This document shows positions 1 through 64,000 of a stretch of 64,000 nucleotides of DNA, in pieces. The DNA is from an uncultured Gammaproteobacteria bacterium. GTDB taxonomy: Bacteria; Patescibacteriota; Patescibacteriia; Magasanikbacterales; GWA2-37-8. Numbering within the stretch: the first letter of the stretch is position 1; each line of letters begins with the position of its first letter. Location: the NCBI GenBank assembly GCA_964465205.1, contig CAYXJO010000005.1, positions 4,552 through 68,551 of the forward strand, given 5' to 3'. Made by a program: the position numbers and the translations under genes. Under the pieces are notes generated by a model. That model was not told the DNA's origin, searched no databases, and saw nothing but the letters and a program-made list of their open reading frames with translations.

Positions 1-484
1 TACCACCGAGTGCCTGAACCGCCTCAAAGATAGGAATATAGTCCCGATCATTCACCAAAAACACAATGTTAGTTGCTTTGCCACTGGCGACCAGCATCAA
101 CACATCACAGATTAACTTGCCGTCAAGACCTTTTTCAGAGCGGGCAAAATGATCTCTGTACTGAGGGCTCAATTTTTGCAATTCTTCATCCGGAACGGTT
201 TCTATCGGTTCGCCGCACTCCTTTATTTGCCAATGATTTTTCTTGCCGGGCTCATCTGCTTCCGGCACAACAAGCATCGTTTTTATACGATTGTCATTTT
301 GTTTAAAATAATAGACAATACGAATCGTAGAGCCAACCCAAAGAGACCATTTTCGCATCAGTGCTTCTGTAAGAAGAGATATGTTCAATTTCTTATCATG
401 ATATTCCGTGTGCGTTCTCCTTATTTCATGGATGCTTGAAAATAAATGCGAACCGTCAATTATAAAATATCCTCTGTTATCCAT
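1..484 (-). CDS. NYN-domain (PIN-like) nuclease family protein, partial (runs off left edge of window)
   Basis: Not in the ORF track because it has no stop in the window. Minus-strand translation from ATG (482-484) is open to position 1: MDNRGYFIIDGSHLF...GKLICDVLMLVASGKATNIVFLVNDRDYIPIFEAVQALGG, which matches the NYN/LabA-like pattern (acidic residues, SGD-DF). Starts 1 nt after the stop of the upstream gene (TAAtATG). Confidence 0.5.
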   Translation of the reverse strand, partial: MDNRGYFIIDGSHLFSSIHEIRRTHTEYHDKKLNISLLTEALMRKWSLWVGSTIRIVYYFKQNDNRIKTMLVVPEADEPGKKNHWQIKECGEPIETVPDEELQKLSPQYRDHFARSEKGLDGKLICDVLMLVASGKATNIVFLVNDRDYIPIFEAVQALGG

Positions 485-485
485 A

Positions 486-782
486 TTATCTTTCACCACA
501 AAGAGGGTGGTATTTAGTTCTAATTAACCTTTCAAGTAATAAACGAAAGTTTTGGTCATTGCTTATATAGATATAAAGGCCGGTTTCACCAACTCCATTT
601 CTATACCAACACGTTTTTCGTTCGTGGTTTGGTATTCGAGAATTTATGTCACCCGTTTCTCCAACATCTACAACCTGATTATTATTATTTACTAATACAT
701 AAACACAGCCAAAATTTTGATTAAATTTTTTTGTGTGATAGTATGGTCCGGAAAATTGGAACCCCTCAATTTGAATAGCCAT
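486..782 (-). CDS. GIY-YIG nuclease domain protein (stand-alone, 98 aa)
   Basis: CVYVLVNNNNQVVDVGETGDINSRIPNHERK matches the GIY-(x10)-YIG-T...R...H(E) spacing of the GIY-YIG catalytic module. Confidence 0.55.
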   Translation of the reverse strand: MAIQIEGFQFSGPYYHTKKFNQNFGCVYVLVNNNNQVVDVGETGDINSRIPNHERKTCWYRNGVGETGLYIYISNDQNFRLLLERLIRTKYHPLCGER

Positions 783-790
783 ATTATTTA

Positions 791-1231
791 TTAATCAAAA
801 AATGATATCAAACAGTCATTTTTTATTTTAATATCATGTTCCCAAAATCTGCATACTTTCCAACCATTCCTTTTTAAGAAAGCGGTTGTTTTTATGTCCC
901 TTCGTCTATTGTTTTCAATTTTATTCCGCCAAAAATCATTTTTTAATAAGTGCTTCCATCTTGGATACTGCCAACCGTGCCAAAAATCACTATCTAAAAA
1001 AATACAAATTTTTTGTTTTGAAAAAACTATATCTGGATTCCCTCGCATACCACGAACATGCGTTTGAAACTTTACCTTCGTTTTTTTACGCAATTCCTTA
1101 ATAAAATCAGTTTCAAATTTGGTATTTTTTGAACGAATATGCGACATCAGCGATGATCTCTTTTTTGTCGAAAGTTTATCCGGCCTCCTCTTGGATTTGA
1201 AATTTCTGCCAAGATAATTTTTAATTACCAT
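791..1231 (-). CDS. vsr: Very-short-patch-repair (Vsr) DNA mismatch endonuclease
   Basis: MSHIRSKNTKFE...GNPDIVF...IFLDSDFWHGW...FWRNKIENNRRRD...GWKV..FWEH aligns motif-for-motif with E. coli Vsr (RSKNMR, PDFV, GCFWH, FW..KI..N..RD, GW.V..WE). Start chosen at M18 (1231), giving a TAAtATG junction with the upstream gene. Confidence 0.8.
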   Translation of the reverse strand: MVIKNYLGRNFKSKRRPDKLSTKKRSSLMSHIRSKNTKFETDFIKELRKKTKVKFQTHVRGMRGNPDIVFSKQKICIFLDSDFWHGWQYPRWKHLLKNDFWRNKIENNRRRDIKTTAFLKRNGWKVCRFWEHDIKIKNDCLISFFD

Positions 1232-1232
1232 A

Positions 1233-2264
1233 TTATAATCCCAAATGGAACACTTCGGAAGGTAAACAGCCGTCAAAATCATTCTTTTTATCGATCAAAT
1301 CCAACCACTGCTTTAATCTATTGGTGTTCACTTTGTCCACACGCCAATAATAGGCTAACTTTGCCGGATCTAAGGTGTTAATGGTGGATTTTATGTCTCC
1401 AGCGTATTCTTTGAGGTGATGCAAAATTCTTGGCACTGTTATTTTGCGTTTTCCAATTTTTACATTCTGTTGACCGCCGGCCGTGAAAGTATCTCGAATA
1501 TTCGAACTGACGGCGCCGTAGTTCGTGACTAGATACGAAGCCACTCTTTCAAATTTTAACGAGCTGGATCCAAAAATTTCAGGAAATAATATCATGCTCT
1601 CTAAAATAAATTTTGTCTTTTCTTTCTCGCTAAATTTACTAAAAGGTCGAATTATTGGATTCGCAGCGGCATCCGGCTGATCAATCCACCATAGTTCTTC
1701 ACCGTCGGTTAATTGTTTGCGATAATAATCCTTAATTCTTTGAATCGGATTTTCTTCTTTTCTTAGCGTGTCATAATCCACGCCTATCTTATTAAAAATC
1801 GACTGTCCATTCGCCAAATCCATGTTGATTTTGTAGCGAGGTGAGTGTGTCACGCCTACATCGCATAAACAGTCCTGGTATAGTCGGTATTTAATGTCGA
1901 AACCACCACCAAACTTACCGAAAAACATAAAAATTTTTTCGACCCCGTCTACCCGCGTGGTTTCTAAAACACTATTACCGGTTGACATCCACTTATCGTC
2001 TGTGGTCGCCTTAACTTCGGTCCCGAAAAATTTTTTCGCTATTATGTCAGGGAATGTCTGTGGGCCCGTTTGAACAACATCCCCCGCGAAAGCCGTGCCC
2101 TTAGATGCCTTTAACATCATCTGAAAGGTTAGATTTTCAAATTCCACTCCACCCATTTTCTTTATGGAGTTTTGTTGAATGTCCTTGACGCACAAATTTT
2201 TAGTGACTGATAGCAAACTAACAAAATCACTTTCTTTGATTTGGCCATTTTTAACGTAAATCAT
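1233..2264 (-). CDS. Putative PD-(D/E)xK type II restriction endonuclease (cognate R of the downstream/upstream Dcm-type MTase)
   Basis: 343-aa protein with no recognisable family. Contains FPDIIAKKFFGTEVK (PD...ExK spacing typical of the restriction-endonuclease fold). Sits between a C5-MTase and Vsr in one operon, which is the classic R position. Confidence 0.4.
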   Translation of the reverse strand: MIYVKNGQIKESDFVSLLSVTKNLCVKDIQQNSIKKMGGVEFENLTFQMMLKASKGTAFAGDVVQTGPQTFPDIIAKKFFGTEVKATTDDKWMSTGNSVLETTRVDGVEKIFMFFGKFGGGFDIKYRLYQDCLCDVGVTHSPRYKINMDLANGQSIFNKIGVDYDTLRKEENPIQRIKDYYRKQLTDGEELWWIDQPDAAANPIIRPFSKFSEKEKTKFILESMILFPEIFGSSSLKFERVASYLVTNYGAVSSNIRDTFTAGGQQNVKIGKRKITVPRILHHLKEYAGDIKSTINTLDPAKLAYYWRVDKVNTNRLKQWLDLIDKKNDFDGCLPSEVFHLGL

Positions 2265-2271
2265 ACTGCGA

Positions 2272-4029
2272 TTATTTTAAATTTTCATCTAAAAATTTTT
2301 CTATGGACGCGGCAACGTGCCAAGCCAAAACTGGCGGCACGGCGTTTCCGATTTGTTTGTAAGCTGCCGAGGTGGAGGGATAAAACACAAAATCATCGGG
2401 AAAAGACTGGATTCGCGCCGCTTCTCTAGCTGACAGTCTTCTTTTACCGTTCCAGTGATACTCTATATTGCCGTGATGTTCAGTGCGCATTGTTGGGCCG
2501 GGTTTATCGGGGGAAACCGTGTTGTTACCTTGTCCATTATTTTTTATCGCTTTGGACCAAAAATGATTAGGAGCGGCGCCCTCTTTCACCTTTTCTAGAT
2601 CACCGATGGCTTGTTTGAGTGGCACCCAATTATCTTTTGTTAGTATGGGATCTGGATGACTAAATGGCGGAAGTTTACTTTTGAGCGTGCCGACAATAAT
2701 AACCCTCTGCCTAATCTGTGGCACGCCGTAGTCGGCGGCGGTAAGTAATTTATATACCACATGGTACCCTAAGGCCGCAAAATCCTTTACAATTGTTTCG
2801 ATGGCCGCGCCGTCGTTCATTGTTAAAAGTCCACGAACATTTTCGGCGACAAAAAGCACCGGTTTCGTTCTTCGGATAACTTCAATCATGCTTTGATACA
2901 AAAGACCACGTTTGCTGTTAAAACCTTTGCGCTTGCCGGCGTGGCTAAAATCCTGACACGGGAATCCACCCAAAACAATGTCAACTTTCGGCGGAATCGG
3001 TTTATCTAACGAGGAAACCTTTTTGTTATCAAGAATTTGTCTAATATCACCACACACGATCGGGTGTTTGAAGTATCTTTGATAAGTAACGCAAGCGTGT
3101 TCGTCAAAATCGTTAGCCCAAACGATTTCAAATTTATTTGCTTTGTATTTTTTGCCCAAAGAATTAAATCCTCCGGTAAAGCCTAGGTCCAACCCGCCGC
3201 AACCGGCGAACAATGACGCAACTGTGTATTTGTTTTGAATATTATTTTTCATAATTAAATTTTCGTAATTTCCATAAATGTTTGCTTGGTGAGTGTCCAC
3301 CAACACATCGAATAATGTTGATAGTTGGCCTTCAGCTAAATACTTGACATTGTTAAAATCCGCGCCGTTTTTCGCCCCCAAAACGCTATGAGCGTTTTTA
3401 TCTCCTATTATTATAAAGTCCAAAACATTAATACCCATTGTTTTGCCGGCGGTGACGATCTCGCTGGCAATTTGTTCATCTTGGACGCTTGGCGTTGGAT
3501 CGCCCGACGGATGATTATGTAACAATATAACGCTGGCCGCTCTAAGTTCCAAAGCGGGCGCGAAAACGTCACGGGGGTGAATTATACTTCGATCTAAAGT
3601 GCCGACCGAAATAATTTCTTTTTTAATCAGCGCGCAACGAGCGTTTAAATATAAACAAATTAAATGCTCTTGTTTTTTATCTCTTAAATCTGACGCCATG
3701 GCGACTGCGTCGCCGGGCGACAATATAATTTTTTCCAAAATATTCTGTTTATCAAAATATCTTTTCGCCAAGGATAGCATGGCTGTTATTTGTAAGGCTT
3801 TAGCCTGGCCAATACCTTTGATTTGTTTGAGGTCGTCAACCGTTGCGTTTAGAAGATTGCCACCAAATTTATTAACAATCTTTTGCGCCAAAACTTTCAC
3901 ATTAACGCCTTTAATTCCATTGCCCAAAACAATCGCTAACAGCTCCGCGTCAATTAAGGCGTCGGGGCCTTTCTCTAAAAATTTTTCTCGAGGCCGTTCA
4001 AATTTAGGAGTATCCTTTATCTTTACCAT
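2272..4029 (-). CDS. Fusion protein: N-terminal RadC-like (HhH + JAB/MPN) domain, C-terminal C5-cytosine DNA methyltransferase (Dcm-type)
   Basis: N-terminal ELLAIVLGNGIKGVNV...LLHNHPSGDPTPS (RadC/UPF0758 JAMM motif HNHPSG). C-terminal FAGCGGLDLGF (motif I), GGFPCQDFSHAGKRKG (motif IV PCQ), FVAENVRGL (motif VI ENV), QIRQRVIIVG (VIII) and IGNAVPPVLA (X). Single uninterrupted 585-aa ORF. Confidence 0.8.
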   Translation of the reverse strand: MVKIKDTPKFERPREKFLEKGPDALIDAELLAIVLGNGIKGVNVKVLAQKIVNKFGGNLLNATVDDLKQIKGIGQAKALQITAMLSLAKRYFDKQNILEKIILSPGDAVAMASDLRDKKQEHLICLYLNARCALIKKEIISVGTLDRSIIHPRDVFAPALELRAASVILLHNHPSGDPTPSVQDEQIASEIVTAGKTMGINVLDFIIIGDKNAHSVLGAKNGADFNNVKYLAEGQLSTLFDVLVDTHQANIYGNYENLIMKNNIQNKYTVASLFAGCGGLDLGFTGGFNSLGKKYKANKFEIVWANDFDEHACVTYQRYFKHPIVCGDIRQILDNKKVSSLDKPIPPKVDIVLGGFPCQDFSHAGKRKGFNSKRGLLYQSMIEVIRRTKPVLFVAENVRGLLTMNDGAAIETIVKDFAALGYHVVYKLLTAADYGVPQIRQRVIIVGTLKSKLPPFSHPDPILTKDNWVPLKQAIGDLEKVKEGAAPNHFWSKAIKNNGQGNNTVSPDKPGPTMRTEHHGNIEYHWNGKRRLSAREAARIQSFPDDFVFYPSTSAAYKQIGNAVPPVLAWHVAASIEKFLDENLK

Positions 4030-4030
4030 A

Positions 4031-4255
4031 TCATTTGATCAATTCATCAATACTAATTTCCAACCCGGCCGCAATTTTCACGACGGTTTGTATAGATGGC
4101 TTGGTGATAACATTCGATTCAATTTTTGTGAGCGTGGCGTATGGAATATCACATTTCCGCGCCAGTTTATCCTGCGTCAAACCCTGCTTCATGCGCAGTT
4201 TTTGAATCTTATCCCCAACTGTCTCTTGTTTGTTTTTACTTTTTCCACTATCCAT
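4031..4255 (-). CDS. HTH XRE-family transcriptional regulator (controller/C-protein-like)
   Basis: 74 aa, LRMKQGLTQDKLARKCDIPYATLTKIESN is a canonical Cro/C1 HTH. First gene of the operon, 1 nt upstream of the MTase ATG. Confidence 0.7.
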   Translation of the reverse strand: MDSGKSKNKQETVGDKIQKLRMKQGLTQDKLARKCDIPYATLTKIESNVITKPSIQTVVKIAAGLEISIDELIK

Positions 4256-4308
4256 AGTATAATAGTATAATAGTATAGTTAGGAAAGCATATGTCGGTTC
4301 CCAACCGA
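4256..4308 (-). promoter_or_regulatory. Operon control region: 2.5 tandem copies of AGTATAAT (minus strand ATTATACT, -10-like) abutting the C-gene ATG, plus palindrome TCGGTTcccAACCGA (4294-4308)
   Basis: Direct read of sequence. A candidate C-protein operator or promoter for the minus-strand operon. Confidence 0.35.
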
Positions 4309-4554
4309 TAATATTCTATCACGATTCGCCAAACCAATCAACAAAGAAAAGTTTGCTTTTGGCCAACATAAAGTTCGAGCCGACATTTTTACGGGTTCTT
4401 TGGCGGTTTTTACCCGCCGGAGCCCTCGTTTGTCCGGCGCGGGCGGAAGGAAGGGGTGTGGGGAGGGAATTCCGCCCGCGCGCCCCTAAATTTCGTCCAA
4501 ATCCGTTCGTATTTTTTCGTAAGTGGTGAGCCAGTCAGGACAAGTGGGGTTTTC

Positions 4555-4602
4555 GGCGATTACGCGCCAGCCCCTTTTGGCCAAACAATCGAATTTTTTG
4601 TC
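4555..4602. repeat. Left copy of a perfect 48-bp inverted repeat (GGCGATTACGCGCCAGCCCCTTTTGGCCAAACAATCGAATTTTTTGTC)
   Basis: Exact reverse complement of 6021-6068. The imperfect match extends about 10 bp further outward (GGGGTTTTC / GAAACGGCCCC). Confidence 0.9.
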
Positions 4603-4655
4603 TTGTCCCGCCACGGCGGGACGCCAAAAGCAAACTTTTCTTAATCGTTATCAAT

Positions 4656-6131
4656 ATGTTCAAATATTTTCTCTACGCTCGCAAGTCAACAGACGAGGAA
4701 GACCGTCAGGTTTTGTCCATCGAGGCCCAACTCGACGAACTCAAAGAATTTGCCGTTAAAGAAAAACTGGAAATCGTCGCCTCGTTTCACGAGGCAAAAA
4801 CCGCCAAAGAACCCGGCCGTAATATATTCGGCGAAATGTTATCGCGAATTTCCGCCGGCGAAGCCAACGGTATTTTAGCTTGGCATCCTGATCGGCTTGC
4901 CCGCAATCCGATTGACGGTGGGCAAGTGATTTACATGGTTGATACCGGAAAAATAAATTCCCTCAAATTTCCGACCTTTTGGTTCGAAGACACTCCACAG
5001 GGCAAGTTTATGCTTAACATTGCTTTCGGGCAGAGCAAATACTTCATAGATAACCTATCGGAGAATGTAAAGCGCGGGCTACGCCAAAAACTTCGCCGAG
5101 GAGAATGGCCGGGCTGGGCCCCGATAGGTTATCTAAATGATTTACGGACTCACACCATAATCGTGGACAAAGAAAAACATAAACTTGTAAAAAGGATTTT
5201 TGAAATGTACGCGACCAGCAATTATGGTTTAAGGGAACTGGCGGGCATTGCCAATAACTATGGATTGGTAAGCCAAACAAACAAAAAGATGTCGGGCAGT
5301 ATGATCCAGCACATTTTACAAAATCCTTTTTACTGCGGAGTGTTCCGTTTTAACGGCGAACTGCACGAGGCCAAACACGAGCCGATTATTACCAAGAAAC
5401 TTTTTGAAGAAGTAAAAAATGTCCTTTTGCGCCGTGGCCGTCCGCATAAAAAGAAAAAGCACGAATATATTTTCACCGGTTTAATTAAATGCGGGGTTTG
5501 CGGGTGTTATATCACGGCCGAACGGCAAAAAGGACATATCTATTATCGCTGTACCAAAAAGAAAAGCGTTTGCGATGAAAAATATGTCCGCGAGGAAGAC
5601 ATAACCGAACAAATAAAACAATTTCTTCAAAAAGTTTCTTTACCCGACGATTGGGCCGAAAAAATGTTGAATAAAATTGAGCAAGATAAAAATAACGAGG
5701 CCCAATCTAACGGTGCCCTTGTTCAATCGTGCCAAGACGAGGTACAAATAATTGATCAAAAATTAGACAAACTTTTGGACTCTCATTTGGATGGCACGAT
5801 TGAGAAGCAAATCTATATCAAAAAGAAAGAAGTTTTTATTAACAGAAAACTAACTTTAGAGGGTAAGGTCAAAGAATTTTTGAACAAGGGCGCTAATCGG
5901 CTCGAACCGGTGAGGGAATTTATTTTATCCAATATTAAAGCCAAAAAAACCGCCTTGGCGGGCGATTTGGCGGAAATTCGCGAATCATTACAAAATGTCG
6001 GCTCGAACTTTATGTTGAAAGACAAAAAATTCGATTGTTTGGCCAAAAGGGGCTGGCGCGTAATCGCCGAAACGGCCCCACATTCGACGTGGCTCCCAGG
6101 GTCGGATTCGAACCGACGACCAACTCGTTAA
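4656..6131 (+). CDS. Large serine recombinase (resolvase/invertase catalytic domain + recombinase domain + zinc ribbon)
   Basis: N-terminal YARKSTDEEDRQ...SIEAQ (catalytic Ser motif), GILAWHPDRLARN, C-terminal Cys cluster CGVCGC...YYRC. 491 aa. The last ~14 codons are read-through into the antisense strand of the tRNA. Confidence 0.85.
   Translation: MFKYFLYARKSTDEEDRQVLSIEAQLDELKEFAVKEKLEIVASFHEAKTAKEPGRNIFGEMLSRISAGEANGILAWHPDRLARNPIDGGQVIYMVDTGKINSLKFPTFWFEDTPQGKFMLNIAFGQSKYFIDNLSENVKRGLRQKLRRGEWPGWAPIGYLNDLRTHTIIVDKEKHKLVKRIFEMYATSNYGLRELAGIANNYGLVSQTNKKMSGSMIQHILQNPFYCGVFRFNGELHEAKHEPIITKKLFEEVKNVLLRRGRPHKKKKHEYIFTGLIKCGVCGCYITAERQKGHIYYRCTKKKSVCDEKYVREEDITEQIKQFLQKVSLPDDWAEKMLNKIEQDKNNEAQSNGALVQSCQDEVQIIDQKLDKLLDSHLDGTIEKQIYIKKKEVFINRKLTLEGKVKEFLNKGANRLEPVREFILSNIKAKKTALAGDLAEIRESLQNVGSNFMLKDKKFDCLAKRGWRVIAETAPHSTWLPGSDSNRRPTR
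6021..6068. repeat. Right copy of the 48-bp inverted repeat, inside the 3-prime end of the recombinase ORF and 22 bp from the tRNA-Asn 3-prime end
   Basis: Exact reverse complement of 4555-4602. Confidence 0.9.
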
Positions 6132-6164
6132 CAGCGAGCTGCGCTACCGCTGCGCTACCTGGGA
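6090..6164 (-). tRNA. tRNA-Asn (anticodon GUU), 75 nt with encoded CCA
   Basis: Hand-folded: acceptor TCCCAGG/CCTGGGA, D stem GCGC/GCGC, anticodon stem GCTCG/CGAGT with loop CTGTTAA, T arm GTCGG-TTCGAAT-CCGAC, discriminator G, CCA. Confidence 0.85.
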
Positions 6165-6176
6165 ATTTGTGAAAAT

Positions 6177-6205
6177 ATTATACTATGAGTATTGTAAACT
6201 GTCAA
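6177..6205 (-). promoter_or_regulatory. Sigma70-type promoter for tRNA-Asn (TTGACA-17-TATAAT on minus strand)
   Basis: Minus-strand TTGACAgtttacaatactcatagTATAAT ends about 12 nt before the tRNA 5-prime end. Confidence 0.6.
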
Positions 6206-6530
6206 CAGGGAGTTATTAAAATATATTAAACTGCTAAAGATGTTGTTGTCAAGTTTGTTTATTTTAGTATTTTTTTTGTTTCCATTTTAACGTGAGATAA
6301 AAATGGCTAAGTCTAGCATTAAATAAGCCGCTTTGTCGGATTTATCCACAGATTTATTTGACACTGTTCTAGTGAGTATGTTAACGTTAATGCATATGAA
6401 TTTGTCCCAGCAAAAAAATAGTAAAAGTTTAATTCAGATTTGGATGTTGATTAGCAACGTCATGTTTTATGCGTTGTTTTTTTGGTGGGGTGAAGATGAT
6501 TTTGTGAAAGCGTAATTTTGTAAAGTCATA

Positions 6531-6570
6531 ATCACCCCACCGCAAGTGGGGTGATTTAATTTGTTCTTTA
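6531..6570 (+). terminator. Hairpin ATCACCCCAC-cgcaa-GTGGGGTGAT followed by a T-rich tract
   Basis: Perfect 10-bp stem with a 5-nt loop, then TTTAATTTGTTCTTT. Confidence 0.5.
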
Positions 6571-6725
6571 AATTTAATTTGATCAGTGCTATTGGTGCGA
6601 TTGTTATCACGGAACACCCTTTTTGGATAGAACATGTTTGTCTCCAACAAAGGTGTTCCGTCTAATTGCATGCAATAACCTAGGCGGATCATATCCGGGA
6701 TCAAAAACAAAACAGGAGTACGTAC

Positions 6726-8111
6726 ATGAACGTCGAATTGCACTCTCTCTTCACTCCGCATAATGCCGAAACCAAAAATCTGGGCCCGACGATTGATCGC
6801 AAGATTCAATCTTCGGTGATGTTGTGTCACACCTTGCCAGACTACCAGGTGGTTTATCCTCAAGCCGTGGTGCAGGCACTGTGCGAATTGTACACCGAGT
6901 ACAATCTCGCCTTCCGCAAACTGGTTGAAGCCAATAGAGAATGGTCCGACGACTACCACCACTTGATGTACGGTCCCGATTGCACCCCGGTGAACTTCGC
7001 TGTCCAGATCGACATGTTGGGGTTGCCGGAGTGGTTTCTGCAAGAGGCGACGACTATGCCCGTCAACCTGTTGCGCGAACTGTTGCGCGGTACGGTGTTC
7101 GAGATCGAAAACTCCTTGGCCATGTACCAACTGCTCGAACGTACTTGTGCCAATGGCGATGGCCCGTCGTACTTCCAGCCGCGTTTTCGTCAGGCGTTGG
7201 ACGAGTTGCGCCGGCGCCACGGTAAGCCCATCGCGTTACTGGCTGTAACCCAGCAAAAGTATCAAGCGATGCGTGAGTCCGAATTTGGCAAGCAGGATGG
7301 AGACGCGCTGTCGAACCAAGAAGTTCGTGATCTGTCCGGATTCGATTACTTCTTTGGTCCTGATGAATTCCGCCACCATGTCCAAGAGAAGGGTGGATGC
7401 GAATTCATGCTGTACGTGCGTTCATCCGATCCGGTGGCCAAACTCAAGAAACCCAAATTGAGCGTCGATCATCCGCTCCTGGGCGACGCACAAATGCGCC
7501 GTGTCATCAAAGCGAACGCGATCACGTTCAATGTGGATGCTCCGGAAATGCAATACCCGCAACGCATCAACGACACCAAAGAATACATGGGTCCGCTCGG
7601 CATGGGGTACGAAATCAGCCGTGTAGAAGACCTTATGTCCGGTGAAGTGTGCGAACACCTGGCCACCAGCCATTCGTTCGAAGAATATCATGGCCAACGT
7701 TTGTCCGACGGGTTTGCTCAATACCTGGCGCGTCGTGGAATGCCGATGCAAGCAATCGAATCCGGTTCTGTCCACTTGCGGGCCAAACCGGCCAAGGGTA
7801 CTTACGGTTGCTACGGCCATGTGCGCGGCCCCTTGTCCAGCGGCGCCAAATTCCGCAAAGATTTGGCTTACGAATTGAGGCAACGAGGTGGTACATACGT
7901 GGTGCAGCCGGAAATGACCACGCCGCAGATCGTCAATACCAAAGACGGCGTCACGTACACGTACATCGATCGCAATTTTCTCGCCTTTACCAATGGCCAT
8001 CCGGTTTTCCTCGGCGGCTTCCGTTCGATGTTGCCGGTGGACACCAACGAGGCCCACAAGGGTCGAGTGCATGGTAATCGCGACACGGTCTGGGCGGAAA
8101 TCGTAGCCTAG
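6726..8111 (+). CDS. GC-rich ORFan, possible ATP-grasp-like enzyme (461 aa)
   Basis: Composition is far GC-richer than its flanks (by eye mid-50s % versus ~40%). Strong RBS AACAGGAG before the ATG. C-terminal AKPAKGTYGCYGHV...YVVQPEM...NGHP resembles the K-P-x-x-G-s-x-G-x-G-V / Q-E ATP-grasp signature. The overlapping antisense ORFs are GC-driven shadows. Confidence 0.45.
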   Translation: MNVELHSLFTPHNAETKNLGPTIDRKIQSSVMLCHTLPDYQVVYPQAVVQALCELYTEYNLAFRKLVEANREWSDDYHHLMYGPDCTPVNFAVQIDMLGLPEWFLQEATTMPVNLLRELLRGTVFEIENSLAMYQLLERTCANGDGPSYFQPRFRQALDELRRRHGKPIALLAVTQQKYQAMRESEFGKQDGDALSNQEVRDLSGFDYFFGPDEFRHHVQEKGGCEFMLYVRSSDPVAKLKKPKLSVDHPLLGDAQMRRVIKANAITFNVDAPEMQYPQRINDTKEYMGPLGMGYEISRVEDLMSGEVCEHLATSHSFEEYHGQRLSDGFAQYLARRGMPMQAIESGSVHLRAKPAKGTYGCYGHVRGPLSSGAKFRKDLAYELRQRGGTYVVQPEMTTPQIVNTKDGVTYTYIDRNFLAFTNGHPVFLGGFRSMLPVDTNEAHKGRVHGNRDTVWAEIVA

Positions 8112-8134
8112 ACCACAGATAGCACCTATCAAAC

Positions 8135-8182
8135 GGTCGTGTGCCAATCCCAATCGGATTGACACACGACCAATTCCTTTTT
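8135..8182 (+). terminator. Nested hairpin GGTCGTGTG...CACACGACC followed by AATTCCTTTTT
   Basis: 9-bp outer stem enclosing an inner CAATCC/GGATTG palindrome, then a T-run. Lies directly after the GC-rich ORF. Confidence 0.5.
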
Positions 8183-8219
8183 AAAATATGTTAAATGGCC
8201 GTTACTTATTTAGATAATT

Positions 8220-9293
8220 ATGGCAAACGAAATTTTGTCCTTAGCTCAAAAATTAATTTCTATCAGATCAATCGCTGGGAATCATAAAGCACTTCGGCAA
8301 GTTTTAAATTTAGTATTATCAAAATTGAACAATTACACAATTGAGAATTTTGAGAACAATGGTATACCCAGTGCTTTGGTTTATAACACTCCGGTTCGTC
8401 CGGAAAAATTTAAAATTATTTTGAATGCGCACTTGGATGTAATACCAGGTAAAGAAGAACAATACTTGCCGCGAGTAGAAGGCGATAAGTTGTTTGGCGT
8501 TGGTGCTATGGACATGAAAGCCAATGCCGCTTGTATAATTATGGCGTTTAGTGAGTTAGCCAAGGATTTGTCATACCCAATCGCTTTACAATTAACCACT
8601 GATGAAGAAATTGGCGGCTTTGATGGCACCAAATACCAAATTGAGCAGGGGATAAGAGGGGATTTTGTGCTAACTAGTGAACCTACCAATTTCGATATTG
8701 TCCACGAAGCCAAAGGGATTCTGTGGTTAAAAATTTCTACCAAAGGCACAACTGCGCACGGTGCTTATCCTTGGAAAGGGCAAAATGCTATTTGGGATAT
8801 ACAGGATTTTTTAAATAAATTGAAAAAAGCATATCCCGTACCCGTAAATGAAAGTTGGTGCACTACGGTTAATTTGAGCCAAATTGGTTCCACCAATAAT
8901 GTTTATAACAAAATTCCAGCTGATTGTTGGGTGGGGTTGGATGTGCGTTTTATAGAGAATGATGGACGAGAGGTTTTGGAAACTATTAAAAATCTTTTGC
9001 CGGTTGGTGCTAGTATGGAAGTGCTTGCCAACGAACCTTCGCTACACACGGCTGCAAGCGACAATCAATTGCAATTATTAAAAAATATCGGCAGTAAAAT
9101 TTTAAGCAGAGAAATAGTCTTGCGTGGTGCCAATGGTAGTTCTGATGCGCGTCATTACGCACAGGTTGGTGGTGCCGGGATAGAATTCGGCCCGGTCGGC
9201 GGAAATATTGGTGCCGATGATGAGTGGGTTAGTATTTCGTCTTTAAATGAGTATTATCAAATTATTAAGAAGTTTTTGTTAGGTATAAATTAA
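8220..9293 (+). CDS. M20 family metallopeptidase (ArgE/DapE/acetylornithine deacetylase-like)
   Basis: NAHLDVIPG...GVGAMDMKA matches the M20 metal-binding motifs. Confidence 0.7.
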   Translation: MANEILSLAQKLISIRSIAGNHKALRQVLNLVLSKLNNYTIENFENNGIPSALVYNTPVRPEKFKIILNAHLDVIPGKEEQYLPRVEGDKLFGVGAMDMKANAACIIMAFSELAKDLSYPIALQLTTDEEIGGFDGTKYQIEQGIRGDFVLTSEPTNFDIVHEAKGILWLKISTKGTTAHGAYPWKGQNAIWDIQDFLNKLKKAYPVPVNESWCTTVNLSQIGSTNNVYNKIPADCWVGLDVRFIENDGREVLETIKNLLPVGASMEVLANEPSLHTAASDNQLQLLKNIGSKILSREIVLRGANGSSDARHYAQVGGAGIEFGPVGGNIGADDEWVSISSLNEYYQIIKKFLLGIN

Positions 9294-9360
9294 TACAATA
9301 TCGCAATTGCCCTATCTTCAGGAACGTGTACATAGTTAGGAAATTTTGTTATGATATCTG

Positions 9361-10158
9361 TTGTTAGATTTTTTTTATTTTTTTATGTCCATATTGCACG
9401 CCGTAATTCTCGGCATTGTCGAAGGTATTACCGAATTTTTGCCAATTTCTTCCACCGGCCACATGATTTTGGCCGGCGAAATATTGAAAATTCCTTCGAC
9501 CGAATTTGTCAAAAGTTTTGAGATCGTAATTCAGCTGGGGGCCATTTTGGCAATAGTGGTGTTGTATTTCCGCACCCTTACCACCAATTGGGCCGCATTA
9601 AAAAAAGTAGCGGCCGCTTTTATTCCAACTACAATTGTGGGGCTAATACTATACAAAATAGTTAAGCAATTTTTGTTAGGCAATGCGATGGTGGTAGTAT
9701 GGGCGCTCGTGATTGGTGGTATTGTTCTGATTGTTTTTGAAAAAACGTATCGAGAAAAAGATTCGGCCACGGTAGAGGTGGGCAAAATCAGTTATAGGCA
9801 AGCGGTAATAATAGGACTATGCCAATGTTTGGCCATGATCCCGGGGGTGTCGCGAAGCGCAGCTACCATTGTAGGTGGTTTGGCACTGGGTCTACGTCGT
9901 CAAACCATTGTAGATTTTTCTTTTTTACTTGCAGTACCCACTATGCTGGCGGCCGGGGCTTTGGATATTTACAAATCCGCCGATAGTTTTGTGGGGACTG
10001 ATTGGTTACCGCTCGTGGTCGGATTTGTAGTGTCGTTTGTGGTGGCGCTCGGGGTGGTAAAATGGTTGCTCAAATTTATTCAGAAAAATAACTTTGTTGG
10101 CTTCGGTATTTACCGCATCATTATCGGTGTGGTTTTTTGGTTGTTTATTTTGCGATAA
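9361..10158 (+). CDS. uppP: Undecaprenyl-diphosphatase (UppP/BacA)
   Basis: GIVEGITEFLPISSTGHMIL is the conserved UppP N-terminal motif. Polytopic membrane protein. Confidence 0.8.
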   Translation: MLDFFYFFMSILHAVILGIVEGITEFLPISSTGHMILAGEILKIPSTEFVKSFEIVIQLGAILAIVVLYFRTLTTNWAALKKVAAAFIPTTIVGLILYKIVKQFLLGNAMVVVWALVIGGIVLIVFEKTYREKDSATVEVGKISYRQAVIIGLCQCLAMIPGVSRSAATIVGGLALGLRRQTIVDFSFLLAVPTMLAAGALDIYKSADSFVGTDWLPLVVGFVVSFVVALGVVKWLLKFIQKNNFVGFGIYRIIIGVVFWLFILR

Positions 10159-10215
10159 AATAAAATATCCGCCAGAGCGTGCGCTTGGCGGAATTGGTAT
10201 CGGCAAAGTATGGGT

Positions 10216-10800
10216 CTAAGACCCAAACTCACTTCCTTTCCATTTTTTGGTGGACAAATAGTAGGTCCTCTTTCCGTCAGGAATAGGACCTGTGATATCG
10301 TTTGCGTGTTGGTTGGTGTAATCCACATGAAACAACACTGGCACTTTATGCCGAGGGAATTCTCCCTTGAGAATTTCTTTGGCTCGCATCGTCATGTTGA
10401 GCACCAGCACCAAATCCATTTTGTTGTGAGTGGCGGCTCCACAAGGAGCATGTGCCACGAGCACGATGGTCCGATCCAGCCCCTTCAACAACAGTGCGTC
10501 GCGAATGTTTTTGATTGCGACAGCACTTTGCTGTATTTCCGAATTGAGTACGGACTCAGGTGGTATCACCAATGGACCCCCGTTTAGTCCCGGGGTGTGG
10601 TGCAGACGAACAGAGCCCCGTTGGCCCAGGCCACTCAAGAACCCACGGCTATCCGGGGTTTGGTCACAGTCTGGGCAGTCGCAGACGACCGCCCCTTGGG
10701 CCAGCTCTATTGAGTTTTCCTGTACATCGTTTAGAATGCCTGCTTCTCGCAGGCGTCTGATCAGGACCAGTTGGTCCTGTGGTATCACGAGTTTGGCCAT
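10216..10800 (-). CDS. GC-rich ORFan (about 194 aa from MAKLVIPQ..., strong GGAGGG RBS)
   Basis: Local GC is clearly elevated. Contains CDCPDCD and VLVAHAPCGAATH motifs (possible metal/thiol site). No family recognised. Confidence 0.4.
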   Translation of the reverse strand: MAKLVIPQDQLVLIRRLREAGILNDVQENSIELAQGAVVCDCPDCDQTPDSRGFLSGLGQRGSVRLHHTPGLNGGPLVIPPESVLNSEIQQSAVAIKNIRDALLLKGLDRTIVLVAHAPCGAATHNKMDLVLVLNMTMRAKEILKGEFPRHKVPVLFHVDYTNQHANDITGPIPDGKRTYYLSTKKWKGSEFGS

Positions 10801-10935
10801 AATGAGCCCTCCATTTCGCCGATTCCGTCGGCTACGGTGTCCGTGTTGTATGGACATGTGTAAAAGATAGGTCAAAGAACTGTATTGGGCACCATTTTAG
10901 CACTATATTATTATAATGTCAATACTTTTTTGTTT

Positions 10936-10964
10936 TGACGCTATGGGCATAAGTTTGTATAATG
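10936..10964 (+). promoter_or_regulatory. Promoter TTGACG-17-TATAAT upstream of the nucleotidyltransferase gene
   Basis: ttgacgctatgggcataagtttgtataat. Confidence 0.5.
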
Positions 10965-10971
10965 ACCGTAT

Positions 10972-11799
10972 ATGTTGGATCAAGAAAGTGTGATCAATAT
11001 TCACCGTCAATTGCAAGCTGTTTATCTTCACGGCGATGTTTTGCTTTGTGGTAGTTATTTATCCGGCGAAGCCGGTGAAGACAGTGATTTGGATTTTACT
11101 CTTTTAACAGATAATTTTCGTTATTTTAATTTTTATCGTCGTCACAAAGAATTAATTTCGCAGATTAAATTACAAAACCCCAAAATAAGTTTAGCAATTT
11201 GGCCCAGGTGGTACTGCGCACTTGGTTGGCATTATGTATATGGTCGCAATTTGGCCGGTAAAATTTTTACTAGTCCATTGCGCAAGAAATTTGTTATTTG
11301 CACCGGTTTGAAATTGGCTTTTTTTTACTGGTTGAAATTCAGTGTTACGAAAAACGCGAAATATTTGATCCAGTCCGCTCGACAAATAGCGGCGGTACAG
11401 GTGGTAGCCAATTTAGCGGCTCACGATTTGGGTTTAGATTTTTCGCGTAAGTTTATCAATGATCATACACATTTATTGATGCCGCAGAGCACAGATGTCT
11501 TAATTCGAATTATCAATTCCCCTCCGGATTATGCACCGGGATCGGGCGATAGTTACTCGGTTTTACAAATTATTCAAGATACTTATAGACAACTACGGAG
11601 TTACTTTAGTTTTTCACCGGCCAACTATTTGTTGTACAATTTTAAATTTTTAATGCGTGGCTCAATCGAATTTGTTTTTAGAAATCCCGATAAATATTTG
11701 ATTAACATAATTGCCGGCGCCACACAAGCGGACCAGAAAGAGCGAGAGCGAATTTATCAACATCTAAATATTGTCATCTTTCCCATTATTGTGATATAA
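10972..11799 (+). CDS. Pol-beta superfamily nucleotidyltransferase domain protein with C-terminal extension
   Basis: GSYLSGEAGEDSDLDFTLL matches the minimal NTase G-S-x9-D-x-D motif. Confidence 0.5.
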   Translation: MLDQESVINIHRQLQAVYLHGDVLLCGSYLSGEAGEDSDLDFTLLTDNFRYFNFYRRHKELISQIKLQNPKISLAIWPRWYCALGWHYVYGRNLAGKIFTSPLRKKFVICTGLKLAFFYWLKFSVTKNAKYLIQSARQIAAVQVVANLAAHDLGLDFSRKFINDHTHLLMPQSTDVLIRIINSPPDYAPGSGDSYSVLQIIQDTYRQLRSYFSFSPANYLLYNFKFLMRGSIEFVFRNPDKYLINIIAGATQADQKERERIYQHLNIVIFPIIVI

Positions 11800-11879
11800 T
11801 CTTCCCACAGTTGACAAATTACCGCGGATATCATACTATATTAGTATTAGATTATTTTCTTAATTTTTGTTTATTGTCT

Positions 11880-12113
11880 ATGTCGCGTCAGATTACCATT
11901 TATTCCACACCGACTTGCCCATATTGTCATATGGCCAAAGATTTTTTTACCAAAAACGGCTTGGAATTTACCGATTATAATGTGATGGCGGATCAATCCA
12001 AAGCCCAGGAGATGGTAGAGAAATCCGGTCAAATGGGAGTACCGGTGATAGAAATTGACGGTAGAATTGTGGTAGGATTTAATCAGCCAGAAATTGAAAA
12101 GTTGTTGAATTAA
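11880..12113 (+). CDS. Glutaredoxin/NrdH-like redoxin
   Basis: ITIYSTPTCPYCHMAK (CPYC active site); 77 aa from M at 11880. Confidence 0.7.
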   Translation: MSRQITIYSTPTCPYCHMAKDFFTKNGLEFTDYNVMADQSKAQEMVEKSGQMGVPVIEIDGRIVVGFNQPEIEKLLN

Positions 12114-12115
12114 TT

Positions 12116-12703
12116 ATGACTGAAATTATTTTTGATATTGAAACTCAAAATTCTTTTGCCGAAGTAAATAACGATTTTAAAAAATTGAAAGTTTCAGTCG
12201 TATCGATATACAATACCGCTACCGATACTTACCAAAGTTTTACCGAAGATGAGCTGGGGAAGCTATGGCCGATTTTGGAGCATGCCGATCGAATTATTGG
12301 CTACAATAGCGAACATTTTGACATTCCCGTGTTGGGAAATTATTATTTGGGAGATTTATTTTCTATTCCGCACTTAGATATTATGAAAGTGGTCAAGGAT
12401 AGTCTAGGAGTGCGACTCAAATTGGCAGATTTGGCCGAAGCGACACTGGATGACGTAAATAAAAGTGCCGATGGTTTGCAGGCAATTCGTTGGTGGAAAG
12501 AAGGCAAAATTGATGAAATCAAGAAATATTGCGAACAAGATGTACGCGTCACCAAAGAGATTTATGATTTTGGTCGCAACAACAAGCAGTTATTTTATAA
12601 AAATTTTAAAGGTGAAGTAGTGCCTTTTGCGGTGAATTTTGATCCGCCCGCATCAAGCCAGCAAGTATCAGCTAAAAAAATTAATTTAACCCTACCGTTT
12701 TGA
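12116..12703 (+). CDS. DEDD-type 3-prime-5-prime exonuclease (DnaQ/RNase T-like)
   Basis: IIFDIETQ (Exo I motif DxE) and YNSEHFDIPVL (Exo II). Confidence 0.55.
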   Translation: MTEIIFDIETQNSFAEVNNDFKKLKVSVVSIYNTATDTYQSFTEDELGKLWPILEHADRIIGYNSEHFDIPVLGNYYLGDLFSIPHLDIMKVVKDSLGVRLKLADLAEATLDDVNKSADGLQAIRWWKEGKIDEIKKYCEQDVRVTKEIYDFGRNNKQLFYKNFKGEVVPFAVNFDPPASSQQVSAKKINLTLPF

Positions 12704-12704
12704 T

Positions 12705-13094
12705 ATGTTATCTTTTCGCCGTGAGACCGAATATGCCGTACAGCTATTGCGCTGTTTGGCCCTATCCAAAACCGAAAAGAGCTTGAAAGAAATTTCTGGC
12801 GAAATTGGTGTGTCTTTCCTTTTTTTACAAAAAATCGCTCGTAAATTAAGAGTAGCGAATTTGATTTCCGCCGAAAAGGGCGCGAGTGGAGGTTATCATT
12901 TAGAGGTGGCTCCCAAAAAATTGAGTTTACGTAAAATTATCGCCGTTACCGAAGCGGATTGTGCGCTTTTGCCTTGCTGTGACTCGAAATACCAATGTCA
13001 CAAAAGTAAAAGTTGCGCACTTAAGGGTAAAGTTTCAAAAGTGAATCTGGAATTAAATAAGATGTTGGATAAAATTAAATTGTCCGATTTGTAA
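12705..13094 (+). CDS. Rrf2-family transcriptional regulator (IscR-like)
   Basis: N-terminal winged-helix typical of Rrf2 (TEYAVQLLRCLA...LKEISGEIGVS) and a C-terminal Cys cluster. Lies immediately upstream of nifS-nifU. Confidence 0.65.
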   Translation: MLSFRRETEYAVQLLRCLALSKTEKSLKEISGEIGVSFLFLQKIARKLRVANLISAEKGASGGYHLEVAPKKLSLRKIIAVTEADCALLPCCDSKYQCHKSKSCALKGKVSKVNLELNKMLDKIKLSDL

Positions 13095-13096
13095 TT

Positions 13097-14338
13097 ATGT
13101 TAGTCAAGCCAAAAAAAGTTAGAAAAATATATCTGGATCATGCCGCCACCACTCCAATGGACCCGCGTGTTTTGACTGCTATGAAGCCATATTTTACTGA
13201 TAAATTTGGCAACCCATCATCTTTGTACGCGTTGGGGCGTGAATCTAATGGAGCGATAAATGACGCCCGCCGCCTAGTGGCTCAACTCATGCATGCTTTG
13301 CCGGATAATATTGTTTTTACCGGTGGCGGTACCGAATCAGACAATCTGGCAATTTATGGAATCGCGCGCGCCCACGAACAGCAGGGTAGACATATCATAT
13401 CTACCCCCATCGAACATCATGCAGTTTTACATGCTCTGGATGATTTGAAAAAACAAGGTTGGGAAATTACTTTTGTTAAAGTGGACAAAGATGGACTAGT
13501 GAATCCGGCCGATGTGATGGCCGCTATCCGTCCGGATACGGTTTTAGTTTCGGTGATGTACGCCAACAATGAGGTTGGCACAGTGGAACCAATCGCCGAT
13601 ATTGGTAGAGAAATTTTGAAATATCGCAAATCCAACAATACTATTTATCCGTTTTTCCATTCCGATGCCTGTCAGGCGGCCGGCTATTTGGATTTGGATG
13701 TAGAGAAATTACATGTTGATTTACTGGCTATAAATGGTAGTAAGATTTACGGACCAAAAGGAGTGGGAGTATTGTATGTACGCCGTGGGGTAAAAATAAA
13801 ACCATTACTAGTGGGTGGAGCACAGGAGCGACGCTTGCGTGCCGGCACCGAGAATGTTCCCGGCATAGTTGGTTTGGCGAAAGCGTTGGAATTAGCACAA
13901 AGTAAAAAAGAAAAAGAATACGCGCGCGTACAAGCCCTGGTTAAATATTTTTGGCAGGAATTACAAAATAAAATTGTCAAAATAAAATTAAACGGTCCGC
14001 AAATTGGCGACAAGCGTTTGCCGAACAATTTAAATATTACTTTTTTGGATGTAGAAGGCGAAGCGATGTTGTTGTATTTGGATGAATACGGTGTGATGTG
14101 TTCCACCGGCTCGGCCTGCACCAGCGAATCTTTGGATCCTTCACATGTTTTGGCTGCAATTGGTTTGCCCTACGAATATGCGCATGGCAGTATTCGGTTT
14201 ACTTTTGGTCACAGCAACACCAAGACTGATGTGGATTATATTATGAAATATTTACCGGCGGTGATTCAGCAGTTGCGCGAGATGAGTCCGGTAAAAATCG
14301 GCGAACGCGATCATGCCAAATATATTGGAGTAAAATAA
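13097..14338 (+). CDS. Cysteine desulfurase (NifS/IscS, class V aminotransferase)
   Basis: IYLDHAATTP..., SLYALGRES, and active-site cysteine context SACTS. Confidence 0.8.
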   Translation: MLVKPKKVRKIYLDHAATTPMDPRVLTAMKPYFTDKFGNPSSLYALGRESNGAINDARRLVAQLMHALPDNIVFTGGGTESDNLAIYGIARAHEQQGRHIISTPIEHHAVLHALDDLKKQGWEITFVKVDKDGLVNPADVMAAIRPDTVLVSVMYANNEVGTVEPIADIGREILKYRKSNNTIYPFFHSDACQAAGYLDLDVEKLHVDLLAINGSKIYGPKGVGVLYVRRGVKIKPLLVGGAQERRLRAGTENVPGIVGLAKALELAQSKKEKEYARVQALVKYFWQELQNKIVKIKLNGPQIGDKRLPNNLNITFLDVEGEAMLLYLDEYGVMCSTGSACTSESLDPSHVLAAIGLPYEYAHGSIRFTFGHSNTKTDVDYIMKYLPAVIQQLREMSPVKIGERDHAKYIGVK

Positions 14339-14339
14339 T

Positions 14340-15020
14340 ATGCCAAGAAAATCTATAAAAAAATCCAATTTGAAGGATCCGGTAGATATTCGTAGTACCG
14401 GCGGCGAGGGTTGGTTGTATTCCGAAATTGTGAAGGATCATTTTTTCAATCCACGCAATTTCATGCATTATGGTGAAGAAGAAAAGTTTAAATTTAATGG
14501 TCTGGGGAGAGTTGGTTCTCCGGCTTGTGGTGATGAAATGGTGTTGTGGATACAGATAGATCCCAAAACTGATAAAATTAAAGATTGCCGTTGGCGCACT
14601 TTTGGTTGTGGTAGCGCCATTGCCAGCACCAGCGTGCTCTCAGAGATGCTGATTGAGAAGGGCGGTATGAATGTCGATAAAGCTCTCAAAATACGTCCAC
14701 AGGACATTTTGGAACGCTTGGGAGGCCTTCCAGACCGCAAGATCCATTGTTCAGTATTAGGAGATAAAGCCTTGCAGGCGGCTATCAATGACTACTTTCG
14801 CAATACCAACCAACACAGCCGAGTAGTCACTACTGGATCGAAAATTATTGACAAAGACTTGAATATTACCGATCACGATATCGAAGAAGCGGTGCTCGAA
14901 GGTGCGCAAACTTTGGAAGACTTGCAGAGAAAATTAAAAATTGGAGTATTTGATACAAGTACAATTCCGGCAATTGAAGAGTTGTTGCGATTTTATCAAG
15001 AAAAATATTACGGCGTGTAA
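14340..15020 (+). CDS. Fe-S cluster scaffold NifU/IscU-like with C-terminal extension
   Basis: GSPACGDEM...FGCGSAIASTS...KIHCSVLGDKALQAAINDY matches the three conserved Cys motifs of IscU. Confidence 0.75.
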   Translation: MPRKSIKKSNLKDPVDIRSTGGEGWLYSEIVKDHFFNPRNFMHYGEEEKFKFNGLGRVGSPACGDEMVLWIQIDPKTDKIKDCRWRTFGCGSAIASTSVLSEMLIEKGGMNVDKALKIRPQDILERLGGLPDRKIHCSVLGDKALQAAINDYFRNTNQHSRVVTTGSKIIDKDLNITDHDIEEAVLEGAQTLEDLQRKLKIGVFDTSTIPAIEELLRFYQEKYYGV

Positions 15021-15059
15021 TTGAAAAAAATCAGTCAATTATTTTTTTAAATATTTTTT

Positions 15060-15245
15060 ATGAAAAAAGTAGTCGTCGACAAGGAGAAGTGTATTGGCTG
15101 TGGCACCTGCCCGGCGCTATGCCCGAATGTGTTCAAGATGGACGAAGATGGAAAAGCGACAGTGTATAACGAGCAAGGAGATACACCGGAAAATATTAAA
15201 ATGGCAGCCGATAGTTGCCCGGTCCAAGCGATTATTATTGAATAA
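15060..15245 (+). CDS. 4Fe-4S ferredoxin (61 aa)
   Basis: CIGCGTCPALCP ... CPVQAI. Confidence 0.7.
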   Translation: MKKVVVDKEKCIGCGTCPALCPNVFKMDEDGKATVYNEQGDTPENIKMAADSCPVQAIIIE

Positions 15246-15260
15246 ATAAAAAGAAAATTT

Positions 15261-15298
15261 AGGCCGACCCGTTATAGGGTCGGCCTTTTGCTTTTTTT
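15261..15298 (+). terminator. Rho-independent terminator AGGCCGACCC-gttata-GGGTCGGCCT + TTTGCTTTTTTT
   Basis: Perfect 10-bp GC stem followed by a T-run. Confidence 0.8.
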
Positions 15299-15322
15299 GG
15301 GCTTTTTTGATAAAATAAACAT

Positions 15323-15997
15323 ATGGAAAATTACGGAAAAATACATATTGTTGCCACTCCGATTGGCAATTTTGGTGATATTACTTTGCGCGCACTCGAA
15401 GTGTTAAAAAGCGTCGATTTTGTATTATGTGAGGATACACGCGAAGGTGGAAAATTATTAGCGCATTACGACATTAAAAAGTCGCTAATAAGCTATCACC
15501 AGCATAGTGATGCCAAAAAAATGCAAGAAATTGTCGGGCTATTAGAGCAGGGTAAAAATTTGGCATTGATTACTGATGCCGGCACGCCGGGGATATCTGA
15601 TCCGGGCGGATTGCTGGTGGCGCAAATTATCAAAAAATTACCACAAGTGGAAATTGTATCTGTGCCGGGGGCGTGTGCGGCTATTGCGGCATTGTCAATA
15701 TCCGGCTTGCCTACTGACAGATTTATTTTTATGGGTTTTCCGCCACATAAAAACAAGCGTCAGAAATTTTTCAAAGAAGTCGCTGCGACGGAGGGTACTG
15801 TGGTATTCTATGAATCCGGGCATCGAATCAAGAAATGTTTGAGTGAACTAGCGACTGTTTTGTCTGACACGGCTCGTATGGCGGTGGCGCGCGAAATTAC
15901 CAAGTTACACGAGACTGTTTATCGTGGCACAATTTCAGAAATTTTAAATCAAAATATTGACGAAAGAGGGGAGTTTGTAGTCGTTGTTAATTGTTAA
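15323..15997 (+). CDS. rsmI: 16S rRNA (cytidine1402-2-prime-O)-methyltransferase RsmI
   Basis: IVATPIGNFGDITLRALEVLK...LCEDTR...ITDAGTPGISDPG aligns with E. coli RsmI. Confidence 0.8.
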   Translation: MENYGKIHIVATPIGNFGDITLRALEVLKSVDFVLCEDTREGGKLLAHYDIKKSLISYHQHSDAKKMQEIVGLLEQGKNLALITDAGTPGISDPGGLLVAQIIKKLPQVEIVSVPGACAAIAALSISGLPTDRFIFMGFPPHKNKRQKFFKEVAATEGTVVFYESGHRIKKCLSELATVLSDTARMAVAREITKLHETVYRGTISEILNQNIDERGEFVVVVNC

Positions 15998-15999
15998 TT

Positions 16000-17511
16000 A
16001 TGTCTAAAAATAAATATTATCTCACTACTACGTTACCGTATGTAAATGCCAAACCTCATATTGGTTTTGCTTTGGAAATTATTCAGGCGGATGTTTTGGC
16101 GCGTTATCATATGTTGCGCGGCGCTGAAGTGGTTTTCAATACCGGCACCGATGAACATGGTGTCAAAATTTATCGTAAAGCCCAAGAAGAGGGTGTGGAC
16201 ACTCAGGCTTATTGCGATGAATATGCGGCCAAATTCGACGCGCTCAAATCTGCACTTAATTTATCTTACAATAAATTTATCCGCACTACCGATCCGCATC
16301 ATGTGGTGGCTGCTCAAGAGTTTTGGAAATTATGCGAACAACACGGCGATATTTACAAAAAGAAATACCAAGTGAAATATTGCGTGGGTTGTGAACTGGA
16401 AAAAACCGATTCCGAATTGGTAGATGGCAAATGTCCGGTGCACCCAAATCTGGAATTGGAATTAATCGATGAAGAAAATTATTTTTTTCGTTTTTCCAAA
16501 TACCAGCAAGCACTATTGGATCTATATGATAAAAATCCGGATTTCGTGATCCCAGACAATAGACAGCTGGAAATTCGGAATTTCGTAGCCAATGGTCTGC
16601 AAGATTTTTCTATTTCACGCGTGAAAGAAAAAATGCCCTGGGGCATACCGGTGCCGGGTGACGATGCCCAGGTGATGTATGTGTGGTTTGACGCGTTGGT
16701 TAATTATATATCCACTTTGGGGTGGCCCAACGATGCTCGCAGTTTTGCCGATTTTTGGCCGGGTATACAGGTAGCAGGTAAAGATAATTTACGCCAACAA
16801 AGTGCCATGTGGCAGGCGATGTTGTTGTCCGCACAATTGCCCACCAGTAAACAGATATTTATTCATGGATTTGTTACTTCGGGTGGACAAAAAATGAGTA
16901 AATCGCTCGGCAACGTGATTGATCCGTTTGAGGTAGTGGCCAAATACGGCACCGATGCCACCAGGTATTTTTTACTGGGCGCGATTCCGGCGCATGATGA
17001 TGGTGATGCCACTGATGAAAAAATCAAAGAATTTTACGGTGTACATCTTGCCAACGGTATTGGTAATTTAAACTCACGCATTATTACCATGATTGAAAAT
17101 TATTGCGGGGGAGTAGTGCCTGAAAGTTTTCTCAAAGCTGATATTGCCGGACCGATTTTGTGGCAACCTGGGTATGACATGTATTTAAAAAAATATCAAT
17201 TTGAATTAGTTGTGAATAGTGTGATGCGCTTAGTTAATTTTTGTGACGGTATTATATCCGAACAAAAACCCTGGGAAAAATACAAAAAAGGCGAAGATGT
17301 GTCCGGGTTGCTCTATCAACTTGCCGAAGCGTTGCGTCATATTGGTGTGGCGCTATTACCAATCATGCCGGATACAGCACAAAAAATATTAGCTCAATTT
17401 GGAATTAAAATTGATTATAATAATTTTGATTGGGAAAATGAAATAATTTGGGGCAAACTAACTACTGGAACCAAAGTCAATAAATGTGCGGCGCTTTTTC
17501 CGCGCATGTAA
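16000..17511 (+). CDS. metG: Methionyl-tRNA synthetase
   Basis: HIGFALE (HIGH motif), KMSKSLGN (KMSKS), zinc knuckle CVGCE...CPVH. ATG at 16000 is 2 nt after the rsmI stop. Confidence 0.85.
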   Translation: MSKNKYYLTTTLPYVNAKPHIGFALEIIQADVLARYHMLRGAEVVFNTGTDEHGVKIYRKAQEEGVDTQAYCDEYAAKFDALKSALNLSYNKFIRTTDPHHVVAAQEFWKLCEQHGDIYKKKYQVKYCVGCELEKTDSELVDGKCPVHPNLELELIDEENYFFRFSKYQQALLDLYDKNPDFVIPDNRQLEIRNFVANGLQDFSISRVKEKMPWGIPVPGDDAQVMYVWFDALVNYISTLGWPNDARSFADFWPGIQVAGKDNLRQQSAMWQAMLLSAQLPTSKQIFIHGFVTSGGQKMSKSLGNVIDPFEVVAKYGTDATRYFLLGAIPAHDDGDATDEKIKEFYGVHLANGIGNLNSRIITMIENYCGGVVPESFLKADIAGPILWQPGYDMYLKKYQFELVVNSVMRLVNFCDGIISEQKPWEKYKKGEDVSGLLYQLAEALRHIGVALLPIMPDTAQKILAQFGIKIDYNNFDWENEIIWGKLTTGTKVNKCAALFPRM

Positions 17512-17586
17512 TTGCGCTCTTTACAACTAAAGTGGGTGATGTTGCCCGCTTTTGCCGACCACACCCTTAACGAAAGGAGGTGTGAC

Positions 17587-17880
17587 ATGTGGTCGCATAT
17601 ACTCGATCGTTGTGTGCGGGAGATCCAGGTGGGTGGACCGGGAACAAAGCGATACCAGTTGGCGCTACTGGCATTGCGGCGGCGGCTTTTGGGTATGTTG
17701 TACAGCGTCCGGCGAAATAATTTGGAGCAGCAAATCGCCGTGCTGCGCACAGAGGTGGTAGAGTTGCGGGCCCAACAACAGCGATCGTATTCCTATGCAG
17801 TTGCCAATAGGATTCAGTCCAAGTTGTGGACGTGGCGCGCACTCGCCGAAGAATTGGAAGATCTTGTGTTTAAATTTTAA
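17587..17880 (+). CDS. GC-rich small coiled-coil ORFan (97 aa)
   Basis: AAGGAGG RBS 7 nt before the ATG. Elevated GC. LEQQIAVLRTEVVELRAQQQ heptad-like segment. Followed by an imperfect long hairpin plus a T-tract. Confidence 0.4.
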   Translation: MWSHILDRCVREIQVGGPGTKRYQLALLALRRRLLGMLYSVRRNNLEQQIAVLRTEVVELRAQQQRSYSYAVANRIQSKLWTWRALAEELEDLVFKF

Positions 17881-18001
17881 CGGAGGCGCTATGATAACAG
17901 CACATCCACTTCGGGGCGTTAAAACGTTTTTGGTCTTGGTTTTTACCAAACACGTTGCGCCCCCTTATTTGCTTTTTATTTATTATTAATTAGTTAGTTT
18001 T

Positions 18002-18526
18002 ATGTCTATTTTTGACATTGTACTAATTGTGATTATTGCCGGGTTTGCACTCGCTGGTTTGTGGTTTGGTATTGTGCACACTATTGTCTCGTTAGCCGGT
18101 TCGGTGATAGCTACTTATTTGGCTACACGTTATTACGCTCCGGTAGCGGATTGGCTAATCGGTGTTACCGGTTGGAATCCAAATTTTTCTCGAGTAGCCA
18201 TCTTCATTGTTGCTTTTATTTTGATCAATCGTTTGGTGGTTTTAATTTTTTGGCTAATCAATAAAATACTCAAAATGTTCACCGGATTGCCAGTAATAAA
18301 AGCGGCCGATCGCGCGTTGGGCGCTCTGTTTGGCATCTTAGAAGGTGTGTTAATTTTGGGTATATTCTTTTATTTTATTGTCCGTTATCCAATTGGACAA
18401 ATGTTTATGGATTGGATCGCTACTTCCCAAGTGATGCCGTATTTGGATAAAGTGACAGCAATTGTCATGCCCTTATTGCCAGATGCGCTGCGACTCATAC
18501 GTAGTACTATTGAAGGTTTATTTTAA
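18002..18526 (+). CDS. CvpA-family membrane protein
   Basis: Four predicted TM helices and the CvpA-like pattern FDIVLIVIIAGFALAG...GLPVIKAADRALGALFG. Confidence 0.5.
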   Translation: MSIFDIVLIVIIAGFALAGLWFGIVHTIVSLAGSVIATYLATRYYAPVADWLIGVTGWNPNFSRVAIFIVAFILINRLVVLIFWLINKILKMFTGLPVIKAADRALGALFGILEGVLILGIFFYFIVRYPIGQMFMDWIATSQVMPYLDKVTAIVMPLLPDALRLIRSTIEGLF

Positions 18527-18530
18527 AAAT

Positions 18531-18878
18531 ATGTTGCTTATTCAGATCGTTTTAGTAGTTTTTTTCTTGTTTGCAATACTCAAAGTATTTGGGCGTTATC
18601 GCACCAATGATTTGCGGTTGTTCGGGTTAATTTTTTGGACCGTATTCTGGATAGCTGCCGGATTGGTGGTGCTCTGGCCCAATTCCACCATGCAATTGGC
18701 AAATCTGCTCGGTGTTGGTCGAGGGGTTGATGCGATTATTTATCTCGCGCTGGCTTTGTTGTTTTTTATCTTTTTTCGCATCACTGTTCAAGTCGAGCGT
18801 TTGTCGCGTGATGTTACCAAATTAACTCGCAAAATCGCTTTGTTGGAAGAAAAAAATCGCGATACTAATCCAAAGTAG
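18531..18878 (+). CDS. Small membrane protein with C-terminal coiled coil
   Basis: Hydrophobic N-terminal half, then ERLSRDVTKLTRKIALLEEKNR. Confidence 0.35.
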   Translation: MLLIQIVLVVFFLFAILKVFGRYRTNDLRLFGLIFWTVFWIAAGLVVLWPNSTMQLANLLGVGRGVDAIIYLALALLFFIFFRITVQVERLSRDVTKLTRKIALLEEKNRDTNPK

Positions 18879-18879
18879 T

Positions 18880-19368
18880 ATGCGCGTTTTCCATATTATA
18901 CCGGCGGCATTTAATTATTTTGATGATATTCAAGACGCAGCTTTTAAATTGATTGATGAATTGAACGATTTGGGAATCGAAGTAGACGCCACCACTATCC
19001 AATATGGAACAGTAAAAAAATCCGCTGAGCGTCATATACAGAAAATAGCGCCCTCACGCGAGTATGTTGGAAATATGTCGGTAGCCGAAGCAATAGAGCG
19101 TAGTGCAGATTATGATATTATTCATGTGCACTGTCCGCTATTTGGAGTGGCCGGGAAAATTTTGAACATTAAGCACAGATTTCCACACAAACCACTGGTT
19201 GTGACTTATTATCGTGGTGTGCATTGGCAGGATTTCTTTAGCGGTTTGATCAAACTATACAACTACTACTATTTGCCCAGATTGACCAAACAAGCTGATG
19301 CAGTTATAGCAACCGACGTCTCACCGCAACAAGTTGCAGATTTATATGAAGAATTGTTAAATACTTGA
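18880..19368 (+). CDS. Hypothetical protein (resembles N-terminal half of a GT4 glycosyltransferase, no catalytic half)
   Basis: MRVFHIIPAAF...YDIIHVHCP pattern as in Glyco_trans_4-like N domains. Confidence 0.3.
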   Translation: MRVFHIIPAAFNYFDDIQDAAFKLIDELNDLGIEVDATTIQYGTVKKSAERHIQKIAPSREYVGNMSVAEAIERSADYDIIHVHCPLFGVAGKILNIKHRFPHKPLVVTYYRGVHWQDFFSGLIKLYNYYYLPRLTKQADAVIATDVSPQQVADLYEELLNT

Positions 19369-19472
19369 CATCGGACTGATTATCCACTTGACTCAATCGG
19401 TCGTGATTGATAAAATTAGTAGGTGAATTAGTTGCAAAACCAATTTTTTAATAACTTAATTTAAATAAATTT

Positions 19473-20303
19473 ATGTCAGAAAGTAAAAAAACTTTTTTTG
19501 AAAGTTTGGATCCGAAAAGCGCTTTGGTGGTTGGTTTGGTAGGTGGGTTATTAGTAATCGGTACGATAGGTTTTGTAGTATTGGGCACAATGGCTCTACG
19601 TGGAGGAGTAAACTGCGGAGTGAAGGCGACCACCGCAGGTACAGTGTCTTTACAGACGCCGACTGGTGATAACACCCAAGATGCTCAACCGGCAGTGCAA
19701 GTTAGCGCTCCGAAAGCAGACAAGCCGGTGGCGGAAGTTTTTGTTATGTCATATTGCCCTTATGGCATTCAGATGGAACAGGCGGTTTTGCCGGTTATGG
19801 ATTTGCTCAAAAACAAAGCTGATATTTCTGTCAAATTTGTGTCTTACGCCATGCATGGTTTGAAAGAGGTTGAAGAGAATACTCGTCAATATTGTATCCA
19901 AAAAGATCAACCGAGCAAGTTTGTTGCATATCTTAAATGTTTTGTTGGTTCACAAGACTATGCTAGTTGTTTGAATGCGGCTGGTGTAAATAAGGGTGCG
20001 GTGGATACTTGTGTGGCTTCGGCCAATAAGCAGTTTGGTATTATGGATAAATACAATGATCAAACTACTTGGTTGAGCGGTCGTTATCCGATTTATCCCA
20101 TTCATGAAGATTTGAATCAAAAATATGGTGTAGAAGGCTCGCCGACATTTATATTGAATGGAGCTCAGGTAAACGTGGGTCGTACCCCCGAGGCTGTGAA
20201 ACAGGCTATTTGCAGTACCTTCAATAAGGCACCGAGTGAGTGTGCTACCGTATTGGCTGGTGCTGGTGCGGCGACGGCAGCCACTGGTGGTTGTGGTGAA
20301 TAA
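19473..20303 (+). CDS. Membrane-anchored thioredoxin-fold (DsbA-like) protein
   Basis: N-terminal TM helix; VFVMSYCPYGIQ sits at the position of the thioredoxin active site; GSPTFILNG C-terminal cis-Pro-loop-like motif. Confidence 0.45.
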   Translation: MSESKKTFFESLDPKSALVVGLVGGLLVIGTIGFVVLGTMALRGGVNCGVKATTAGTVSLQTPTGDNTQDAQPAVQVSAPKADKPVAEVFVMSYCPYGIQMEQAVLPVMDLLKNKADISVKFVSYAMHGLKEVEENTRQYCIQKDQPSKFVAYLKCFVGSQDYASCLNAAGVNKGAVDTCVASANKQFGIMDKYNDQTTWLSGRYPIYPIHEDLNQKYGVEGSPTFILNGAQVNVGRTPEAVKQAICSTFNKAPSECATVLAGAGAATAATGGCGE

Positions 20304-20335
20304 TTTACTTTTTTAACAATAACCTACTTAAATGT

Positions 20336-20644
20336 ATGGGAAATTTTAAAAAAGGTTTAGTATTAGGCGGTTTGGTTGGCGCGGCGCTTATGTGGTTGAA
20401 CGTTACCCCAAAGGGTAAAGAAATGCGCGCCAAGATGTTGTCTCACGTGAACGCGCTTTATGGTGAGCTTAAAGAAAGCCTCATGCAATTAGAGGGGCCT
20501 ACGCAAGAGATGTATGATGCTTTGGTAGAACGAGCGGTAACAGAGTATGCCGCCAAAAAAGAATTAGCGATAGAAATGAAAAATTCCATGATTCGTGAAT
20601 TAAAAAAACGTTGGGTTGCTCTCGAGAAAGAATTAAAAAAATAG
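20336..20644 (+). CDS. YtxH-like small protein
   Basis: GLVLGGLVGAALMWL...PKGKEMRAKM matches the YtxH/DUF948 N-terminal pattern. Confidence 0.4.
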   Translation: MGNFKKGLVLGGLVGAALMWLNVTPKGKEMRAKMLSHVNALYGELKESLMQLEGPTQEMYDALVERAVTEYAAKKELAIEMKNSMIRELKKRWVALEKELKK

Positions 20645-20665
20645 GCTAAATAAAAAACCAAAAAT

Positions 20666-21829
20666 ATGCGATCTAATAGGGGACTTAAATTAGTATTGCT
20701 AACTTTTTTGGTTTTTTTTATTGCTGGCTGCGGTACTACCAAACAACCTGGTTTGCCGGTGCCAGAAGATTATAATCAATTGGTGTCGGAAACGACTGGT
20801 AAATTACCTATTAGCGGTGATAATTTGGATATCAGTAGTTGGAGTAAATATGCCAAGCGCGCTTACGGTTTGGCATTTGAATATCCATCTAATTGGTGGA
20901 TGCGAGTGTCGCCACAAGGAAGTAACTCGGCTTTGGTGAGTTTGGGTAATTTGAGCTGTGGTTTGCAGTGCCCGCCTCAATTTGTCGGGATAGAAATTAA
21001 ATCCGGTATTAGACGAAATACCAGCACGGATTTTGCCGACTGGATTAAGACCGCAGTGTCCAAAGGCGAAATTGCTGGGTTACCACCCGGTTCTAAATTG
21101 GATTCGTCCAAATTGGGCAAACGCAGTGCTTGGTTGGTCAACAAAAGCGTAATTGCGGGAGCGATAGACGGGCAAACATACTTGATTGAACAAGACGAAA
21201 CGCATTATGCCTATGTTAGTATTGGCTTAAACAATTTGCTGCCCAAAGCCAGATCAATTGTGGATAAAATTATAAATACTGTAAAAATAGCGCGCTTACC
21301 GGTCGATTTGTCTACACTAGCCGGTAATGGTGTTGATACTGGGGACGGTATTATAGAAGAAGGTGCAAGTATAGATAATGATAATTTTGTGGCACAGGTC
21401 GGAGAGAAGCGCTATCTCAATAATTACTATCGTTTTAGTTTGGTTTTTCCGGGGAATTGTAAATTGCTAAATGTTACAGAAGATGTGGATATGCCGATTC
21501 AGTTGGAGCTGTCTTTGTGCAGCTCTAATGGAGAATCTCCTAAAATGGGGGTTAGAATTTATAAAGATACCTCGGCCGATGTGGTGGCACAATCGATTTT
21601 TGGTGCACGTGGGCTCAATACTTATCGCGACGGAGAAACCAAAATCATGTTAGCTGATAGTGTGATTGGTAAAAATATCAATTTATTGGCTGGGGAAAAT
21701 CGCTTACCTGAGCGTTGGGTGATCGCCGAACGTGCCAACATCGTTTATGTATTGTACACGCTGGATAATACATCACCTTATAAAGGTTGGTTTGACTTTG
21801 TGATTAGAAAATTTAAGTTTTTATATTAA
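20666..21829 (+). CDS. Lipoprotein, function unknown
   Basis: Signal peptide with lipobox FIAGC. Confidence 0.5.
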   Translation: MRSNRGLKLVLLTFLVFFIAGCGTTKQPGLPVPEDYNQLVSETTGKLPISGDNLDISSWSKYAKRAYGLAFEYPSNWWMRVSPQGSNSALVSLGNLSCGLQCPPQFVGIEIKSGIRRNTSTDFADWIKTAVSKGEIAGLPPGSKLDSSKLGKRSAWLVNKSVIAGAIDGQTYLIEQDETHYAYVSIGLNNLLPKARSIVDKIINTVKIARLPVDLSTLAGNGVDTGDGIIEEGASIDNDNFVAQVGEKRYLNNYYRFSLVFPGNCKLLNVTEDVDMPIQLELSLCSSNGESPKMGVRIYKDTSADVVAQSIFGARGLNTYRDGETKIMLADSVIGKNINLLAGENRLPERWVIAERANIVYVLYTLDNTSPYKGWFDFVIRKFKFLY

Positions 21830-21845
21830 TCTCTTCTGCAAAACA

Positions 21846-21876
21846 AAAAGCCTCGATTTAGTCGAGGCTTTTTTTG
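21846..21876. terminator. Bidirectional terminator AAAAAGCCTCGA-ttta-GTCGAGGCTTTTTTT between convergent genes
   Basis: A-run, perfect stem, then T-run. Overlaps the recJ stop. Confidence 0.75.
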
Positions 21877-23669
21877 ATATCTTCAATTTTTAATTCTAGT
21901 TCACGATTACCATTCCATTCATTCACATCAATAGTGAAAGCTAAATCAATTTTATCATTCGGATGGAGTGTGACGCGCCAATTTTCCGGGTGGCGAGTAG
22001 TGTCGCCGAAGCCAAAGGCGATAGTTTTGCGCACGGTATGTGAATTGTGTTTGACCATTAGGCGTAAATGTTTACCATCTTGTCCTACGGGATCGGCTGA
22101 CACCAGTGTGAGGCCGCGTGCGGCATAGGTCGGTTCGGGGTTGTTCATACCAAAAGGTTCAAATTTTTGTAATAAATCATATAATTTCCAATTCACATCT
22201 TCCAGATTCACTTCAGCATCAATTTCGATTTGAGGAATAAGTTCGACATTTTCAAGTTCAGTTTTGGCTTTTTTGGTGATAGTGTTTTTAAATTTTTCTA
22301 AAGTTTTTTTATCAGCAATAGATAATCCGGCCGCTTGTGGGTGTCCGCCGAATTTGATAAAAAACTGAGGCATGCTTTGAATGGCAGCGATAAGATTGAA
22401 CTCGGCGATGCTGCGTCCTGAGCCCACGATATCTCCGTCTGCGCTTTTACCCAAAGCTATTACTGGTTTATAGAATTCATCTTTTAATTTACCGGCCACT
22501 AGTCCCAAAATACCGGTTGTCCAATTTTCATCAAAAACAAACAAAACAGGAGCATCAGTTTGTTTGGTGGTGGCGATTTGTTCGCGTGCAGCACTAACGA
22601 TCTGTTCGGTTAGCTTTTGTCTGTCGGTATTATTTTTATTGAGTTGTTCGGCTAATTTTTTCGCAGTAACCTTGTCGTCAGACATCAATAATTCAAAAGC
22701 GGCGTTGGCATGTTCCATACGACCAGCAGCGTTGAGGCGTGGTACGATTTGGAAACCGATAGTATGGGTGTCGCAAACGCGTTTGAGTTTGCCGCTTTCA
22801 TCGGCAATACCAGTGGTCACGAACAGTTCGCGCAATCCGATATTTTTGGTTTTATTTAATACGGTTAATCCATAGCGCGTGAGTGTGCGGCTTTCACCAA
22901 TGAGAGGTACCATATCACCCACGGTCGCAATCGCCACCAGATCAAGCAGCCACTTTTCGAAACCTTCGCAGGATTCTTGTTCGGATAATTTGCCAAAAGT
23001 GTTAGCACAGTGTTTTTGCAATAGTGCTTGAGCAAGTTTGAAAGCCACACCTGCGCCACAAAGTCCTTTGTCTGGATATGTTTCTCCGGGTAATTTGGGG
23101 TGGATAATAGCATCTGCTGGTGGCAGGTCGGCAGGTATGGCATGGTGGTCGGTGACGATTACTTGCATGCCTAGCTCTTTTGCCAGTTTGATTTCTTCCA
23201 GATTACTTACTCCACAATCACAGGTGATGATTAAATTGGTTTTATGTTTTTGGTGTAAATGAGTAATGGTGTTTTTGTTTAATCCGTAGCCGTCGATTTC
23301 TCGGTGTGGTAAAAATACCCTTGTGCCTTCTTCGTTTTCTTTTTCTGTAAACGGTTTGGCTCCCAGTTTCAGTATGGTTTTTACAAGAATTGTGGCGGCA
23401 CATACACCATCAGCATCATAATCGCCGTGCACGGTGATGTTTTTGTGATTTTGTATAGCGTCAAAAATAATTGCAATCGCTTTGTCCATATCGCGAAAAA
23501 GAAAAGGATCGTGAATGTCGGAGGAGTAATCGGGGTTTATAAATTCATCAATTTGTGTCTGGGTTTGGATGCCGCGAGTATACAAAAGACGCGCCACAAT
23601 CGGCGGTAATTCGGGATGATCGGAAATAAATTGTTCAGGTGGTGTCGATTTGATAATCCATTTCTTCAT
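21858..23669 (-). CDS. recJ: Single-stranded-DNA-specific exonuclease RecJ
   Basis: DHH motifs HGDYDADGV and DHH, DHHA1 GGHPQAAG. Confidence 0.85.
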   Translation of the reverse strand: MKKWIIKSTPPEQFISDHPELPPIVARLLYTRGIQTQTQIDEFINPDYSSDIHDPFLFRDMDKAIAIIFDAIQNHKNITVHGDYDADGVCAATILVKTILKLGAKPFTEKENEEGTRVFLPHREIDGYGLNKNTITHLHQKHKTNLIITCDCGVSNLEEIKLAKELGMQVIVTDHHAIPADLPPADAIIHPKLPGETYPDKGLCGAGVAFKLAQALLQKHCANTFGKLSEQESCEGFEKWLLDLVAIATVGDMVPLIGESRTLTRYGLTVLNKTKNIGLRELFVTTGIADESGKLKRVCDTHTIGFQIVPRLNAAGRMEHANAAFELLMSDDKVTAKKLAEQLNKNNTDRQKLTEQIVSAAREQIATTKQTDAPVLFVFDENWTTGILGLVAGKLKDEFYKPVIALGKSADGDIVGSGRSIAEFNLIAAIQSMPQFFIKFGGHPQAAGLSIADKKTLEKFKNTITKKAKTELENVELIPQIEIDAEVNLEDVNWKLYDLLQKFEPFGMNNPEPTYAARGLTLVSADPVGQDGKHLRLMVKHNSHTVRKTIAFGFGDTTRHPENWRVTLHPNDKIDLAFTIDVNEWNGNRELELKIEDIKKSLD

Positions 23670-23696
23670 AAATCATCAGAGTGTGAAACAATAAAA

Positions 23697-24089
23697 TTAT
23701 TTTTTTACAATGTTACCAAAAGTCATGGCTGTAAAATCCCAGTAACTATCTGCGAGGAAAATTGTAAAGGCGAGAAACAAAGCATTGATGGACCAGTAGT
23801 CAGAAGCGGGGACAGGTGTCTCGTATGAAGCGAAAATCATGACACCGAGCACTATCCAATAGGCGAGTGATTTGCCGGTGAGATAACGGCGATCACCGAT
23901 GCTGATAGTGGCGCGTACACGAATGAGTCCGGTGATATATAAAATCAAAAGCGGAGTCATGACATACCATTCATAGTCGTGCGGGTCCACGCCAATAAAT
24001 TTGAGAAAATAAAACATTGCCCATGTAAGTAGGAGTAGAGCAAAAAATAAGAATATAATATCCAGTTGGTATTTGCGCAGTATTTGCAT
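23697..24089 (-). CDS. Hypothetical membrane protein (130 aa)
   Basis: Three or four hydrophobic helices. Preceded by a 31-aa hydrophobic mini-ORF with a TAAtATG junction (24090-24185, not separately annotated). Confidence 0.4.
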   Translation of the reverse strand: MQILRKYQLDIIFLFFALLLLTWAMFYFLKFIGVDPHDYEWYVMTPLLILYITGLIRVRATISIGDRRYLTGKSLAYWIVLGVMIFASYETPVPASDYWSINALFLAFTIFLADSYWDFTAMTFGNIVKK

Positions 24090-24277
24090 ATTAACGGAAT
24101 GCGGGTGCGACGGTGAAGAGTACCATTGCGAAAATTCCGATAATAGCGACTAGTGCCCAGAGGGCTTTGATGGTTTTGTGTTTCACATGATTTTACTTAC
24201 GTGTCGATTCGGTATTTTTATTCGCTCCTTGTGCTTCGCAGTGTCGCTACACAAAAATCCGAATCTTCACTTTAAAA

Positions 24278-26077
24278 TTATCTTTTAAGCACCGCCAAAT
24301 ATGTCTCGGTGGGAATATCTACCTTACCGTGTGACAACATGCGGCTTTTGCCTTTTTTCTGTTTTTGCAATAATTTCATTTTACGCGTGTAATCGCCGCC
24401 GGACATTTTGGCCAAAACATCTTTACGTAGGGCCGACAGTCGTTCGGCCGCAATAACTTTGCCGCCGATAGACGCTTGTAATTTTACCACAAATTGTTGG
24501 CGAGGCAAACTGTCTTTGAGTGATTCGACGATTTTTTTGCCGGTTTTGTAGGCCTCGTCACGCCACACCAGCGTGGTTAGTTCTTCCACTGGTTCGTCAG
24601 CTACTGCGATATCCAGTTTTACCACGTCGGTCGGTTCGTAGTTTTTGTATTCATAATTCATACTAGCATAGCCACTCGTGACCGTCTTTAGTTTGTCATA
24701 AAAATCCGTGATCAAAGACGCGAGAGGGATTTCATAATGTAGTAGCGCGCGCTGATCGGCACCGGTGGATAAGTATTCGGTATTCAAATATCTACCCTTA
24801 CGTTCGGCGATCAGCCCCATGATAGCTCCCACATAATCTTTGGGAGTGATAATGTCCAAAGTCATCCAAGGCTCGGTGATTTCTCGCAGGTGTGCCGGAT
24901 CAGGCATAGTTTGTGGGCTTTTTACCACAATTTGTTCGTTATTGGTTTTGGTAATATGATAGGCAACGCTGGGTACTGTAATAATAATATCAATATCAAA
25001 TTCACGACGTAGGCGTTCTTGGAAAATGTCTAAATGCAGCATACCAAGAAATCCACAACGAAACCCAAATCCGAGGGCATGTGAGTGTTCTGGTTCAAAA
25101 GATAGTGCCGAGTCGCTTAATTTTAATTTTTCAATGGCGTCGCGTAATTCTCCGTAAGCATCACCTTCCTTTGGAAATATTCCGGCAAATACCATAGCTT
25201 TGACATCTTTGTATCCGGGCAGGGGATTACTGACTACTCCTCGGTCATTTTCTTTACTAAATATAGTAATTGTGTCGCCTACACGACAATCCGTGACTTT
25301 TTTTAAGCCAGTGACAATATAGCCGGTGTTACCGTTTTCCAATTTGGGTTGTGGAGAAAATTTGGGAGTATAGTAACCAACTTCAATAGCTTCGGCCGGA
25401 GTGTGGGTGGACATGAGAAAAATCTTGTCGCCTTTATTGATGTTTCCGTCTACCACACGCACGGCGGCCACTACTCCACGATATTCATCGTACATCGAAT
25501 CAAATATCAATGCGCGCAGTGGTTCGGATGCGGTGTTGATTGGTGGCGGTACTTGTTGTATTACGGATTGTAATATTTTTTCTACACCCTCGCCGGTTTT
25601 GGCCGAACATAAAATAATTTCTTCTTCTTTACAACCCAATAAGTGAATTATCTCGGCTTTGGTTTTGGGTACGTTCGAAATCGGCATGTCAATTTTATTG
25701 ATTACTGGAATGATGGTGAGGTTTTGTTCGAGTGCCAAGTACAAATTACCAATAGTTTGCGCTTGTACGCCTTGGGTAGCATCTACAAGCAGTATCGCAC
25801 CTTCCACAGCCGCTAGTGATCGAGACACTTCATAATTGAAATCTACGTGTCCGGGGGTATCAATCAAATTCAAAACGTATTCACCATAGTTCATGCGTAC
25901 CGGCGTGAGTTTGATCGTGATACCGCGCTCACGTTCCAAATCCATCGAATCCAGTAATTGTGCTTTCATGTCGCGTTTGTTCACCGTGCCAGTCAATTCC
26001 AAAAATCGATCAGCCAGCGTAGATTTGCCGTGATCAATGTGAGCGATTATACAGAAATTTCTAATATTAGCATTCAT
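24278..26077 (-). CDS. lepA: Elongation factor 4 (LepA)
   Basis: IRNFCIIAHIDHGKSTLADR, DTPGHVDF, and a LepA-specific C-terminal domain. Confidence 0.9.
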   Translation of the reverse strand: MNANIRNFCIIAHIDHGKSTLADRFLELTGTVNKRDMKAQLLDSMDLERERGITIKLTPVRMNYGEYVLNLIDTPGHVDFNYEVSRSLAAVEGAILLVDATQGVQAQTIGNLYLALEQNLTIIPVINKIDMPISNVPKTKAEIIHLLGCKEEEIILCSAKTGEGVEKILQSVIQQVPPPINTASEPLRALIFDSMYDEYRGVVAAVRVVDGNINKGDKIFLMSTHTPAEAIEVGYYTPKFSPQPKLENGNTGYIVTGLKKVTDCRVGDTITIFSKENDRGVVSNPLPGYKDVKAMVFAGIFPKEGDAYGELRDAIEKLKLSDSALSFEPEHSHALGFGFRCGFLGMLHLDIFQERLRREFDIDIIITVPSVAYHITKTNNEQIVVKSPQTMPDPAHLREITEPWMTLDIITPKDYVGAIMGLIAERKGRYLNTEYLSTGADQRALLHYEIPLASLITDFYDKLKTVTSGYASMNYEYKNYEPTDVVKLDIAVADEPVEELTTLVWRDEAYKTGKKIVESLKDSLPRQQFVVKLQASIGGKVIAAERLSALRKDVLAKMSGGDYTRKMKLLQKQKKGKSRMLSHGKVDIPTETYLAVLKR

Positions 26078-26082
26078 ATTTA

Positions 26083-27720
26083 TTAATTTCGAGTATCGGT
26101 TTCTACCTCGACCGGTACCTGTGTAGTACGTAACCAGCGTTTTTTGAATGATTGTACGAAAGTAAATAGTTCATCTGATTTCAGGGCATAGCATATCAGA
26201 CAATACACTATAAGTCCAGATATGCCTGCGATCGCCCCTTGTCCAAATATGCCCCAAAAGTAATCTAAATCAAATGCTTGGGCGAGTGGATATTTGAGTA
26301 GTTGTATAGTGATCGCCATTGCCAGAGCTGCCAAAGAGATTCTCCAAAGAGAAGCTAGTAGTTTGGACTCGTTTAGAGTTTTGATGCGTTCACGCAATGC
26401 GATAGCCAATAGGATTAAATTGGTAATTGCTCCGATAGAGGCGGCAAGTGCGAGACCGGAAACGCCTATTTTTTTCATCAATATTAAAGAAAAAATAATA
26501 TTGATAAGTGCCGCCACTACACCTATTACAAAGGGGGTCTTGGTGTTTTCTAGAGCATAAAATCCACGCGTAAAAATGGGATTTAGTGCCTGAGCGAACA
26601 AACCGAGCGAAAAAAAGGCCAATGCATCGGCAGTGTTGATAGTTGCGGTCCAATCAAAAGCACCCGAACCTAAAATTACACGTACGATCTGTGCTCGGAG
26701 CAACATAAAAATTACTGTTAGGGGTATGATTAGGAATAGCACTTGCCGCACTGTGTGCATTAAACTATTAATGAATCCTGGCAGGTCGTTTTCGGTATGT
26801 TTTTGAGATAGTATGGGAAATACTGCCAATGCAAATGGTATTCCGATTATACCAATTGGTACCCATTGTAAATTATCTGCATAGTTGTATGCCGCGATTG
26901 CTCCTGCCGGCAAAAGCGATGCCAGTATGGTAGTAATGATATTATTTAAATTGGATACAGCCAGACCAAGAGTGCGTGGAATCATGAGCTTACCAATAGT
27001 CCAAGTGTTTTTGTCTTTCCAATTAAGTATCGGTCGCCATTGCCAGCCAGCATTCCAGGCTCCGAAAAATTGAATCAGACAATGCATGGACGCCCCCAAC
27101 ACCACACCAATCGGCAAACCGATTATGCCAAACGTTTGAATTAGTACGGTGGCCCCAATAATAATTCCAATATTGTAAAAAATTGGTGCCAGCGAATAAA
27201 GTACAAAACGTCTGAGTGATTGCAGTATGCCCCCCACGACCATAGATATTCCTAAAAATATTGGCGATACAAACATGATACGTATGAATACTGCCACAGT
27301 CGTGCGGTTATAGTTGTCCATGCCCGGGGCGATTATTTTGGATAGGGGGTGGGCGAATATTATTCCGCCCAGTGCCAGAATTACCAAAGATAATCCGATA
27401 ATATTAATTACGTTGTTGGCCAGATCCCATGCCGGCTTTTTGTCGGCGCTCGTTTGAAAGAGTTTGGTGAATACCGGTATGAATCCGGCGGTGAGGGCAC
27501 CAACCACGAGTAAATTATAAATCAAGTCGGGGATTTTGAATGCCGCATAGTAGGCGTCCATGGTTGGGCCGGCTCCAAATTGATGTGCCAAAATACGATC
27601 GCGCGCCAAACCAACGAATTTATTAATCAAAGAAGCCGCCGCAATGATAATGGCGGCCCCGGTCACACTACTAGAAGCATGATTAAAAAATTTAGGTAAC
27701 ATCATAGTCGATACCAGCAA
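26083..27720 (-). CDS. murJ: Lipid II flippase MurJ (MviN)
   Basis: GLARDRILAHQFGAG...DAYYAAFKIPD is the MurJ N-terminal signature; about 14 TM helices. Confidence 0.8.
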   Translation of the reverse strand: MLVSTMMLPKFFNHASSSVTGAAIIIAAASLINKFVGLARDRILAHQFGAGPTMDAYYAAFKIPDLIYNLLVVGALTAGFIPVFTKLFQTSADKKPAWDLANNVINIIGLSLVILALGGIIFAHPLSKIIAPGMDNYNRTTVAVFIRIMFVSPIFLGISMVVGGILQSLRRFVLYSLAPIFYNIGIIIGATVLIQTFGIIGLPIGVVLGASMHCLIQFFGAWNAGWQWRPILNWKDKNTWTIGKLMIPRTLGLAVSNLNNIITTILASLLPAGAIAAYNYADNLQWVPIGIIGIPFALAVFPILSQKHTENDLPGFINSLMHTVRQVLFLIIPLTVIFMLLRAQIVRVILGSGAFDWTATINTADALAFFSLGLFAQALNPIFTRGFYALENTKTPFVIGVVAALINIIFSLILMKKIGVSGLALAASIGAITNLILLAIALRERIKTLNESKLLASLWRISLAALAMAITIQLLKYPLAQAFDLDYFWGIFGQGAIAGISGLIVYCLICYALKSDELFTFVQSFKKRWLRTTQVPVEVETDTRN

Positions 27721-27725
27721 AGCTG

Positions 27726-28424
27726 TTATTTGGTGGAGCTAGCGAAAGACGTGGTTGGAGAAAAGTAATTATTGACTGTCAGCAGTACGTATTGTGATCG
27801 ACTTTTATTTTCTGGAGTCCAGGCGGCATATACCGATCCAGATATGCCATCAGCGCGCGACCAGTTGATTTGTCGAAAGGTTTTACCTTCACTCTCGGTA
27901 TCGATAGAGAATTTCTTTTTATCCAATTCTTTTTTGTAATAAGAAATTAAAAAAGCCGGTGATGTGTCCAAATCACGCCATTCTACTTGTACAGTATCAT
28001 GTTGATTAGCCAATGGAGTGCTGACAACTCGCCAGATATTTTTGAGTGATGCGGAATTTTGGCTTTGATCAGTATTTGGTTCTGCTTGTGGGGCGAGACG
28101 AGCGATCAGAGGAGAGAGAATTATTTTTGGAAAAAAAGCCGCTATTTCCACGCCGCGATTTTTATAGCGGCCGGAAATATAAGTAATAGTCTCAATATTT
28201 TCGCGGTCATAAATTGGCACGTCGGCGGGAAAGTTGTCCGGTAATTTTTTCAGAGTTTTAGGTCCAGGGCCGAGAGAAAATTTTAATGCCACTATGCCTA
28301 TTATGATCAAAATGATAATAATCAGGCAGCTAGTTAGACAAGTTTTCAAAAAACCGTGACGTTTTTTGGAGAGTTCCTCAATCGGGGGTTCGACGATTTC
28401 GATGTTGTCAATATTTTTGGGCAT
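27726..28424 (-). CDS. Hypothetical membrane-anchored protein
   Basis: Single N-terminal TM helix (LIIIILIIIGIVAL); no recognisable domain. Confidence 0.35.
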   Translation of the reverse strand: MPKNIDNIEIVEPPIEELSKKRHGFLKTCLTSCLIIIILIIIGIVALKFSLGPGPKTLKKLPDNFPADVPIYDRENIETITYISGRYKNRGVEIAAFFPKIILSPLIARLAPQAEPNTDQSQNSASLKNIWRVVSTPLANQHDTVQVEWRDLDTSPAFLISYYKKELDKKKFSIDTESEGKTFRQINWSRADGISGSVYAAWTPENKSRSQYVLLTVNNYFSPTTSFASSTK

Positions 28425-28622
28425 AAGTAGGTGAAAATTGTTAGCTTCAAAATATAAAAACCGGCAATAAATGTCTGGGGTTATTCTAACAAATTTTGGC
28501 TAATTTGTACAGAATGATTTTTTTGTTTTATATCTTGACAAGAATAATAAAAAATAGTAGATTGCGAGTAGTTATTTGAACAATTTTTTAACACAATTTA
28601 GGAAACAGAACAGGAGATCGAA

Positions 28623-29261
28623 ATGAAAAAGTATTTAATCTTCGGTATGTTGTTGGTTGTGCTACTGGGTTGGTTCGAAGAGGCATCTGCTCTTAATGAC
28701 GAAACTGCTTTAGCCGATAACTTTCCGATTTATGCGGAGGGTTGTCAGCAAATAGCATCCAATGATCCCTGTAGTATTTTTTCGCCAATTATTCGAATAT
28801 CGGATATGGATCGCGCCATAGATAGATGGCGCCATTGGCAATTGTTGGAGTTGTTGATATTCGATGGTTGGTGGAGCGAGTCTGCTTGGGAGGAAACGCC
28901 CCGCGAAGCTTCCGTAAATTATAGCATCTCCTCCGCTAGTTTTAGAATTCAAGATCTGGTTGCGGAATGTGGGACAATGTGTCTTATTTGCGATGAGGAG
29001 ATCGCGGCCTCGGCGCGTGTGGCATGGAGATATCACACTCCAAACCACGGTATAATACAAGACATGTACCAACTATGGTTAAAACAACGTGAGATGGAAA
29101 GTTTCTGTGAGTTTTTGCAAGGGCTTGAAGCTCATACTGGTAGTAGCATCCGGTATATGGGGCAAGTGTGTGATTCAGCTACGTTATTAAAAGTGGAATT
29201 AGCGCATTTGAGAGTTGTGGTCATGTATCCATATGTATGCCCATACTCCTGCTCAGATTGA
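28623..29261 (+). CDS. Secreted Cys/Trp-rich hypothetical protein
   Basis: Signal peptide MKKYLIFGMLLVVLLGWFEEASA; 13 Cys and many Trp; somewhat GC-richer than flanks. Confidence 0.4.
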   Translation: MKKYLIFGMLLVVLLGWFEEASALNDETALADNFPIYAEGCQQIASNDPCSIFSPIIRISDMDRAIDRWRHWQLLELLIFDGWWSESAWEETPREASVNYSISSASFRIQDLVAECGTMCLICDEEIAASARVAWRYHTPNHGIIQDMYQLWLKQREMESFCEFLQGLEAHTGSSIRYMGQVCDSATLLKVELAHLRVVVMYPYVCPYSCSD

Positions 29262-29372
29262 ATATGGAGTAAAGCGGTATTGATATGCCGGTGTGCGTTT
29301 TTCGCCCCGGCTTTTTTAATTGCCTTTTTTTCTTTATAATGCTAAAATATCACCACTAGCTGTAAATTTTTT

Positions 29373-30761
29373 ATGCAAATCACATTTTACGGCGCGGCGC
29401 GCGAAGTTACCGGCTCATGTAATCTACTCGAAGTGGGTGGTGGCCTGTTCGGCAGCAAGCCCAAAACCAAAATTCTCATTGACTGCGGCATGTTTCAGGG
29501 CAGTGATTTTAACGAGGGCAAAAATAGTGACCCCTTGCCTTTTGACCCCCAAACTCTAAACGCAGTAATTGTTACTCATGCACATCTCGACCATGTCGGT
29601 CGGTTGCCATTACTTATTAAGGGTGGGTATTCCGGTCATTTTTATGCTACCCCGGCTACAATAGAACTCGCACAGCTTATTATGGAAGACGCGCTGTCAA
29701 TCATGGAATATAACAATCGTAAATTCGGTTCGCCCATACTATACGATACCACCGATATTGCCGGTGTGATGCAGGGGTTCAAACCATTGGATTATTACCA
29801 GGATTTTGAATTACCGGGTTTGTCGGATAAAGTAAAAATAAAATTTTACGAAGCCGGTCATATTTTTGGCAGTGTGTTTGTGGAAATTCAGGCCGATGGC
29901 AAAAAAGTGGTTTTTTCCGGCGACATCGGCAACGTCGATGTGCCGATCTTGCGCGATACGGATGTTTTGCCTTCAAATGTTGACGCGGTAGTTTGCGAGA
30001 GTACATATGGCGATCGTAATCACGAACCATTATCTACTCGCCAAAAGTTGTTGGAGGATATGATTGCACAAGCGATTGGTCGAGGTGGGGTGCTGATGAT
30101 CCCGTCATTTTCTTTGGAACGTACTCAAGAATTGCTTTATGATCTAAATGATTTAACTGATCACCAAGGCCGTTTGCCGCGTGTGCCGATTTATCTAGAT
30201 AGTCCGCTCGCTATCAATGCTACCAAAGTTTACCGTAAATATACTCAATATTACGATGAGGGCGCGCGTGACTGGCTCATATCCGGCGACGATTTGTTTC
30301 AGTTTCGTGGACTAACCATGTGTGAAACACGCGAAGAATCCAAGAAAATAAATGCCACTCCGGGACCAAAAATTATTATTGCCGGCGCTGGTATGATGAA
30401 CGGTGGGCGTATTTTACATCACGCCATGCGTTATTTATCCGACGATAAAAACACTTTGTTGATAATTGGCTATCAAGCATATGGTACATTGGGTAGGCAG
30501 ATATTAGATAAAAAATCACCAGTAATTATTATGGGTGAAAAGGTGCCCGTGCACTGTGCTATAAAATCTATTGGTGCTTTTAGTGCGCATGGCGATCAAG
30601 ACAAAATCATGGATTGGATTGGCGGGGGAGACACTGTGCCAAAAAAAGTATTTTTGAACCACGGTGAACCGCCCGCTAGTGAAGCGTTGGCCAAAAGACT
30701 ATCTGAAGAATTAAATATTAAAACAACGGTAGTGAATCCGGGGCTTACGGTAAAAATATAA
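29373..30761 (+). CDS. Beta-CASP metallo-beta-lactamase RNA-processing hydrolase (RNase J-like)
   Basis: THAHLDHVGRLP (HxHxDH); beta-CASP motifs downstream; 462 aa. Confidence 0.65.
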   Translation: MQITFYGAAREVTGSCNLLEVGGGLFGSKPKTKILIDCGMFQGSDFNEGKNSDPLPFDPQTLNAVIVTHAHLDHVGRLPLLIKGGYSGHFYATPATIELAQLIMEDALSIMEYNNRKFGSPILYDTTDIAGVMQGFKPLDYYQDFELPGLSDKVKIKFYEAGHIFGSVFVEIQADGKKVVFSGDIGNVDVPILRDTDVLPSNVDAVVCESTYGDRNHEPLSTRQKLLEDMIAQAIGRGGVLMIPSFSLERTQELLYDLNDLTDHQGRLPRVPIYLDSPLAINATKVYRKYTQYYDEGARDWLISGDDLFQFRGLTMCETREESKKINATPGPKIIIAGAGMMNGGRILHHAMRYLSDDKNTLLIIGYQAYGTLGRQILDKKSPVIIMGEKVPVHCAIKSIGAFSAHGDQDKIMDWIGGGDTVPKKVFLNHGEPPASEALAKRLSEELNIKTTVVNPGLTVKI

Positions 30762-30882
30762 ATTGTTGAATTAAAAAGTCGAGGTTAAATACCTTGACTT
30801 TTTTGTATAAAAGTAATAATATAGAATGTCCGATTGAACAGAAGTCGAATGCGAAACCACCCATGAATACAAGGAGGATGGA

Positions 30883-31362
30883 ATGAAAAAAGTTCTTTGG
30901 ATACTAATGGCAACGACCATGATCGTGTGGTTGTTTGCGGGTTGTGGTGATGCTGGTCCTGACAAAGACCCGGATGTTATAATCCCGGTTGGTGACGGCG
31001 ATGCCGATGTCACCGAGGCTGACTCCGGAAAGCAGACGGCTGACATCAGTCTGTGTGGAGTCGTCGTCACGTTCACCCTGCGCTACGGCGAAGGTGTGCA
31101 AATCGCCTTCGACAATCAGAACGATACGACCGTTATCGTTCGAGTTGGCAATGATACCACCGGCGCTTTGGTGGTGCAAGATTGCCTGTGGGCGGGCAAG
31201 CAATCGCAGCAGGAAGCGGCATTTGCTGCCGGCGACACCTTAGTCGTCGAAGTACGGCAGGGCCAAGGCCAATTTTGGCACTGGCTGTGTGCCGAGTTCA
31301 CCGACGAGGTACTAAATAACTTTCCGGTCTGTGACACCCTGGTGGTGCAGATCGGTTCATAG
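30883..31362 (+). CDS. GC-rich lipoprotein ORFan (159 aa)
   Basis: Lipobox LFAGCGD; GC visibly in the mid-50s %; GGAGG RBS (aaggaggatggaATG). Confidence 0.5.
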   Translation: MKKVLWILMATTMIVWLFAGCGDAGPDKDPDVIIPVGDGDADVTEADSGKQTADISLCGVVVTFTLRYGEGVQIAFDNQNDTTVIVRVGNDTTGALVVQDCLWAGKQSQQEAAFAAGDTLVVEVRQGQGQFWHWLCAEFTDEVLNNFPVCDTLVVQIGS

Positions 31363-31387
31363 CTTAGAGTCGGATGATAGAATCAAT

Positions 31388-31417
31388 GGGTGGGCCACAG
31401 GTCCACCCTTTTTTGTT
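31388..31417 (+). terminator. Terminator GGGTGGGCC-aca-GGTCCACCC + TTTTTTGTTT
   Basis: Stem-loop followed by a T-run, 25 nt after the lipoprotein stop. Confidence 0.7.
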
Positions 31418-31419
31418 TG

Positions 31420-31900
31420 AAAATAAAAGTGGTGCAAGAGGGGTCGCTCTTGCACCGGTGCTTTGATTGCTCCGCCAGACCCCCGAGTAGGAATTCGGCC
31501 TGGGTCCTCCAGATTGCGATAGTTGAGTTCGCTCAACTTTGGACGAGATCGCTTCTACTCCGACGAGCCGTTAGTATCGGATAATAAGCGATCAAGACCA
31601 CATTCTTCCGGATCCCATTCGTGATTCGACTGCTATCCCCAGCCGAGCCAACGCCCCGGTAGATTGCAGCTACACAGAGCGCCCGGGAAAAATCCTTAGG
31701 CCATTCGCGACCATGGTTGGCGGTGGTCTTCCACAGAAAGGATGTTCGTGCGTTAGGGACGATGGCCACCATTCTTTTGCCAGAGCCATCTTTGCGGAGA
31801 CGGACTTGTCTGGGTGCTGTGTCCCATCTCGGTATTCGTAGTGGGCGATGTCTCGCTACACTCCCTAAAAAGGGCTTCAATCAAAGCTATGGTTTATTAT
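31420..31900. other. GC-rich non-coding block (about 0.5 kb) with strong hairpins and no credible ORF
   Basis: Starts with a perfect 10-bp hairpin GGTGCAAGAG-gggtcg-CTCTTGCACC (31427-31452). Only Arg-rich shadow ORFs without an RBS. Contiguous with the GC-rich lipoprotein gene. Confidence 0.4.
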
Positions 31901-32044
31901 CACAGATATGGATTACTGTCAATATAAGCCGTTTTTTATTGGTTTTTCCTGTGGATAACTATGGTCAAAATGTGTTGACGAGTGTGGTGTGGTGGTGTAA
32001 AATGGATATAGGTGGGGAAAAGTGGTGAATATTCAAAACAGCAT

Positions 32045-32476
32045 ATGTTTATTGGTGAATATCAGCACAACTTAGATGATAAAGGACGTTTGGCTATACC
32101 AGCCAAATTTCGACGTGATTTACAAAAAGGAGCAGTGGTCACTCGCGGCCTCGACAACTGTTTATTTTTGTATACCAAAACCGAATGGGCTAAACTCGCC
32201 GAGAAGCTCGCGGCCTTGCCATTTTCACAATCTAATTCACGCGCCTTTTCTCGTCTGATGTTGGCGGGTGCTATGGACGTAGAAGTAGACAAGCAGGGTC
32301 GGGTAGTGTTGCCGGAATATTTACGAAACTTTGCTGGATTAAAAAAGAACGCAATCATTGCTGGTTTATATAGTCGTATCGAAATTTGGGATGAAACCAA
32401 ATGGAATGAATACAAAGGTCAGACCGAAGCGCAGAGCAATGAGATTGCCGAACGCATGGCTGAATTGGGTGTCTAA
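32045..32476 (+). CDS. mraZ: Transcriptional regulator MraZ
   Basis: MFIGEYQHNLDDKGRLAIPAKFR and a second repeat GRVVLPEYLR (two MraZ/AbrB-like repeats). Confidence 0.85.
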   Translation: MFIGEYQHNLDDKGRLAIPAKFRRDLQKGAVVTRGLDNCLFLYTKTEWAKLAEKLAALPFSQSNSRAFSRLMLAGAMDVEVDKQGRVVLPEYLRNFAGLKKNAIIAGLYSRIEIWDETKWNEYKGQTEAQSNEIAERMAELGV

Positions 32477-32487
32477 GCTCATTTGAT

Positions 32488-33396
32488 ATGCGACATATCC
32501 CAGTACTACCCAAAGAAGTGATAGAAGGGTTGAATTTAAAATCTAGTGATCGGGTGGTGGATTGCACTTTGGGAGATGCTGGACACAGTGAAGAAATTTT
32601 GAAAATTATTGGACCAAAAGGCAGGTTGCTTGGCATCGACGCGGACCCAGAAGCGGTGTTGCGTGCCAAACAATATCTATATGATTTTGGAGAACAGGTG
32701 GTATATGTACGTGATAATTTTAACAATTTAAAAAATATTTTAGATGAGAATAAATTCGGTTTGGTAAATGCAATTTTGGCAGATTTGGGCTGGAGTACGC
32801 CGCAATTTGGAGAGCGGGGGAGAGGATTCAGTTTTGAATCTGACGAACCTTTGGACATGCGCTATGGCGGCGCTTTGGCGCAGGGGCCAACCGCTGCCGA
32901 GGTAGTAAATAAATATTCTGTCGAAGAACTTTCTAAAATATTCAAAGATTACGGTGAAGAAAAATGGGCAAGAGAAATTGCCGAGGCGATAGTAAACGAA
33001 CGCGTCGTGCGACCTATTGAACGCACTGCGCATCTCACAGAAATTGTTCTACAAGTCTATCGTGAGAAATTGCACAGTGACAAAGAAATTCCTTGGATTG
33101 GCGGTATTCATCCGGCGACCAAAATATTCCAAGCTTTGCGCATTGCAGTAAATCATGAGTTGGAAGTAGTGAAAGAGTTGTTGCCTCAAGCGGTCGAGGC
33201 GCTCTCGAGCGGTGGGCGACTCGCGGTCATCACCTTTCATTCACTCGAAGATAGAATCGTAAAACAATATTTTCAAAAAATAAACAACAAATCAGCGCGA
33301 ATGATAAATAAAAAACCAATTATCGCGACTGAAACAGAATTAAAAAATAATCCACGCGCTCGTAGCGCCAAACTAAGAATAATTGAAAAGATTTAA
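32488..33396 (+). CDS. rsmH: 16S rRNA (cytosine1402-N4)-methyltransferase RsmH (MraW)
   Basis: HIPVLPKEVIEGL...DCTLGDAGHS...LADLGWSTPQ matches RsmH motifs. Follows mraZ. Confidence 0.85.
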   Translation: MRHIPVLPKEVIEGLNLKSSDRVVDCTLGDAGHSEEILKIIGPKGRLLGIDADPEAVLRAKQYLYDFGEQVVYVRDNFNNLKNILDENKFGLVNAILADLGWSTPQFGERGRGFSFESDEPLDMRYGGALAQGPTAAEVVNKYSVEELSKIFKDYGEEKWAREIAEAIVNERVVRPIERTAHLTEIVLQVYREKLHSDKEIPWIGGIHPATKIFQALRIAVNHELEVVKELLPQAVEALSSGGRLAVITFHSLEDRIVKQYFQKINNKSARMINKKPIIATETELKNNPRARSAKLRIIEKI

Positions 33397-33757
33397 TATG
33401 TCATTCAAACGTCGTCTCGAATCTCAAATTTATAATTTTCGTTATGCGTTGGCTACCATCCGTTTACCGGATTGGATGACCAACGTCCAGGTGCGAGTGG
33501 TTTTGACTGTGTTCTTTGTGTTTTTTACTACCGCATATATTATAAAAATGAGTTCAACGGCGGTGAGTGGCTATGACCTCCATAATTACGAAACTCAGGT
33601 TGCCGGTTTGCGCAGTGATATCCAGAAATTACAGACCGAGGTGGCAACCTATAACTCCATTAGTAATATTTCCAAACGCGCCCAAGAAACTAACATGGTA
33701 GTAGTGGGCGAAATCAAACACTTAACGCCGTCCGGCATAGCTGTGGCGGTACGCTAA
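33383..33757 (+). CDS. Cell-division protein FtsL-like (single TM + coiled coil)
   Basis: Position after mraZ-rsmH; TM helix VVLTVFFVFFTTAYII followed by coiled-coil QVAGLRSDIQKLQTEVATYN. Confidence 0.5.
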   Translation: MKRFNMSFKRRLESQIYNFRYALATIRLPDWMTNVQVRVVLTVFFVFFTTAYIIKMSSTAVSGYDLHNYETQVAGLRSDIQKLQTEVATYNSISNISKRAQETNMVVVGEIKHLTPSGIAVAVR

Positions 33758-33793
33758 GAACATAAAAGCCAAAATGCTTGTCTGGCTTTTAAA

Positions 33794-33832
33794 AGCGGAC
33801 CTGGTGCATCGCATTGGATCCGCTTTTTTATT
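33794..33832 (+). terminator. Terminator AGCGGA-cctggtgcatcgcattgg-ATCCGCT + TTTTTTATT
   Basis: Second of two consecutive hairpins after ftsL. Confidence 0.55.
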
Positions 33833-33950
33833 GTATTGACAAGTTGGTTTTTTTATATTACAATAATAAACTGTTTTGGAATTATATTAAATTTTTGTTC
33901 TTTAGTGCGGTGGAGTCCTTGGCGGGGTTTTGCATTTGAAGGAGGGTCGC

Positions 33951-34343
33951 ATGAAAAAGAAATCATTCAGCACCTGGGCCAACATGGTCGCTTACGTTCT
34001 GGCCGAATTGGGCCAGAATAAGTTGGGTAGAAAAATGAAAGGGCTTGCTGGAAGGCAAGTCCCTAAAAATGGCTATCTAGTGCTGGAAGAAATTGCGTAC
34101 AGAGAGGCAGTTCACTTCCAACATCTATTAGGGAATGTATCGGCCACCTCTTTCATCAAAGGTTGGTTGGTCCATATGTTCTATAAGAGACGTGGGACGC
34201 TACGCAAGGCGGTGCCAAAGCTGGTGATCATCCAAACCGCGGCCGTCCCACGGCCGGTTCTGACCGTAGCTCGGTATGCACCGGCTACGAACAGTTGGGT
34301 CAAAGATGAAACCGTCGCACAGGACAGTAGTAGTTATTTTTAG
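33951..34343 (+). CDS. GC-richer ORFan (130 aa, basic)
   Basis: GAAGGAGGG RBS 6 nt before the ATG at 33951; composition about 50% GC; no family recognised. Confidence 0.4.
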   Translation: MKKKSFSTWANMVAYVLAELGQNKLGRKMKGLAGRQVPKNGYLVLEEIAYREAVHFQHLLGNVSATSFIKGWLVHMFYKRRGTLRKAVPKLVIIQTAAVPRPVLTVARYAPATNSWVKDETVAQDSSSYF

Positions 34344-34484
34344 ATGTTGGCGCAAGAAGGGGTCTCGGATCCCGAGGAAGATGGTGATTTGGCAGAGCCA
34401 GCACTCCAAGAAGAAGACGACGATGATCTCGGCTTGTGGGAGGAAACCCACCACTTGGTCGGACCACCTCGTGGTCGCAGGTAA
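34344..34484 (+). CDS. 46-aa hyper-acidic peptide translationally coupled to the preceding ORFan
   Basis: TAGATG junction. Hand translation MLAQEGVSDPEEDGDLAEPALQEEDDDDLGLWEETHHLVGPPRGRR. Below the ORF-track length cutoff. Confidence 0.35.
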   Translation: MLAQEGVSDPEEDGDLAEPALQEEDDDDLGLWEETHHLVGPPRGRR

Positions 34485-34498
34485 GTTTATTTTAGGGT

Positions 34499-34530
34499 AG
34501 GGGCCATCTCGGCCCCTCTTTTTTATTTTC
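34499..34530 (+). terminator. Terminator AGGGGCC-atctc-GGCCCCT + CTTTTTTATTTT
   Basis: Perfect 7-bp GC stem then a T-run, right after the acidic-peptide stop. Confidence 0.7.
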
Positions 34531-34539
34531 CCTAAAAAT

Positions 34540-34917
34540 ATGGTATACTATTCACATATGTGGCTCTTGGTTTTACAGCGTTTATTTTTAGAAGCGGTTT
34601 TGGATGCTATCTATTTCCCGCTGTGGTGGTACACTGGCGGCACACTTCACGCCTTACAGTGGTGTTTTGGTTTGTTCCGTGCTGGCAATGACACGCTCGC
34701 GCCCGGATTGTGGCTTGCCAATATTTTTACACCAATGTACGGCCAATTCGACTGGCAAGGTCGTCTTATTTCTTTCTTCATGCGCGCGATTCAGGTATTT
34801 TTTCGTGGCATAGCGCTCGTTGGGTGGATGGTTTTTTGTGTAATATTATTTTGTTTTTGGTTAATATTTCCAGTTTTAATTATTGCCGGTTTGATCAAAG
34901 CGTTTACTTTGCGTTAA
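34540..34917 (+). CDS. Hypothetical membrane protein (125 aa)
   Basis: Two to three TM helices, Trp-rich. Confidence 0.35.
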   Translation: MVYYSHMWLLVLQRLFLEAVLDAIYFPLWWYTGGTLHALQWCFGLFRAGNDTLAPGLWLANIFTPMYGQFDWQGRLISFFMRAIQVFFRGIALVGWMVFCVILFCFWLIFPVLIIAGLIKAFTLR

Positions 34918-34928
34918 AGGCATAAATT

Positions 34929-37694
34929 ATGTTGTTTGAGAAAAAAACTCCACTGCCGATTACCAATTGTCCTGCTTGTAAAAGTGCCGGACAAGTCGGG
35001 TTTGCGCGTTGTCGTACGTGTCGCGGTATGGCGATGGGATACATTAGACGCAATCAAATACAGTTTTGGGGATACCCGATCACTAGTTATCACTTACGGC
35101 TTGAGCGCATGCGACGTATTTTTAATCGTATTCGTTTTGCCACTATATTACTATTTGGTTTAAACTTTTGGTTTTGGGTGGCTTGGGCCGGCTACAAAAA
35201 TAAATATTTAGATATTTTGACCAATCAGGGAGCAAAAAGTTTTTGGAATGTTATCACTTCAGGCGGCAATGGATTTCTGTTTTTTGCCGGCATTATCTGC
35301 TTTAGTTATTTGTTTTATCGATCTTTGGCAGAGCGTGAACATAAATTAGAGGTGGAACACCATGACTACAGGCATGAATCGAAAAGCACAGAAAATATCA
35401 GTGCGCCAATTGATTGGGCACGAGCAATAAAGGTATCTCGTAAATTACGTTTAAATATTGCCGATACTTATACCGAAGAAGCTTTGAAGATAGTGGGTGA
35501 TGCTTATCGTTTGGCGGAGAAAAATAAACAAACAACAGTAACCGCCAAACATGTGTTTTTTGCACTGCTGACTGCTAATCGAATTAGTAATATTTTTATT
35601 CGTTTGGGAATACCGGTCGCCGAGATCCAAAAACGTATGGGGCCGATAGTGTATGCCGGTGTTTCAGACAATACTCATTTGTCGCCGACAGTGGGCGAAG
35701 ATTTTGTTCAGACATTATTTCAGGCCTATGAGTGGGGATATGGCGCGCATCAAGAATATATTAGTGTTACGGAGTTGTTGGTTGCTTCGGTAGAACAATC
35801 GGCTGAAATTCAAGATTTGTTGTATGATTTTAATATTAATAAAGAAAAATTAGCCAATGTAGTGGAGTGGGCACGAATCCGCGAACGTATGTATCGTCAG
35901 TATAAGAAGTTTCGCCGGGCAGCGGGCAAACGCAGTACCCATGGCATGGATAAAGCAATGACTGCCGTAGCCACCCCATATCTCAATCATTTTAGTGACG
36001 ATCTTACATTGGCGGCCCAGTTTGGTTACTTAGATACCTGTGTGGCGCGCGAACGCGAGGTTGATGAGATATTCCGTGTAATTGAGGGCGGTCAATCCAA
36101 TGTGGTTTTGGTAGGTGAACATGGAGTGGGTAAAAAAAGTATTATCGATGGCATCGCCCAAAAAATGGTAGAAGATGATGTGCCAGATAGAATAAAAGAT
36201 AAACGTTTGGTTCAACTGAGTATTTCAGCTTTGCTCGCCGGTACCACTCCGGCCGGCGCGGTGGAGCGTCTAATTCGCATGCTCAACGAAATCGCGCGCG
36301 CGCGTAATATCGTTCTGTTTATTCACAATATCCATGAGCTTATTGGGGTGTCGGCCGGCGGTGAGCGGAGTTTGGATGTAGCTGGCACGTTGGTAGAATA
36401 TTTGGGAAAAAGCGGGTTTTTCACCATTGCGACCACCACCACCGACAATTACGCTCAGGCGATCGCGTCGTCAAATTTATCAAGTGTATTTACCAAGGTG
36501 GAAGTGCGTGAGATGGATGTTAATCAAGCGATTCAAACAGTAGAGTCAAAAATTGGCATGTTAGAATACAAGCACAATGTATTTTTTTCGTATGATGCTA
36601 TCGAAAAAACAGTGCAGTTATGTCACCGTTTTGTGCACGAGATAACTTTGCCGGGTAGTGCGATAGAAATCGCCACCGAAGCGGCTAGTTTTACGCATAG
36701 TACCAAAGGGTCAAATAGTTTGGTGACTGGCGAAGAAGTGTCAAAAGTGATTTCCGAAAAAACTCATGTTCCGGTAATGACAGTTTCGGCTGATGAGTCT
36801 ACCAAATTACTGCGTTTGGAAGAAGAAATGCATAAACGTGTGATCGGGCAGGATGAGGCGGTGGATTTGGTGGCGAATGCTCTGCGTCGAGCGCGCGCGG
36901 AAATGCGCTCCACCAATCGTCCAATTTCTAACTTTTTATTTTTGGGACCCACCGGTGTGGGTAAAACCGAACTAGCCAAGACCATTGCGGAAGTTTATTT
37001 TGGCGGTGAAGACAAAATTGTGCGTTTGGATATGAGTGAATATCAAGACAAGACCAGTATTTATCGACTGCTCGGTGCTCCAGGAGAAAAAGGCACGGGA
37101 ATTCTTACCGAAGCAGTCCGTCGCAATCCGTTCTCTTTGGTGTTACTTGATGAAATTGAAAAAGCCGATAAAGATGTTTTGAATTTGTTTTTACAAGTTA
37201 TGGACGACGGCCGTCTTACCGACAGTTCGGGGCGAGCAGTAGATTTTACGAATGTAATTTTGATTGCTACCAGTAACGCCGGCACAGCATATGTGGGAGA
37301 ACAGATTCGGGCCGGGCTATCAAGTGATGCAATAAAAGATAGATTGTTGCACGGTGAACTTAGCCAATATTTTCGTCCAGAGTTTCTGAATCGTTTCGAT
37401 GGGATAGTGCTATTTAAGGCGCTCACTCGAGATGATATAAAACGCGTGGCTTCTCTCATGATGAAACGAATCGCGCGCGATCTTGAAGCCAAAGGAATGG
37501 GGCTCGAAGTCCAGCCGGCGGCTTTGGAATTTTTGGCTGATGTTGGATTTGATCCGGAATTTGGCGCGCGGCCGATGCGTCGGGCGCTGCAAGAGCGGGT
37601 GGAAAATAAGTTGGCACAATTATTATTATCTGGTAAATTAAAAAGACGCGATACAGTGGTACTGGGTGCAGGCGGGGAGATGAGTGTAAAATAA
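34929..37694 (+). CDS. Clp/Hsp100 ATPase (ClpC/ClpB-like, two AAA+ modules) with unusual N-terminal zinc ribbon + transmembrane segment
   Basis: N-terminal CPACKS...CRTCRG, then hydrophobic helices (ILLFGLNFWFWVAWAG, FLFFAGIICFSYLFY). Clp-N repeat (EEALKIVGDAYRLAEK). AAA-1 GEHGVGKKSI, AAA-2 FLGPTGVGKTELAK. Sensor and arginine-finger region GARPMRR. Confidence 0.75.
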   Translation: MLFEKKTPLPITNCPACKSAGQVGFARCRTCRGMAMGYIRRNQIQFWGYPITSYHLRLERMRRIFNRIRFATILLFGLNFWFWVAWAGYKNKYLDILTNQGAKSFWNVITSGGNGFLFFAGIICFSYLFYRSLAEREHKLEVEHHDYRHESKSTENISAPIDWARAIKVSRKLRLNIADTYTEEALKIVGDAYRLAEKNKQTTVTAKHVFFALLTANRISNIFIRLGIPVAEIQKRMGPIVYAGVSDNTHLSPTVGEDFVQTLFQAYEWGYGAHQEYISVTELLVASVEQSAEIQDLLYDFNINKEKLANVVEWARIRERMYRQYKKFRRAAGKRSTHGMDKAMTAVATPYLNHFSDDLTLAAQFGYLDTCVAREREVDEIFRVIEGGQSNVVLVGEHGVGKKSIIDGIAQKMVEDDVPDRIKDKRLVQLSISALLAGTTPAGAVERLIRMLNEIARARNIVLFIHNIHELIGVSAGGERSLDVAGTLVEYLGKSGFFTIATTTTDNYAQAIASSNLSSVFTKVEVREMDVNQAIQTVESKIGMLEYKHNVFFSYDAIEKTVQLCHRFVHEITLPGSAIEIATEAASFTHSTKGSNSLVTGEEVSKVISEKTHVPVMTVSADESTKLLRLEEEMHKRVIGQDEAVDLVANALRRARAEMRSTNRPISNFLFLGPTGVGKTELAKTIAEVYFGGEDKIVRLDMSEYQDKTSIYRLLGAPGEKGTGILTEAVRRNPFSLVLLDEIEKADKDVLNLFLQVMDDGRLTDSSGRAVDFTNVILIATSNAGTAYVGEQIRAGLSSDAIKDRLLHGELSQYFRPEFLNRFDGIVLFKALTRDDIKRVASLMMKRIARDLEAKGMGLEVQPAALEFLADVGFDPEFGARPMRRALQERVENKLAQLLLSGKLKRRDTVVLGAGGEMSVK

Positions 37695-37696
37695 AT

Positions 37697-38242
37697 ATGA
37701 AGGAAGTCGAAGTAAAAGTTGCGTTAGACGATGTAACCAGTTGGCGTTCCAAGTTTGAGAACGCCAACTTTAATTTTGTTTCTGATACCAAACAAGATGA
37801 TCGTATTTTTTTACCACCCGGATTTAATTATGATGGTATTGTGCCCGGCACACCCGTAATACGAGTACGCAGTGAGGATGATAAAAAATTTACACTTACT
37901 CTTAAGAAGAAGTTAGTGAATGAGTTGGATAAGATAGAAATCGAACTAGTCATCAACGATCCGGAACAAGCCGCTGAATTAATCCGAGGTGTTGGATATA
38001 AAGAAATTTTACGTATTAAAAAACATCGGATAAAATTTAAAAAAGACGATATTGAATTATGTTTGGATGAAGTGGAAGAGTTGGGTGGTTTTGTAGAAGT
38101 TGAACGCATGGTAGAAAACAATGCGGACAGTACAGTGATACAAGCACAGCTTCTGGAGTTATTATCAGACATGAGTGTGGATATTGGACGTCGAACACCC
38201 AAAGGTTATGATAGTTTGTTGTATGAAAAGATAAAACTATGA
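37697..38242 (+). CDS. CYTH-domain protein (triphosphate tunnel metalloenzyme / class IV adenylate cyclase-like)
   Basis: N-terminal EVEVKV and alternating charged beta-strand pattern characteristic of CYTH. Confidence 0.5.
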   Translation: MKEVEVKVALDDVTSWRSKFENANFNFVSDTKQDDRIFLPPGFNYDGIVPGTPVIRVRSEDDKKFTLTLKKKLVNELDKIEIELVINDPEQAAELIRGVGYKEILRIKKHRIKFKKDDIELCLDEVEELGGFVEVERMVENNADSTVIQAQLLELLSDMSVDIGRRTPKGYDSLLYEKIKL

Positions 38243-39291
38243 ACAAATTACTAGTTTTGGTATCAGCATTTTGTTTAGCTGGGATATTTGCTTGGCTAGT
38301 TAAAAACATTGCCGTTAAATTTAATATTGTCGACAAGCCATCAGCACCACGCAAAAAGCACGCTCGGGCCGTGCCGATGCTGGGAGGTCTTGCGATTTGG
38401 ACAGCGTTTTGGTTGGTAGTGGGTTACTTGGCTTTGTTTACCAATCTTATCGGCAAGCATTTGGCATTGGATAGATTGTTTTGGGTATTTGTTGGTAGTA
38501 TTGTTCTAATGATTGTCGGTGTTTTGGATGATAAATATTCTCTTGGCCCAAAATTACGTCTTGTCTTTAGTATTGTGGCGGTTTTGATTGCCATGGTAGG
38601 AGGAGTGGGGATTGAAAAAATTACCAATCCATTTGGCGGAATTTGGTATTTGGATTTTTGGCAAATTCATTTTGGAGAATGGGGTACGGTTTTGGTGTTT
38701 GCCGATATGATTGTTTTGCTGTGGATATTGGGAATGACCTATACCACCAAAATTCTAGACGGCTTAGACGGTCTCACTACGGGTATTTCCGCTATTGGTG
38801 CGTTGATGATATATTTTATTGCCAATGGTGCACGTTGGCACCAACCAGATGTAGCCTTGGTAGCATTGGTGTTTGCTGGCACTTGTTTAGGATTTTTACT
38901 TTTTAATTTTAATCCAGCCAAAATATTTCTAGGGGAAAGCGGCAGTTTGTTTTTGGGGTACATGCTTGGTGTGTTATCTGTAATTTCGGGAGGGAAATTC
39001 GCTACTGCGTTGCTGGTGATGGCTGTACCAATCTTGGATTTGGCATGGGTAATCGCTTATCGTCTGCGCCAAGGTCACGCTCTTAGTCGTGGTGATCGTG
39101 CTCATTTGCATTTTCGTTTGGTGGACGCCGGCTGGAGTCAGCGCAAGACTGTGTTGTTTTTGTATGCGATAGCTATTTTGTTTGGAGTATCCACCCTGTT
39201 TTTTCAAAGTAAAGAAAAAATTATAATTTTACTAACGCTCGTAGTTTTGGTATTTGTATTTGAGCGTTTAGTGACTAAGTGGAAAAAATAA
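38239..39291 (+). CDS. Glycosyltransferase family 4 polyprenyl-phosphate phospho-sugar transferase (MraY/WecA family)
   Basis: VPMLGGLAIW, VLDDKYSLGP, GLDGLTTG motifs and about 10 TM helices. Confidence 0.65.
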   Translation: MNKLLVLVSAFCLAGIFAWLVKNIAVKFNIVDKPSAPRKKHARAVPMLGGLAIWTAFWLVVGYLALFTNLIGKHLALDRLFWVFVGSIVLMIVGVLDDKYSLGPKLRLVFSIVAVLIAMVGGVGIEKITNPFGGIWYLDFWQIHFGEWGTVLVFADMIVLLWILGMTYTTKILDGLDGLTTGISAIGALMIYFIANGARWHQPDVALVALVFAGTCLGFLLFNFNPAKIFLGESGSLFLGYMLGVLSVISGGKFATALLVMAVPILDLAWVIAYRLRQGHALSRGDRAHLHFRLVDAGWSQRKTVLFLYAIAILFGVSTLFFQSKEKIIILLTLVVLVFVFERLVTKWKK

Positions 39292-39295
39292 TTTT

Positions 39296-39853
39296 ATGTT
39301 TTTATCCAAATCACAAAATACAGACGTTACCATAAAAAGATGGCATCGATGGGTTGTTGGAATAATAGTATTATTAACTATAGTAGTGAATTTGTATTCA
39401 TTTTATTGGCCGCGTGTGCGTGTGCAAATGGTTGGGCAGGACATACGAGTCGTGGTGGCCGATACCAATAAACATCGTTTGCGCGGTCTAAGCGGGCGAG
39501 ATGATTTTCGCAATACTGGCGGGTTATTGTTTGTATTTCCTCAATCCGGTATTCACACTATGGTCATGCGCGACATGAAGATGCCAATTGATGTGGTCTG
39601 GATAGCTACTGCATCGGATAACCACAAATGTCGGGTAGGATCGTATTTTAGGCAGCTATTTTTTGGTGTTCGACCCACTTGTAAAGGGGTGGTAGTTGAG
39701 ATTGCGCCCAATATTCAGCCGGAGCCGGGGAAAACAGAAATAGAGTTGAAAAAATATTTTTCTACCAAAAATTCCACAATGGTACTGGAATTACCGGCCG
39801 GTTGGACGGAGCAGAACGGATTGAAGATAGGGGATTTAGTGCAAGTGAGGTAA
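39296..39853 (+). CDS. DUF192 (COG1430)-like protein with N-terminal TM anchor
   Basis: GLSGRDDF...GLLFVFP...PIDVVWI pattern typical of DUF192. Confidence 0.45.
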   Translation: MFLSKSQNTDVTIKRWHRWVVGIIVLLTIVVNLYSFYWPRVRVQMVGQDIRVVVADTNKHRLRGLSGRDDFRNTGGLLFVFPQSGIHTMVMRDMKMPIDVVWIATASDNHKCRVGSYFRQLFFGVRPTCKGVVVEIAPNIQPEPGKTEIELKKYFSTKNSTMVLELPAGWTEQNGLKIGDLVQVR

Positions 39854-39923
39854 AATTTTAAAATTAATTTGGCTATAATTAGCCAAGAAAATGGCTTCCT
39901 GTGGATAAGTTGAGCACACCCTC

Positions 39924-39952
39924 TTGACAAAAGAGGGATTTTGTGTTATACT
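39924..39952 (+). promoter_or_regulatory. Consensus promoter TTGACA-17-TATACT with extended -10 (TGTGtTATACT) and a 7-bp palindrome CCCTCTT/AAGAGGG straddling the -35
   Basis: Direct read of ctcTTGACAaaagagggattttgtgtTATACT. Confidence 0.6.
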
Positions 39953-39958
39953 AATCAG

Positions 39959-40203
39959 TTGCGAAAATGTAAAACGCAATACGGTCTCCCTGTTTCATCG
40001 TGTAATGAAATAGGGAATGAAGCAATTGTAAACAATGAAAGGACCAACTAATGAGGTGAGCGCAGCGCGGAGCGCGCAAAAAATCCGCGGGTGGCACCCG
40101 CACCGGAAATAGCCAGAGGCGACATCGGCCTCGACGTCGAGCCTAGCTCCGTCAAAAGGGTGTATTTTACAGGGTGGCTTCGGCCGCCCTTCTTTATTTA
40201 TTA
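39959..40203 (+). ncRNA. Candidate small RNA / leader transcript (about 240 nt) between its own promoter and an intrinsic terminator, upstream of rplU
   Basis: No ORF. Several hairpins (GTTGCG/CGCAAT, CCCTGTTTCAT/ATGAAATAGGG, GCGGG/CCCGC, CTCGAC/GTCGAG palindrome). Ends in AGGGTGGC-ttcg-GCCGCCCT + TCTTTATTTATT (40171-40203). GC-rich relative to flanks. Confidence 0.45.
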
Positions 40204-40210
40204 TCTGCTA

Positions 40211-40239
40211 TTGACATTTTTAGAGAGTTTTGGTATGAT
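40211..40239 (+). promoter_or_regulatory. Second promoter TTGACA-17-TATGAT immediately before rplU
   Basis: ttgacatttttagagagttttggtatgat. Confidence 0.5.
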
Positions 40240-40274
40240 AATCCCACTGTAAATCAATTAAATTCACTATATAT

Positions 40275-40580
40275 ATGTACGCAGTTATTGCTACCGGCGG
40301 AAAACAATATTTGGTTAAAACCGGTGAAACTATCAAGGTAGAAAAATTGGCTGTCAAAGAAGGCGAAAAATTCGCTTTTGACAAAGTGCTTCTTACTGCC
40401 AAAGATGATGGTACCGATGTCAAAGTCGGCACCCCATATTTGGAAGGAGTATCAATTGAGACCAGCGTGATCAAACAGGGTAAAAATCGTACTTTGTTGG
40501 TAGAAAAATTCAAAAACAAAGTTCGCTATCACAAAACCCACGGTCAACGCCAGAGATTTACGGAAGTGAAGATTGGATAA
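40275..40580 (+). CDS. rplU: 50S ribosomal protein L21
   Basis: MYAVIATGGKQYLVKTGETIKVEKL is the canonical L21 N-terminus. Confidence 0.9.
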   Translation: MYAVIATGGKQYLVKTGETIKVEKLAVKEGEKFAFDKVLLTAKDDGTDVKVGTPYLEGVSIETSVIKQGKNRTLLVEKFKNKVRYHKTHGQRQRFTEVKIG

Positions 40581-40590
40581 AATACAAATT

Positions 40591-40670
40591 AAACAGCGGA
40601 TACAATATATTTTAGTGCCCAAGCTCCCTGCGGTCGAAGGGCACATAAAACATGTTGTATCCGCTGTTTT
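40591..40670. repeat. Long-hairpin element copy A (outer stem AAACAGCGGATACAA/TTGTATCCGCTGTTT, inner conserved TATATTTTAGTGCC ... GGGCACATAAAACATG)
   Basis: Second copy at 63410-63510 shows compensatory stem changes; a T-run follows. Confidence 0.6.
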
Positions 40671-40681
40671 GTTTAATTTTT

Positions 40682-41284
40682 TTATTTTCTATTTTTCAAC
40701 GCACTTCCGAGTGTGATTTCGTCGGCGTATTGCAGATCCGATCCCATTGGCAGTCCACGCGCCAGGCGTGTTATTTTTATTTTAGGATTAATTTTTTTGA
40801 TATTTTTTTCCAAATACATCGCCGTAGTTTCGCCTGGCAAGTCTGGATTTAGAGCCAAAATAATTTCAGTGACTTTTATTTTGGCCATTGGGTGACTGCG
40901 TTTCAGTAATTCGCGGATTTTTACTTTGGCGAAGTTTTCTTCGTTATCTACTTCTAACACACCGCGTAGTACGTGGTAAACGCCGTTGAACTGGTCGGTC
41001 TTTTCGATAGCCGGTACATCTTGGGGGTCGGCTACTACACACACGGTGGCATGATCGCGTTTCGTATTGGCGCAAACTGGGCAGGGGGTAGAGTCGGCGA
41101 AGTTCCAGCACAGTTCACAGCTTTTGGTGTTTTTGAGTAGTTCGTCCAATGCCGCTCGTAATTCGTTCACTTCGCCCTTGCCGGATTTAAGCAATCGAAA
41201 AACATACCGTTCGGCCGTGCGTTCGCCCACCGACGGTAGCTTTTTAAAGGCATTGATGAGATTAGTGATCGAGCGGGAGTACAT
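40682..41284 (-). CDS. recR: Recombination protein RecR
   Basis: MYSRSITNLINAFKKLPSVGERTAERY (HhH), C4 zinc finger CELC...CPVC, Toprim. Confidence 0.9.
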   Translation of the reverse strand: MYSRSITNLINAFKKLPSVGERTAERYVFRLLKSGKGEVNELRAALDELLKNTKSCELCWNFADSTPCPVCANTKRDHATVCVVADPQDVPAIEKTDQFNGVYHVLRGVLEVDNEENFAKVKIRELLKRSHPMAKIKVTEIILALNPDLPGETTAMYLEKNIKKINPKIKITRLARGLPMGSDLQYADEITLGSALKNRK

Positions 41285-41365
41285 AGAAATAATAAGTCGA
41301 TTATATATGTGTCGTAGCGACACTGCGAAGCACAAGGAGCGAGGCGCATGTATAATCGGCGCATG

Positions 41366-41680
41366 TTATTTCATCCCCGGCAAATTCAAACCATCGAGTC
41401 CGCCCATTTCTTGCATTTTTCCAGCCATCACACGTTGCATTTTTTTGAGCGCTTCGGCGTGAGCTTCTTTGAATCCGTTTTGGAGCCTTTCTTTTTTGTC
41501 GGGCGATAATAGCTCATCATCAATTGCGAGTCCGGTGATTTGCAGATTACCGTCCATGGTTAGCACGATTTTATCGCCAGCAGCGCGCACGGTGATAGAT
41601 TCTTTACCCAATACATCCTGTAATTTTTTGCTTTGGTCGCGTAGATCCTTGAACTGTTTGAGCTTTGAAAACATTGACAT
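41366..41680 (-). CDS. ybaB: Nucleoid-associated protein YbaB/EbfC
   Basis: 104 aa; ...QITGLAIDDELL... and C-terminal GLNLPG typical of YbaB. Confidence 0.8.
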   Translation of the reverse strand: MSMFSKLKQFKDLRDQSKKLQDVLGKESITVRAAGDKIVLTMDGNLQITGLAIDDELLSPDKKERLQNGFKEAHAEALKKMQRVMAGKMQEMGGLDGLNLPGMK

Positions 41681-41681
41681 A

Positions 41682-42857
41682 TTATTTTATGTTAATATTT
41701 AAATTTTGATATTTATCTTTGGCAAACTCTGTCTCGAGTTTGTGACTGATTTGGGTGATCTCATCACTGTACTTATCTTTTAGTTGTCCCCACGTTAGTT
41801 TTTCTATGAGGCTAGCAGACAATATACTTAGAAAATTTTCAAGGACCCCAGCTTGTAGTAGGTATTTTTTTACCAACGCAGTACCTTCTAGATATTGTTT
41901 AGCATCACTGATTTGTCCGCTGTCCCAATCGTTTCGTAGTTTTTCTAGTTCTTCATTCATCTCACGACGCATGTGTTTGTATTCTGGGCCAATTTCTTTG
42001 AGATGGATTTCACCGCGTCTTTCCAGGGGTAAAAATTTTTCTAAAAATTCTTCGATTGGTATGTATCCTGCCGCGGCTGGATAGGGCATTTGACCAGCTT
42101 CAAGTAATTGTTTGACACGTCTTTCATTTATTTGCCCATTACGATCCATAAACTGTAACCATACGTGCATGCCGTTTTGTGGTATCGGGCTGTCAACCGG
42201 GTGGAATCCGAGTATTTGTGTACGCGGATGACTAAGTAACCAAGAAGTCCCAATTACCGCTCGTGTTTGAGGGTATTTGTCTACAATTATTTCCGCTAGT
42301 TTGCTAAGTGATTGAAATACGTCTTGATCGTTTAAATCAGCCTTACCACTTTTGAAAAAAGGTTCGAAATGCACGTCTATAAATTCGTCTTCATTTGAAT
42401 AGCCAGCAGTGTGCGCCCAAGGTAAATCGCTTTTGGGATTGTATTTGATTAATCCAGCGGACATGTTTGGATCATGTTCGTGTTCTTTTGTTGGTAGCGG
42501 TGGCCATTGATTTTCAGCCTCGTCGATTAGTTTTTTTATTTCTTGTTGCCAATTTTTAGCATGATCGGAATGTATTTGATTGACTTGTTCTTCTATTTTT
42601 TGCATGTATTCCCAAGTCGATGGCAATGTGGCATCATTATGCCTGGCCAAACTATAACGATCTTGTAGTTTGTTGAATAGAGGACTATTTTTGTATAGTA
42701 TATCACCAAAATTTTCATTTCCTGTTTCTTCCATTAATTTTTCCGCATACAAAAACATTACATCACTAAGACGTTCTTTGTAGCTCTCCATATGCCTTTC
42801 GAAGTCAGTTGCTTCAATTGGTTTGAATATCTCGGGTGAAATACTTCGATGTTCCAT
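41682..42857 (-). CDS. Hypothetical protein (391 aa) in the dnaX position of a dnaX-ybaB-recR-like operon but without AAA+ motifs
   Basis: No Walker A/B seen; acidic and Trp-rich; co-directional and 1 nt from ybaB. Confidence 0.35.
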   Translation of the reverse strand: MEHRSISPEIFKPIEATDFERHMESYKERLSDVMFLYAEKLMEETGNENFGDILYKNSPLFNKLQDRYSLARHNDATLPSTWEYMQKIEEQVNQIHSDHAKNWQQEIKKLIDEAENQWPPLPTKEHEHDPNMSAGLIKYNPKSDLPWAHTAGYSNEDEFIDVHFEPFFKSGKADLNDQDVFQSLSKLAEIIVDKYPQTRAVIGTSWLLSHPRTQILGFHPVDSPIPQNGMHVWLQFMDRNGQINERRVKQLLEAGQMPYPAAAGYIPIEEFLEKFLPLERRGEIHLKEIGPEYKHMRREMNEELEKLRNDWDSGQISDAKQYLEGTALVKKYLLQAGVLENFLSILSASLIEKLTWGQLKDKYSDEITQISHKLETEFAKDKYQNLNINIK

Positions 42858-42866
42858 AGATTATTT

Positions 42867-44381
42867 TTAAAACGCTGGCTCTGGCCCTGGTGCACGTGGT
42901 GCTGGAGGTGATCCGGCCGGCCTGGCGAAAGCGGATTTGGGTTTTAGGGCCGGTGCCGCGTTAGTGCTGCCACCACCACTTGGGGCATGAAATTGTTTGT
43001 CCAAATTACGAAAACTGGTAGTCGGTTCGTTGAAGATCATTTTTACCATGCCAGTCGGACCGTTTCTGTGTTTGGCGATATGCACCTCGGCCAAATAACG
43101 TTCGTCGGGTGGAATATCTTCTAAGCGATAGTTGCGGTCGGCTGCTTTGCGGTAGATAAATAATACCACATCCGCGTCTTGTTCGATAGATCCGGATTCA
43201 CGCAAATGTGAAAGTTTTGGTATGGCAGGCTTGCTTTGTTCTACTGTACGAGAAAGCTGGGACAGTGCGAGCACTGGCACATTTAGTTCACGCGCAATAC
43301 CTTTGAGACCGCGAGTAATTTCGGCAATTTCTTGCACGCGATTTTCTTCCCGCCCCTTGCCGCGCGATTCCATAAGTTGCAAATAGTCGATAACAATTAG
43401 TCCTAATCCGTGCTCCATTTGCAAACGACGAGCTTTGGTGCGGATTTGCATGACATTAATATTTGGAGTGTCATCGATAAAAATTGGTGCTTCAGAAAGT
43501 ATACCCATAGCATGGCCAATGCGTGGGAAGTCGTCGGATTCGGGACGATCAGATAGTCGGCCGGTACGCATGCGCCACAGATCAATATTGGCTTCGGCGC
43601 AAAGTAAGCGATCCACTAACTGTTCCTTGCTCATTTCCAAAGAAAACATACCCACGGCAGTTTTTTGTTTGGTGCCCACATGACGCACCATATCCAAAGC
43701 CAAAGAGGTTTTACCCACACTAGGGCGAGCGGCCAAAATGACCAGGTCGGATTTTTGTAAACCGGCAAGCAAATTGTCCAAATCAGCAAAACCGGTAGGT
43801 ACGCCACGCAGTTTACCTTTATTGCGGTGTAGTTCGTCGATACGATCAAACGCCCCAGCCAACACACCGCGAATAGGTGTAAAGGCTTGTTTCATATACA
43901 CCTGCGAAACGCCAAAAATTTGTTTTTGAGCGTCATCAAGAATTTTTTCTACATCACCATCGTCTTCCTGAAAACTGAGACGAGTAATTTCTTGCGAAGC
44001 GGCCAGTAGTCGGCGACGTGTAGCCTTGCGGTGAATGATTTCCGCATAATGATTAGCATTGCTAGCCGTAGGCACGGCGTTGGATAATGCAGCCAAATAA
44101 GAACGTCCGCCCACATTTTCCAAAATTCCTTTTTCTTCCAAACGATTGGCGAGAGTGAGTAGGTCGATCGGGTCATTTTTGGAATATAGTTCTACAAATA
44201 TTTCATAGATACGACGGTGACCATCTTTATAAAAATCTTCCGCACTCACAATATCTGCCACGCGTAACATGGCATCTTTATCTATTAAAACCGAACCTAG
44301 TAGCGACATTTCTGCCTCTAGGTTTTGTGGGGGTATTTTTTCGATTTCGGTGATATCTGACATAGCTAAGTCATTGTACAA
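42867..44381 (-). CDS. dnaB: Replicative DNA helicase DnaB with Pro/Ala-rich GC-rich C-terminal tail
   Basis: N-terminal IPPQNLEAEMSLLGSVLID, Walker A ARPSVGKTSLALD, Walker B LIVIDYLQLM. The last ~40 aa, GGGSTNAAPALKPKSAFARPAGSPPAPRAPGPEPAF, are encoded by strikingly GC-rich DNA. Confidence 0.85.
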   Translation of the reverse strand: MYNDLAMSDITEIEKIPPQNLEAEMSLLGSVLIDKDAMLRVADIVSAEDFYKDGHRRIYEIFVELYSKNDPIDLLTLANRLEEKGILENVGGRSYLAALSNAVPTASNANHYAEIIHRKATRRRLLAASQEITRLSFQEDDGDVEKILDDAQKQIFGVSQVYMKQAFTPIRGVLAGAFDRIDELHRNKGKLRGVPTGFADLDNLLAGLQKSDLVILAARPSVGKTSLALDMVRHVGTKQKTAVGMFSLEMSKEQLVDRLLCAEANIDLWRMRTGRLSDRPESDDFPRIGHAMGILSEAPIFIDDTPNINVMQIRTKARRLQMEHGLGLIVIDYLQLMESRGKGREENRVQEIAEITRGLKGIARELNVPVLALSQLSRTVEQSKPAIPKLSHLRESGSIEQDADVVLFIYRKAADRNYRLEDIPPDERYLAEVHIAKHRNGPTGMVKMIFNEPTTSFRNLDKQFHAPSGGGSTNAAPALKPKSAFARPAGSPPAPRAPGPEPAF

Positions 44382-44481
44382 GATTGGTTATTTGGGCGCA
44401 ATAGTTTGCCTGGGGAAAAAGTGTGGAGAGAGTGTGCAGTAGTTGTGATTATTTTTTAGGTCTTCTCATATTGATAAAATT

Positions 44482-46686
44482 ATGGCACAATATCTTGGTA
44501 TGATCCGTAAATTGTCTACCGAATTTTTTGGTTTAGCAATATTGGCTATTTTAATATATTTCAACATTGATCGTTGGCACAGTTTTTGGCTGGGCGGATT
44601 TTTGTTTTTGGTTTATTTGTTGGTTTTGGGCACATATTACCGTCGGGTACTGACCAAATTTTTTAATTTTTTGGACAAGACCACCACTGTGTTTGTAGGT
44701 GCGTTTCTTGGTCTGTTTATTTTTGCGGGATTAAGTGGTGTGGGGGTGGTATTTTATCGTTTGGACGCTGCGGTTATTGCTGGTGCGATTTTTATTTCTG
44801 GTGCGTTGGGTAGTGTATCGCACGAATGGGCCGAACGAGCTCGTCGTGCCCACACCGAAGTTTCCGATTTGGATGATAATATAGCCAAAGAACAAATTCC
44901 TAATGTACATTTTGGTGCTTTAGTGTTTTTGGTATTAACAGCTTACGGATTTTATTTATTAGCGCACTCGGTCACTGGTACGGCCATTGATACGCCATGG
45001 TGGGCTATTCATCCGTATTTTTTGTATGTCTTTATAATAGCTACCCTAATTATAGGTGTATTAGTCTTCTCACAATTACGCGCTCGCACCATCTTGTTGT
45101 TGTTAATAATTTATACATTTTTGCTACATTCGTATTTGCCTCTGACACATGAATTGTTTTACGGCGCAGATCAGTGGCGTCATTTGGCGGCTGAGAGCCG
45201 TATTGTGCAAGGGCTCAATCCAGGCACGGTATCTATCGAAAGTGCTGATACGCCATTTTTTCTTTCCAGTACGCCCGGGTCACTTTTCTATAGTCAGTTT
45301 TGGGGGTTATCGGTGGCATTGGGGCAAGTTTTACAAGTGGATTTAATTACGATTGCCAAATGGCTTTTGCCAATTATTTGGTCGATTATATTTCCGTTAT
45401 TAGTTTACAATATAGGTTTACGAATTTTTTTGCATAAAAAATTGGTTTTATTTTTAATCTGGCTAACCGCTTTGCCGTTTGCGCTGACAGTAAGCGGTTC
45501 ACTCACTTTGCCGTCCAATCTAGGGTTTTTGTTTTGGTTGTTGACCATTGTGTTGATATTGTCTCGGTTGAAAGAAAAAAGATATGAACAAATAATTATT
45601 TTATCTATTTTGGGAATTTTTTCTGTTTTTGGATATGGCTTGTATTTGCTTTTATTTATCGGTGCGTGGATATTGGCCGAAATATTGTCTGCTAAATTTT
45701 TTATAAAACATAAAAAATATTTAGCTTGGATGTTAGGAGTGGGTGTGGCAGTAGCTTTGCCAACGGTTGAATTGGTTGTGAAATATAGTGAATGGGGGAG
45801 TAGGTTTGGTTTTTGGGGCGGTATAAAACAATTTTTTGGGAATTTCACCGCGTGGTATTTGGCTACCGGCCCGCGCCCGCACACTATAGACACCGGTAAT
45901 GTGTTTTTTAATCAGGTGCCCGCCGCGGCTTTTGTTGCCAATTTTTTTAATCAGGATTTATGGTGGTTGGTAATATTGGCAAGTACGATACTCCTTATGG
46001 GCTTAGTTGGATTGGTAGTTGCTTTACGCAGTCGTGATAGTCGCCATCAATTTTTTGCGTTTTTGTTTATTGCTTTGTTCGGCGGTTATTTTGTTTGCCG
46101 TTATTTGCTCAGCGGGGCCAATATTATTTCTCGTCGACTAGATGCACCACTCGCGTTTTTGATAATAGTGTTAGTGATGTTAGCTGCCCAAACAATCTGG
46201 TTGAAATATTTTGAAAAGATTCAAAATTGGCAAAGACGCACAGTGCTATTAATTTGTATTGCAGTCTTGTCTATTGGAGTAGGTGTTTCGTATAGTTTGG
46301 GACCGAATTTAAATACCACCTCCACTGATGCCTGGCGAGCTATGAAATATGTGTACGAACAGACTACAATGTATGTAGGCGCTCCGTGCGTTTTGGCCGA
46401 TACCTATCCTTTGTTGGGTTTGGAGTATTTGTCTAGCAAAAAAATAGTGGGTGGGGGGTTCCCAATGGGTGATAATTTCTCTCAAGTTGAACGAGTGAAA
46501 CTGTTTGAGAGTATGAAGTCTGATCCTGCCGCCGATATTTTTGTCCGCGCTCACGGAATCACGGGCGCCAATATTTGTTATTTTGTAGTAGGTAGTAAAG
46601 AAATAAAGTACAACGGTTATACTTATCGCGAGAGTGATGGTTGGAAATTGTTTGGTGATTATATTGTTTGGAAGAATGTTAAATAA
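44482..46686 (+). CDS. Large polytopic membrane protein (734 aa), possible GT-C-like glycosyltransferase/polymerase
   Basis: More than 12 hydrophobic helices plus a C-terminal soluble domain; no motif confidently recognised. Confidence 0.3.
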   Translation: MAQYLGMIRKLSTEFFGLAILAILIYFNIDRWHSFWLGGFLFLVYLLVLGTYYRRVLTKFFNFLDKTTTVFVGAFLGLFIFAGLSGVGVVFYRLDAAVIAGAIFISGALGSVSHEWAERARRAHTEVSDLDDNIAKEQIPNVHFGALVFLVLTAYGFYLLAHSVTGTAIDTPWWAIHPYFLYVFIIATLIIGVLVFSQLRARTILLLLIIYTFLLHSYLPLTHELFYGADQWRHLAAESRIVQGLNPGTVSIESADTPFFLSSTPGSLFYSQFWGLSVALGQVLQVDLITIAKWLLPIIWSIIFPLLVYNIGLRIFLHKKLVLFLIWLTALPFALTVSGSLTLPSNLGFLFWLLTIVLILSRLKEKRYEQIIILSILGIFSVFGYGLYLLLFIGAWILAEILSAKFFIKHKKYLAWMLGVGVAVALPTVELVVKYSEWGSRFGFWGGIKQFFGNFTAWYLATGPRPHTIDTGNVFFNQVPAAAFVANFFNQDLWWLVILASTILLMGLVGLVVALRSRDSRHQFFAFLFIALFGGYFVCRYLLSGANIISRRLDAPLAFLIIVLVMLAAQTIWLKYFEKIQNWQRRTVLLICIAVLSIGVGVSYSLGPNLNTTSTDAWRAMKYVYEQTTMYVGAPCVLADTYPLLGLEYLSSKKIVGGGFPMGDNFSQVERVKLFESMKSDPAADIFVRAHGITGANICYFVVGSKEIKYNGYTYRESDGWKLFGDYIVWKNVK

Positions 46687-46723
46687 TTAGGTTTAATAAT
46701 TTATTCAAATTAATCAATAATTT

Positions 46724-47125
46724 ATGTCCGATTGTTTATTTTGCAAGATCGTTGCCGGAGAAATTCCGTGCTACAAAGTCTACGAAGATGATTGCGCGCT
46801 TGCGTTTTTGGATATTCACCCGTGTTCTAAAGGGCACACGGTAGTGATCCCCAAGAAACATTTTACGAATATAGAGGCGATGGATATAGAAAATTGGAAA
46901 TATGTCGCGGCGGCAGTGAAAACAGCGGCCGATCGAGTGAACCAGGTGGTAAAATGCGAAGGCATGAATGTTGGTTTAAACAATAACCCAGTAGCTGGCC
47001 AAGCAGTGTTGCATTTACATTGGCATATTATTCCACGTTATTATAATGACGGCGGTGGCAATATGCATTCCATAGTGCGCACTACAGACGCAGGCGACGT
47101 TGGTGCCTTGGCCAAGCAATTTTAG
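46724..47125 (+). CDS. HIT-family nucleotide hydrolase
   Basis: Histidine triad HLHWHIIPR; CLFCKI N-terminus. Confidence 0.8.
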   Translation: MSDCLFCKIVAGEIPCYKVYEDDCALAFLDIHPCSKGHTVVIPKKHFTNIEAMDIENWKYVAAAVKTAADRVNQVVKCEGMNVGLNNNPVAGQAVLHLHWHIIPRYYNDGGGNMHSIVRTTDAGDVGALAKQF

Positions 47126-47129
47126 TATT

Positions 47130-47690
47130 ATGAATCGTGATCAATTCTACAAAAAACAGAGCAAAGAAATTATTCACGAAAATCCGTGGTGGAAATATGT
47201 TTGTGAAAAATATAAAACCCCAAATGGAGAATTGTGTGATTATTTTTATGGAGAAACTAACGGCAATGTAATGGTGGTGCCGGTTTTGCCGGATGGCCGA
47301 CTAGTGCTGGTTTCACAATATCGTTATTTGAGAGACAAAATGAGTGTGGAGTTGCCCGGTGGTGGTATCAAGCCGGGTGAGTCCACTCGTGCGGCCGCAC
47401 TGCGTGAGCTACAAGAAGAAACCGGCTACCACACCGATGAATTGACCATGATTGGTAATTTTGAGCCGGATATTGGTTTGGTAAAAGACGAAACTCATGT
47501 TTTTTTGGCTTTGAATGTTGAATTAGTTGGCCCGGCTAATCCCGATAATACCGAAATTTTGGAGACTATTTTGCGTCGTCCGGACGAATTTGATGAGATG
47601 ATCAGACGGGGAGAGGTTTGGGATGGGCAAATTTTGGCAGTCTGGGCGCTGGCGCGTGATTATATTAAACAGAGATACGAAATTAGATAG
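47130..47690 (+). CDS. NUDIX hydrolase
   Basis: Nudix box GGGIKPGESTRAAALRELQEETGY (GX5EX7REUXEEXGU). Confidence 0.8.
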   Translation: MNRDQFYKKQSKEIIHENPWWKYVCEKYKTPNGELCDYFYGETNGNVMVVPVLPDGRLVLVSQYRYLRDKMSVELPGGGIKPGESTRAAALRELQEETGYHTDELTMIGNFEPDIGLVKDETHVFLALNVELVGPANPDNTEILETILRRPDEFDEMIRRGEVWDGQILAVWALARDYIKQRYEIR

Positions 47691-47696
47691 AGTCAG

Positions 47697-47725
47697 TTAC
47701 AAATTTTATAATTTTGTGCTATAAT
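47697..47725 (+). promoter_or_regulatory. Promoter TTACAA-17-TATAAT (extended TGTGcTATAAT); -10 ends 6 nt before the ATG, implying a leaderless mRNA
   Basis: ttacaaattttataattttgtgcTATAATatccgcATG. Confidence 0.45.
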
Positions 47726-47731
47726 ATCCGC

Positions 47732-49666
47732 ATGCCAGAAAACACTAATTCTAGCGGTACACCCAATCAAATTCTCGGCAATCCCGAGGTGAATTTTTTT
47801 GGCGTCACCAATTATCGTAATCAAAATCGCAAATTTGGTATTAAGCTCGACGACCGTCGCCGGCATGTTTATGTTATCGGAAAAACCGGCATGGGCAAAA
47901 CTACATTGCTCGAAAACATGATCCTCAACGATATTTATGCCGGGCATGGAGTGGGTTATGTGGATCCGCATGGTGACACAGCCGAGAAACTACTCGACTA
48001 TATTCCACCTCATCGTATTAATGATGTGGTGTATTTCAATCCGGCGGACATGGATTATCCGATCGGTTTTAATATTCTAGAAACTATTCGTCCGGAACAG
48101 AAACATTTGGTAGCGTCGGGCCTGATGGGAGTATTTAAGAAAATTTGGCCGGATGTCTGGAGTGCCCGTATGGAATATATTTTGAATAATTCTATTTTGG
48201 CATTGATTGATTTTCCTAATTCCACACTACTCGGTATCAATCGTTTGCTTGCTGATGACGAGTTTCGCGCCCGTGTGGTGGGTAATACCAAGGATCCGGT
48301 GGTAAAAGCTTTTTGGATGAATGAATTTGCCGGTTACAACGATCGTTATAAACAAGAAGCGGTCGCGCCTATCCAGAATAAAATCGGTCAGTTTTTGTCC
48401 GCGTCTATTATCCGCAATATCGTAGCGCAGGTAAAATCCAGTATCGACATCCGCGATATCATGGATCACAAAAAGATTTTTATCATGAATTTGTCCAAGG
48501 GCCGTATTGGTGAAGATAATTCGCGCTTGCTTGGTGGTATGCTTATCACCAAATTACAATTATCGGCAATGGAGCGTGTAGATATTCCCGAAAAAGATCG
48601 CAATGATTTCTTTTTATACGTTGATGAGTTCCAAAACTTTGCCACTGAAAGTTTTTCCAATATATTATCCGAGGCACGCAAATACCGTTTGGGGCTTATT
48701 ATGGCGCATCAGTATATGGAACAGCTGTCTGAAGAAGTACTCGCCGCCGTCATCGGTAACGTCGGTACGATTATTTCATTTCGTGTTGGTTCGACTGATT
48801 CGGAAATTTTGGAAAAAGAATTTGCCCCGGTTTTTATGGCGACGGATATTGTCAATCTGGCCAAATTTCAAATATTTTTAAAACTAATGATTGACGGTGT
48901 GGCTTCACAACCTTTTTCCGCCATGACTTTACCACCCATCGCTCAGCGCACTGCCAGTCTAGACAAAGTAATTCGGGTTTCTCGTGAACGCTATGCGGTG
49001 TCACGCGACAAGATTGAAGACAAGATAGCACGATGGAGCGGCATGACTATTGGTGAAGATGGTAATGGATCGGATGACGAATTTGATGTAGATACCACTA
49101 CAGAAAAAAAGGTGCCAGATACCGTCGGTGCGGTATTGCTACGACCGAAATCAGCATCCGCCCCCGTGCGTAGTGCCGAACCGAATCGTGTGCCAAATAA
49201 AAATTTTTCCAATGATAAAAAATCTTTTGGTGGTAGCATGACCAGTGCCAAACCGAAATCAGAAAATCGGCCACCAGTCAGCGGGGGAGACCGAAGCGGT
49301 CGAGGGACAAATTCTGAGCGTGTGGCACCAAATCGTGATACGCGACCGGTTCGTAAACCAGATAATAATCGCAATAATAAAATTGATAAACCTAATCATG
49401 CCCCCAAGCCCGAAATAAATGTACCGCCTTCCCAAGCGATGCCGATCGAGCTTGTAGATACTACCCAACCCGGTATTAGTTTGATGGCTGCTATGCATAC
49501 CAATCCGCTGGCCAAACCAGAGCCTTCAGAACCAGAGGAAATTCAACCACAGCAACAAGTAATCTCGCCACCGCCAGCCACAGACCCACAACCTACCAAA
49601 CCATCGATTTTACCGTCATCTTCGCCGAGAAATATCAATTCTGGGCAAATTGTAAAATTAGATTAA
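47732..49666 (+). CDS. AAA-like ATPase of the TraD/VirD4/DUF87 coupling-protein type with about 180-aa disordered Pro/Ser/Asn-rich C-terminal tail
   Basis: Walker A VIGKTGMGKTTLL, Walker B FFLYVDEFQNF; the region after ~aa 470 is low-complexity (PKSEN, RPV repeats, QPQQQ). Confidence 0.5.
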   Translation: MPENTNSSGTPNQILGNPEVNFFGVTNYRNQNRKFGIKLDDRRRHVYVIGKTGMGKTTLLENMILNDIYAGHGVGYVDPHGDTAEKLLDYIPPHRINDVVYFNPADMDYPIGFNILETIRPEQKHLVASGLMGVFKKIWPDVWSARMEYILNNSILALIDFPNSTLLGINRLLADDEFRARVVGNTKDPVVKAFWMNEFAGYNDRYKQEAVAPIQNKIGQFLSASIIRNIVAQVKSSIDIRDIMDHKKIFIMNLSKGRIGEDNSRLLGGMLITKLQLSAMERVDIPEKDRNDFFLYVDEFQNFATESFSNILSEARKYRLGLIMAHQYMEQLSEEVLAAVIGNVGTIISFRVGSTDSEILEKEFAPVFMATDIVNLAKFQIFLKLMIDGVASQPFSAMTLPPIAQRTASLDKVIRVSRERYAVSRDKIEDKIARWSGMTIGEDGNGSDDEFDVDTTTEKKVPDTVGAVLLRPKSASAPVRSAEPNRVPNKNFSNDKKSFGGSMTSAKPKSENRPPVSGGDRSGRGTNSERVAPNRDTRPVRKPDNNRNNKIDKPNHAPKPEINVPPSQAMPIELVDTTQPGISLMAAMHTNPLAKPEPSEPEEIQPQQQVISPPPATDPQPTKPSILPSSSPRNINSGQIVKLD

Positions 49667-49698
49667 TAGGCTAGCCATAGCCAATATTCGTTTTAGGC

Positions 49699-49727
49699 TT
49701 GACAAAAAGCTATTTTTGTGCTATAAT
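49699..49727 (+). promoter_or_regulatory. Promoter TTGACA-17-TATAAT (extended TGTGcTATAAT) driving a ~140-nt structured leader
   Basis: ttgacaaaaagctatttttgtgctataat; the leader contains hairpin CCTCAAAACACATTTTGAGGG. Confidence 0.55.
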
Positions 49728-49874
49728 ATATCCGAGTGAAAATTACTTTAATTAAGCAATTTTCTCTAAATTGGGTACAAAACCTATAGTTTCAAAAAGA
49801 CGTAAAGTGGAGTCCCCAAGGGTCGTTTAAATAATTTCCTCAAAACACATTTTGAGGGCAAAACAAAAAACGTT

Positions 49875-50201
49875 ATGTCTTTTGGAAACGATAGGCAAAT
49901 GTACGATGTGGATCTTTCCTGCGCCAAATGCGGGTCCCACATTTCTCAATTGCCATTTCAACCGTCTGGAGATCGCCCGGTGTATTGCAACGAATGCAAT
50001 CGCGCCTTCCGCGCTTCTCGTGATGGCGGTGCTTCCCGTGGGGGTTTCTCTCGCGGTCCGCGCGCTCCGAGACAGATGTTCGCCGTGAATTTGACCTGTG
50101 CCGATTGTGGCCAGGCCATCACCGAACTTCCGTTTCAGCCGTCCGGTGACAAGCCGGTGTATTGCAAGGATTGTATCCGCAATCATCGTCCTGCTAGATA
50201 A
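49875..50201 (+). CDS. GC-rich tandem zinc-ribbon protein (108 aa, two CxxC...CxxC repeats)
   Basis: Two near-identical modules, SCAKCGSHISQLPFQPSGDRPVYCNECNR and TCADCGQAITELPFQPSGDKPVYCKDCIR. GC about mid-50s %. Confidence 0.5.
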   Translation: MSFGNDRQMYDVDLSCAKCGSHISQLPFQPSGDRPVYCNECNRAFRASRDGGASRGGFSRGPRAPRQMFAVNLTCADCGQAITELPFQPSGDKPVYCKDCIRNHRPAR

Positions 50202-50291
50202 TCGAAATGAGTGAGGAAATGAACAAGTTTACTTGTACATTTCTGAGCGAATGAGATTATGTCGCTAGATATAATTCTAGAAAACAATTAA

Positions 50292-50325
50292 CCCCGAGCC
50301 GTAAGGCCCGGGGTTTTGTTTTCCA
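50292..50325 (+). terminator. Terminator CCCCGAGCC-gtaa-GGCCCGGGG + TTTTGTTTT
   Basis: GC stem with one mismatch, then a T-run, 90 nt after the zinc-ribbon gene. Confidence 0.55.
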
Positions 50326-50620
50326 ATTTTTGAATAAAAAAATAGACCTGACGTCGGCAGTCTATTTTGCGGTGCACCAGCATATAGGTGGTGTCGATAT
50401 GCAAGCCGGAAGGCACGTAGCCGATTTAGTAAAAAATCGGACAAGAACGCGCACAGAGGCTTACAGGGATCAACCCTTTTGTTTGCTGGTGATTGGCAAA
50501 CCGCATGTTTAGATGTCGACGTCAGGCACTCGGGACGAGATTAAATATAACAAATTGATAATATTATTGTCAATATATTACCTTGAACTTATCCACAGAT
50601 TGGGTTATAATGTTTTTATT

Positions 50621-51664
50621 ATGCCTAAAAAACAAGCTAAAATTCTCATCGCCATGTCTGGCGGTGTGGACTCATCGGTCGCGGCCGCACTACTCGTGCG
50701 TGCCGGTTTTGATGTTACTGGAATGTATGCGGTAAATTATGATGACCCCACCAGAGATAAAACAAGTTGTTGGCGAGGGGATTATGAAGATGCTTTGCGA
50801 GTGGCGGCTAAATTGGGGATAAAATTATTGCGTTGGAATTTTGTTCGTGAATACGAACGTGATGTATTGGATTATATGTACCACGAGTATGAATCTGGCA
50901 ATACCCCTAATCCCGATGTGCTTTGTAATAAATTTGTGAAATTTGGCGCTTGGATGAAAAAGGCGCAGTCGGAAGGTTTCGATTTTATTGCCACCGGCCA
51001 CTATGCCCAGACTAAAAACGGAAAGTTACTGTGTGCCAAAGATACAGACAAAGATCAAACATATTTTTTACACCAATTATCCAATGAACAATTAAAGTAT
51101 TCAATGTTTCCGATCGGTAAATACACCAAAACCCAAGTACGCGCATTGGCCAAAAAATTTAAATTACCTACTGCCGAAAAAGCCGAGAGTATGGGAATAT
51201 GTTTTGTCGGCGAAGTGCCGATGAAGGAATTTTTGGAGAAAAAAATAAAACCATCTCCAGGGAAAATTATGTTAAACGGCAAGGTGGTGGGGGAACATCG
51301 TGGTCTGCCTTTTTATACAATTGGCGAACGTATTGGCGTGGCCGGGCACAACCAAACTCTACTCTATGTGGTGGATAAGGATTTGTCTCAGAATATTTTG
51401 GTAGTGGGCGAAGAGCATGACCCGGCATTGTATAAAAAAGAAATTTTGGTATCCAATGTAAATTGGATTATAGCGTCCAGCAAATTTCCACTAAGTTGTT
51501 CGGTGCGTCTTCGTCATCGTCAGGCACTGCGTTCGGCAATAGTTTCTCCGGTTGGAAAAGATTTTTTGATAAAATTTAAAAAACCAGAACGCGCTGTCAC
51601 CCCCGGACAGTTCGCGGTATTTTATAAAAATAATATTTGTTTGGGTGGGGGAGCGATTAAATAA
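50621..51664 (+). CDS. mnmA: tRNA-specific 2-thiouridylase MnmA
   Basis: PP-loop ILIAMSGGVDSSV, PNPDVLCNKFVKF, ATGHYA. Confidence 0.85.
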   Translation: MPKKQAKILIAMSGGVDSSVAAALLVRAGFDVTGMYAVNYDDPTRDKTSCWRGDYEDALRVAAKLGIKLLRWNFVREYERDVLDYMYHEYESGNTPNPDVLCNKFVKFGAWMKKAQSEGFDFIATGHYAQTKNGKLLCAKDTDKDQTYFLHQLSNEQLKYSMFPIGKYTKTQVRALAKKFKLPTAEKAESMGICFVGEVPMKEFLEKKIKPSPGKIMLNGKVVGEHRGLPFYTIGERIGVAGHNQTLLYVVDKDLSQNILVVGEEHDPALYKKEILVSNVNWIIASSKFPLSCSVRLRHRQALRSAIVSPVGKDFLIKFKKPERAVTPGQFAVFYKNNICLGGGAIK

Positions 51665-51667
51665 ATT

Positions 51668-52321
51668 ATGTCCATCGGACAAATGTGTCGTAAAATTTTG
51701 GGCCCAAAATATTTCAAACACGTCGGTAAGATTTATCGACGATTTTTTGTAGATTTGGAAGCGGTGGCCAGTGCTTTGCCTGCGATTCCAGCTGGCGGTC
51801 ATCTGTTGGATGTTGGTGGTGGTGATGGTGAGTTAATTAATCATATTGTCACCAGGTTTCCAAATATTAAAATTACCATGATAGATATCGCACCGAAGAT
51901 TGGTAATTTTATCGACCCTAATTTTAAAAGTAAGGTGACTATTTTGCCGGGCGTGAGTATGGCGGATTATAAAATAAAGTATTTGTCAGAAAACGGTCCG
52001 ATTGATTATATTTTAATTAGCGATGTTTTACACCATGTGATGCCCGCTGACCGAGCAGTGTTTTTTTGTGATTTGGCGGCATTGGTAAATGCAAACACAA
52101 AAATAATTATTAAGGATATTGAACCTGGTTATTTGAAATCCCATTTGTCGTATTGGGCGGATAAATATATTAGTGGCGACAAAACAGTTAGTTTGATCGG
52201 TCGAGATGTGGTGGTGACAAGTTTGCGAAAAATTTTTCCTCAAATTAATTATTACGAAACTGATTTGTTGCAAAAAAATAAACCAAATTACTGTTTGGTT
52301 TTTTCTTCGGGGAAAAAATAG
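51668..52321 (+). CDS. Class I SAM-dependent methyltransferase
   Basis: Motif I LLDVGGGDGEL. Confidence 0.6.
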   Translation: MSIGQMCRKILGPKYFKHVGKIYRRFFVDLEAVASALPAIPAGGHLLDVGGGDGELINHIVTRFPNIKITMIDIAPKIGNFIDPNFKSKVTILPGVSMADYKIKYLSENGPIDYILISDVLHHVMPADRAVFFCDLAALVNANTKIIIKDIEPGYLKSHLSYWADKYISGDKTVSLIGRDVVVTSLRKIFPQINYYETDLLQKNKPNYCLVFSSGKK

Positions 52322-52345
52322 GCGTACCCAAGGTGGGTACGCCAT
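52322..52345 (-). terminator. Perfect 10-bp hairpin GGCGTACCCA-agg-TGGGTACGCC, T-run on the minus strand
   Basis: Lies between convergent genes; the T-run (tattttttcccc) follows it in the minus-strand sense. Confidence 0.6.
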
Positions 52346-52375
52346 GCTCGATGAAGCGGGGCATCAAGAAGTTGC

Positions 52376-52789
52376 TTACGCCGGGGCCGGGCCGGTTTGG
52401 GCAATGGGGAGGAGGGGAATGTTGTTGATCTGGTGATGCAGGTCGTATTTGGTCTGGTGAAAAACCTCGCCGGTGTCGCAGTCGATATGTCCGACGGCCG
52501 CGAATCCCGGGTATTCAGGTTTGTGCACCAAGCACACCAGCAGCCCGCGCGGTTTTTTTCCCGAGGCCGCCTCTTTGCAAAATTGGTCTTTGGGAATGAC
52601 TGGAAAGCTCGGTTGGGCCGCGATTTCGTGAAACATATCGTCATCAGAGATGATAATAAGTTCACGGGATTTTGAGCCTTCTTGAGCGCGGGCGAAGTCC
52701 ACGATGTCGCCGATGGGCAGCTTTGCGTCCACTGCCAGAATGGGAACGTAAGCACCTTTTTTCTCTTCGGTCGCGATCGGTGCAAGCAT
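52376..52789 (-). CDS. GC-rich ORFan (137 aa)
   Basis: GGAGGAGG RBS directly before the ATG; GC by eye in the high 50s %; no family recognised. Confidence 0.4.
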   Translation of the reverse strand: MLAPIATEEKKGAYVPILAVDAKLPIGDIVDFARAQEGSKSRELIIISDDDMFHEIAAQPSFPVIPKDQFCKEAASGKKPRGLLVCLVHKPEYPGFAAVGHIDCDTGEVFHQTKYDLHHQINNIPLLPIAQTGPAPA

Positions 52790-52945
52790 GGGTTCCTCCT
52801 CCTAAAATCGGTAAAAAGGGCGTGGTTTCTGCCTGTTAAGTTGCCCCCAGTATAGCATATTTTCTTGCATTTGTCAATGTTTTTTGATACAATATTTTAA
52901 GGAGGACAGAAATAATTCTGTTGTTTTTAGTGAATAAGTATTTGT

Positions 52946-54796
52946 ATGATAACTTCTCGTGAACTTCGTCAAAAATATTTAGAATTTTTTGCCAGCAAGG
53001 GTCATAAAATATTACCTTCGGCTTCACTGGTGCCGGAAAATGATCCTACGGCTTTGTTTACTATGGCCGGCATGCATCCGCTCGTGCCGTATTTGCTTGG
53101 TGAGAAGCACCCTGAAGGTACACGTCTGGTCGATGTGCAGAAATGTATTCGTTTGGGAGATATCGACGAAGTGGGCGACAATCGTCATGACACTTTTTTT
53201 GAAATGCTTGGCAACTGGTCGCTTGGTGATTATTTCAAAAAAGAAGCTATTCAATGGAGTTGGGAATTTCTCACCGATACCAAATGGCTCGGACTTGATC
53301 CGCGTAAATTGGCGGTGTCAGTTTTTGAGGGTGACGAAAGTGCTCCGCGCGATGAAGAATCGGCCGATGTCTGGAAAAGTTGTGGCGTACCTACTCACAA
53401 AATCGCGTATTTACCAAAAAATAATAATTGGTGGGGTCCAGCTGGACAAACTGGTCCGTGCGGTCCGGATACTGAAATGTTTTTTTGGAAAGGTGAGACC
53501 GAATTTCCCCCCGAGAGTAATAATCCAGCGACCGACGAAGATAATTGGCTCGAGATTTGGAATGATGTATTCATGCAATACAACAAAACTACCGAAGGTA
53601 AATATGTACCGTTGGTTCAGACCAACGTTGACACGGGTATGGGGCTCGAACGCACCCTTATGACTCTAAATGGCTATGCGGATGTTTTTCAAATTGATAC
53701 TTTTTGGCCATTGATTCAAAAGATCCAAGATATTTCCGGGCATGAATATATCGAAAATACAGAAATCACCAAAGCAATGCGCGTAGTGGCCGACCATGTG
53801 CGCAGTGCCACCATGATCATGGGTGATGATCGCAAAATAGCACCCTCTAATGTTGATCAGGGTTATATTGTCCGCAGGTTGATTCGTCGAGCGGTGCGTT
53901 ATGGACGTAATTTGGGAATCCATGAAAACTTTTGTTCTCAAATTGCCGAAGAAGTGATAAAAATTTTTGCCGACGTCTATCCTGAAGTGGTTCGCAATCG
54001 TGAATTTGTGCTCACTGAGATGGCGAGAGAAGAAAGTAAATTTCGCAATACTTTGGAACAAGGATTTAAAGAATTTGAAAAGTTGCTTGACGGCTTTCGT
54101 AAGGCACTCGAGAAAACCGGCCTGGTGATTAGTGAAATTTCCGGTAAACAAGCGTTTAAATTGTATGATACCTATGGTTTTCCGTTGGAGATGACTGTTG
54201 AGCTCGCTAATGAAAATAGTTTGCGAGTGGATGTGAACGCATTTGACGAAGCCTTCAAAGCTCACCAGGATATGTCTCGCTCCGGTGCCGAAGCCAAGTT
54301 TAAAGGTGGTTTGGCGGATCACGGTGAAATGTCTACCAAGTATCACACAGCGACTCATTTACTGCACGCGGCCCTGCGGGCAGTGCTGGGTACCCATGTG
54401 GAACAGCGCGGCAGCAATATTACCGCCGAACGCCTTCGTTTTGATTTTTCTCATCCCGAAAAAATGACCGATGAACAAAAACAAAAAGTAGAGGCATTGG
54501 TGAACTACGCTATTTCTAAAGATTATCATGTCGATTGCGCTGAAATGACAGTGATCGAAGCCAAGGCCAAAGGGGCGATGGGGTTATTCGAAGATAAATA
54601 TGGCACCAAAATAAAAGTTTACAGTGTTGGCGATCCCATCGAATATCCGTCTGCTCACGAGAACTCACTTACTTTTTCCAAAGAAATTTGCGGTGGTCCG
54701 CATGTGGAACATACCGGTGTCTTGGGAAGATTTAAAATTACCAAAGAAGAAGCAGTTAGCGCCGGAGTACGGCGTATTAAAGCAATATTGGAATAA
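52946..54796 (+). CDS. alaS: Alanyl-tRNA synthetase, short form lacking the C-terminal C-Ala domain
   Basis: N-terminal catalytic core (FFASKGHKILPSASLVP, WGPAGQTGPCGPDTE), editing-domain HxxxH...C motifs (HTATHLLHAAL, CGGPHV); 616 aa. Confidence 0.8.
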   Translation: MITSRELRQKYLEFFASKGHKILPSASLVPENDPTALFTMAGMHPLVPYLLGEKHPEGTRLVDVQKCIRLGDIDEVGDNRHDTFFEMLGNWSLGDYFKKEAIQWSWEFLTDTKWLGLDPRKLAVSVFEGDESAPRDEESADVWKSCGVPTHKIAYLPKNNNWWGPAGQTGPCGPDTEMFFWKGETEFPPESNNPATDEDNWLEIWNDVFMQYNKTTEGKYVPLVQTNVDTGMGLERTLMTLNGYADVFQIDTFWPLIQKIQDISGHEYIENTEITKAMRVVADHVRSATMIMGDDRKIAPSNVDQGYIVRRLIRRAVRYGRNLGIHENFCSQIAEEVIKIFADVYPEVVRNREFVLTEMAREESKFRNTLEQGFKEFEKLLDGFRKALEKTGLVISEISGKQAFKLYDTYGFPLEMTVELANENSLRVDVNAFDEAFKAHQDMSRSGAEAKFKGGLADHGEMSTKYHTATHLLHAALRAVLGTHVEQRGSNITAERLRFDFSHPEKMTDEQKQKVEALVNYAISKDYHVDCAEMTVIEAKAKGAMGLFEDKYGTKIKVYSVGDPIEYPSAHENSLTFSKEICGGPHVEHTGVLGRFKITKEEAVSAGVRRIKAILE

Positions 54797-54803
54797 TATT
54801 TAC

Positions 54804-54911
54804 GCCTAACAGTATTAATTTTCTTGCGGCCAGACTTGCGCCGGATTGTCGGCGCTACGCCCCGCGCGGCGGGGTGCGATGGCCGCTGGCCAAAATCAAT
54901 ACATGTTAGGC
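54804..54911. repeat. MITE-like element: ~20-bp imperfect terminal inverted repeats (GCCTAACAGTATTAATTTT / AAAATCAATACATGTTAGGC) around a 65-bp GC-rich nested-hairpin core
   Basis: Direct read. The core contains GCGGCCA...TGGCCGC and GCCCCGC-gcg-GCGGGGT stems. Sits in an otherwise AT-rich spacer. Confidence 0.5.
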
Positions 54912-54927
54912 TACAAGTTAATTATTT

Positions 54928-55413
54928 GTGCGTAAAATCTTCGACTACTTTTGGTCGGTGCGCAAACAATTTACAAACTATTTTATCACCGGTATTAGTG
55001 GTACGGTTTTGGATATCGGTACTTTGTATCTGCTTACTATGGTTTGGCAGGTGCGTCCTGTGTATGCTGTCATGCTCAACGGCTTGCTTACTTTTTGTTA
55101 CATTTTTTTACTCAACAAGTATTGGACGTTCAAGGCCACTGGCATGACCCATCTCCAGGTAATTCGTTTTTTGTTGGTGTATGCCGGTAATTATTTGTTT
55201 GCCATTACTTGGATGTGGTTTTTTACCGAAGTGCTAAATTTGAAATCCACTTTCGCTAATGTTTGGATTTTACTAGAAGTGTACTATAATTTAATAGTCA
55301 GAATAGTGAATATCGCCATGTCGATTTGTTGGAATTTTCTTATTTATAAATATTTTGTATACAAAATCGAACCTGGTTTACCAAATAATCATGGGTCGGT
55401 AATAACTAACTAA
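54928..55413 (+). CDS. GtrA-family membrane protein
   Basis: Four TM helices with YxxxGxxxxxxNY-like GtrA pattern (FITGISGTVLDIGTLYLL...NKYWTF). Confidence 0.55.
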   Translation: MRKIFDYFWSVRKQFTNYFITGISGTVLDIGTLYLLTMVWQVRPVYAVMLNGLLTFCYIFLLNKYWTFKATGMTHLQVIRFLLVYAGNYLFAITWMWFFTEVLNLKSTFANVWILLEVYYNLIVRIVNIAMSICWNFLIYKYFVYKIEPGLPNNHGSVITN

Positions 55414-55422
55414 AATATTCAT

Positions 55423-58400
55423 ATGCCCAAGAAACAACAATCAGGAGAAGCTGGCGTGAAACCAGAACATGGATTTGTTGGTAAAAATGATGGTGTACGT
55501 CGAGATCGTACTCGTAAAAAAACTCACCAAGACACAGGAGAAATGTCGGAACATTATGATTCGCAGGAAGTCAGACTGGATGCGGATGTGTTGGCCACTT
55601 GGGATACTGTCGAATATAAAATCAACAATCTTTCGCAAAGTAACCTAGATCATTTTTTGGCAACTGGGGCGCAGTGGGGGTGGTTTTCTGCTTCTGATAT
55701 GGAAAGCGATCTTGGAAACAAGCTAGCATTGATTGACGAGATTAAGACAAAAGACAATATTACAAAAGACGAAGCAAGAAAATTTCGTAATCTTGTGAAA
55801 GAGTTGGGTGAACATTTGGAAGAAATGGATAAAATCTACGGTTGGTTGTCAGAGCCAGCAATCGCCGAAGCCCCGGTGACAGTGGAGGAAAAACCAGAAT
55901 CCCCAAAAGAATTTTCTGCCGATGACCAAAAAATGTGGGAAGAGATTTTGGTAGAAGTAGAGGACGGATGGGCCAATCCAGCACAAGATGTGGAAGGTGT
56001 AGAAGTGGACAAGGCTGCATACGATACTACCCAATCTATACCCGAAAAAGCGACGAAAGAAGATTTGGCTAGTAAAGATAAGAGAATTCGCGATAAAGAA
56101 AAATTGGGATATTTTTTTGATTCCAAAACCGGTTTGTTAAAAATTGGATCAAAAGTAGAAGTTAACTTAAGTGTTCCTGGTACAGAATTAATTTATACGC
56201 CGGTACGTTTGAGTGAAGATAAAAAAACTCCACGCGGTTTTGAAATTGCTTGGAAGAAAACTACCGATAGCACAGTGATACAAGCTTTGGATATTGCGAT
56301 GGATGAGTTTGGTAGATTGTCTATGAAAATGAAGGGCCAGGCGGTAGAGGGTGGTAGGTCTGGCTTTAGAACTAAATCTACCAGAGATGCAAGTGCCGCT
56401 GATATAGATGAAGACCTGGACCAACTGAAAGCTTCTTTAGATTTTTTAGTTTTTAAAATAAGAAGAATGTTTGCACTGGCTGGTGTAGAACAGGCATTTT
56501 ATACACACGAAGAATCACAGGCGGTAGCGGCAGAAATACCTCTTGTGCAATCTACCGAAGAAATTTTAAATGAAGACAATGATCCGCCGCGCGCCAAATT
56601 GCGAGAAACCAAAATACATCAATTAGTAGAATCTGCCAAAAAGACCACTAACGAAAAAAAGCGGCACAAACTTTTGTCCGAAGCCATGAATAAAATAACC
56701 AAAAGGTTAACTGTCTTACCGAACGCGACTCATTGGTGGGTTTATATGGCTTATGTCGGTCATTTATTGGGCGATACTCAAACAGTGAAAGAAGCCTTAA
56801 ATAAGGTAGTTGAAAAAGACCCAAACAACGAAGTGGCCAAAAAGATTTTGGATAAAATGGAAAAAGGCGAAACGAATGTTGAACCGGCTGGGGCGGAAGC
56901 GATGAAAGTGACGGCAGAGGCGGATAATGCCAGTGTGGTAGCGACAGAAAAAGACACACCGAAAAAAGTTGATGCACCCGCCAAAAAAGAAAAATTACCC
57001 AAACCAGTTGCTGTCAAAACAGCGGTCGAGCCAGCCACAGAACCGGCAGTAGAACAAAAGGAAGATAGTCTGGAGTTAACCAGAGAAAGATTGGTAGATG
57101 CTGTAGAAAAAGGTGTGGATATTTTGAAAACCGCCATTCGCAAAGCCGCTGGTGAAAAGAAAAATAGACTTGATTGGGTGGTGGATGCAGTTAATCGCGC
57201 ATTGGCAGTAGCCAAAGGCGCCGAAGATGGAAAAATCGAAGTGTCAGCTGGTGGGCAAACCCAACGTGAAGGTGTGCCAGTGGATGACTTGATAGAAGAA
57301 TTGCAGATTTTGGCAATTAATACCAAAAAGAAAAAAGAGCAGGATGAGATTAATCATATTGTTAAACTGTTGAGTGATAATAGTTTGCGTTATTTTGAAG
57401 ACGCCCATCCGGAAGTAATGGATGAAGTGGGAAAACCGTGGAACAGGCAACATTGGCGTACCCAGCTTGAGGCGTATTATATTTCTGGTGACAAAGATTA
57501 TCGCCGTACCGGTAACATGGAAGAAGATTATAAGAAAGCAATGGAAGCAATGAGTAAGCGTCGCGAGTTAAATTTGGATCAATTTAACAAACCAAAAAAG
57601 ACAACCAAACCAGATAATTTTCAACCAGTGGCGGTTATTAAAGGACACACAGCCCCTATTTCATCGGTTGAGCCAAACGGCGCATCGGTTGCGACAGAAC
57701 CTCAAGACATGTCAGTGCCAGACAACCAAAATATTTCAGTGTCGTCCGCAGAAGCCCAACATAATGCCGGTGTAGATAAAAAGAAAAACCAAAAACAAGA
57801 GGAAACCGTTTCCTCTGATTGGTCTTCGTCGTATTTTAGAAAAGAAAATGAAATAGTGCCAACCACAGGGGTCATGTCTAAAATGACTACAGCTGAATTG
57901 GCTCGCTGGCGCGAGTATAATGAATGGGCGGTGTGTTTGGCGGCCGCCTCTGAGGGTGGTTTAGCGCAATTGGCCGATCCCAAGTTGGAAGATCGTGTGG
58001 AATTCAATGATATGATACGCGGTTTGGTGGATGTTTTTGCTGTTCATGGACGTGTACAAGAAAAAAGTGGGCAGGTAAAAAAGATGGATTATGCCGATTT
58101 AGATGGTCGTACGTGTATCAAGTTGTTATCAATGGCTGGTTTTAAAACCAATCTACAAGAGGGTGAAAATAAAGAAACTGGCAATGTAGATTTTTCTGTA
58201 CCGGGTAAGGCGGTAAAAAATGCTTTTAACACCGACACGGGTGGTCGTGACGGGTTTAGTTTTAACGTGTCTTTGGCCAAAGACGCCAATCCAAGATGGC
58301 AAAATATTGCTTATAACAAAATTCGCGGTGTTACGACCGTACTCGATCATCATGCGTGGTTTTCCAATCCTGATTCTTCGGCTGCCAGTTTTGTGTATGG

Positions 58401-59238
58401 GTGGCTTACCGAACATGGTTATTTGAAAAGAACTAAGGAGCTAGATCGTATTATGGATTTTGTCACCACCATTGATTCGATGTCTAATTTTGGTTATGGC
58501 TACAATAGACGTGGGGATACCAAATTGCGTACTGAAATTAAGCATGTTTTTGAGAGATCATATCGAACTTTGGTTGGTATGGCTAGATATGTACCGTTTG
58601 AAAAATACGATGAATTGTTTCGTCTGGTTTCGAGAAAAGATTTTGATATACACAAAGAACTGACTAATGATGAAATGGTAATGTTAGGTATTGTGGAACA
58701 CGAAGATATTTTGCGCGCGGTGGACGGGGGATTTGCCTCGGGTGAGAGTCGGACCAACCCTTATTACAAAGAAAAAACGAATGTTGAAAATACCGCCGCT
58801 GTATTTGAAGAAATGAAAAAAAATGGGTTAGTAATTTCTGTGGATCCGCCCGATAAAAAAGGTCCACCAGTGAAAGTTGCTATCAATTTACGCGGGCAAG
58901 GATTTCCACAGTTGCCAACCGGTTTCAATGGTGCGGTGGCTTGTGGCGCTGATATTTTTGTGGATTGGAATGAAAAACAACAAAGTTTTTTTGTTTCGTC
59001 GGCGTTTAAGTTACCAAAAGATATTAGAAATGTGGAGGGACTGACCGACAAGGATGGAGTTTATTTTGTACGCCAAACCATGCTTATCAAACCACTCACA
59101 TTAGACAGGCAAGATAGAAAAGATAGAAAAATAATCCCTTTCAAAATCAGTCTGGGTAATTTGTTAGACAATGTGGTGGGGACAAATTGGGAGCCAAATG
59201 GTGTGTTGAAGGATTATTTGGATAATCATAAGGTTTAA
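55423..59238 (+). CDS. Giant hypothetical protein (1271 aa), acidic N-terminal half with coiled coils, C-terminal globular region with a possible DHH-like motif
   Basis: Single uninterrupted ORF. The C-terminal VLDHHAWFSNPD and DxD-like patches hint at a DHH phosphoesterase-like domain (weak). Confidence 0.5.
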   Translation: MPKKQQSGEAGVKPEHGFVGKNDGVRRDRTRKKTHQDTGEMSEHYDSQEVRLDADVLATWDTVEYKINNLSQSNLDHFLATGAQWGWFSASDMESDLGNKLALIDEIKTKDNITKDEARKFRNLVKELGEHLEEMDKIYGWLSEPAIAEAPVTVEEKPESPKEFSADDQKMWEEILVEVEDGWANPAQDVEGVEVDKAAYDTTQSIPEKATKEDLASKDKRIRDKEKLGYFFDSKTGLLKIGSKVEVNLSVPGTELIYTPVRLSEDKKTPRGFEIAWKKTTDSTVIQALDIAMDEFGRLSMKMKGQAVEGGRSGFRTKSTRDASAADIDEDLDQLKASLDFLVFKIRRMFALAGVEQAFYTHEESQAVAAEIPLVQSTEEILNEDNDPPRAKLRETKIHQLVESAKKTTNEKKRHKLLSEAMNKITKRLTVLPNATHWWVYMAYVGHLLGDTQTVKEALNKVVEKDPNNEVAKKILDKMEKGETNVEPAGAEAMKVTAEADNASVVATEKDTPKKVDAPAKKEKLPKPVAVKTAVEPATEPAVEQKEDSLELTRERLVDAVEKGVDILKTAIRKAAGEKKNRLDWVVDAVNRALAVAKGAEDGKIEVSAGGQTQREGVPVDDLIEELQILAINTKKKKEQDEINHIVKLLSDNSLRYFEDAHPEVMDEVGKPWNRQHWRTQLEAYYISGDKDYRRTGNMEEDYKKAMEAMSKRRELNLDQFNKPKKTTKPDNFQPVAVIKGHTAPISSVEPNGASVATEPQDMSVPDNQNISVSSAEAQHNAGVDKKKNQKQEETVSSDWSSSYFRKENEIVPTTGVMSKMTTAELARWREYNEWAVCLAAASEGGLAQLADPKLEDRVEFNDMIRGLVDVFAVHGRVQEKSGQVKKMDYADLDGRTCIKLLSMAGFKTNLQEGENKETGNVDFSVPGKAVKNAFNTDTGGRDGFSFNVSLAKDANPRWQNIAYNKIRGVTTVLDHHAWFSNPDSSAASFVYGWLTEHGYLKRTKELDRIMDFVTTIDSMSNFGYGYNRRGDTKLRTEIKHVFERSYRTLVGMARYVPFEKYDELFRLVSRKDFDIHKELTNDEMVMLGIVEHEDILRAVDGGFASGESRTNPYYKEKTNVENTAAVFEEMKKNGLVISVDPPDKKGPPVKVAINLRGQGFPQLPTGFNGAVACGADIFVDWNEKQQSFFVSSAFKLPKDIRNVEGLTDKDGVYFVRQTMLIKPLTLDRQDRKDRKIIPFKISLGNLLDNVVGTNWEPNGVLKDYLDNHKV

Positions 59239-59335
59239 TTTGGCTAATTTTGGCCAAATTATAGTTTTGTGGCCAAAGACTCTTGACTAATTCTATTATT
59301 TCCGCTAAAATAATAGCGGATTAAGTTTTTTACAA

Positions 59336-59554
59336 ATGGTAAAGAATAATGACAATATCGAGCTGACTGGTAAAATTGCAGAACTTCTTCCAGCCGGGAC
59401 TTTTCGAGTAACTCTCGAAAGTGGGCAGACAATCGTCGCTCACTTGGCTGGCAAGATGCGTCTCAACAAAATCAGACTTGGCATCGGCGATAAAGTAAAG
59501 ATAGAAATGACGCCATATGATTTGACCAAGGGTCGAATCACTTATCGTTACTAA
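59336..59554 (+). CDS. infA: Translation initiation factor IF-1
   Basis: [35 protein letters not shown] is the canonical IF-1 S1 fold. Confidence 0.9.
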
Positions 59555-59715
59555 TCCAAACAATACAACTAAATAATATATCAACCAGTGCGGTGGAGTT
59601 CCCGCTTTAGGGCAATATGTCTAAAGGGGACGAGGATATCGCGGCAGTGGTTGGTATTTTAGCTTACCTATTAATTTAATATAAAGAAGTTTTCATTAAT
59701 TTCATTTTAATTCCT

Positions 59716-59829
59716 ATGAAAGTGTGTGCTTCGGTAAAAAAAGTGTGCGCCAAGTGTAAAACAGTGCGCCGCAAAGGAAGAGTACAAGTAATTTGTGCTA
59801 ATCCAAAACATAAACAACGTCAAGGTTAA
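59716..59829 (+). CDS. rpmJ: 50S ribosomal protein L36
   Basis: Hand translation [37 protein letters not shown]; below the ORF-track size cutoff. Confidence 0.9.
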
Positions 59830-59846
59830 TTAATTACCCAATTTTT

Positions 59847-60233
59847 ATGCGTATCAGTGGTATCAACATTCCCAAGGAGAAAAAAGTGCGGATTTCACTC
59901 CGTTATCTTTATGGTATCGGTCCGGCTTTGGCCGATCAAATATTGGAGAAAGCAGGTATCGATGGCAATATTCGCGTGAAAGACCTAACTACCGCGCAAC
60001 AAGATAAGCTGCGTGAATTGGTAGAAAAAAATCACAAAACCGAAGGTGATTTGCGTCGTGAAGTAATCGCGAATATCAAGCGTATGAAAGATGTAAAGTG
60101 CTATCGCGGCATTCGTCATATGAAACATTTGCCAGTACGTGGTCAACGCACCAAAACTAATTCTCGTACTGTACGTGGCAATGTGCGCAAGACAGCTGTT
60201 TCCGGTAAAAAACCAGCAGCCCAGAAGACCTAG
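59847..60233 (+). CDS. rpsM: 30S ribosomal protein S13
   Basis: MRISGINIPKEKKVRISLRYLYGIGPALADQIL. Confidence 0.9.
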   Translation: MRISGINIPKEKKVRISLRYLYGIGPALADQILEKAGIDGNIRVKDLTTAQQDKLRELVEKNHKTEGDLRREVIANIKRMKDVKCYRGIRHMKHLPVRGQRTKTNSRTVRGNVRKTAVSGKKPAAQKT

Positions 60234-60273
60234 TATAATAATTTTATTTACGAAAAAAGAATAATTTAAAATT

Positions 60274-60732
60274 ATGTCAGAAGAAGTAAAGCAAGCTGTG
60301 GTAGCGGCAGCCGATCCGGCTACTGCGTCCACCGTAGAAGAAAAGACGCCCAAAACCAAAAAAAGCAACAAAAAAGCGGTCAAACAAGTAGTGCGTGGCA
60401 ATGTCTATATTCAAGCTAGCTACAACAATACTATTGTGACCATTACTGATCCAAACGGCAATGCTTTGGCTTGGTCTTCGGCTGGTATTGCAGGGTTTAA
60501 AGGACCAAAGAAAGCCACTCCTTATGCCGCTAGTATGGTGGTGAAGGCTGTGGTGGACAAGTGTGCTCAATACGGACTCAAAGATGTTACTATCTATGTC
60601 AAGGGTATTGGTGGTGGTCGCGAAGGCGCTATCCGTGCTTTGCATGCCAATGGTTTGAATGTAGCTTCAATTAACGAAGTTACCCCAATCCCACACAATG
60701 GCTGTCGTGCTCCGAAACGTCGCCGTGTTTAA
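60274..60732 (+). CDS. rpsK: 30S ribosomal protein S11 (with N-terminal Ala/Lys-rich extension)
   Basis: GNVYIQASYNNTIVTITDPNGNALAWSSAG...KGPKKATPYAA. Confidence 0.9.
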   Translation: MSEEVKQAVVAAADPATASTVEEKTPKTKKSNKKAVKQVVRGNVYIQASYNNTIVTITDPNGNALAWSSAGIAGFKGPKKATPYAASMVVKAVVDKCAQYGLKDVTIYVKGIGGGREGAIRALHANGLNVASINEVTPIPHNGCRAPKRRRV

Positions 60733-60756
60733 TTTGTTTATTTCCTCACTTTAAAT

Positions 60757-61383
60757 ATGACTCAAGAATTAGACTCCAAATGTTCCAAATGCCGACGCGC
60801 CGGGGAAAAATTGTTTTTGAAAGGCGATAAGTGTTTGGGACCAAAATGCCCCATACTCAAGCGTAATTTTCCGCCTGGACAACATGGTGTGGCGAGCAAA
60901 CGCAATAAACCATCAAGTTATGGCCGTCAATTGCGTGAAAAACAAGAAGCCAAACAACACTATGGTTTGCGTGAACGACAATTTGAGAACTATGTAGAAG
61001 AAGCCGCTCGTAAAATTGGTGATACTAGCAAGTATCTTATCAATTATTTGGAATCACGTTTGGACAATGTGGTGTTCCGCATGGGTTTTGCTCCTTCGCG
61101 CAGTATGGCTCGTCAATTGGTAAGCCATGGACATATCACTGTTAATGGTAAAAAATTAGACATTGCCTCTTATCGCGTGAAAGTCGGCGATGAGATTGCG
61201 TTGTCTACCAAAGCTCATTCCAAAAAAGCTTTTGAAAATTTGGCTGAAAAATTAGGCAAATACGAAGCTCCAAGCTGGCTTCACGTAGATGCCAAAAAGT
61301 TCGCTGCCAAAGTACTCAACACACCCACGGTCGATGTGGTTCCGTTTAATCCAAAAGCGATTATTGAATTTTATTCTCGTTAA
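60757..61383 (+). CDS. rpsD: 30S ribosomal protein S4
   Basis: Zn-ribbon CSKCRRAGEKLFLKGDKC, ...YGLRERQF.... Confidence 0.9.
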   Translation: MTQELDSKCSKCRRAGEKLFLKGDKCLGPKCPILKRNFPPGQHGVASKRNKPSSYGRQLREKQEAKQHYGLRERQFENYVEEAARKIGDTSKYLINYLESRLDNVVFRMGFAPSRSMARQLVSHGHITVNGKKLDIASYRVKVGDEIALSTKAHSKKAFENLAEKLGKYEAPSWLHVDAKKFAAKVLNTPTVDVVPFNPKAIIEFYSR

Positions 61384-61427
61384 TTTTCTCGTCCGACTTT
61401 GTGCGGATGGGGTAATTTAAATTACCT

Positions 61428-62255
61428 ATGGAAAATATACTCTTGCCCTCCAAAGTGGAGTTCATGGAGGGTGCCAATCCGAATATGGGGACTGCTATCA
61501 TCACCCCTTGTTATCACGGATATGGTACCACTTTAGGCAATGGTTTGCGTCGCGTGCTTTTATCTTCTTTGCCGGGCGCAGCTGTTGAGGCCTTCAAAAT
61601 CAAAGGCGTACAGCATGAGTTTAGCGCTGTTGAGGGTGTTCAGGAAGATGTGGTGGAAATTATGCTTAACTTAAAACAAGTAGCGGTGAAAGTGTTTACC
61701 GATGAACCGGTGGTTTTGACAATTAATAAAAAAGGTCCTGGTAAAGTGACTGCTGGCGATATTGCTCGCGATGCTAATGTGGAAATTATCAACAAAGATT
61801 TGGTTATTGCCAATCTTACCACCAATAAAGCTTTTGAGATGGAAATCACTGTCGGTCGTGGTCGTGGTTTTAAACCGGTAGAAGAGAAAAATCGTCAAAA
61901 TTACGATTTGGGAACTATCGTGATTGATTCTATTTACACTCCTATTAAGGATGTTGGTTACAAAGTGGAATACACCCGCGTGGGCGATATTACCAACTTC
62001 GAAAAATTGACTATTAATATCGAAACCAACGGCACCATCACTCCTCAAGCAGCGCTCTATCAATCCACTCAGATTCTCATGGATCATTTTTCGGTAGTGC
62101 TTAATGGTATTGGTGCTCAAGAAGAAGTCCGTGTAATGGAAGAATCTGTTACTGAGGATAATGACGATGAATCAAGCGAAGAAAACACCGGCGATGAAGA
62201 AATCGAAAAGAAAGAGAAGAAACCTCATGCCAAAAAGACAACTAAAAAGAAATAA
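61428..62255 (+). CDS. rpoA: DNA-directed RNA polymerase alpha subunit, N-terminal domain only; C-terminus replaced by an acidic/basic low-complexity tail
   Basis: Alpha-NTD motifs are present (GTTLGNGLRRVLLSS, ...EVVEIMLNLK...). After ~aa 235 the sequence is EESVTEDNDDESSEENTGDEEIEKKEKKPHAKKTTKKK, with no helix-hairpin-helix alpha-CTD. Confidence 0.8.
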   Translation: MENILLPSKVEFMEGANPNMGTAIITPCYHGYGTTLGNGLRRVLLSSLPGAAVEAFKIKGVQHEFSAVEGVQEDVVEIMLNLKQVAVKVFTDEPVVLTINKKGPGKVTAGDIARDANVEIINKDLVIANLTTNKAFEMEITVGRGRGFKPVEEKNRQNYDLGTIVIDSIYTPIKDVGYKVEYTRVGDITNFEKLTINIETNGTITPQAALYQSTQILMDHFSVVLNGIGAQEEVRVMEESVTEDNDDESSEENTGDEEIEKKEKKPHAKKTTKKK

Positions 62256-62265
62256 TTTTTAAAAT

Positions 62266-62616
62266 ATGCGCCATCAAATGAAAAAGGTGAAATTAGACCG
62301 TAAGGCGGGACCGCGCAAAGCGCTTCTGGCGAGTTTAGCGGCGAGTCTAGTTTTGTACGAAAAAATTAAAACCACCAAGGCAAAAGCCAAAGCTTTGAAA
62401 TCTTTGGTCGAAAAAATGATTACCAAAGCCAAAGCCAATACTTTGGCTGGTCGTCGCGCCATCGCTGCGGAACTTAAACAAGAGAATGCCGTACGAAAAC
62501 TCATGGAAGTATTGGGACCGCGTTATGCCGAACGAAAAGGCGGGTATACTCGTATTGTACTTCTCAAAAATCGTAAAGGTGACGGAGCCGAAGAAGTATT
62601 GATTGAATTTGTGTAA
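62266..62616 (+). CDS. rplQ: 50S ribosomal protein L17
   Basis: MRHQMKKVKLDRKAGPRKALLASLA.... Confidence 0.9.
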   Translation: MRHQMKKVKLDRKAGPRKALLASLAASLVLYEKIKTTKAKAKALKSLVEKMITKAKANTLAGRRAIAAELKQENAVRKLMEVLGPRYAERKGGYTRIVLLKNRKGDGAEEVLIEFV

Positions 62617-62629
62617 TTAATTTTGTAAT

Positions 62630-62977
62630 ATGACCAAAAGAAAAGCAATCGAAATTGATGCTACCGGCATGGCTCCCGGACGTCTTGCCTCTCAAATTGC
62701 GGGTTTGATTATGGGCAAGGGTAAACCTAGCTATGTCCCATATAAAGATATGGGGGACAAGGTAGTGGTAAAAAATGTGAAATACATTAAATTTACCGGT
62801 AAAAAAATTGATCAAAAAGTCTATCGTCATCACAGTAATTATCCGGGTGGTCTAAAAGAAATTCCAGCCAAGAAAATGATGGAAAAACCGGACAAAGTCG
62901 TACTGCATGCGGTAGCCAAGATGATTCCGAAGAATAAAATGCGCACTGATCGTTTGCGCAGAGTATCCTTTAAGTAA
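62630..62977 (+). CDS. rplM: 50S ribosomal protein L13
   Basis: IDATGMAPGRLASQIAGLIMGK...YRHHSNYPGGLKE. Confidence 0.85.
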   Translation: MTKRKAIEIDATGMAPGRLASQIAGLIMGKGKPSYVPYKDMGDKVVVKNVKYIKFTGKKIDQKVYRHHSNYPGGLKEIPAKKMMEKPDKVVLHAVAKMIPKNKMRTDRLRRVSFK

Positions 62978-62988
62978 TTCTGATACCT

Positions 62989-63396
62989 ATGACTAAAATA
63001 AATCGTGGTAAAGAAGTGTATCGCGCAGTTGGTCGCCGCAAGACATCAGCCGCCCGCGTACGCATCGATAAGGGTAGTGGTAACATTACCGTTAATGGTG
63101 TGGATTATAAAGAGTATTTTCCATATTTTGAAATGCGTGATGCCATTATCGCCCCACTCAAAGCTTTGGCCAAAGAAAAAGATTTGGATGTGTCCGCCAA
63201 AGTTAGTGGATCTGGTAAAAAAGCGCAATCTGTTGCCGTACAACACGGCATCGCGCGCGCTTTGGTGGTGTGGAATGATGAATTCCGCAAGACCCTCAAA
63301 ACTCTTGGTTTTTTGACTCGAGACGCTCGTGCCAAAGAACGCAAGAAATTCGGTCTCAAACGCGCTCGTCGCGCACCGCAGTGGAGCAAACGCTAA
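62989..63396 (+). CDS. rpsI: 30S ribosomal protein S9
   Basis: AVGRRKTSAARVRI..., C-terminal KFGLKRARRAPQWSKR. Confidence 0.9.
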   Translation: MTKINRGKEVYRAVGRRKTSAARVRIDKGSGNITVNGVDYKEYFPYFEMRDAIIAPLKALAKEKDLDVSAKVSGSGKKAQSVAVQHGIARALVVWNDEFRKTLKTLGFLTRDARAKERKKFGLKRARRAPQWSKR

Positions 63397-63409
63397 ATTC
63401 TATATTTTC

Positions 63410-63510
63410 AAAGACGGATAGAATATATTTTAGTGCCTAGTTCGCCCGAATATTAATTTTAAATTAATGTGGGCTCATAAGTCACAAAAATATGTTCTAT
63501 CCGTCTTTTT
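63410..63510. repeat. Long-hairpin element copy B (outer stem AAGACGGATAGAA/TTCTATCCGTCTT, inner conserved TATATTTTAGTGCC ... GGGCTCATAA...ATATG)
   Basis: Shares architecture and the 14-nt core TATATTTTAGTGCC with copy A at 40591-40670; a T-run follows. Confidence 0.6.
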
Positions 63511-63570
63511 GTATATTTACATAATCTTCCCCTGTTATTTTTGCGAACCATATGTTATTATGCATATTAT

Positions 63571-64000
63571 ATGGATCAAAAACGTATTATTTGCGATAAA
63601 GTTTCTAAGGAAAACATCAATTTGGCCATTGAGATACAACATACTATTTTTCCCAAAGAAAATGATGCTTTGAATTTGAAGGCGTCGGCTGATAAAAGTC
63701 TGATTACAGAGGTTTATGGTAATAATTTTAGAAAGAGTGTTGATTTTTGGATATGTAAAGATGAAAACAATATTCCAATAGGCATCACCGGAATTTATTC
63801 TTATTTTGAATATCCGGATGATGCCTGGTGTGGTTGGTATGGTATTTTGCCGCAGTATCAAGGAATGGGATATGGTAAAGAACTGTTGCTTTGGACTATG
63901 GCCAAAGCCAAGGAAATGGGTTATAAGAATTTTCGTTTATACACCGATTTGATAGATAATCAGGTGGCTGTGGATCTGTATAGAAAGATTGGGATGATTG
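63571..64000 (+). CDS. GNAT-family N-acetyltransferase, partial (runs off right edge)
   Basis: Open frame from ATG 63571 to the window end; GWYGILPQYQGMGYGKELL is acetyl-CoA-binding motif A. Confidence 0.6.
   Translation, partial: MDQKRIICDKVSKENINLAIEIQHTIFPKENDALNLKASADKSLITEVYGNNFRKSVDFWICKDENNIPIGITGIYSYFEYPDDAWCGWYGILPQYQGMGYGKELLLWTMAKAKEMGYKNFRLYTDLIDNQVAVDLYRKIGMI

What the first reader, a model, noticed from the sequence alone, without database searches (positions are those of the whole stretch)
1..4308. Six-gene minus-strand operon: C-protein, RadC(JAB)::C5-methyltransferase fusion, PD-ExK nuclease, Vsr, GIY-YIG and NYN
Six genes on the minus strand are packed with 1-8 nt spacers. 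Three junctions are the identical overlap-free TAAtATG. The methyltransferase has all the C5 motifs (FAGCGG, PCQ, ENV, QxRxR, GNAV) but carries a complete RadC-type JAB/MPN domain (HNHPSGD) on its N-terminus in one 585-aa ORF. RadC modules are normally separate small genes on mobile elements, so a covalent RadC-Dcm fusion is unusual. Downstream of a PD-ExK candidate REase and a canonical Vsr sit two more stand-alone nuclease modules, GIY-YIG and NYN/PIN-like, which a plain Dcm/Vsr system does not need. The cluster lies next to a serine recombinase at a tRNA, i.e. on a mobile island. The operon may be a restriction-modification system extended by extra nuclease effectors, or a distinct multi-nuclease defence system that uses the methyltransferase for self-marking.
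Basis: partly seen in the sequence, partly recalled or inferred. Interest (0 to 1): 0.8.

Follow-up and report, generated by a model that had tools for sequence, protein, structure and literature searches.

The report
RadC-methylase restriction cassette with nuclease pair
The six genes are real, but they are three separately inherited modules on a mobile island of an ultra-small (CPR) bacterium: a regulator, an ordinary cytosine-methylating restriction system whose methylase is fused to the enigmatic RadC protein, and a portable pair of small nucleases that turns up at the tail of many unrelated restriction systems.

Summary
The six minus-strand genes, their 1-8 nt spacers and all quoted motifs are present. 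Only two junctions are TAAtATG (the third is TGAtATG), and the NYN gene runs off the window.

DNA and protein comparisons split the array into three modules.
1. **C/HTH gene.**
2. **RadC::Dcm-REase-Vsr.** This is a variant of an M-R-V Type II cassette found in 65 mostly Patescibacteria genomes, where the methylase is normally unfused.
3. **GIY-YIG (98 aa) + NYN (227 aa).**

The fusion is not a frameshift. Ten protein clusters carry it, three other lineages have a separate radC directly upstream of M-R-V, and RadC is also fused to D12-type and N4/N6-type methylases, at least one of them followed by a restriction enzyme gene.

GIY-YIG and NYN are absent from all 72 other loci of this RM family. 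They are nevertheless an obligate pair (about 40 loci). In about 21 of 30 informative loci the pair sits within a few nucleotides of the last gene of at least eight unrelated Type II, III or IV RM systems.

The cassette lies beside a large serine recombinase that overlaps tRNA-Asn, and related cassettes are bounded by inverted repeats.

Verdict: a composite, not one six-gene system. It is a new variant of a known kind. The RadC-methylase link and the RM-riding nuclease pair look undescribed; their functions are inferred only.

The parts
4313..4341 (-). Promoter-like site (TTGATT-17-TAGAAT with TG) upstream of the C gene
   Evidence: Consensus scan only. Not evidence of function.
4256..4280 (-). 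Repeated TATACT/ACTAT motifs abutting the C-gene ATG. Candidate C-box operator and a leaderless start.
   Evidence: Sequence. A similar TATACT repeat abuts the ATG of the 75%-identical C gene in L075. Binding not tested.
4031..4255 (-). C/HTH regulator (74 aa), module 1
   Evidence: Pfam HTH_3 1.5e-15. PADLOC Control_protein 1.6e-8. DNA homology to L075 covers only 4033-4270. Homologs head other RM cassettes in 9 loci.
3355..4029 (-). RadC part of the fusion protein (residues 1-225): UPF0758_N/HhH + JAB domain with HNHPSGD...S..D
   Evidence: Pfam UPF0758_N 8e-23 and RadC 7e-37. NCBIfam PRK00024 220 bits, cut-off 180. Metal-site motif conserved in all fusion relatives.
3244..3354 (-). Linker between the RadC and MTase domains (about residues 226-262)
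   Evidence: In frame with no stop. 44-55% identical in the fusion relatives.
2272..3243 (-). C5-cytosine DNA methyltransferase domain (residues 263-585)
   Evidence: Pfam DNA_methylase 6.8e-76. TIGR00675 dcm 3.9e-74. PADLOC MTase_II 6e-99. Best solved relative is M.HaeIII, 6e-41, catalytic core only.
1233..2264 (-). Type II restriction endonuclease (343 aa), PD-(D/E)xK-type
   Evidence: PADLOC REase_II PDLC03508 1.8e-44. Invariant P72-D73...E83-V84-K85. Always follows the MTase in 71 related loci. Plasmid homologs lie next to cytosine MTases.
791..1231 (-). Vsr very-short-patch repair endonuclease (146 aa)
   Evidence: Pfam Vsr 4e-14, above cut-off. TIGR00632 92.6 bits, just under the 97.85 cut-off. 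PADLOC Vsr 3e-10. Conserved after the REase in most loci.
486..782 (-). Stand-alone GIY-YIG domain protein (98 aa), first gene of module 3
1..484 (-). NYN (PIN-like) nuclease-fold protein, N-terminal 161 of 227 aa. The gene continues beyond the window start.
4390..4550 (.). 161-nt GC-rich element inserted into one arm of the recombinase-flanking repeat. Homologous to the inverted repeats that bound related cassettes.
   Evidence: 82-89% identical to elements at the distal ends of the L001 and L073 cassettes, in inverted orientation. Also matches both inverted-repeat arms of L075.
4551..4604 (.). Inverted-repeat arm A (with 4364-4389), upstream of the recombinase gene
   Evidence: 54 nt 100% complementary to 6019-6072, and 26 nt to 5992-6017. 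The same layout occurs in L094 (69 nt) and L095 (124 nt).
5992..6072 (.). Inverted-repeat arm A', inside the 3' end of the recombinase ORF next to the tRNA
4656..6131 (+). Large serine recombinase (491 aa), divergent from the operon
   Evidence: Pfam Resolvase 2e-20, Recombinase 3e-19, Zn_ribbon_recom 1e-10. Homologs (43-65%) in the same position in L076, L079, L094, L095 and L108.
6090..6164 (-). tRNA-Asn(GTT). Its 3' end is overlapped antisense by the recombinase ORF.
   Evidence: ARAGORN. Rfam 70.3 bits. The same overlap occurs with tRNA-Gln in L094 and tRNA-Ala in L095.

Best explanation
The array is a mosaic of three modules that are co-transcribed on a tRNA-targeting serine-recombinase island of a Patescibacteria (CPR) genome.

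**Module 1.** A small HTH 'C' regulator. It probably autoregulates from repeats that abut its start codon.

**Module 2.** A Type II restriction-modification system of a widespread M-R-V family.
- The C5-methyltransferase marks host DNA.
- The PD-(D/E)xK endonuclease cuts unmarked DNA.
- Vsr repairs the T:G mismatches left by 5-methylcytosine deamination.
- In this variant the methylase carries a complete RadC (HhH + JAB metal hydrolase) at its N-terminus. Inferred role: RadC is a DNA-bound helper of the methylase (DNA targeting, or processing or alleviation of restriction damage), not a second restriction enzyme.

**Module 3.** An obligate GIY-YIG + NYN gene pair that travels independently and docks onto the 3' end of many different RM operons. 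Inferred role: an RM-dependent accessory nuclease pair. It either finishes off restricted nucleic acid or acts as a back-up or guard when restriction fails.

**Shown:** domain identities, module borders, recurrence and linkage.
**Inferred:** every biochemical activity, and the roles of RadC and of the GIY-YIG/NYN pair.
For: **Domains.**

**Mosaic borders at DNA level.**
- Window 818-4030 matches the RadC::M-R-V loci L001 and L073 (74-79%).
- Window 3-795 matches GIY-NYN in 11 loci with other neighbours (70-78%).
- Window 4033-4270 matches only the C gene of L075.

**M-R-V core.** 65 species-level genome loci, mostly Patescibacteria, have M (64-79% id)-R-V. GIY and NYN occur in 0 of them.

**The fusion is real and recurrent.**
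- P0001-P0010 are fusion proteins at 66-83% identity, nine of them full-length and one a 410-aa fragment. They sit in four different genomic contexts, always followed by R and V.
- The JAB motif is intact.
- A separate radC lies immediately upstream of M-R-V in L014/L015 (4-nt overlap), L020 and L057, the last with a 36%-identical M.
- RadC is also fused to other C5 MTases, to D12 N6-MTases and to an N6_N4 MTase. The N6_N4 one is followed by an EcoRII-C REase. A D12 one (P0330) is followed by an overlapping uncharacterised gene of 272+ aa.

**GIY-NYN pair.**
- GIY directly precedes NYN in about 40 loci.
- The upstream co-directional neighbour is an RM gene in about 21 of 30 informative loci. 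These cover at least 8 RM families of Types II, III and IV.
- The spacing is 5 nt or less, or an overlap, in 17 loci.

**Island.** The serine recombinase overlaps a tRNA 3' end in three loci with three different tRNAs. Inverted repeats bound the cassettes.
Against: - No activity has been measured, and the recognition sequence is unknown. Palindrome depletion in the window was uninformative.
- The distal end of the cassette lies outside the window, and the source contig could not be retrieved. The second inverted-repeat arm is therefore only predicted.
- Tight 1-8 nt spacing and the lack of terminators show that all six genes are expressed together. Some functional integration of GIY-NYN with this particular RM therefore cannot be excluded.
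- GIY-NYN also occurs without RM neighbours: after lexA in L085, after tRNA-Trp in L080, and in L089.
- The second Tyr of the GIY-YIG motif is replaced (DVG), so catalytic competence is not certain.
- In a crude NJ tree one fusion MTase (L005/6) does not group with the others.
Confidence: 0.75

Rival explanations
1. One integrated six-gene multi-nuclease defence system. The methylase marks self, and PD-ExK, Vsr, GIY-YIG and NYN act together as effectors of a single machine.
For: - Six co-directional genes with 1-8 nt spacers and no terminator at any gene junction.
- All four downstream proteins have nuclease folds.
Against: - GIY and NYN are missing from 72 other loci of this RM family, including the nearest relatives.
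- Both occur with at least 8 unrelated RM systems and in some non-RM contexts.
- DNA homology stops at the module borders.
- There is no PADLOC system match for GIY or NYN.
Confidence: 0.06
2. GIY-YIG/NYN is an RM-linked guard or abortive-infection module, working like PrrC or RloC. The nucleases stay latent while the RM system functions. They are unleashed on cellular or phage RNA or DNA when phage anti-restriction factors disable it.
For: - The pair is embedded in or appended to RM operons of Types II, III and IV. Sometimes it lies between the Type III mod and res genes (L097, L110; L109 has NYN alone).
- NYN/PIN folds are typically RNases (PMC5499597).
- Precedent from my own knowledge: prrC lies inside the EcoprrI hsd operon.
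Against: - A guard that senses eight or more structurally unrelated RM systems has no obvious common sensor.
- There are no ATPase or HEPN domains as in PrrC/RloC.
- Very high sequence conservation (GIY at least 65% identical across all 60 clusters) is unusual for conflict proteins.
- Some loci have no RM neighbour.
Confidence: 0.2
3. GIY-YIG/NYN, together with the C gene and the inverted repeats, belongs to the mobile-cassette backbone rather than to defence. It could act as an addiction or homing/mobility module, or its conserved DNA could simply provide the flanks between which RM cargo is exchanged by recombination.
For: - In all C-containing loci the unit C...RM...GIY-NYN is bounded by inverted repeats. 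NYN ends 1-10 nt from the distal arm in four of them (L088, L095, L075, L076/77) and 30-145 nt from it in L074 and L094.
- A serine recombinase lies alongside.
- C and GIY-NYN are conserved while the RM genes between them differ.
- GIY-YIG is a classic homing-endonuclease fold.
Against: - Many GIY-NYN loci lack C, the inverted repeats and the recombinase. L119 sits between rpsI and pyrD in a 594-kb contig.
- The 98-aa GIY protein has no DNA-recognition domain.
- No boundary sequence conserved across the family was found beyond the AT-rich 8-10 nt before the ATG.
Confidence: 0.2
4. The RadC-methylase fusion is an assembly or sequencing artefact, or a neutral accident of an RM cassette landing behind the housekeeping radC gene, with no functional meaning.
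For: - The fused RadC is of the housekeeping type and is 42-56% identical to stand-alone RadC proteins.
- In L020 radC sits near ribosomal protein genes, by my own reading of the ORF translations (no family search was run).
Against: - Ten independent clusters from different samples keep the ORF, the linker and the JAB motif.
- The fusion travels on mobile cassettes in four contexts.
- Independent fusions exist to three methylase classes.
- Three independent radC-M-R-V operons among 65 loci compare with roughly 0.1 expected by chance in a genome of about 1000 genes (my rough estimate).
Confidence: 0.07

Closest known systems
Type II m5C restriction-modification systems with an associated Vsr (M-R-V, e.g. 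HpaII-type operons; E. coli Dcm-Vsr for the repair half), with or without a C controller protein
   Same: - A C5-MTase with all canonical motifs, an adjacent PD-(D/E)xK REase and a Vsr downstream.
- A small HTH_3 protein at the head of the operon that matches PADLOC 'Control_protein'.
   Different: - The methylase has a 260-aa RadC N-terminal extension.
- The C gene precedes M rather than R.
- The REase family has no Pfam or PDB relative.
- The recognition sequence is unknown.
RadC (YicR/YsxA family; PF04002 + PF20582) and its described fusions to HhH, ArdC-N, DnaG-like primase and DinG/Rad3 helicase (Iyer et al. 2011, PMC3239186; Iyer et al. 2017, PMC5512222)
   Same: - The full N-domain/HhH + JAB architecture with an intact H-x-H...S..D metal site.
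- A DNA-metabolism and anti-restriction context, as in the ArdC fusions.
   Different: - It is fused to the N-terminus of RM methyltransferases (C5, D12, N6_N4), at least one of which is followed by a recognised restriction enzyme gene. This partner is not listed in either paper.
- It lacks the C-terminal tail of stand-alone RadC.
PrrC / RloC anticodon nucleases embedded in Type I/III RM loci
   Same: A nuclease module physically embedded in or appended to RM operons and co-transcribed with them.
   Different: - The folds are unrelated: GIY-YIG + NYN against ABC-ATPase + HEPN-like.
- It has two genes.
- It is associated mostly with Type II systems, where PIN-like nucleases were explicitly not seen before (PMC5499597 section 17).
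- No evidence of latency or activation.
LabA/COG1432-type NYN proteins (PF01936; 2qip; MARF1 NYN) and stand-alone GIY-YIG domains (UvrC N-domain, T4 EndoII)
   Same: The folds and the conserved acidic (NYN) and Tyr/Arg/His/Glu (GIY-YIG) residues.
   Different: - A tight CPR-restricted subfamily with a fixed GIY-then-NYN gene order and an RM-operon context.
- NYN has a roughly 40-aa disordered C-tail.
- The second GIY-YIG tyrosine is replaced.
Large-serine-recombinase integrative elements (Ccr of SCCmec, XisF, TnpX-type)
   Same: Resolvase + Recombinase + Zn-ribbon architecture, carriage of accessory cargo, and insertion next to a conserved gene (tRNA).
   Different: - The recombinase gene itself is flanked by perfect 54-124 nt inverted repeats, and the cargo cassette by a second inverted-repeat pair. 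I do not know of this for such elements.
- att sites are not identified.

Membership tests
Type II restriction-modification system (C5-MTase + REase) | Methyltransferase with the conserved C5 motifs I, IV, VI, VIII and X | tested here: met
   FAGCGG, PCQ, ENV, QIRQR and GNAV in the ORF. PF00145 6.8e-76. TIGR00675 250 bits, cut-off 100.65.
Type II restriction-modification system (C5-MTase + REase) | Adjacent gene for a restriction endonuclease, conserved as a pair with the MTase | tested here: met
   PADLOC REase_II 1.8e-44. Invariant PD...EVK. M-R adjacency in 69 of 71 related loci; the two without an M hit are cut by a contig end.
Type II restriction-modification system (C5-MTase + REase) | Sequence-specific cleavage blocked by the cognate methylation | not testable with these tools
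   No biochemical data. Palindrome depletion in the window was inconclusive.
Vsr very-short-patch repair endonuclease | Match to the Vsr family models | tested here: met
   PF03852 52.6 bits, cut-off 27. TIGR00632 92.6 bits, slightly below its 97.85 cut-off. PADLOC Vsr 3e-10.
Vsr very-short-patch repair endonuclease | T:G mismatch nicking in the MTase target context | not testable with these tools
   Not measured.
C (controller) proteins of RM systems | Small Xre/HTH_3 protein encoded at the head of an RM operon | tested here: met
   74 aa, HTH_3 1.5e-15. PADLOC Control_protein 1.6e-8. TGAtATG junction with the MTase gene.
C (controller) proteins of RM systems | C-box operator upstream of the C gene | tested here: inconclusive
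   ACTAT/TATACT repeats abut the ATG here and in L075. No consensus test or binding data.
C (controller) proteins of RM systems | C gene directly precedes and controls the REase gene, with the MTase expressed independently | tested here: not met
   The order is C-M-R-V in one apparent transcription unit. The C gene tracks the cassette backbone, not this RM family.
RadC family (PRK00024 / TIGR00608) | UPF0758_N/HhH N-domain + JAB domain with the H-x-H-x7-S-x2-D metal site | tested here: met
   PF20582 8e-23 and PF04002 7e-37. NF000642 220 bits, cut-off 180. HNHPSGDPTPSVQD conserved.
RadC family (PRK00024 / TIGR00608) | Stand-alone protein of about 220-230 aa with its own C-terminal tail | tested here: not met
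   Fused in frame to a 323-aa MTase. The C-terminal FSF..G.. tail of L014, L020 and L057 RadC is replaced by the linker.
GIY-YIG nuclease superfamily | Pfam PF01541 at the gathering threshold | tested here: not met
   19.1 bits, cut-off 22.6, on the window protein. A few homologs carry a precomputed hit.
GIY-YIG nuclease superfamily | GIY-YIG alpha/beta fold | tested here: met
GIY-YIG nuclease superfamily | Catalytic Tyr (GIY), Tyr (YIG), Arg, Glu | tested here: inconclusive
   Y28, R49, H53 and E84 are invariant, but the second motif is D-V-G rather than Y-I-G.
NYN domain (PF01936, PIN-like) | Pfam model at the gathering threshold | tested here: met
   Full-length P0121 scores 28.4 bits, cut-off 24.2, and 24/24 family members match. 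The 161-aa window fragment alone scores 21.8.
NYN domain (PF01936, PIN-like) | NYN fold with a conserved acidic cluster | tested here: met
PrrC/RloC-type RM-embedded guard nucleases | Encoded within or appended to RM operons | tested here: met
   About 21 of 30 loci, 5 nt or less from the upstream RM gene in 17.
PrrC/RloC-type RM-embedded guard nucleases | ABC-ATPase N-domain + anticodon-nuclease C-domain | tested here: not met
   Only GIY-YIG and NYN folds. No ATPase.
Known defence systems in PADLOC-DB v2 | Significant match of GIY or NYN to a system model | tested here: not met
   NYN has no hit. GIY has only PDC-S14 at E 0.0025-0.0037.
Large serine recombinase integrative element | Resolvase + Recombinase + Zn_ribbon_recom protein next to the cargo and next to a tRNA | tested here: met
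   The same arrangement occurs in L094 and L095.
Large serine recombinase integrative element | Identifiable attL/attR and excision or integration products | not tested
   The distal end is outside the window. Inverted rather than att-like repeats were found.

The most novel reading that the evidence does not exclude
Two things could be new.

1. RadC, whose function has been unclear for decades, may be a dedicated partner of DNA methyltransferases in restriction-modification systems. It is fused to three methylase classes and is operonic in others. It could handle DNA, or alleviate self-restriction, during methylation.

2. The GIY-YIG/NYN pair may be a previously unrecognised RM-dependent accessory module of CPR bacteria. 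It could be a post-restriction degradation or salvage nuclease, or a guard. Together with the C gene, the inverted repeats and a serine recombinase, it would form a platform on which RM cargo is swapped.
Probability: 0.35. Interest if true: 0.75.

Novelty: new variant of a known kind. Interest (0 to 1): 0.6.

Why it matters
- **RadC.** It is near-universal in bacteria, yet its function is unresolved ('RadC, a misleading name?', cited in PMC3239186). Rosetta-stone fusions to three classes of RM methylases, plus radC-M-R-V operons, give a concrete and testable functional partner.
- **GIY-YIG/NYN.** A nuclease pair that rides on the 3' end of at least eight unrelated RM systems suggests RM systems in genome-reduced CPR bacteria recruit a common accessory. 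PIN-like nucleases had explicitly not been seen with Type II RM (PMC5499597).
- **Cassette architecture.** The inverted-repeat-bounded, recombinase-linked layout hints at how RM specificities are exchanged in these organisms.
- **The RM core.** By itself (C, M, R, Vsr) it is ordinary.

Tried and rejected
- **Retrieving the source contig beyond the window start.** Exact look-ups of the window GIY protein and of P0121 found nothing on record. The last 66 aa of NYN and the distal cassette end are inferred from homologs.
- **Recognition sequence.** Palindrome observed/expected ratios in the 64-kb window show only weak depletion (TGCA 0.68, GGCC 0.80), which is not decisive. The best solved MTase relative, M.HaeIII, aligns only over the catalytic core. 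Plasmid homologs of the REase are unnamed.
- **REase against solved structures by sequence.** No hit.
- **Idea rejected: RadC as a protease that clears covalent C5-MTase-DNA adducts.** It is weakened because RadC is also fused to N6 and N4/N6 methylases, which form no covalent intermediate.
- **Idea rejected: GIY-NYN is phage-borne.** No hits in the phage database or in IMG/VR.
- **Genes after Vsr in the closest fusion loci** (L001 85 and 356 aa; L073 112, 233 and 206 aa; L002 103, 113 and 176 aa). They are unrelated to GIY or NYN and have no significant Pfam family.
- **NJ tree of MTase domains.** Most fusions group together but L005/6 does not. The tree is too crude to decide between a single and a multiple origin.
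- **Literature searches** for RadC-methylase fusions or RM-linked GIY-YIG/NYN found no prior description.

Full report
**1. Observation**

The minus strand of window 1-4255 carries six tightly packed ORFs:
- C/HTH, 4031-4255.
- A single 585-aa ORF, 2272-4029.
- A 343-aa ORF, 1233-2264.
- Vsr, 791-1231.
- A 98-aa ORF, 486-782.
- An ORF starting at 484 that leaves the window.

Spacers are 1, 7, 1, 8 and 1 nt. Two junctions read TAAtATG (REase/Vsr and GIY/NYN). Every quoted motif is in the sequence. No terminator-like site on the minus strand falls at a gene junction; one weak 6-pair hit (593-579) lies inside the GIY ORF. A promoter-like site lies at 4341-4313.

**2. Domain identities**

- Pfam, NCBIfam and PADLOC agree on four assignments: HTH_3 (PADLOC 'Control_protein'), UPF0758_N + RadC + DNA_methylase in one protein, Vsr, and a large serine recombinase.
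- The RadC part is the full-length canonical form (PRK00024 220 bits, cut-off 180), not a JAB-only mobile-element version.
- The 343-aa protein has no Pfam or PDB relative. It matches a PADLOC Type II REase model at 1.8e-44 and keeps an invariant PD...EVK motif. Distant plasmid homologs lie beside cytosine methylases.
- The two small downstream proteins fall below Pfam thresholds in the window, so I tested them structurally.

**3. The RM core is a common CPR cassette**

A scan of one genome per species with a REase alignment returned 65 loci, mostly Patescibacteria.
- Nearly all have MTase (64-79% identical to the window's MTase domain)-REase-Vsr in the same order.
- The methylase is unfused. 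A C gene is seen in only three distant loci. GIY and NYN are seen in none.

**4. The RadC fusion is real, recurrent and part of a wider pattern**

- Ten protein clusters (P0001-P0010, 66-83% identity; nine full-length, one a 410-aa fragment) carry RadC + MTase in one ORF.
- Their contigs show four different genomic settings, each with RadC::M-R-V.
- The linker is conserved at 44-55% and the JAB metal site is intact. A frameshift artefact is therefore excluded.
- Three further lineages have a separate radC gene immediately upstream of M-R-V: L014/L015 with a 4-nt overlap, L020, and L057, whose MTase is only 36% identical. That compares with roughly 0.1 expected by chance among 65 loci (my rough estimate).
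- An exhaustive search of 1.84 billion representatives, followed by Pfam, found RadC N-terminal fusions to other C5 methylases (P0315, P0319, P0340, P0361), to D12-class N6-adenine methylases (P0330, P0343, P0338) and to an N6_N4 methylase (P0399).
- P0399 is followed by an EcoRII-C family REase, and P0330 by an overlapping downstream gene of unknown family.
- The published lists of RadC fusion partners (HhH, ArdC-N, DnaG primase, DinG helicase; PMC3239186, PMC5512222) do not include methyltransferases.
- No second radC lies in the 64-kb window.

**5. GIY-YIG/NYN is an independent, obligate pair that rides on RM operons**

- NYN homologs form 117 clusters and GIY homologs 60. The GIY clusters are 95-100 aa (two are truncated fragments of 68-70 aa) and at least 65% identical.
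- A metagenome scan with the NYN alignment gave 45 loci.
- GIY directly precedes NYN in essentially every locus that has upstream sequence. The exceptions are L109 and two distant NYN homologs.
- None of these loci has the window's REase.
- The gene immediately upstream, on the same strand, is an RM gene in about 21 of 30 informative loci. Partners include:
  - M(m5C)-R.HinP1I-Vsr;
  - three different N6_N4 MTase + REase_II pairs;
  - an M-?-M(D12) set;
  - another m5C system;
  - EcoRI-like MTase + GmrSD/HNH;
  - Type III mod/res.
- In 17 loci the GIY start is 5 nt or less from, or overlaps, the upstream stop codon.
- In Type III systems the pair can lie after res (L098, L100) or between mod and res (L110, L097).
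- Exceptions sit after lexA (L085), after tRNA-Trp (L080), beside a divergent gene (L089) or after an IetA-like ATPase (L112).
- Neither protein matches a PADLOC system. No copy was found in phage or viral collections.

**6. Mosaic borders and the island**

blastn of the window against all loci shows three blocks:
- 818-4030 is homologous only to RadC::M-R-V loci.
- 3-795 is homologous only to GIY-NYN loci, starting at the Vsr stop codon.
- 4033-4270 is homologous only to the C gene of L075.

The island context:
- The recombinase ORF overlaps the 3' end of tRNA-Asn antisense. Homologous recombinases do the same with tRNA-Gln (L094) and tRNA-Ala (L095).
- Two inverted-repeat systems recur. One pair flanks the recombinase gene (54 nt here, 69 and 124 nt elsewhere, all 100% identical). 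One pair bounds the whole C...RM...GIY-NYN unit in every C-containing locus (L074, L075, L076/77, L088, L094, L095).
- Window 4390-4550, which interrupts one recombinase-flanking arm, is homologous to those cassette-bounding repeats and to single copies at the far ends of L001 and L073. I therefore predict a second, inverted copy just beyond the window start.
- Several of these repeats coincide with contig ends. That fits real repeats breaking assemblies, but it limits what can be said.

**7. Mechanism**

Established-knowledge part:
- C autoregulates the operon.
- The methylase protects host sites.
- The REase cuts unmethylated invaders.
- Vsr repairs T:G mismatches from 5mC deamination.

Inferred part:
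- RadC is a DNA-associated helper of methylases. Possible roles are a DNA-binding or targeting domain, a nucleic-acid-processing hydrolase as proposed by Iyer et al., or a restriction-alleviation function akin to its ArdC fusions.
- I first considered a protease for covalent C5-MTase-DNA adducts. The fusions to N6 and N4 methylases argue against that.
- For GIY-NYN I favour an RM-dependent accessory nuclease role. The sub-hypotheses are degradation or salvage of restricted nucleic acid, which is attractive in nucleotide-auxotrophic CPR cells, or a PrrC-like guard. A cassette-maintenance or mobility role is a serious rival. None of these was tested.

**8. Comparison, novelty and score**

- The C-M-R-V core is a member of known families.
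- The RadC::methylase architecture, and the GIY-YIG/NYN pair as a recurrent RM appendage, appear undescribed in the literature I could search. Matelska et al. 2017 state that they saw no PIN-like nucleases with Type II RM.
- I rate the locus a new variant of a known kind, interest 0.6. The RM itself is ordinary. The two associations are testable leads, one of them on a long-standing question (RadC function).

Noticed in passing
window 4364-4604 and 5992-6072; L094 1836-1904/3403-3471; L095 1503-1626/3109-3232: The large serine recombinase gene is itself flanked by perfect inverted repeats of 54-124 nt. One arm lies inside its own 3' end, next to the tRNA. I do not know of this for serine integrases. 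It may indicate an invertible or IS-like unit.
   Followed up: partly
L088 1-105/4217-4321; L075 27-148/3595-3713; L095 3334-3460/6692-6818; L076/L077; L094; L074: Every C-containing cassette (C...RM...GIY-NYN) is bounded by inverted repeats that are 88-100% identical (25-185 nt). The distal arm starts 1-10 nt after the NYN stop in four of them and 30-145 nt after it in L074 and L094. Several arms coincide with contig ends (127 nt equals a common assembler k-mer), so their true lengths are unknown.
   Followed up: partly
window 6429-8165: A 1.7-kb stretch with 54-55% G+C (surroundings about 40%) lies just across tRNA-Asn from the island. It holds a 461-aa ORF (6726-8111, +) with no Pfam family, overlapped by long antisense ORFs. 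It looks foreign.
   Followed up: partly
window 6177-6205 (-): A perfect 12/12 sigma-70 consensus (TTGACA-17-TATAAT) lies directly upstream of tRNA-Asn.
   Followed up: no
L109 (mod-NYN-res), L097 and L110 (mod-GIY-NYN-res): In some Type III systems the pair lies between mod and res rather than after the operon. In L109 it is NYN alone, without GIY.
   Followed up: partly
L085 4966-7693: In one housekeeping context the order is ddl-dnaG-rpoD-lexA-GIY-NYN-(69 aa)-PolB-exo-like 3'-5' exonuclease-FtsK. The same exonuclease family also lies downstream of RadC::M-R-V in L002-L004. This is a possible DNA-damage link.
   Followed up: no
L112 289-5598: Here GIY-NYN follows an Hsp70-like 829-aa protein, a 575-aa protein with no Pfam or PADLOC hit, and an IetA/TRIP13-like ATPase. 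That may be another defence system.
   Followed up: no
L005/L006 (downstream of tRNA-Ile/tRNA-Ala): The RadC::M-R-V copy sits in a defence island with T5orf172, an EcoRV-like REase + D12 MTase, and an HTH-SocA/Panacea antitoxin-like gene.
   Followed up: no
L057 3221-3694: A 157-aa ORF whose N-terminus looks NYN/LabA-like by eye (MNNYAFIDSQNLNL...) lies 2 kb upstream of the radC-M-R-V operon. Not tested.
   Followed up: no
window 4414-4522; L094 3571-3637: A GC-rich hairpin (GGCGCGCGGGCGG...CCGCCCGCGCC) lies between the recombinase and the C gene, and a comparable one sits at the same place in L094. It could be a terminator or insulator, or a recombination site. No Rfam family matched at gathering threshold.
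   Followed up: partly

What the first reader, a model, noticed from the sequence alone, without database searches (positions are those of the whole stretch)
4555..6164. Large serine recombinase gene bracketed by perfect 48-bp inverted repeats, abutting and reading into tRNA-Asn
Bases 4555-4602 and 6021-6068 are exact reverse complements (48/48), with an imperfect ~10-bp extension. The left repeat lies 53 bp upstream of the recombinase ATG. The right repeat lies inside the last codons of the ORF, 22 bp from the 3-prime end of a minus-strand tRNA-Asn, and the ORF only terminates inside the tRNA gene. Geometrically this is either an IS-like unit (terminal inverted repeats plus a single recombinase gene, 1514 bp) inserted next to the tRNA, or a DNA segment that the recombinase can invert. 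Serine-recombinase mobile elements with long perfect TIRs are not a well-described class (IS607-type elements lack TIRs). The element also marks the boundary of the R-M/defence island at a tRNA, a classic integration hotspot.
Basis: seen in the sequence. Interest (0 to 1): 0.75.

Follow-up and report, generated by a model that had tools for sequence, protein, structure and literature searches.

The report
Integrase gene between inverted attachment sites
The perfect inverted repeat around this recombinase gene is the shared arm of two attachment sites of a small mobile element that inserts at the end of tRNA genes and carries restriction-modification genes; this layout recurs in well over a hundred related loci and I found no published description of it.

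Summary
The repeat is real and longer than reported: 4551-4604 and 6019-6072 are 54/54 complementary. It is neither an IS with terminal repeats nor an artefact.

The 491-aa ORF is a large serine integrase whose 3' end overlaps its own attachment site. Comparison with 164 related loci shows a conserved design:
- The integrase sits next to, and reads into, the 3' end of a tRNA gene (attR; crossover within the last 6 nt of the tRNA).
- An intact inverted attP lies 20-170 bp upstream of the integrase start.
- The reported repeat is the integrase-side arm (P) shared by these two sites.
- A second long inverted repeat (the P' side) pairs the internal attP with attL, 1-10 kb to the left.

The element is therefore attL-cargo-attP(inverted)-int-attR, 2.4-11.5 kb, with cargo that is mostly restriction-modification. 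In the window attL lies beyond the left edge, and the R-M genes at 791-4255 are cargo.

A few loci have the tRNA joined to the other arm, or tRNAs on both arms, so both copies are used. The purpose of the internal attP (cassette inversion, either-way integration or self-repression) is inferred, not shown. Short antisense patches of int at fixed positions remain unexplained.

The parts
791..4029 (-). Cargo (inferred): Vsr endonuclease (791-1282), a 343-aa ORF without a family hit that is a candidate restriction enzyme (1233-2264), and a RadC/JAB-C5 cytosine methylase fusion (2272-4029).
   Evidence: Pfam hits. By analogy with L083 and L084, where R-M or other defence-type genes lie between attL and the internal attP, and with the R-M-dominated cargo of 62 delimited elements. 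attL itself is not in the window.
4031..4255 (-). XRE-type HTH gene, divergent from int; a probable regulator of the element.
   Evidence: PF01381 at 1.5e-15. Homologues lie on the minus strand 290-830 nt upstream of int in 36 of 101 loci, and inside the element wherever attL is known.
4235..4271 (+). Two overlapping promoter-like sites (TTTACT-17-TATAAT, TTTCCA-18-TATAAT) pointing towards int.
   Evidence: Consensus scan only, 10/12 matches each. Not evidence of function.
4344..4414 (+). Three abutting antisense patches of int: D' 4344-4363 (rc of 4623-4642, 5' UTR), B' 4364-4389 (rc of 5992-6017), C' 4392-4414 (rc of 4793-4815).
   Evidence: The same three patches occur at the same int coordinates in about 43 loci, with C' abutting the second repeat.
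4415..4503 (.). Distal part of the P'-side arm (called X), with a G+C-rich hairpin. In relatives this is one arm of the second inverted repeat (IR2), whose partner sits at attL.
   Evidence: Conserved with L001. In 62 relatives, 40-136 nt here match attL in inverted orientation. The partner is not present in the window.
4504..4527 (-). P' half-site of the internal attP. Read on the minus strand from the core it is ACCACTTACGAAAAAATACGAACG. The CGAAC motif (4505-4509) starts at nt 25 from the core start.
   Evidence: The same motif starts at nt 20 on the tRNA side, a 5-bp shift like that between attP and attB half-sites (PMC3783163).
4528..4533 (-). Core of the internal attP (GAGCCA on +, TGGCTC on -), identical to the last six bases of tRNA-Asn.
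4534..4604 (-). P arm of the internal attP. 4551-4604 is the left copy of the perfect 54-bp repeat. 4534-4550 has diverged from its partner.
4605..4622 (+). G+C-rich hairpin GTCCCGCC-AC-GGCGGGAC directly after the repeat.
   Evidence: Read from the sequence. Hairpins of different sequence occupy the same place in L001, L021, L023, L025, L035 and L057. Function unknown.
4623..4642 (+). Patch D in the int 5' UTR (14-33 nt before the ATG), complementary to D'.
4656..6131 (+). Large serine integrase, 491 aa. Contains patches C (4793-4815) and B (5992-6017). The last 13 codons (WLPGSDSNRRPTR) are encoded by the tRNA gene.
6019..6089 (+). P arm of attR, inside the 3' end of int. 6019-6072 is the right copy of the perfect repeat.
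6090..6095 (+). Core TGGCTC = tRNA-Asn nt 71-76 (incl. CCA). The crossover is placed at its last two bases (tRNA nt 71-72).
   Evidence: The repeat stops 6 nt into the tRNA in 53 of 81 relatives, with the rest at 7, 8 or 4 nt. The motif distances fit the LI integrase half-site numbering. In the window the arms have already diverged 17 nt earlier.
6090..6164 (-). tRNA-Asn(GTT), the target gene (B' side of attR). The T-loop motif TTCGAAC is at 6107-6113 on +.
6177..6205 (-). Consensus promoter TTGACA-17-TATAAT of the tRNA gene, firing towards int (convergent).
   Evidence: 12/12 match. Consensus scan only.

Best explanation
Bases 4344-6095 are the recombination module of a small integrative element sitting at the 3' end of tRNA-Asn. 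The module is a large serine integrase gene (4656-6131) between two attachment sites that lie in inverted orientation and share the same integrase-side arm (P).
- Right site, attR: P arm 6019-6089, 6-bp core TGGCTC 6090-6095 (the last six bases of the tRNA), then the tRNA body.
- Left site, a complete attP: P arm 4534-4604, core 4528-4533, P' arm from 4527 leftwards.
- The 54-bp perfect repeat is the part of the two P arms that is still identical.

Shown by comparison:
- The same layout occurs in most related loci.
- The repeat ends at a fixed point 6 nt inside tRNAs of 11 amino-acid specificities.
- The outer flank of the left site carries the T-loop-like motif CGAAC 5 bp further out than the tRNA does.
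- A third site, attL (core plus the same P' arm, inverted), bounds the element 1-10 kb to the left.
- Cargo is mostly restriction-modification.

Inferred:
- The element entered by attP x attB recombination with strand exchange at tRNA nt 71-72.
- It supplies its own copy of the discriminator base and CCA.
- Its integrase thereby exchanged its own C-terminal tail (...WLTTYEKIRTDLDEI) for a tRNA-encoded one (...WLPGSDSNRRPTR).
- The free circle should carry two identical inverted attP sites that separate int from cargo, and either can be used for integration.
- In the integrated state the spare attP allows the int cassette to be turned round, either by homologous recombination across the long identical arms or by the integrase if it accepts attR as a partner.
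- Turning it round would reverse int relative to the convergent tRNA promoter and restore its own tail.
- The spare attP can also recombine with another tRNA gene.

I put about 0.85 on the anatomy and about 0.35 on the proposed use of the internal attP.
For: Integrase identity:
- Three LSR domains are present. Y7, R9, K10 and S11 are invariant in 38 homologues.
- Most of the 120 listed homologues end in W-x-x-x-DSN/ESN, the translation of a tRNA 3' end read backwards.

Family-wide repeat:
- 131 of 165 loci have the repeat at >=40 nt, including 97 of 108 loci with adequate flanks.
- Median length is 98 nt (range 45-159). 67 are 100% identical.

Arms evolve together:
- Window and L001 differ at 5 or more positions in the repeat, and both arms carry each change.

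Junction geometry:
- The right site is a convergent tRNA in 81 loci: Ser 28, Gln 19, Asn 11, Leu 9, Arg 6, Ala 3, others 1 each.
- The repeat reaches 6 nt into the tRNA in 53 of these, 7-8 nt in 19 and 4 nt in 7.

Half-site logic:
- The motif [CT]GAA[CT] starts at nt 20 on the tRNA side in 70 of 78 loci, and at nt 25 on the outer flank of the left site in 60 of 78. The window has TACGAAC there.
- In LI integrase the zinc-ribbon motif occupies positions 16-24 in attP and 11-19 in attB (PMC3783163).
- With that numbering the crossover falls on core bases 5-6, exactly where identity stops.

attL:
- In 62 of 90 loci with enough left flank, the core plus 40-136 nt of the P' side recurs in inverted orientation 0.6-9.6 kb to the left, with unrelated DNA beyond it.

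Both attP copies are used:
- L081 (arms only 82% alike, so its assembly is unambiguous) and L141 (97-nt arms) have the tRNA on the upstream arm and int reading into an attP-type site. L071 and L008 show the same arrangement.
- L123 has inverted tRNA-Ser genes on both arms.

Arrays: in L012, L162, L003, L067, L068 and L142, int reads into the P' arm of a neighbouring element.

Cargo:
- 150 ORFs are dominated by R-M families, and 122 of them run co-directionally with the tRNA.
- The family is almost absent from viral contigs.
Against: - No reads were available, so neither inversion, nor a circular form, nor an empty site was observed for this element.
- attL is not in the window, so the full structure here is by analogy with L083 and L084 (70% identical integrases).
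- In the window the 18 nt of the two P arms next to the core differ at about 10 positions (6073-6089 vs rc of 4534-4550). In L001, L083 and L084 they are identical or nearly so. One of the window's two sites may be impaired.
- Canonical serine integrases recombine only attP x attB, or attL x attR with a directionality factor (PMC3783163 abstract). Integrase-driven attP x attR inversion would therefore be unusual.
- The arrays could have formed because a heterologous integrase does not recognise the resident P arm.
- Only 5 of about 90 informative loci are in an alternative configuration.
- Repeats longer than the assembler's k-mer make orientation in some contigs unreliable.
- About 50 bp would suffice for an att site. 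The extra length of the repeats is not explained by site function.
- The crossover dinucleotide is placed by analogy, not measured.
Confidence: 0.7

Rival explanations
1. The repeat and the patches act mainly at the RNA level. Any transcript entering int from upstream carries sequences complementary to the int 5' UTR, to two internal segments and to the 3' end. The message would fold back on itself or be cut as double-stranded RNA, keeping integrase synthesis very low. This resembles the fold-back inhibition of read-through transcripts known for IS10 (from my own knowledge). On this view the internal attP copy is incidental or serves as an operator.
For: - D' pairs with the 20 nt that end 14 nt before the ATG. 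In subfamily 2 a patch covers -26..-7.
- There is no room for a promoter between the left arm and the ATG in many loci (30-60 nt). Promoter-like sites lie left of D'.
- Patches stay 95-100% complementary where the main repeat has decayed to 82-89% (L053, L057, L081).
Against: - Among 108 mismatches in 10,011 paired positions, G:U-compatible ones are not enriched on either strand: 32 and 38 versus 38 others. Power is low for the patches alone.
- The helices cross one another (pseudoknotted order) in subfamily 1.
- Patches at the attL end could pair only in a transcript spanning the whole cargo.
- This view does not explain why the left site keeps a complete P' half-site with the 5-bp motif shift, nor why tRNAs are found joined to it.
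Confidence: 0.2
2. The left arm is a relic. An ancestral inverted duplication of the int 3' end with its attP (or of the whole gene, later eroded by deletions) is kept identical by gene conversion between the arms and has no function today.
For: - In subfamily 2 the patches are collinear with an inverted int copy, as deletions would leave them.
- Long inverted repeats are known to homogenise by recombination.
- Some loci show decay: 13 of 131 repeats are below 95% identity.
Against: - The layout is retained in most loci at 49-65% integrase identity, across Patescibacteria, Omnitrophota, Planctomycetia, Nitrospirales, Ignavibacteriota and others.
- Patches of 14-29 nt are too short for gene conversion, yet they co-vary with int.
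- The P' half-site motif and its spacing are conserved.
- The site has been used (L081, L141, L123).
Confidence: 0.08
3. An IS-like element of about 1.5 kb, consisting of the recombinase gene and its two terminal inverted repeats, inserted beside the tRNA.
For: - The geometry in the window fits.
- Many 1.5-1.8-kb contigs hold only the gene and its repeats (L005, L014, L065, L076, L120, L122).
Against: - Those short contigs are what assemblers produce at any long inverted repeat.
- The 210 bp left of the left arm are conserved with the integrase and contain antisense int patches.
- The outer flank of the left arm is an attP-type half-site paired with attL kilobases away.
- There is one copy per window.
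Confidence: 0.02
4. An assembly artefact: a collapsed or chimeric inverted duplication.
For: Contigs of this family often break at the repeat.
Against: - The same structure, with matched substitutions in both arms, occurs in an independent sample.
- It also occurs in about 130 loci from many projects, including long single contigs of 0.77 and 1.8 Mb and a complete genome (L025, L035, L030).
- A 54-nt repeat is shorter than the usual final k-mers.
Confidence: 0.01

Closest known systems
Phage-type large serine integrases (Listeria A118/LI, phiC31, Bxb1, SPbeta SprA)
   Same: Same three-domain enzyme class. It uses short attachment sites, and a recognition motif lies 5 bp further from the crossover in the attP-type half-site than in the attB-type half-site. 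Integration yields hybrid attL and attR.
   Different: - Sequence is remote: a PDB search finds only isolated catalytic domains.
- The target is the 3' end of tRNA genes of at least 11 specificities, with the universal T-loop as the apparent recognition motif.
- attP overlaps the 3' end of int, so integration changes the protein's tail.
- A second, inverted, intact attP is kept inside the integrated element.
- The arms are identical over 45-159 bp.
- The elements are 2.4-11.5 kb, are not phages and have no recognisable directionality factor.
Tn4451/Tn5397-type transposons moved by large serine recombinases TnpX/TndX (own knowledge, not tested here)
   Same: Non-phage elements excised and integrated by a large serine recombinase encoded at one end of the element.
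   Different: As I recall, those have short imperfect terminal repeats and a GA crossover, low or different target specificity, no internal second site and no tRNA target. Not compared by sequence here.
Hin/Gin/Cin invertible segments
   Same: A serine recombinase gene lies inside, or beside, a segment bracketed by two inverted crossover sites (Hin lies inside its segment; own knowledge).
   Different: Those use small invertases of about 190 aa, 26-bp sites, an enhancer and Fis. They only invert, and the segment is not a mobile element's integration module. Here the two sites differ in kind (attP and attR), and inversion has not been observed directly.
Yeast 2-micron plasmid (Flp/FRT) and similar circles divided by two long inverted repeats that each hold a recombination site
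   Same: The inferred free form is a circle in which two long inverted repeats, each containing the recombinase's site, separate two unique segments, one of which encodes the recombinase.
   Different: Flp is a tyrosine recombinase that recombines identical sites and serves copy-number amplification of a replicon. No replication genes are seen in the cargo here, and the circle itself has not been observed.
CTXphi of Vibrio cholerae (two inverted attP sites; own knowledge)
   Same: Two attP-like sites in inverted orientation persist in the integrated element.
   Different: In CTXphi they lie about 90 nt apart, fold in the single-stranded phage genome into the actual substrate, and are used by the host tyrosine recombinases XerCD. 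Here they are 1.4 kb apart and flank a serine integrase gene, and double-strand cleavage of a folded stem would break the chromosome.
Tycheposons and other tRNA-targeting cargo islands (10.1101/2020.12.28.424599)
   Same: Small cargo-carrying elements integrated at tRNA genes, often in arrays, carrying defence or niche genes. 27 of the 937 elements in that study have a large serine recombinase.
   Different: Those are overwhelmingly tyrosine-recombinase elements with direct partial-tRNA repeats. No internal inverted att site or long inverted repeats are described in the passages read.

Membership tests
Large serine recombinase / serine integrase | N-terminal resolvase-type catalytic domain with the serine nucleophile | tested here: met
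   PF00239 at 2.3e-20 over residues 5-151. Y7, R9, K10 and S11 are invariant in 38 homologues.
Large serine recombinase / serine integrase | Recombinase domain followed by a zinc-ribbon domain | tested here: met
   PF07508 at 2.6e-19 (173-259) and PF13408 at 1.3e-10 (272-324). C279, C282, C299 and C306 are conserved.
Large serine recombinase / serine integrase | Coiled-coil motif inserted in the zinc-ribbon domain, which controls directionality | not tested
   Residues about 330-440 have no domain hit. No coiled-coil or structure prediction was run.
Large serine recombinase / serine integrase | attP and attB half-sites carry the same distal motif, shifted 5 bp towards the centre in attB | tested here: met
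   The motif starts at nt 25 (internal site, 60/78 loci) versus nt 20 (tRNA side, 70/78). The rule is taken from PMC3783163. This is a comparative inference, not a binding assay.
Large serine recombinase / serine integrase | Strand exchange at a 2-bp crossover shared by the sites; unidirectional unless a directionality factor is present | not testable with these tools
   A 6-bp common core is seen. The dinucleotide is placed at core bases 5-6 by analogy only. No factor was identified.
   DNA left of the left arm is conserved with int and forms a second repeat with attL.
   There is one copy in the 64-kb window. In relatives the unit is always at a tRNA 3' end or next to another element. Whole genomes were not surveyed.
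IS607 family | Small serine recombinase TnpA, usually with TnpB, and no terminal repeats | tested here: not met
   The protein is 491 aa with Recombinase and zinc-ribbon domains. No TnpB-like ORF is adjacent.
Hin/Gin-type inversion system | Small invertase with a C-terminal HTH acting on two identical short inverted sites | tested here: not met
   The enzyme is of the large class, and the two sites differ beyond the core.
Hin/Gin-type inversion system | Both orientations of the segment coexist in a population | not testable with these tools
   No reads were available. Among relatives, 4 loci have the opposite arrangement relative to the tRNA. That could also arise from integration through the other attP.
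tRNA-integrated genomic island | Integrase gene adjacent to the 3' end of an intact tRNA gene | tested here: met
   and 81 relatives.
tRNA-integrated genomic island | Repeat of the tRNA 3' end at the far boundary | tested here: inconclusive
   Not found in window 1-4343. In 62 relatives it is present as the 6-bp core joined to the P' arm.

The most novel reading that the evidence does not exclude
The whole element may be built to fold as one strand. The two long repeats (int arms and cargo arms) and five short antisense patches of int meet in junctions with 0-1 nt linkers:
- the second repeat with E:E' and C:C';
- the first repeat with the hairpin, D:D' and B:B'.

In such a fold both unique segments are looped out and the attL and attR cores are brought together, restoring the uninterrupted tRNA 3' end on that strand. 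This would point to a single-stranded stage in the element's life. Candidates are uptake by natural transformation in these episymbiotic bacteria, or excision without a directionality factor by replication across, or cutting at, the folded junction. Alternatively it points to a long tRNA-promoter-driven transcript that is processed at the stems. Separately, the integrase may invert its own gene between attP and attR, which would be a serine integrase reaction outside the accepted pairing rules.
Probability: 0.15. Interest if true: 0.9.

Novelty: new variant of a known kind. Interest (0 to 1): 0.75.

Why it matters
- It defines a large, previously unremarked family of very small mobile elements that move restriction-modification and other defence genes among Patescibacteria (CPR) and several other phyla. 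Few mobile elements are understood in these lineages.
- It gives directly testable att sites for many serine integrases, which are useful as genome-engineering tools. All read a universal landmark (the tRNA T-loop and 3' end) and appear to be retargeted between tRNAs by changing a 6-bp core.
- The retained inverted attP, the two long perfect repeats and the co-varying antisense patches are not predicted by current models of serine-integrase elements. They may reveal a new control or transfer step.
- Practically, the repeats explain why contigs of these genomes break at this gene, and why annotated integrases of this family carry spurious tRNA-encoded C-termini.

Tried and rejected
- Rfam on 3800-7000 at E<=1 and on the whole window at gathering threshold found only the tRNA. 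There is no known RNA family in the G+C-rich stretch 4415-4550.
- Folding 4405-4660 as DNA gave z = -1.56, which is unremarkable.
- I tested whether the outer flank of the left arm is a decayed tRNA 3' half. It is not: the repeat never extends beyond 6-9 nt of tRNA, and the shared motif sits 5 bp out of register.
- I tested whether the patches encode a peptide. B and C fall in different frames on the minus strand, and no ORF of 50 aa or more lies there.
- I looked for a pseudo-attB inside int at the E/C break. The TGG I first placed there is at int nt 113-115, inside patch E, so the idea was dropped.
- The G:U wobble test for RNA-level pairing showed no bias. It is inconclusive for the short patches.
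- An exact-protein look-up of the window's integrase found it is not on record, so the source sample and reads could not be reached.
- The viral contig scan gave 3 weak hits, so this is not a phage family.
- Six literature searches and two papers read in part gave no description of this architecture.
- Several derivations of the patch order from a simple inverted dimer, or from single inversions between patch pairs, gave no sensible product and were abandoned.
Full report
**1. The observation**

Bases 4551-4604 and 6019-6072 are perfectly complementary over 54 nt, with 1414 nt between them. About 2e-23 such pairs are expected by chance in this window, and there is no further copy.

The ORF 4656-6131 (491 aa) has Resolvase, Recombinase and Zn_ribbon_recom domains, so it is a large serine recombinase. 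tRNA-Asn(GTT) lies at 6090-6164 on the minus strand. The right arm ends 17 nt before the tRNA's 3' end, and the ORF stops about 40 nt inside the tRNA.

Each is the reverse complement of a piece of the int region:
- 4344-4363 (called D') = rc of 4623-4642, in the 5' UTR.
- 4364-4389 (B') = rc of 5992-6017, the segment next to the right arm.
- 4392-4414 (C') = rc of 4793-4815.

**2. It is real and conserved**

The closest relative, L001, comes from a different sample and its integrase is 91% identical. It has a 78-82-nt perfect repeat in the same place, the same three pieces, and the same tRNA-Asn. Where L001 and the window differ inside the repeat, both arms carry the change. Sequence similarity between the two loci starts at D' and not at the repeat, so DNA left of the left arm belongs to the element.

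Scans of one genome per species and of metagenome contigs gave 160 more loci with integrases 48-66% identical. Most are from Patescibacteria, with some from Omnitrophota, Planctomycetia, Nitrospirales, Ignavibacteriota, Margulisiibacteriota and others. Only 3 weak hits came from viral contigs.
- 131 of 165 loci have the repeat at 40 nt or more. That is 97 of the 108 loci whose flanks are long enough.
- Median length is 98 nt, the range is 45-159, and 67 are 100% identical.
- Many contigs break at the repeat, or consist of the gene and its arms only. Assemblers do this at any long inverted repeat.

**3. What the two arms are**

The C-termini of the database homologues gave the first lead. Most end in W-x-x-x-(D/E)SN..., which is the backward translation of a tRNA 3' end (TGG = CCA; GATTCGAAC = T-loop).
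- In 81 loci the integrase is followed by a convergent tRNA: Ser 28, Gln 19, Asn 11, Leu 9, Arg 6, Ala 3, and Glu, Pro, Val, Trp, Lys 1 each.
- The repeat stops 6 nt inside the tRNA in 53 of them. It stops at 7-8 nt in 19, as chance extension predicts, and at 4 nt in 7, apparently where no CCA is annotated.

I aligned the right junction with the reverse complement of the left site at the tRNA end. Both read P arm, then TGGNNN, and then diverge.
- The right junction continues into the tRNA, whose T-loop motif [CT]GAA[CT] starts at nt 20 in 70 of 78 loci.
- The left site continues into element DNA that carries the same motif starting at nt 25 in 60 of 78 loci. The window has TACGAAC at 4505-4511 on the opposite strand.

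For the Listeria phage integrase, the zinc-ribbon domain's motif occupies positions 16-24 of an attP half-site and 11-19 of an attB half-site. That is a shift of 5 bp towards the crossover (PMC3783163). Applying that numbering here puts the crossover on bases 5-6 of the core, which are tRNA nt 71-72. That is exactly where the identity between the two sites ends.

The left site is therefore a complete attP-type site (P, core, P'). The right site is attR (P, core, tRNA). The reported repeat is their common P arm, which overlaps the last 25-45 codons of int.

**4. The other end of the element**

In 62 of 90 loci with at least 700 nt of left flank, the core plus 40-136 nt of the P' side recurs in inverted orientation 0.6-9.6 kb further left, with unrelated DNA beyond it. 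This is attL.

The integrated element is thus attL [core-P'] - cargo - [P'-core-P] (internal attP, inverted) - int - [P-core-tRNA] attR.
- It has two unique segments, each bracketed by a long near-perfect inverted repeat.
- Element sizes are 2.4-11.5 kb, with a median of 3.75 kb.
- In the two nearest relatives with long flanks (both at tRNA-Asn), L083's cargo is three unknown ORFs, a LexA/S24-N6_N4 methylase, an RE_ScaI enzyme and an HTH gene. L084's cargo is two unknown ORFs, an AAA ATPase and an S8 peptidase.
- Of 150 cargo ORFs scanned, R-M families dominate, with some SMODS and LexA/S24 proteins. 122 of the 150 run co-directionally with the tRNA.
- An XRE-type HTH gene homologous to window 4031-4255 lies divergent from int in 36 of 101 loci.

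In the window no attL is present in 1-4343. The element runs off the left edge, and the HTH, RadC-methylase, candidate endonuclease and Vsr genes are its cargo by analogy.

**5. Other configurations**
- L081 has arms only 82% alike, so its assembly is unambiguous. L141 has 97-nt arms with one mismatch. In both, the tRNA is joined to the upstream arm and int reads into an attP-type site. L071 and L008 look the same, but their contigs end at the second arm.
- L123 has inverted tRNA-Ser(GCT) and tRNA-Ser(TGA) genes on the two arms. So the internal attP has recombined with a second tRNA gene.
- In L012, L162, L003, L067, L068, L142 and L159, int reads into a P'-type arm of different sequence. In L162 and L003 that arm has its own inverted partner further right, and in L012 it is the attL of the next element. 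These are tandem arrays in which an incoming attP used a resident hybrid site.

Homologues whose tails read ...W-x3-L-N-E-I-R-T-F-F... (P0080, P0085, P0105, P0108, P0110) are integrases reading into an attP-type site. The window's equivalent, read from the left arm, is ...AENPTCPDWLTTYEKIRTDLDEI. The tail actually encoded is ...AETAPHSTWLPGSDSNRRPTR.

**6. How it most likely works**

Shown: the anatomy above.

Inferred:
- A circular form carries two identical inverted attP sites that separate int from cargo.
- It integrates through one of them into the 3' end of a tRNA gene, supplying the discriminator base and CCA from its own P arm.
- Integration swaps the integrase's tail.
- The other attP stays intact.

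I favour, at modest confidence, the reading that the spare site lets the element integrate either way round and lets the int cassette be inverted. Inversion would change int from convergent to co-directional with the tRNA promoter, which is a 12/12 consensus match at 6205-6177, and it would restore the native tail.

The strong excess of the convergent arrangement (about 85 loci versus 4) suggests that orientation matters.

Two cautions apply. Canonical serine integrases pair only attP with attB, so inversion may depend on homologous recombination across the long arms. And in the window the 18 nt of the two P arms next to the core have diverged.

**7. The unexplained part**

In about 43 loci (subfamily 1, including the window) the patches sit at fixed places:
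- D' (rc of int -43..-17), B' (rc of 1335-1362) and C' (rc of 138-157) abut one another, and C' abuts the internal arm of the second repeat.
- E' (rc of 93-123) abuts the attL arm, and F' (rc of 82-105) often follows it.
- B abuts the first repeat.

The order E' F' [cargo] D' B' C' is a circular permutation of a collinear inverted int copy.

In subfamily 2 the patches lie between the left arm and the ATG and are collinear (rc of 1334-1347, 1289-1303, 360-376 and 265-288).

Patches co-vary with int between genomes, and they stay 95-100% complementary where the main repeat has decayed (L053, L057, L081).

On one strand all the helices meet in junctions with 0-1 nt linkers, and such a fold would bring the attL and attR cores together. 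But the fold is pseudoknotted. Mismatches show no G:U bias on either strand (32, 38 and 38 of 108).

Candidate roles are silencing of read-through transcripts, a single-stranded DNA stage, processing of a long tRNA-promoter transcript, or a relic. None could be tested here.

**8. Comparison with what is known**

The enzyme is a member of the large serine recombinase class, but it is remote from solved ones. In how it works, the element is a serine-integrase island at a tRNA gene.

The differences from described systems are:
- the tRNA 3'-end / T-loop target, used across many tRNAs;
- attP overlapping the int stop region;
- the retained inverted attP;
- the two long repeats;
- the patches.

Analogies are the Hin segment (recombinase inside an invertible segment), the 2-micron plasmid (a circle split by two repeats holding recombination sites), CTXphi (two inverted attP sites) and tycheposons (tRNA-targeting cargo elements, mostly with tyrosine recombinases). 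It is a member of none of them. Six full-text searches found no description of this layout. Absence from that library is not proof of novelty.

**9. Verdict**

The IS reading is rejected. The inversion reading is plausible but unproven. The finding opens onto a widespread and apparently undescribed variant of serine-integrase mobile elements. I rate interest at 0.75 and classify it as a new variant of a known kind.

Noticed in passing
window 2272-4029 (-), with 1233-2264 and 791-1282: A single ORF fuses a RadC/JAB domain (UPF0758_N + RadC) to a C5 cytosine DNA methylase. It is followed by a 343-aa ORF with no Pfam hit (a candidate restriction enzyme) and by a Vsr mismatch endonuclease. The RadC-methylase fusion is unusual.
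   Followed up: no
window 6726-8111 (+) and 10216-10875 (-): Two ORFs (461 and 219 aa) have no Pfam hit and lie in G+C-rich patches (about 55% and 47% against about 41%) just right of tRNA-Asn. In L001 and L002 the tRNA is followed directly by TerC and BacA, so these look like separate insertions on the other side of the tRNA.
   Followed up: no
window 6177-6205 (-): A perfect TTGACA-17-TATAAT promoter for tRNA-Asn points into the integrase gene. 122 of 150 cargo ORFs in relatives run in the same direction, so tRNA read-through could transcribe antisense int and the cargo.
   Followed up: partly
L013 ~1780-1860, L030 ~11470-11560 (complete genome CP174360.1), L065 ~1590-1680: The sequence next to int has a tRNA acceptor end and T-arm, but ARAGORN calls no tRNA. 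These may be intron-containing tRNA genes of the kind reported for Patescibacteria (PMC13011429, abstract only).
   Followed up: no
L123 33-1940: The integrase cassette lies between two inverted tRNA-Ser genes (GCT and TGA). This implies a chromosomal rearrangement made through the internal attP.
   Followed up: partly
window 5992-6017 and 4364-4389; all subfamily 1 loci: The codons for the invariant IGSNF motif (GGCTCGAAC) themselves contain the CGAAC / T-loop-like motif that marks the P' and tRNA half-sites. Patches B and C share the pattern AAAAA-N(8-9)-GAAC. This may be coincidence, or it may be a trace of att-site sequence absorbed into the ORF.
   Followed up: no
window 6073-6089 versus 4534-4550: The two P arms differ next to the core by compensating indels that keep the reading frame (TAPHST versus NPTCPD). 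The nearest relatives have identical or near-identical arms up to the core.
   Followed up: partly
L049 8106-8564; L012 3-988: Decayed or second integrase genes lie immediately left of attL. This shows tandem arrays of these elements at one tRNA, with the older copies eroding.
   Followed up: partly

Follow-up and report, generated by a model that had tools for sequence, protein, structure and literature searches.

The rplU gene for ribosomal protein L21 is separated from a DUF192 gene by an intergenic region of 421 nt in the window, i.e., the whole 64-kb stretch of DNA that was analyzed. The L21 protein was compared with that of 12 Magasanikbacteria-type rplU loci (L001-L003, L081, L091, L095 and L104-L109), which were drawn from genome, metagenome and assembly collections. 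Identities ranged from 68 to 86%, with 86, 82, and 81% for the closest relatives, and on the basis of these L21 homologs the window is placed in Candidatus Magasanikbacteria (CPR/Patescibacteria). The gene order in the closest relatives is clpB ... glycosyltransferase-4, DUF192, rplU, a variable segment, recR, ybaB, and dnaB. The original prediction for this locus had remarked that rplU has no obvious Shine-Dalgarno (SD) motif. This is correct, yet it is the rule in this genome, as only 8 of the 57 genes of the window have an SD-like motif no further than 20 nt from their start. The rplU genes of the relatives are likewise without SD motif. The lack of an SD is a feature of the genome as a whole.

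Upstream of rplU, two promoters could be identified on the same strand. The first, P1, has the sequence TTGACA-17-TATACT and carries a TG at -15/-14, and is therefore an extended -10 promoter, with a predicted transcription start at about 39957-39959. Sites of this quality (defined as at least 11 of 12 matches, or at least 10 of 12 with TG) are found only 15 times in the 64 kb when both strands are counted. A short hairpin overlaps P1, and its loop and stem cover the -35 box. It is plausible that this hairpin acts as an intrinsic terminator for the clpB...DUF192 operon located upstream. Downstream of P1, there is an intrinsic terminator which reads AGGGUGGC-UUCG-GCCGCCCU as RNA and is followed by the U-rich tract UCUUUAUUUAUUA, together spanning 40171-40203. 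A transcript starting at P1 would thus end 8-20 nt before the -35 box of the second promoter, P2. The promoter P1, the 7-bp palindrome over its -35 box, the UUCG-loop hairpin with U-run at the end of the non-coding region, and a second promoter TTGACA-17-TATGAT before the L21 gene had all been proposed in the original prediction and were all recovered. The coordinates of the features are collected in Table 1.

Table 1. Features in and around the rplU upstream region. Positions are those of the window; H1-H7 are hairpins of the predicted fold.
Feature	Position	Strand	Description
Lineage-specific insertion	39854-40207	+	~354 nt, from DUF192 stop to ancestral rplU promoter; boundaries approximate (~15 nt)
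Palindrome TTGGCTA-TAAT-TAGCCAA	39869-39886		Perfect, 7-4-7; -9.2 kcal/mol as RNA
DnaA box TTATCCACA	39900-39908	-	Perfect consensus; + strand TGTGGATAA; about -59 to -51 relative to predicted P1 start
Hairpin CCCTCTT-GACAA-AAGAGGG	39919-39937	+	7 bp, -11.0 kcal/mol, followed by AUUUUGUGUU
Promoter P1	39924-39952	+	-35 at 39924-39929, -10 at 39947-39952, TG at 39944-45; 11/12 matches
Predicted transcript	39958-40200	+	243 nt; 8 hairpins with A-rich single-stranded linkers between them
Hairpin H1	39959-39979	+	Predicted fold
Hairpin H2	39987-40016	+	Predicted fold; 12 bp
Hairpin H3	40025-40036	+	Predicted fold
25-codon ORF (MKGPTNEVSAARSAQKIRGWHPHRK)	40035-40112	+	Sole ATG ORF in transcript; not hydrophobic
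Hairpin H4	40060-40077	+	Predicted fold
Hairpin H5	40087-40101	+	Predicted fold
21-mer CCGGAAATAGCCAGAGGCGAC	40103-40123	+	Described in the original prediction; present
Hairpin H6	40116-40132	+	Predicted fold
Hairpin H7	40133-40153	+	Predicted fold
Intrinsic terminator AGGGTGGC-TTCG-GCCGCCCT	40171-40190	+	8 bp (6 GC), -15.7 kcal/mol, followed by TCTTTATTTA
Promoter P2	40211-40239	+	TTGACA-17-TATGAT with TGn; 11/12 matches
rplU (L21, 101 aa)	40275-40580	+	Monocistronic; ATG at 40275; ~30-nt leader without SD
Long bidirectional terminator hairpin	40591-40668		After rplU

All 12 relatives have a single promoter TTGACA-17-TATAnT, located 30-130 nt before the ATG of rplU. In relatives with DUF192 directly upstream, this gene ends either in an overlap of its stop codon with the -35 box of the promoter or 10-20 nt ahead of that box. 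The distance between DUF192 and rplU is 63-107 nt in these relatives, compared to 421 nt here. P2 has the sequence CTATTGACATTTTTAGAGAGTTTTGGTATGAT, and its spacer is identical at 14 of 17 positions to that of the promoter of the nearest relative L081 (CTATTGACATTTTTGGCGAGTTTTGCTATACT); the leader following P2 (AATCCCA...) matches that of L001. Judged from this comparison, P2 is the ancestral rplU promoter, which has been retained intact with its short leader. The element upstream of P2 was absent from all 12 relatives, in which the synteny of DUF192 and rplU is maintained. As P2 is ancestral and the element is missing in the relatives, the additional ~354 nt are an insertion found in this lineage only. 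Its parts are an AT-rich stretch containing a palindrome, a DnaA box, P1, the body of the predicted RNA, and the terminator. The original prediction had stated that a lack of conserved hairpins in relatives would speak against it, and in the homologous intergenic region the hairpins are indeed not conserved. This argues against an ancient conserved RNA, not against a young lineage-specific one.

Private DNA next to rplU was also observed in other members of the clade. In L001, a gene that by eye resembles the PEBP family is inserted upstream of rplU, whereas downstream of rplU a 181-aa ORFan (ORF181) is found in L081 and a GC-rich cassette with a 65-aa ORFan in L095. From these comparisons the flanks of rplU are a hotspot of lineage-specific insertions in the clade, and therefore the insert could be neutral acquired DNA. 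According to this main rival explanation, foreign or rearranged DNA entered the hotspot and was tolerated, being terminator-ended and leaving P2 intact, and the RNA made from it has no function. This is possible, though on balance doubtful. It would fit with an insert that is unique to one genome, with a GC content of the 3′ half that is foreign to this genome, with the unrelated insertions at the rplU locus in neighboring lineages (including the L095 cassette behind a similar promoter), and with the finding of neither a target nor a family for the element. However, junk DNA that decays in a genome this small and streamlined should lose its signals, and here a near-perfect extended -10 promoter of native type has a DnaA box upstream of it, along with a perfect palindrome, and is followed by intact hairpins with G.U pairs fitting the transcribed strand and by a canonical terminator.

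The promoter signals were compared with those of other strong promoters. The promoter of the L095 cassette (TTGACAAAAG..GG...TGTGnTATAAT) is similar to P1, and a TTGGCT...AGCCAA repeat before it resembles the palindrome upstream of P1. When the spacers were compared by eye, P1 was identical to the promoter at 49699 in 10 of 17 positions and to the L095 cassette promoter in 11 of 17, and P1 therefore seems to be of a generic type among the strong promoters of this clade. An origin of P1 by duplication of the rplU promoter was rejected as unproven, because these unrelated strong promoters match equally well by eye. The palindrome is centered ~80 nt before the predicted start of P1 and may be an operator. 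Perfect DnaA boxes occur five times in the window compared to 0.66 expected, a number that was reached in 0 of 100 shuffled sequences. Four of the five have an intergenic or promoter location. One precedes P1, one lies in the mnmA promoter and is conserved in L184 (a contig of the metagenome sample that also yielded the nearest relative), one precedes mraZ, and one is found in the intergenic region ahead of the gene at 6726-8111. The presence of both a DnaA box and a palindrome upstream of P1 suggests that the promoter may be regulated. Since the DnaA boxes are enriched and mostly intergenic, P1 looks like a regulated promoter of native style, which speaks mildly against pure junk.

A replication origin at this locus was also considered and rejected, as the intergenic region contains a single DnaA box and the GC-skew minimum falls elsewhere, near 4-6 kb. 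That minimum coincides with an integrated element (a serine recombinase beside tRNA-Asn) and not with an origin. Homology of the insert to the intergenic region with a DnaA box downstream of rplU in L081 was likewise rejected, as the common sequence is limited to a 12-mer around the box.

The predicted transcript of P1 was folded, and a free energy of -84.2 kcal/mol was obtained (z = -2.78; 1 of 200 shuffled sequences folded as well). Pair probabilities were high for all eight hairpins. The structure is real, although it exceeds the background only to a moderate degree. At least five hairpins and a GC-rich 3′ half had been anticipated for the ~240 nt, in agreement with the eight predicted hairpins and with a GC peak of 0.65 at 40050-40149, compared to 0.42 on average in the window. 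A GC content of 0.65 is attained in just 0.2% of 100-nt windows. The 100-nt GC maximum of the 421-nt intergenic region (0.67) is an outlier among the intergenic regions of the window. The GC-rich zone extends over 40058-40190, and GC richness coincides with the stems.

The fold was slightly better for the + strand than for the - strand (z = -2.73 vs. -2.21), and the stems of H2 and of the terminator contain G.U pairs, which would be A.C on the - strand. Because of the promoter P1, the U-tract of the terminator, these G.U pairs and the slightly better fold, the + strand is favored as the transcribed strand. A transcript of the - strand was rejected, as it folds worse and would depend on a site with only 10 of 12 matches and a poor -10 box (GATAGT) inside rplU (40357-40329). 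A terminator-like hairpin exists on the - strand at 40102-40086; no better - strand promoter was seen by eye in 40200-40300.

The transcript might instead be an mRNA with structured UTRs for a micro-protein of 25 aa. Its ATG lies in an AT-rich context, as is typical for this SD-poor genome, and the related hotspot cassette in L095 likewise encodes a short, GC-rich ORF downstream of a promoter that resembles P1. However, the ORF is very short, encodes no hydrophobic peptide, has neither a homolog nor a Pfam match, and is full of GC-rich hairpins (H4 and H5). The GC-rich block begins within the ORF and extends 60-80 nt beyond its stop codon, so that GC content follows the hairpins and not the ORF. 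The ORF is therefore probably not a gene, and the micro-protein explanation is quite improbable. The longest stop-free frames of a six-frame translation were included in the Pfam scan together with the 25-aa ORF and gave no match, and the insert was for this reason rejected as the remnant of a gene.

Known RNA families were searched with Rfam 15. At gathering thresholds, only tRNA-Asn was identified in the whole window, and ARAGORN also reported tRNA-Asn only, with neither a tmRNA nor a tRNA in the element. A permissive cmscan of 39800-40350 (E ≤ 10) returned no match to SRP, 6S, tmRNA, RNase P, T-box, riboswitch, or L21_leader models. The matches that did appear, MicX (- strand, 19 bits) and AniS (18 bits), are spurious and derive from terminator-like hairpins. 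The check named in the original prediction, a cmscan against the SRP_bact, 6S, L21_leader, and tmRNA models, was thus negative. Of the three readings offered there, an independent sRNA is favored, whereas those of an L21 attenuator and of an SRP/4.5S-like RNA are not upheld.

The SRP/4.5S-like reading had been based on a string in the element, CCGGAA..AGCC..AGG, that recalls domain IV of the bacterial small SRP RNA (RF00169/SRP clan). In domain IV, a GNRA tetraloop is closed by a helix with symmetric and asymmetric loops, at the tip of a long hairpin. In the element, CC-GGAA-AU is not able to close the tetraloop, the predicted fold leaves the GGAA partly unpaired, and a chain of short hairpins is found instead of one long hairpin, so that length and architecture are both wrong for an SRP RNA. 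6S RNA (RF00013), a rod with paired 5′ and 3′ ends and a central bubble, was rejected as there was no match to the model and the string of short hairpins forms no rod. tmRNA, with its tRNA-like domain and tag reading frame, was rejected since neither ARAGORN nor Rfam detected one. A highly divergent version of one of the universal RNAs (SRP/4.5S, 6S, RNase P, or tmRNA) was nevertheless weighed. The weak resemblance of CCGGAA...AGCC to SRP domain IV speaks for it, and Rfam also misses the other strongly structured RNA of the window, which means that its sensitivity in this clade is imperfect. Against this, no match was obtained even at E ≤ 10, the unclosed GGAA, the absence of a rod, and the ARAGORN result remain, and a better 6S-like candidate is present at 50335-50540. 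Moreover, an RNA that is universal would not be absent at this syntenic position in all of the relatives, nor would it arise as a recent insertion. It is hardly conceivable that the element belongs to this group.

As a structured RNA with a terminator-like end directly upstream of rplU and on the same strand, the element resembles the L21 leader (RF00559) and other autoregulatory leaders of ribosomal proteins. In such a cis-acting leader or attenuator, transcription from P1 would read through the terminator under some condition, e.g., upon binding of free L21 to the RNA, and would thereby add to the expression of rplU or control it. Some read-through is plausible since the U-tract of the terminator is interrupted (UCUUUAUUUA). 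However, neither the L21_leader model nor any other leader was matched at E ≤ 10, and by eye neither the sequence nor the fold offered a convincing antiterminator pairing that is mutually exclusive with the terminator stem. The 12 relatives are without the element and use a single promoter with a short leader. Because the complete ancestral promoter P2 intervenes, the element is not located in the 5′ UTR of rplU. It is concluded that the element is not a cis leader of rplU, and control of rplU by attenuation is considered improbable.

Homologs and copies of the element were searched in several collections. Self-BLAST of the 64-kb window detected no second copy, blastn against ~190 loci found nothing resembling the element, and an exact 21-mer scan of metagenome contigs gave 0 matches. 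In viral contigs, five patterns gave either 0 matches or only chance 17-18-mers. BLAST against phages and plasmids recovered only similarity of the generic terminator to intergenic terminators of Erwinia phages. Apart from this terminator (40171-40203), no part of the insert was similar to sequences from beyond the window.

These searches also bear on the explanation that the insert is a miniature mobile element (a MITE or a Correia-like element) with a promoter in its terminal repeat. An imperfect inverted repeat, ACACCCTCTTGAC (39916-39928) and GTCAAAAGGGTGT (40151-40163), is complementary in 12 of 13 positions, brackets 248 bp, and includes the -35 box of P1, which is reminiscent of a Correia/MITE unit of ~250 bp between 13-nt repeats. 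However, the repeat is weak, with ~0.08 estimated to occur by chance in the region, no target-site duplication is visible around it, and the element has a single copy, as no further one was found in the 64 kb, the loci of the relatives, the metagenome scan, the viral contigs, the phages, or the plasmids. A mobile element is therefore very improbable.

Possible targets and partners of the RNA were considered as well. Six accessible segments were tested for antisense pairing with the 67 translation-start regions of the window, and none performed better than shuffled controls. A CsrB-like sponge was rejected, as the four GGA motifs in ~240 nt are, by eye, at about chance level.

Combining the comparison with the relatives and the predicted signals, the element is most readily explained as a young, lineage-specific and self-contained transcription unit whose insertion has separated the DUF192 gene from the ancestral promoter of rplU, an explanation to which a probability of about 0.5 is assigned. 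Its product is probably a stand-alone, hairpin-rich non-coding RNA of ~240 nt. Transcription would start from P1 at ~39958 and RNA polymerase would halt at ~40198. The resulting RNA would have two domains, of which the 5′ one (H1-H3) is AT-rich and the 3′ one (H4-H7) GC-rich. P2 and rplU would be shielded from P1 by the terminator, and the hairpin over the -35 box of P1 would terminate the upstream operon. If it acts at all, the RNA would most likely be a trans-acting sRNA that binds a protein or has a regulatory role.

The element has what is generally expected of a stand-alone sRNA gene, namely a promoter of its own and, on the same strand, an intrinsic terminator that is not separated from it by a long ORF. 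Conserved or covarying structure was not found in the relatives, nor was a homolog in any collection searched. The element matches no known family, and the best reading of the sequence is that of an orphan stand-alone sRNA unit, possibly with no function. Orphan species-specific sRNAs share these properties, i.e., an own promoter, a length of 100-300 nt, hairpins, a terminator with U-tract, an intergenic location, and a narrow lineage. In comparison with typical base-pairing sRNAs, the element has more and GC-richer hairpins, and neither a seed or target nor a chaperone context was found for it. GC-rich, long intergenic regions are used to find structured non-coding RNAs in AT-rich genomes (GC-IGR approach). 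This approach only nominates candidates, and the 421-nt intergenic region resembles these as a GC outlier.

A more far-reaching version, which appears unlikely, is that of a newly acquired, abundant, multi-hairpin regulatory RNA, with a promoter controlled by the DnaA box that would link it to replication or the cell cycle, and which would act as a protein decoy or as a freshly evolved L21-responsive element. In either case, the locus would exemplify how an sRNA is born de novo in a streamlined genome, at a site where insertions are frequent. If the orphan unit is expressed, it would be among the very few candidate regulatory RNAs described in bacteria of the Candidate Phyla Radiation, and a strongly transcribed new RNA gene would have been slotted before an essential ribosomal-protein gene. 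The latter would remain undisturbed because the terminator precedes the retained native promoter. As an orphan of a single genome with no counterpart in the relatives, the element is mainly a lead for metatranscriptomics. The practical outcome is a negative one, in that the element is neither an SRP RNA, nor a 6S RNA, nor an L21 leader.

A much stronger RNA candidate than the element upstream of rplU was found elsewhere in the window, on the - strand at 50335-50540. This unannotated, 6S-like candidate, with a promoter at 50573, is predicted to fold like a rod (z = -7.9); its ends are paired and a U-run is present. No match to it was found in Rfam, and a full-text literature search for 6S or structured non-coding RNAs in CPR/Patescibacteria returned no papers. 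On L184, a syntenic structured counterpart on the same strand was identified (2285-2440, - strand; z = -4.6), which has diverged beyond detection by BLAST. Since this counterpart could be detected by synteny, the missing counterpart of the element upstream of rplU is not just an artifact of sampling. Both the 6S-like candidate and its counterpart on L184 are located upstream of mnmA.

In Magasanikbacteria, the flanks of rplU, the gene for ribosomal protein L21, are a hotspot of unrelated lineage-specific insertions. The inserted genes found in relatives are listed in the table; next to one of them, the 65-aa cassette of locus L095, the sequence TTGGCTAAGAT from the 3' end of rplU was found again twice. 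In the window, most of the body of the predicted RNA unit preceding rplU is enclosed by an inverted repeat with 12 of 13 matching positions (ACACCCTCTTGAC, 39916-39928, and GTCAAAAGGGTGT, 40151-40163). This repeat could be a vestigial terminal repeat, a long-range stem of read-through transcripts, or a product of chance, for which we estimated an expectation of ∼0.08.

At 39919-39947 and 49696-49722 a compact design was observed, in which the -35 box TTGACA lies within a hairpin stem and loop and the U-run following the hairpin doubles as the promoter spacer (ATTTTGTGT / ATTTTTGTG), so that the terminator-like signal of the upstream gene sits inside the next promoter. The second case was judged by eye to be the weaker of the two. 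The convergent genes rplU and recR are separated by a nested hairpin of great length that looks like a bidirectional terminator and is more elaborate than the hairpins found at this place in relatives.

Perfect matches to the DnaA-box consensus TTATCCACA(G) occur five times in the window, compared with 0.66 expected, and when one mismatch was permitted 41 boxes were counted where 19 were expected. Of the perfect boxes, four have an intergenic or promoter placement: before the gene at 6726, upstream of mraZ, before P1 (the predicted promoter of the RNA unit preceding rplU), and within the spacer of the mnmA promoter. The last of these is kept in L184, a contig of the metagenome sample that also yielded the nearest relative. 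The counts and placement of these boxes suggest a DnaA-type transcriptional regulon.

Divergently from mnmA, an unannotated RNA candidate with its own promoter was identified. Its 5' and 3' ends pair (CCUGACGUCG...CGACGUCAGG) and a U-run is present; the predicted fold is a single extended rod interrupted by internal bubbles, with an energy of -81.7 kcal/mol (z = -7.86, z being the fold-energy score against shuffled sequences). No match to Rfam was obtained for this candidate at E<=10. L184 carries a structured counterpart in syntenic position. The candidate has the appearance of a 6S-type RNA, in a divergent form belonging to CPR bacteria. Upstream of mnmA lies a gene for a 108-aa zinc-finger protein, driven by the sole 12/12 TGn promoter on the + strand of the window (at 49699). 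Both this gene and its position are kept in L184 and in locus L187.

Features identified in the window and in loci of relatives (L-numbers, with their own coordinates)
Feature	Position	Strand	Remarks
RadC-C5 DNA methylase fusion	2272-4029	-	
74-aa ORF	4031-4255	-	XRE-type HTH-like by eye
Large serine recombinase	4656-6131		in probable mobile element
tRNA-Asn	6093-6164	-	
Perfect DnaA boxes, window	6342, 21259, 31950, 39900, 50589		
Perfect DnaA boxes, relatives	L081 3468; L184 2490		
rplU-recR hairpin	40591-40668		-42 kcal/mol (+), -44 (-); U-runs on both strands
Double treble-clef zinc-finger gene (PF23477) with promoter	49699-50201	+	5' UTR roughly 140 nt
RNA candidate	50335-50540	-	∼200 nt
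Promoter of RNA candidate	about 50545-50573	-	TTGACA-18-TTATATT
Counterpart of RNA candidate	L184 2285-2440	-	z = -4.63
Inserted gene upstream of rplU	L001 1497-1956		PEBP-like by eye
181-aa ORFan downstream of rplU	L081 3534-4079		
GC-rich 65-aa ORFan cassette	L095 3340-3730		own strong promoter, SD and terminator; also in L096-L098

An SD-like motif was found upstream of only 8 of the 57 gene starts in the whole window, and the surroundings of these starts are AT-rich (for example aaataatttATG). In contrast, the 65-aa ORF of L095 carries a perfect AAAGGAGGAG; this ORF seems to have been acquired horizontally.

Positions 1-6164 of the window are probably an integrated mobile element adjoining tRNA-Asn. 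Within it lie the RadC-C5 DNA methylase fusion, the 74-aa ORF and the large serine recombinase of the table. Negative GC skew is limited to this stretch within the window, and a 626-nt intergenic region of the probable element contains a hairpin region with a GC content of 0.67 at about 4420-4490.
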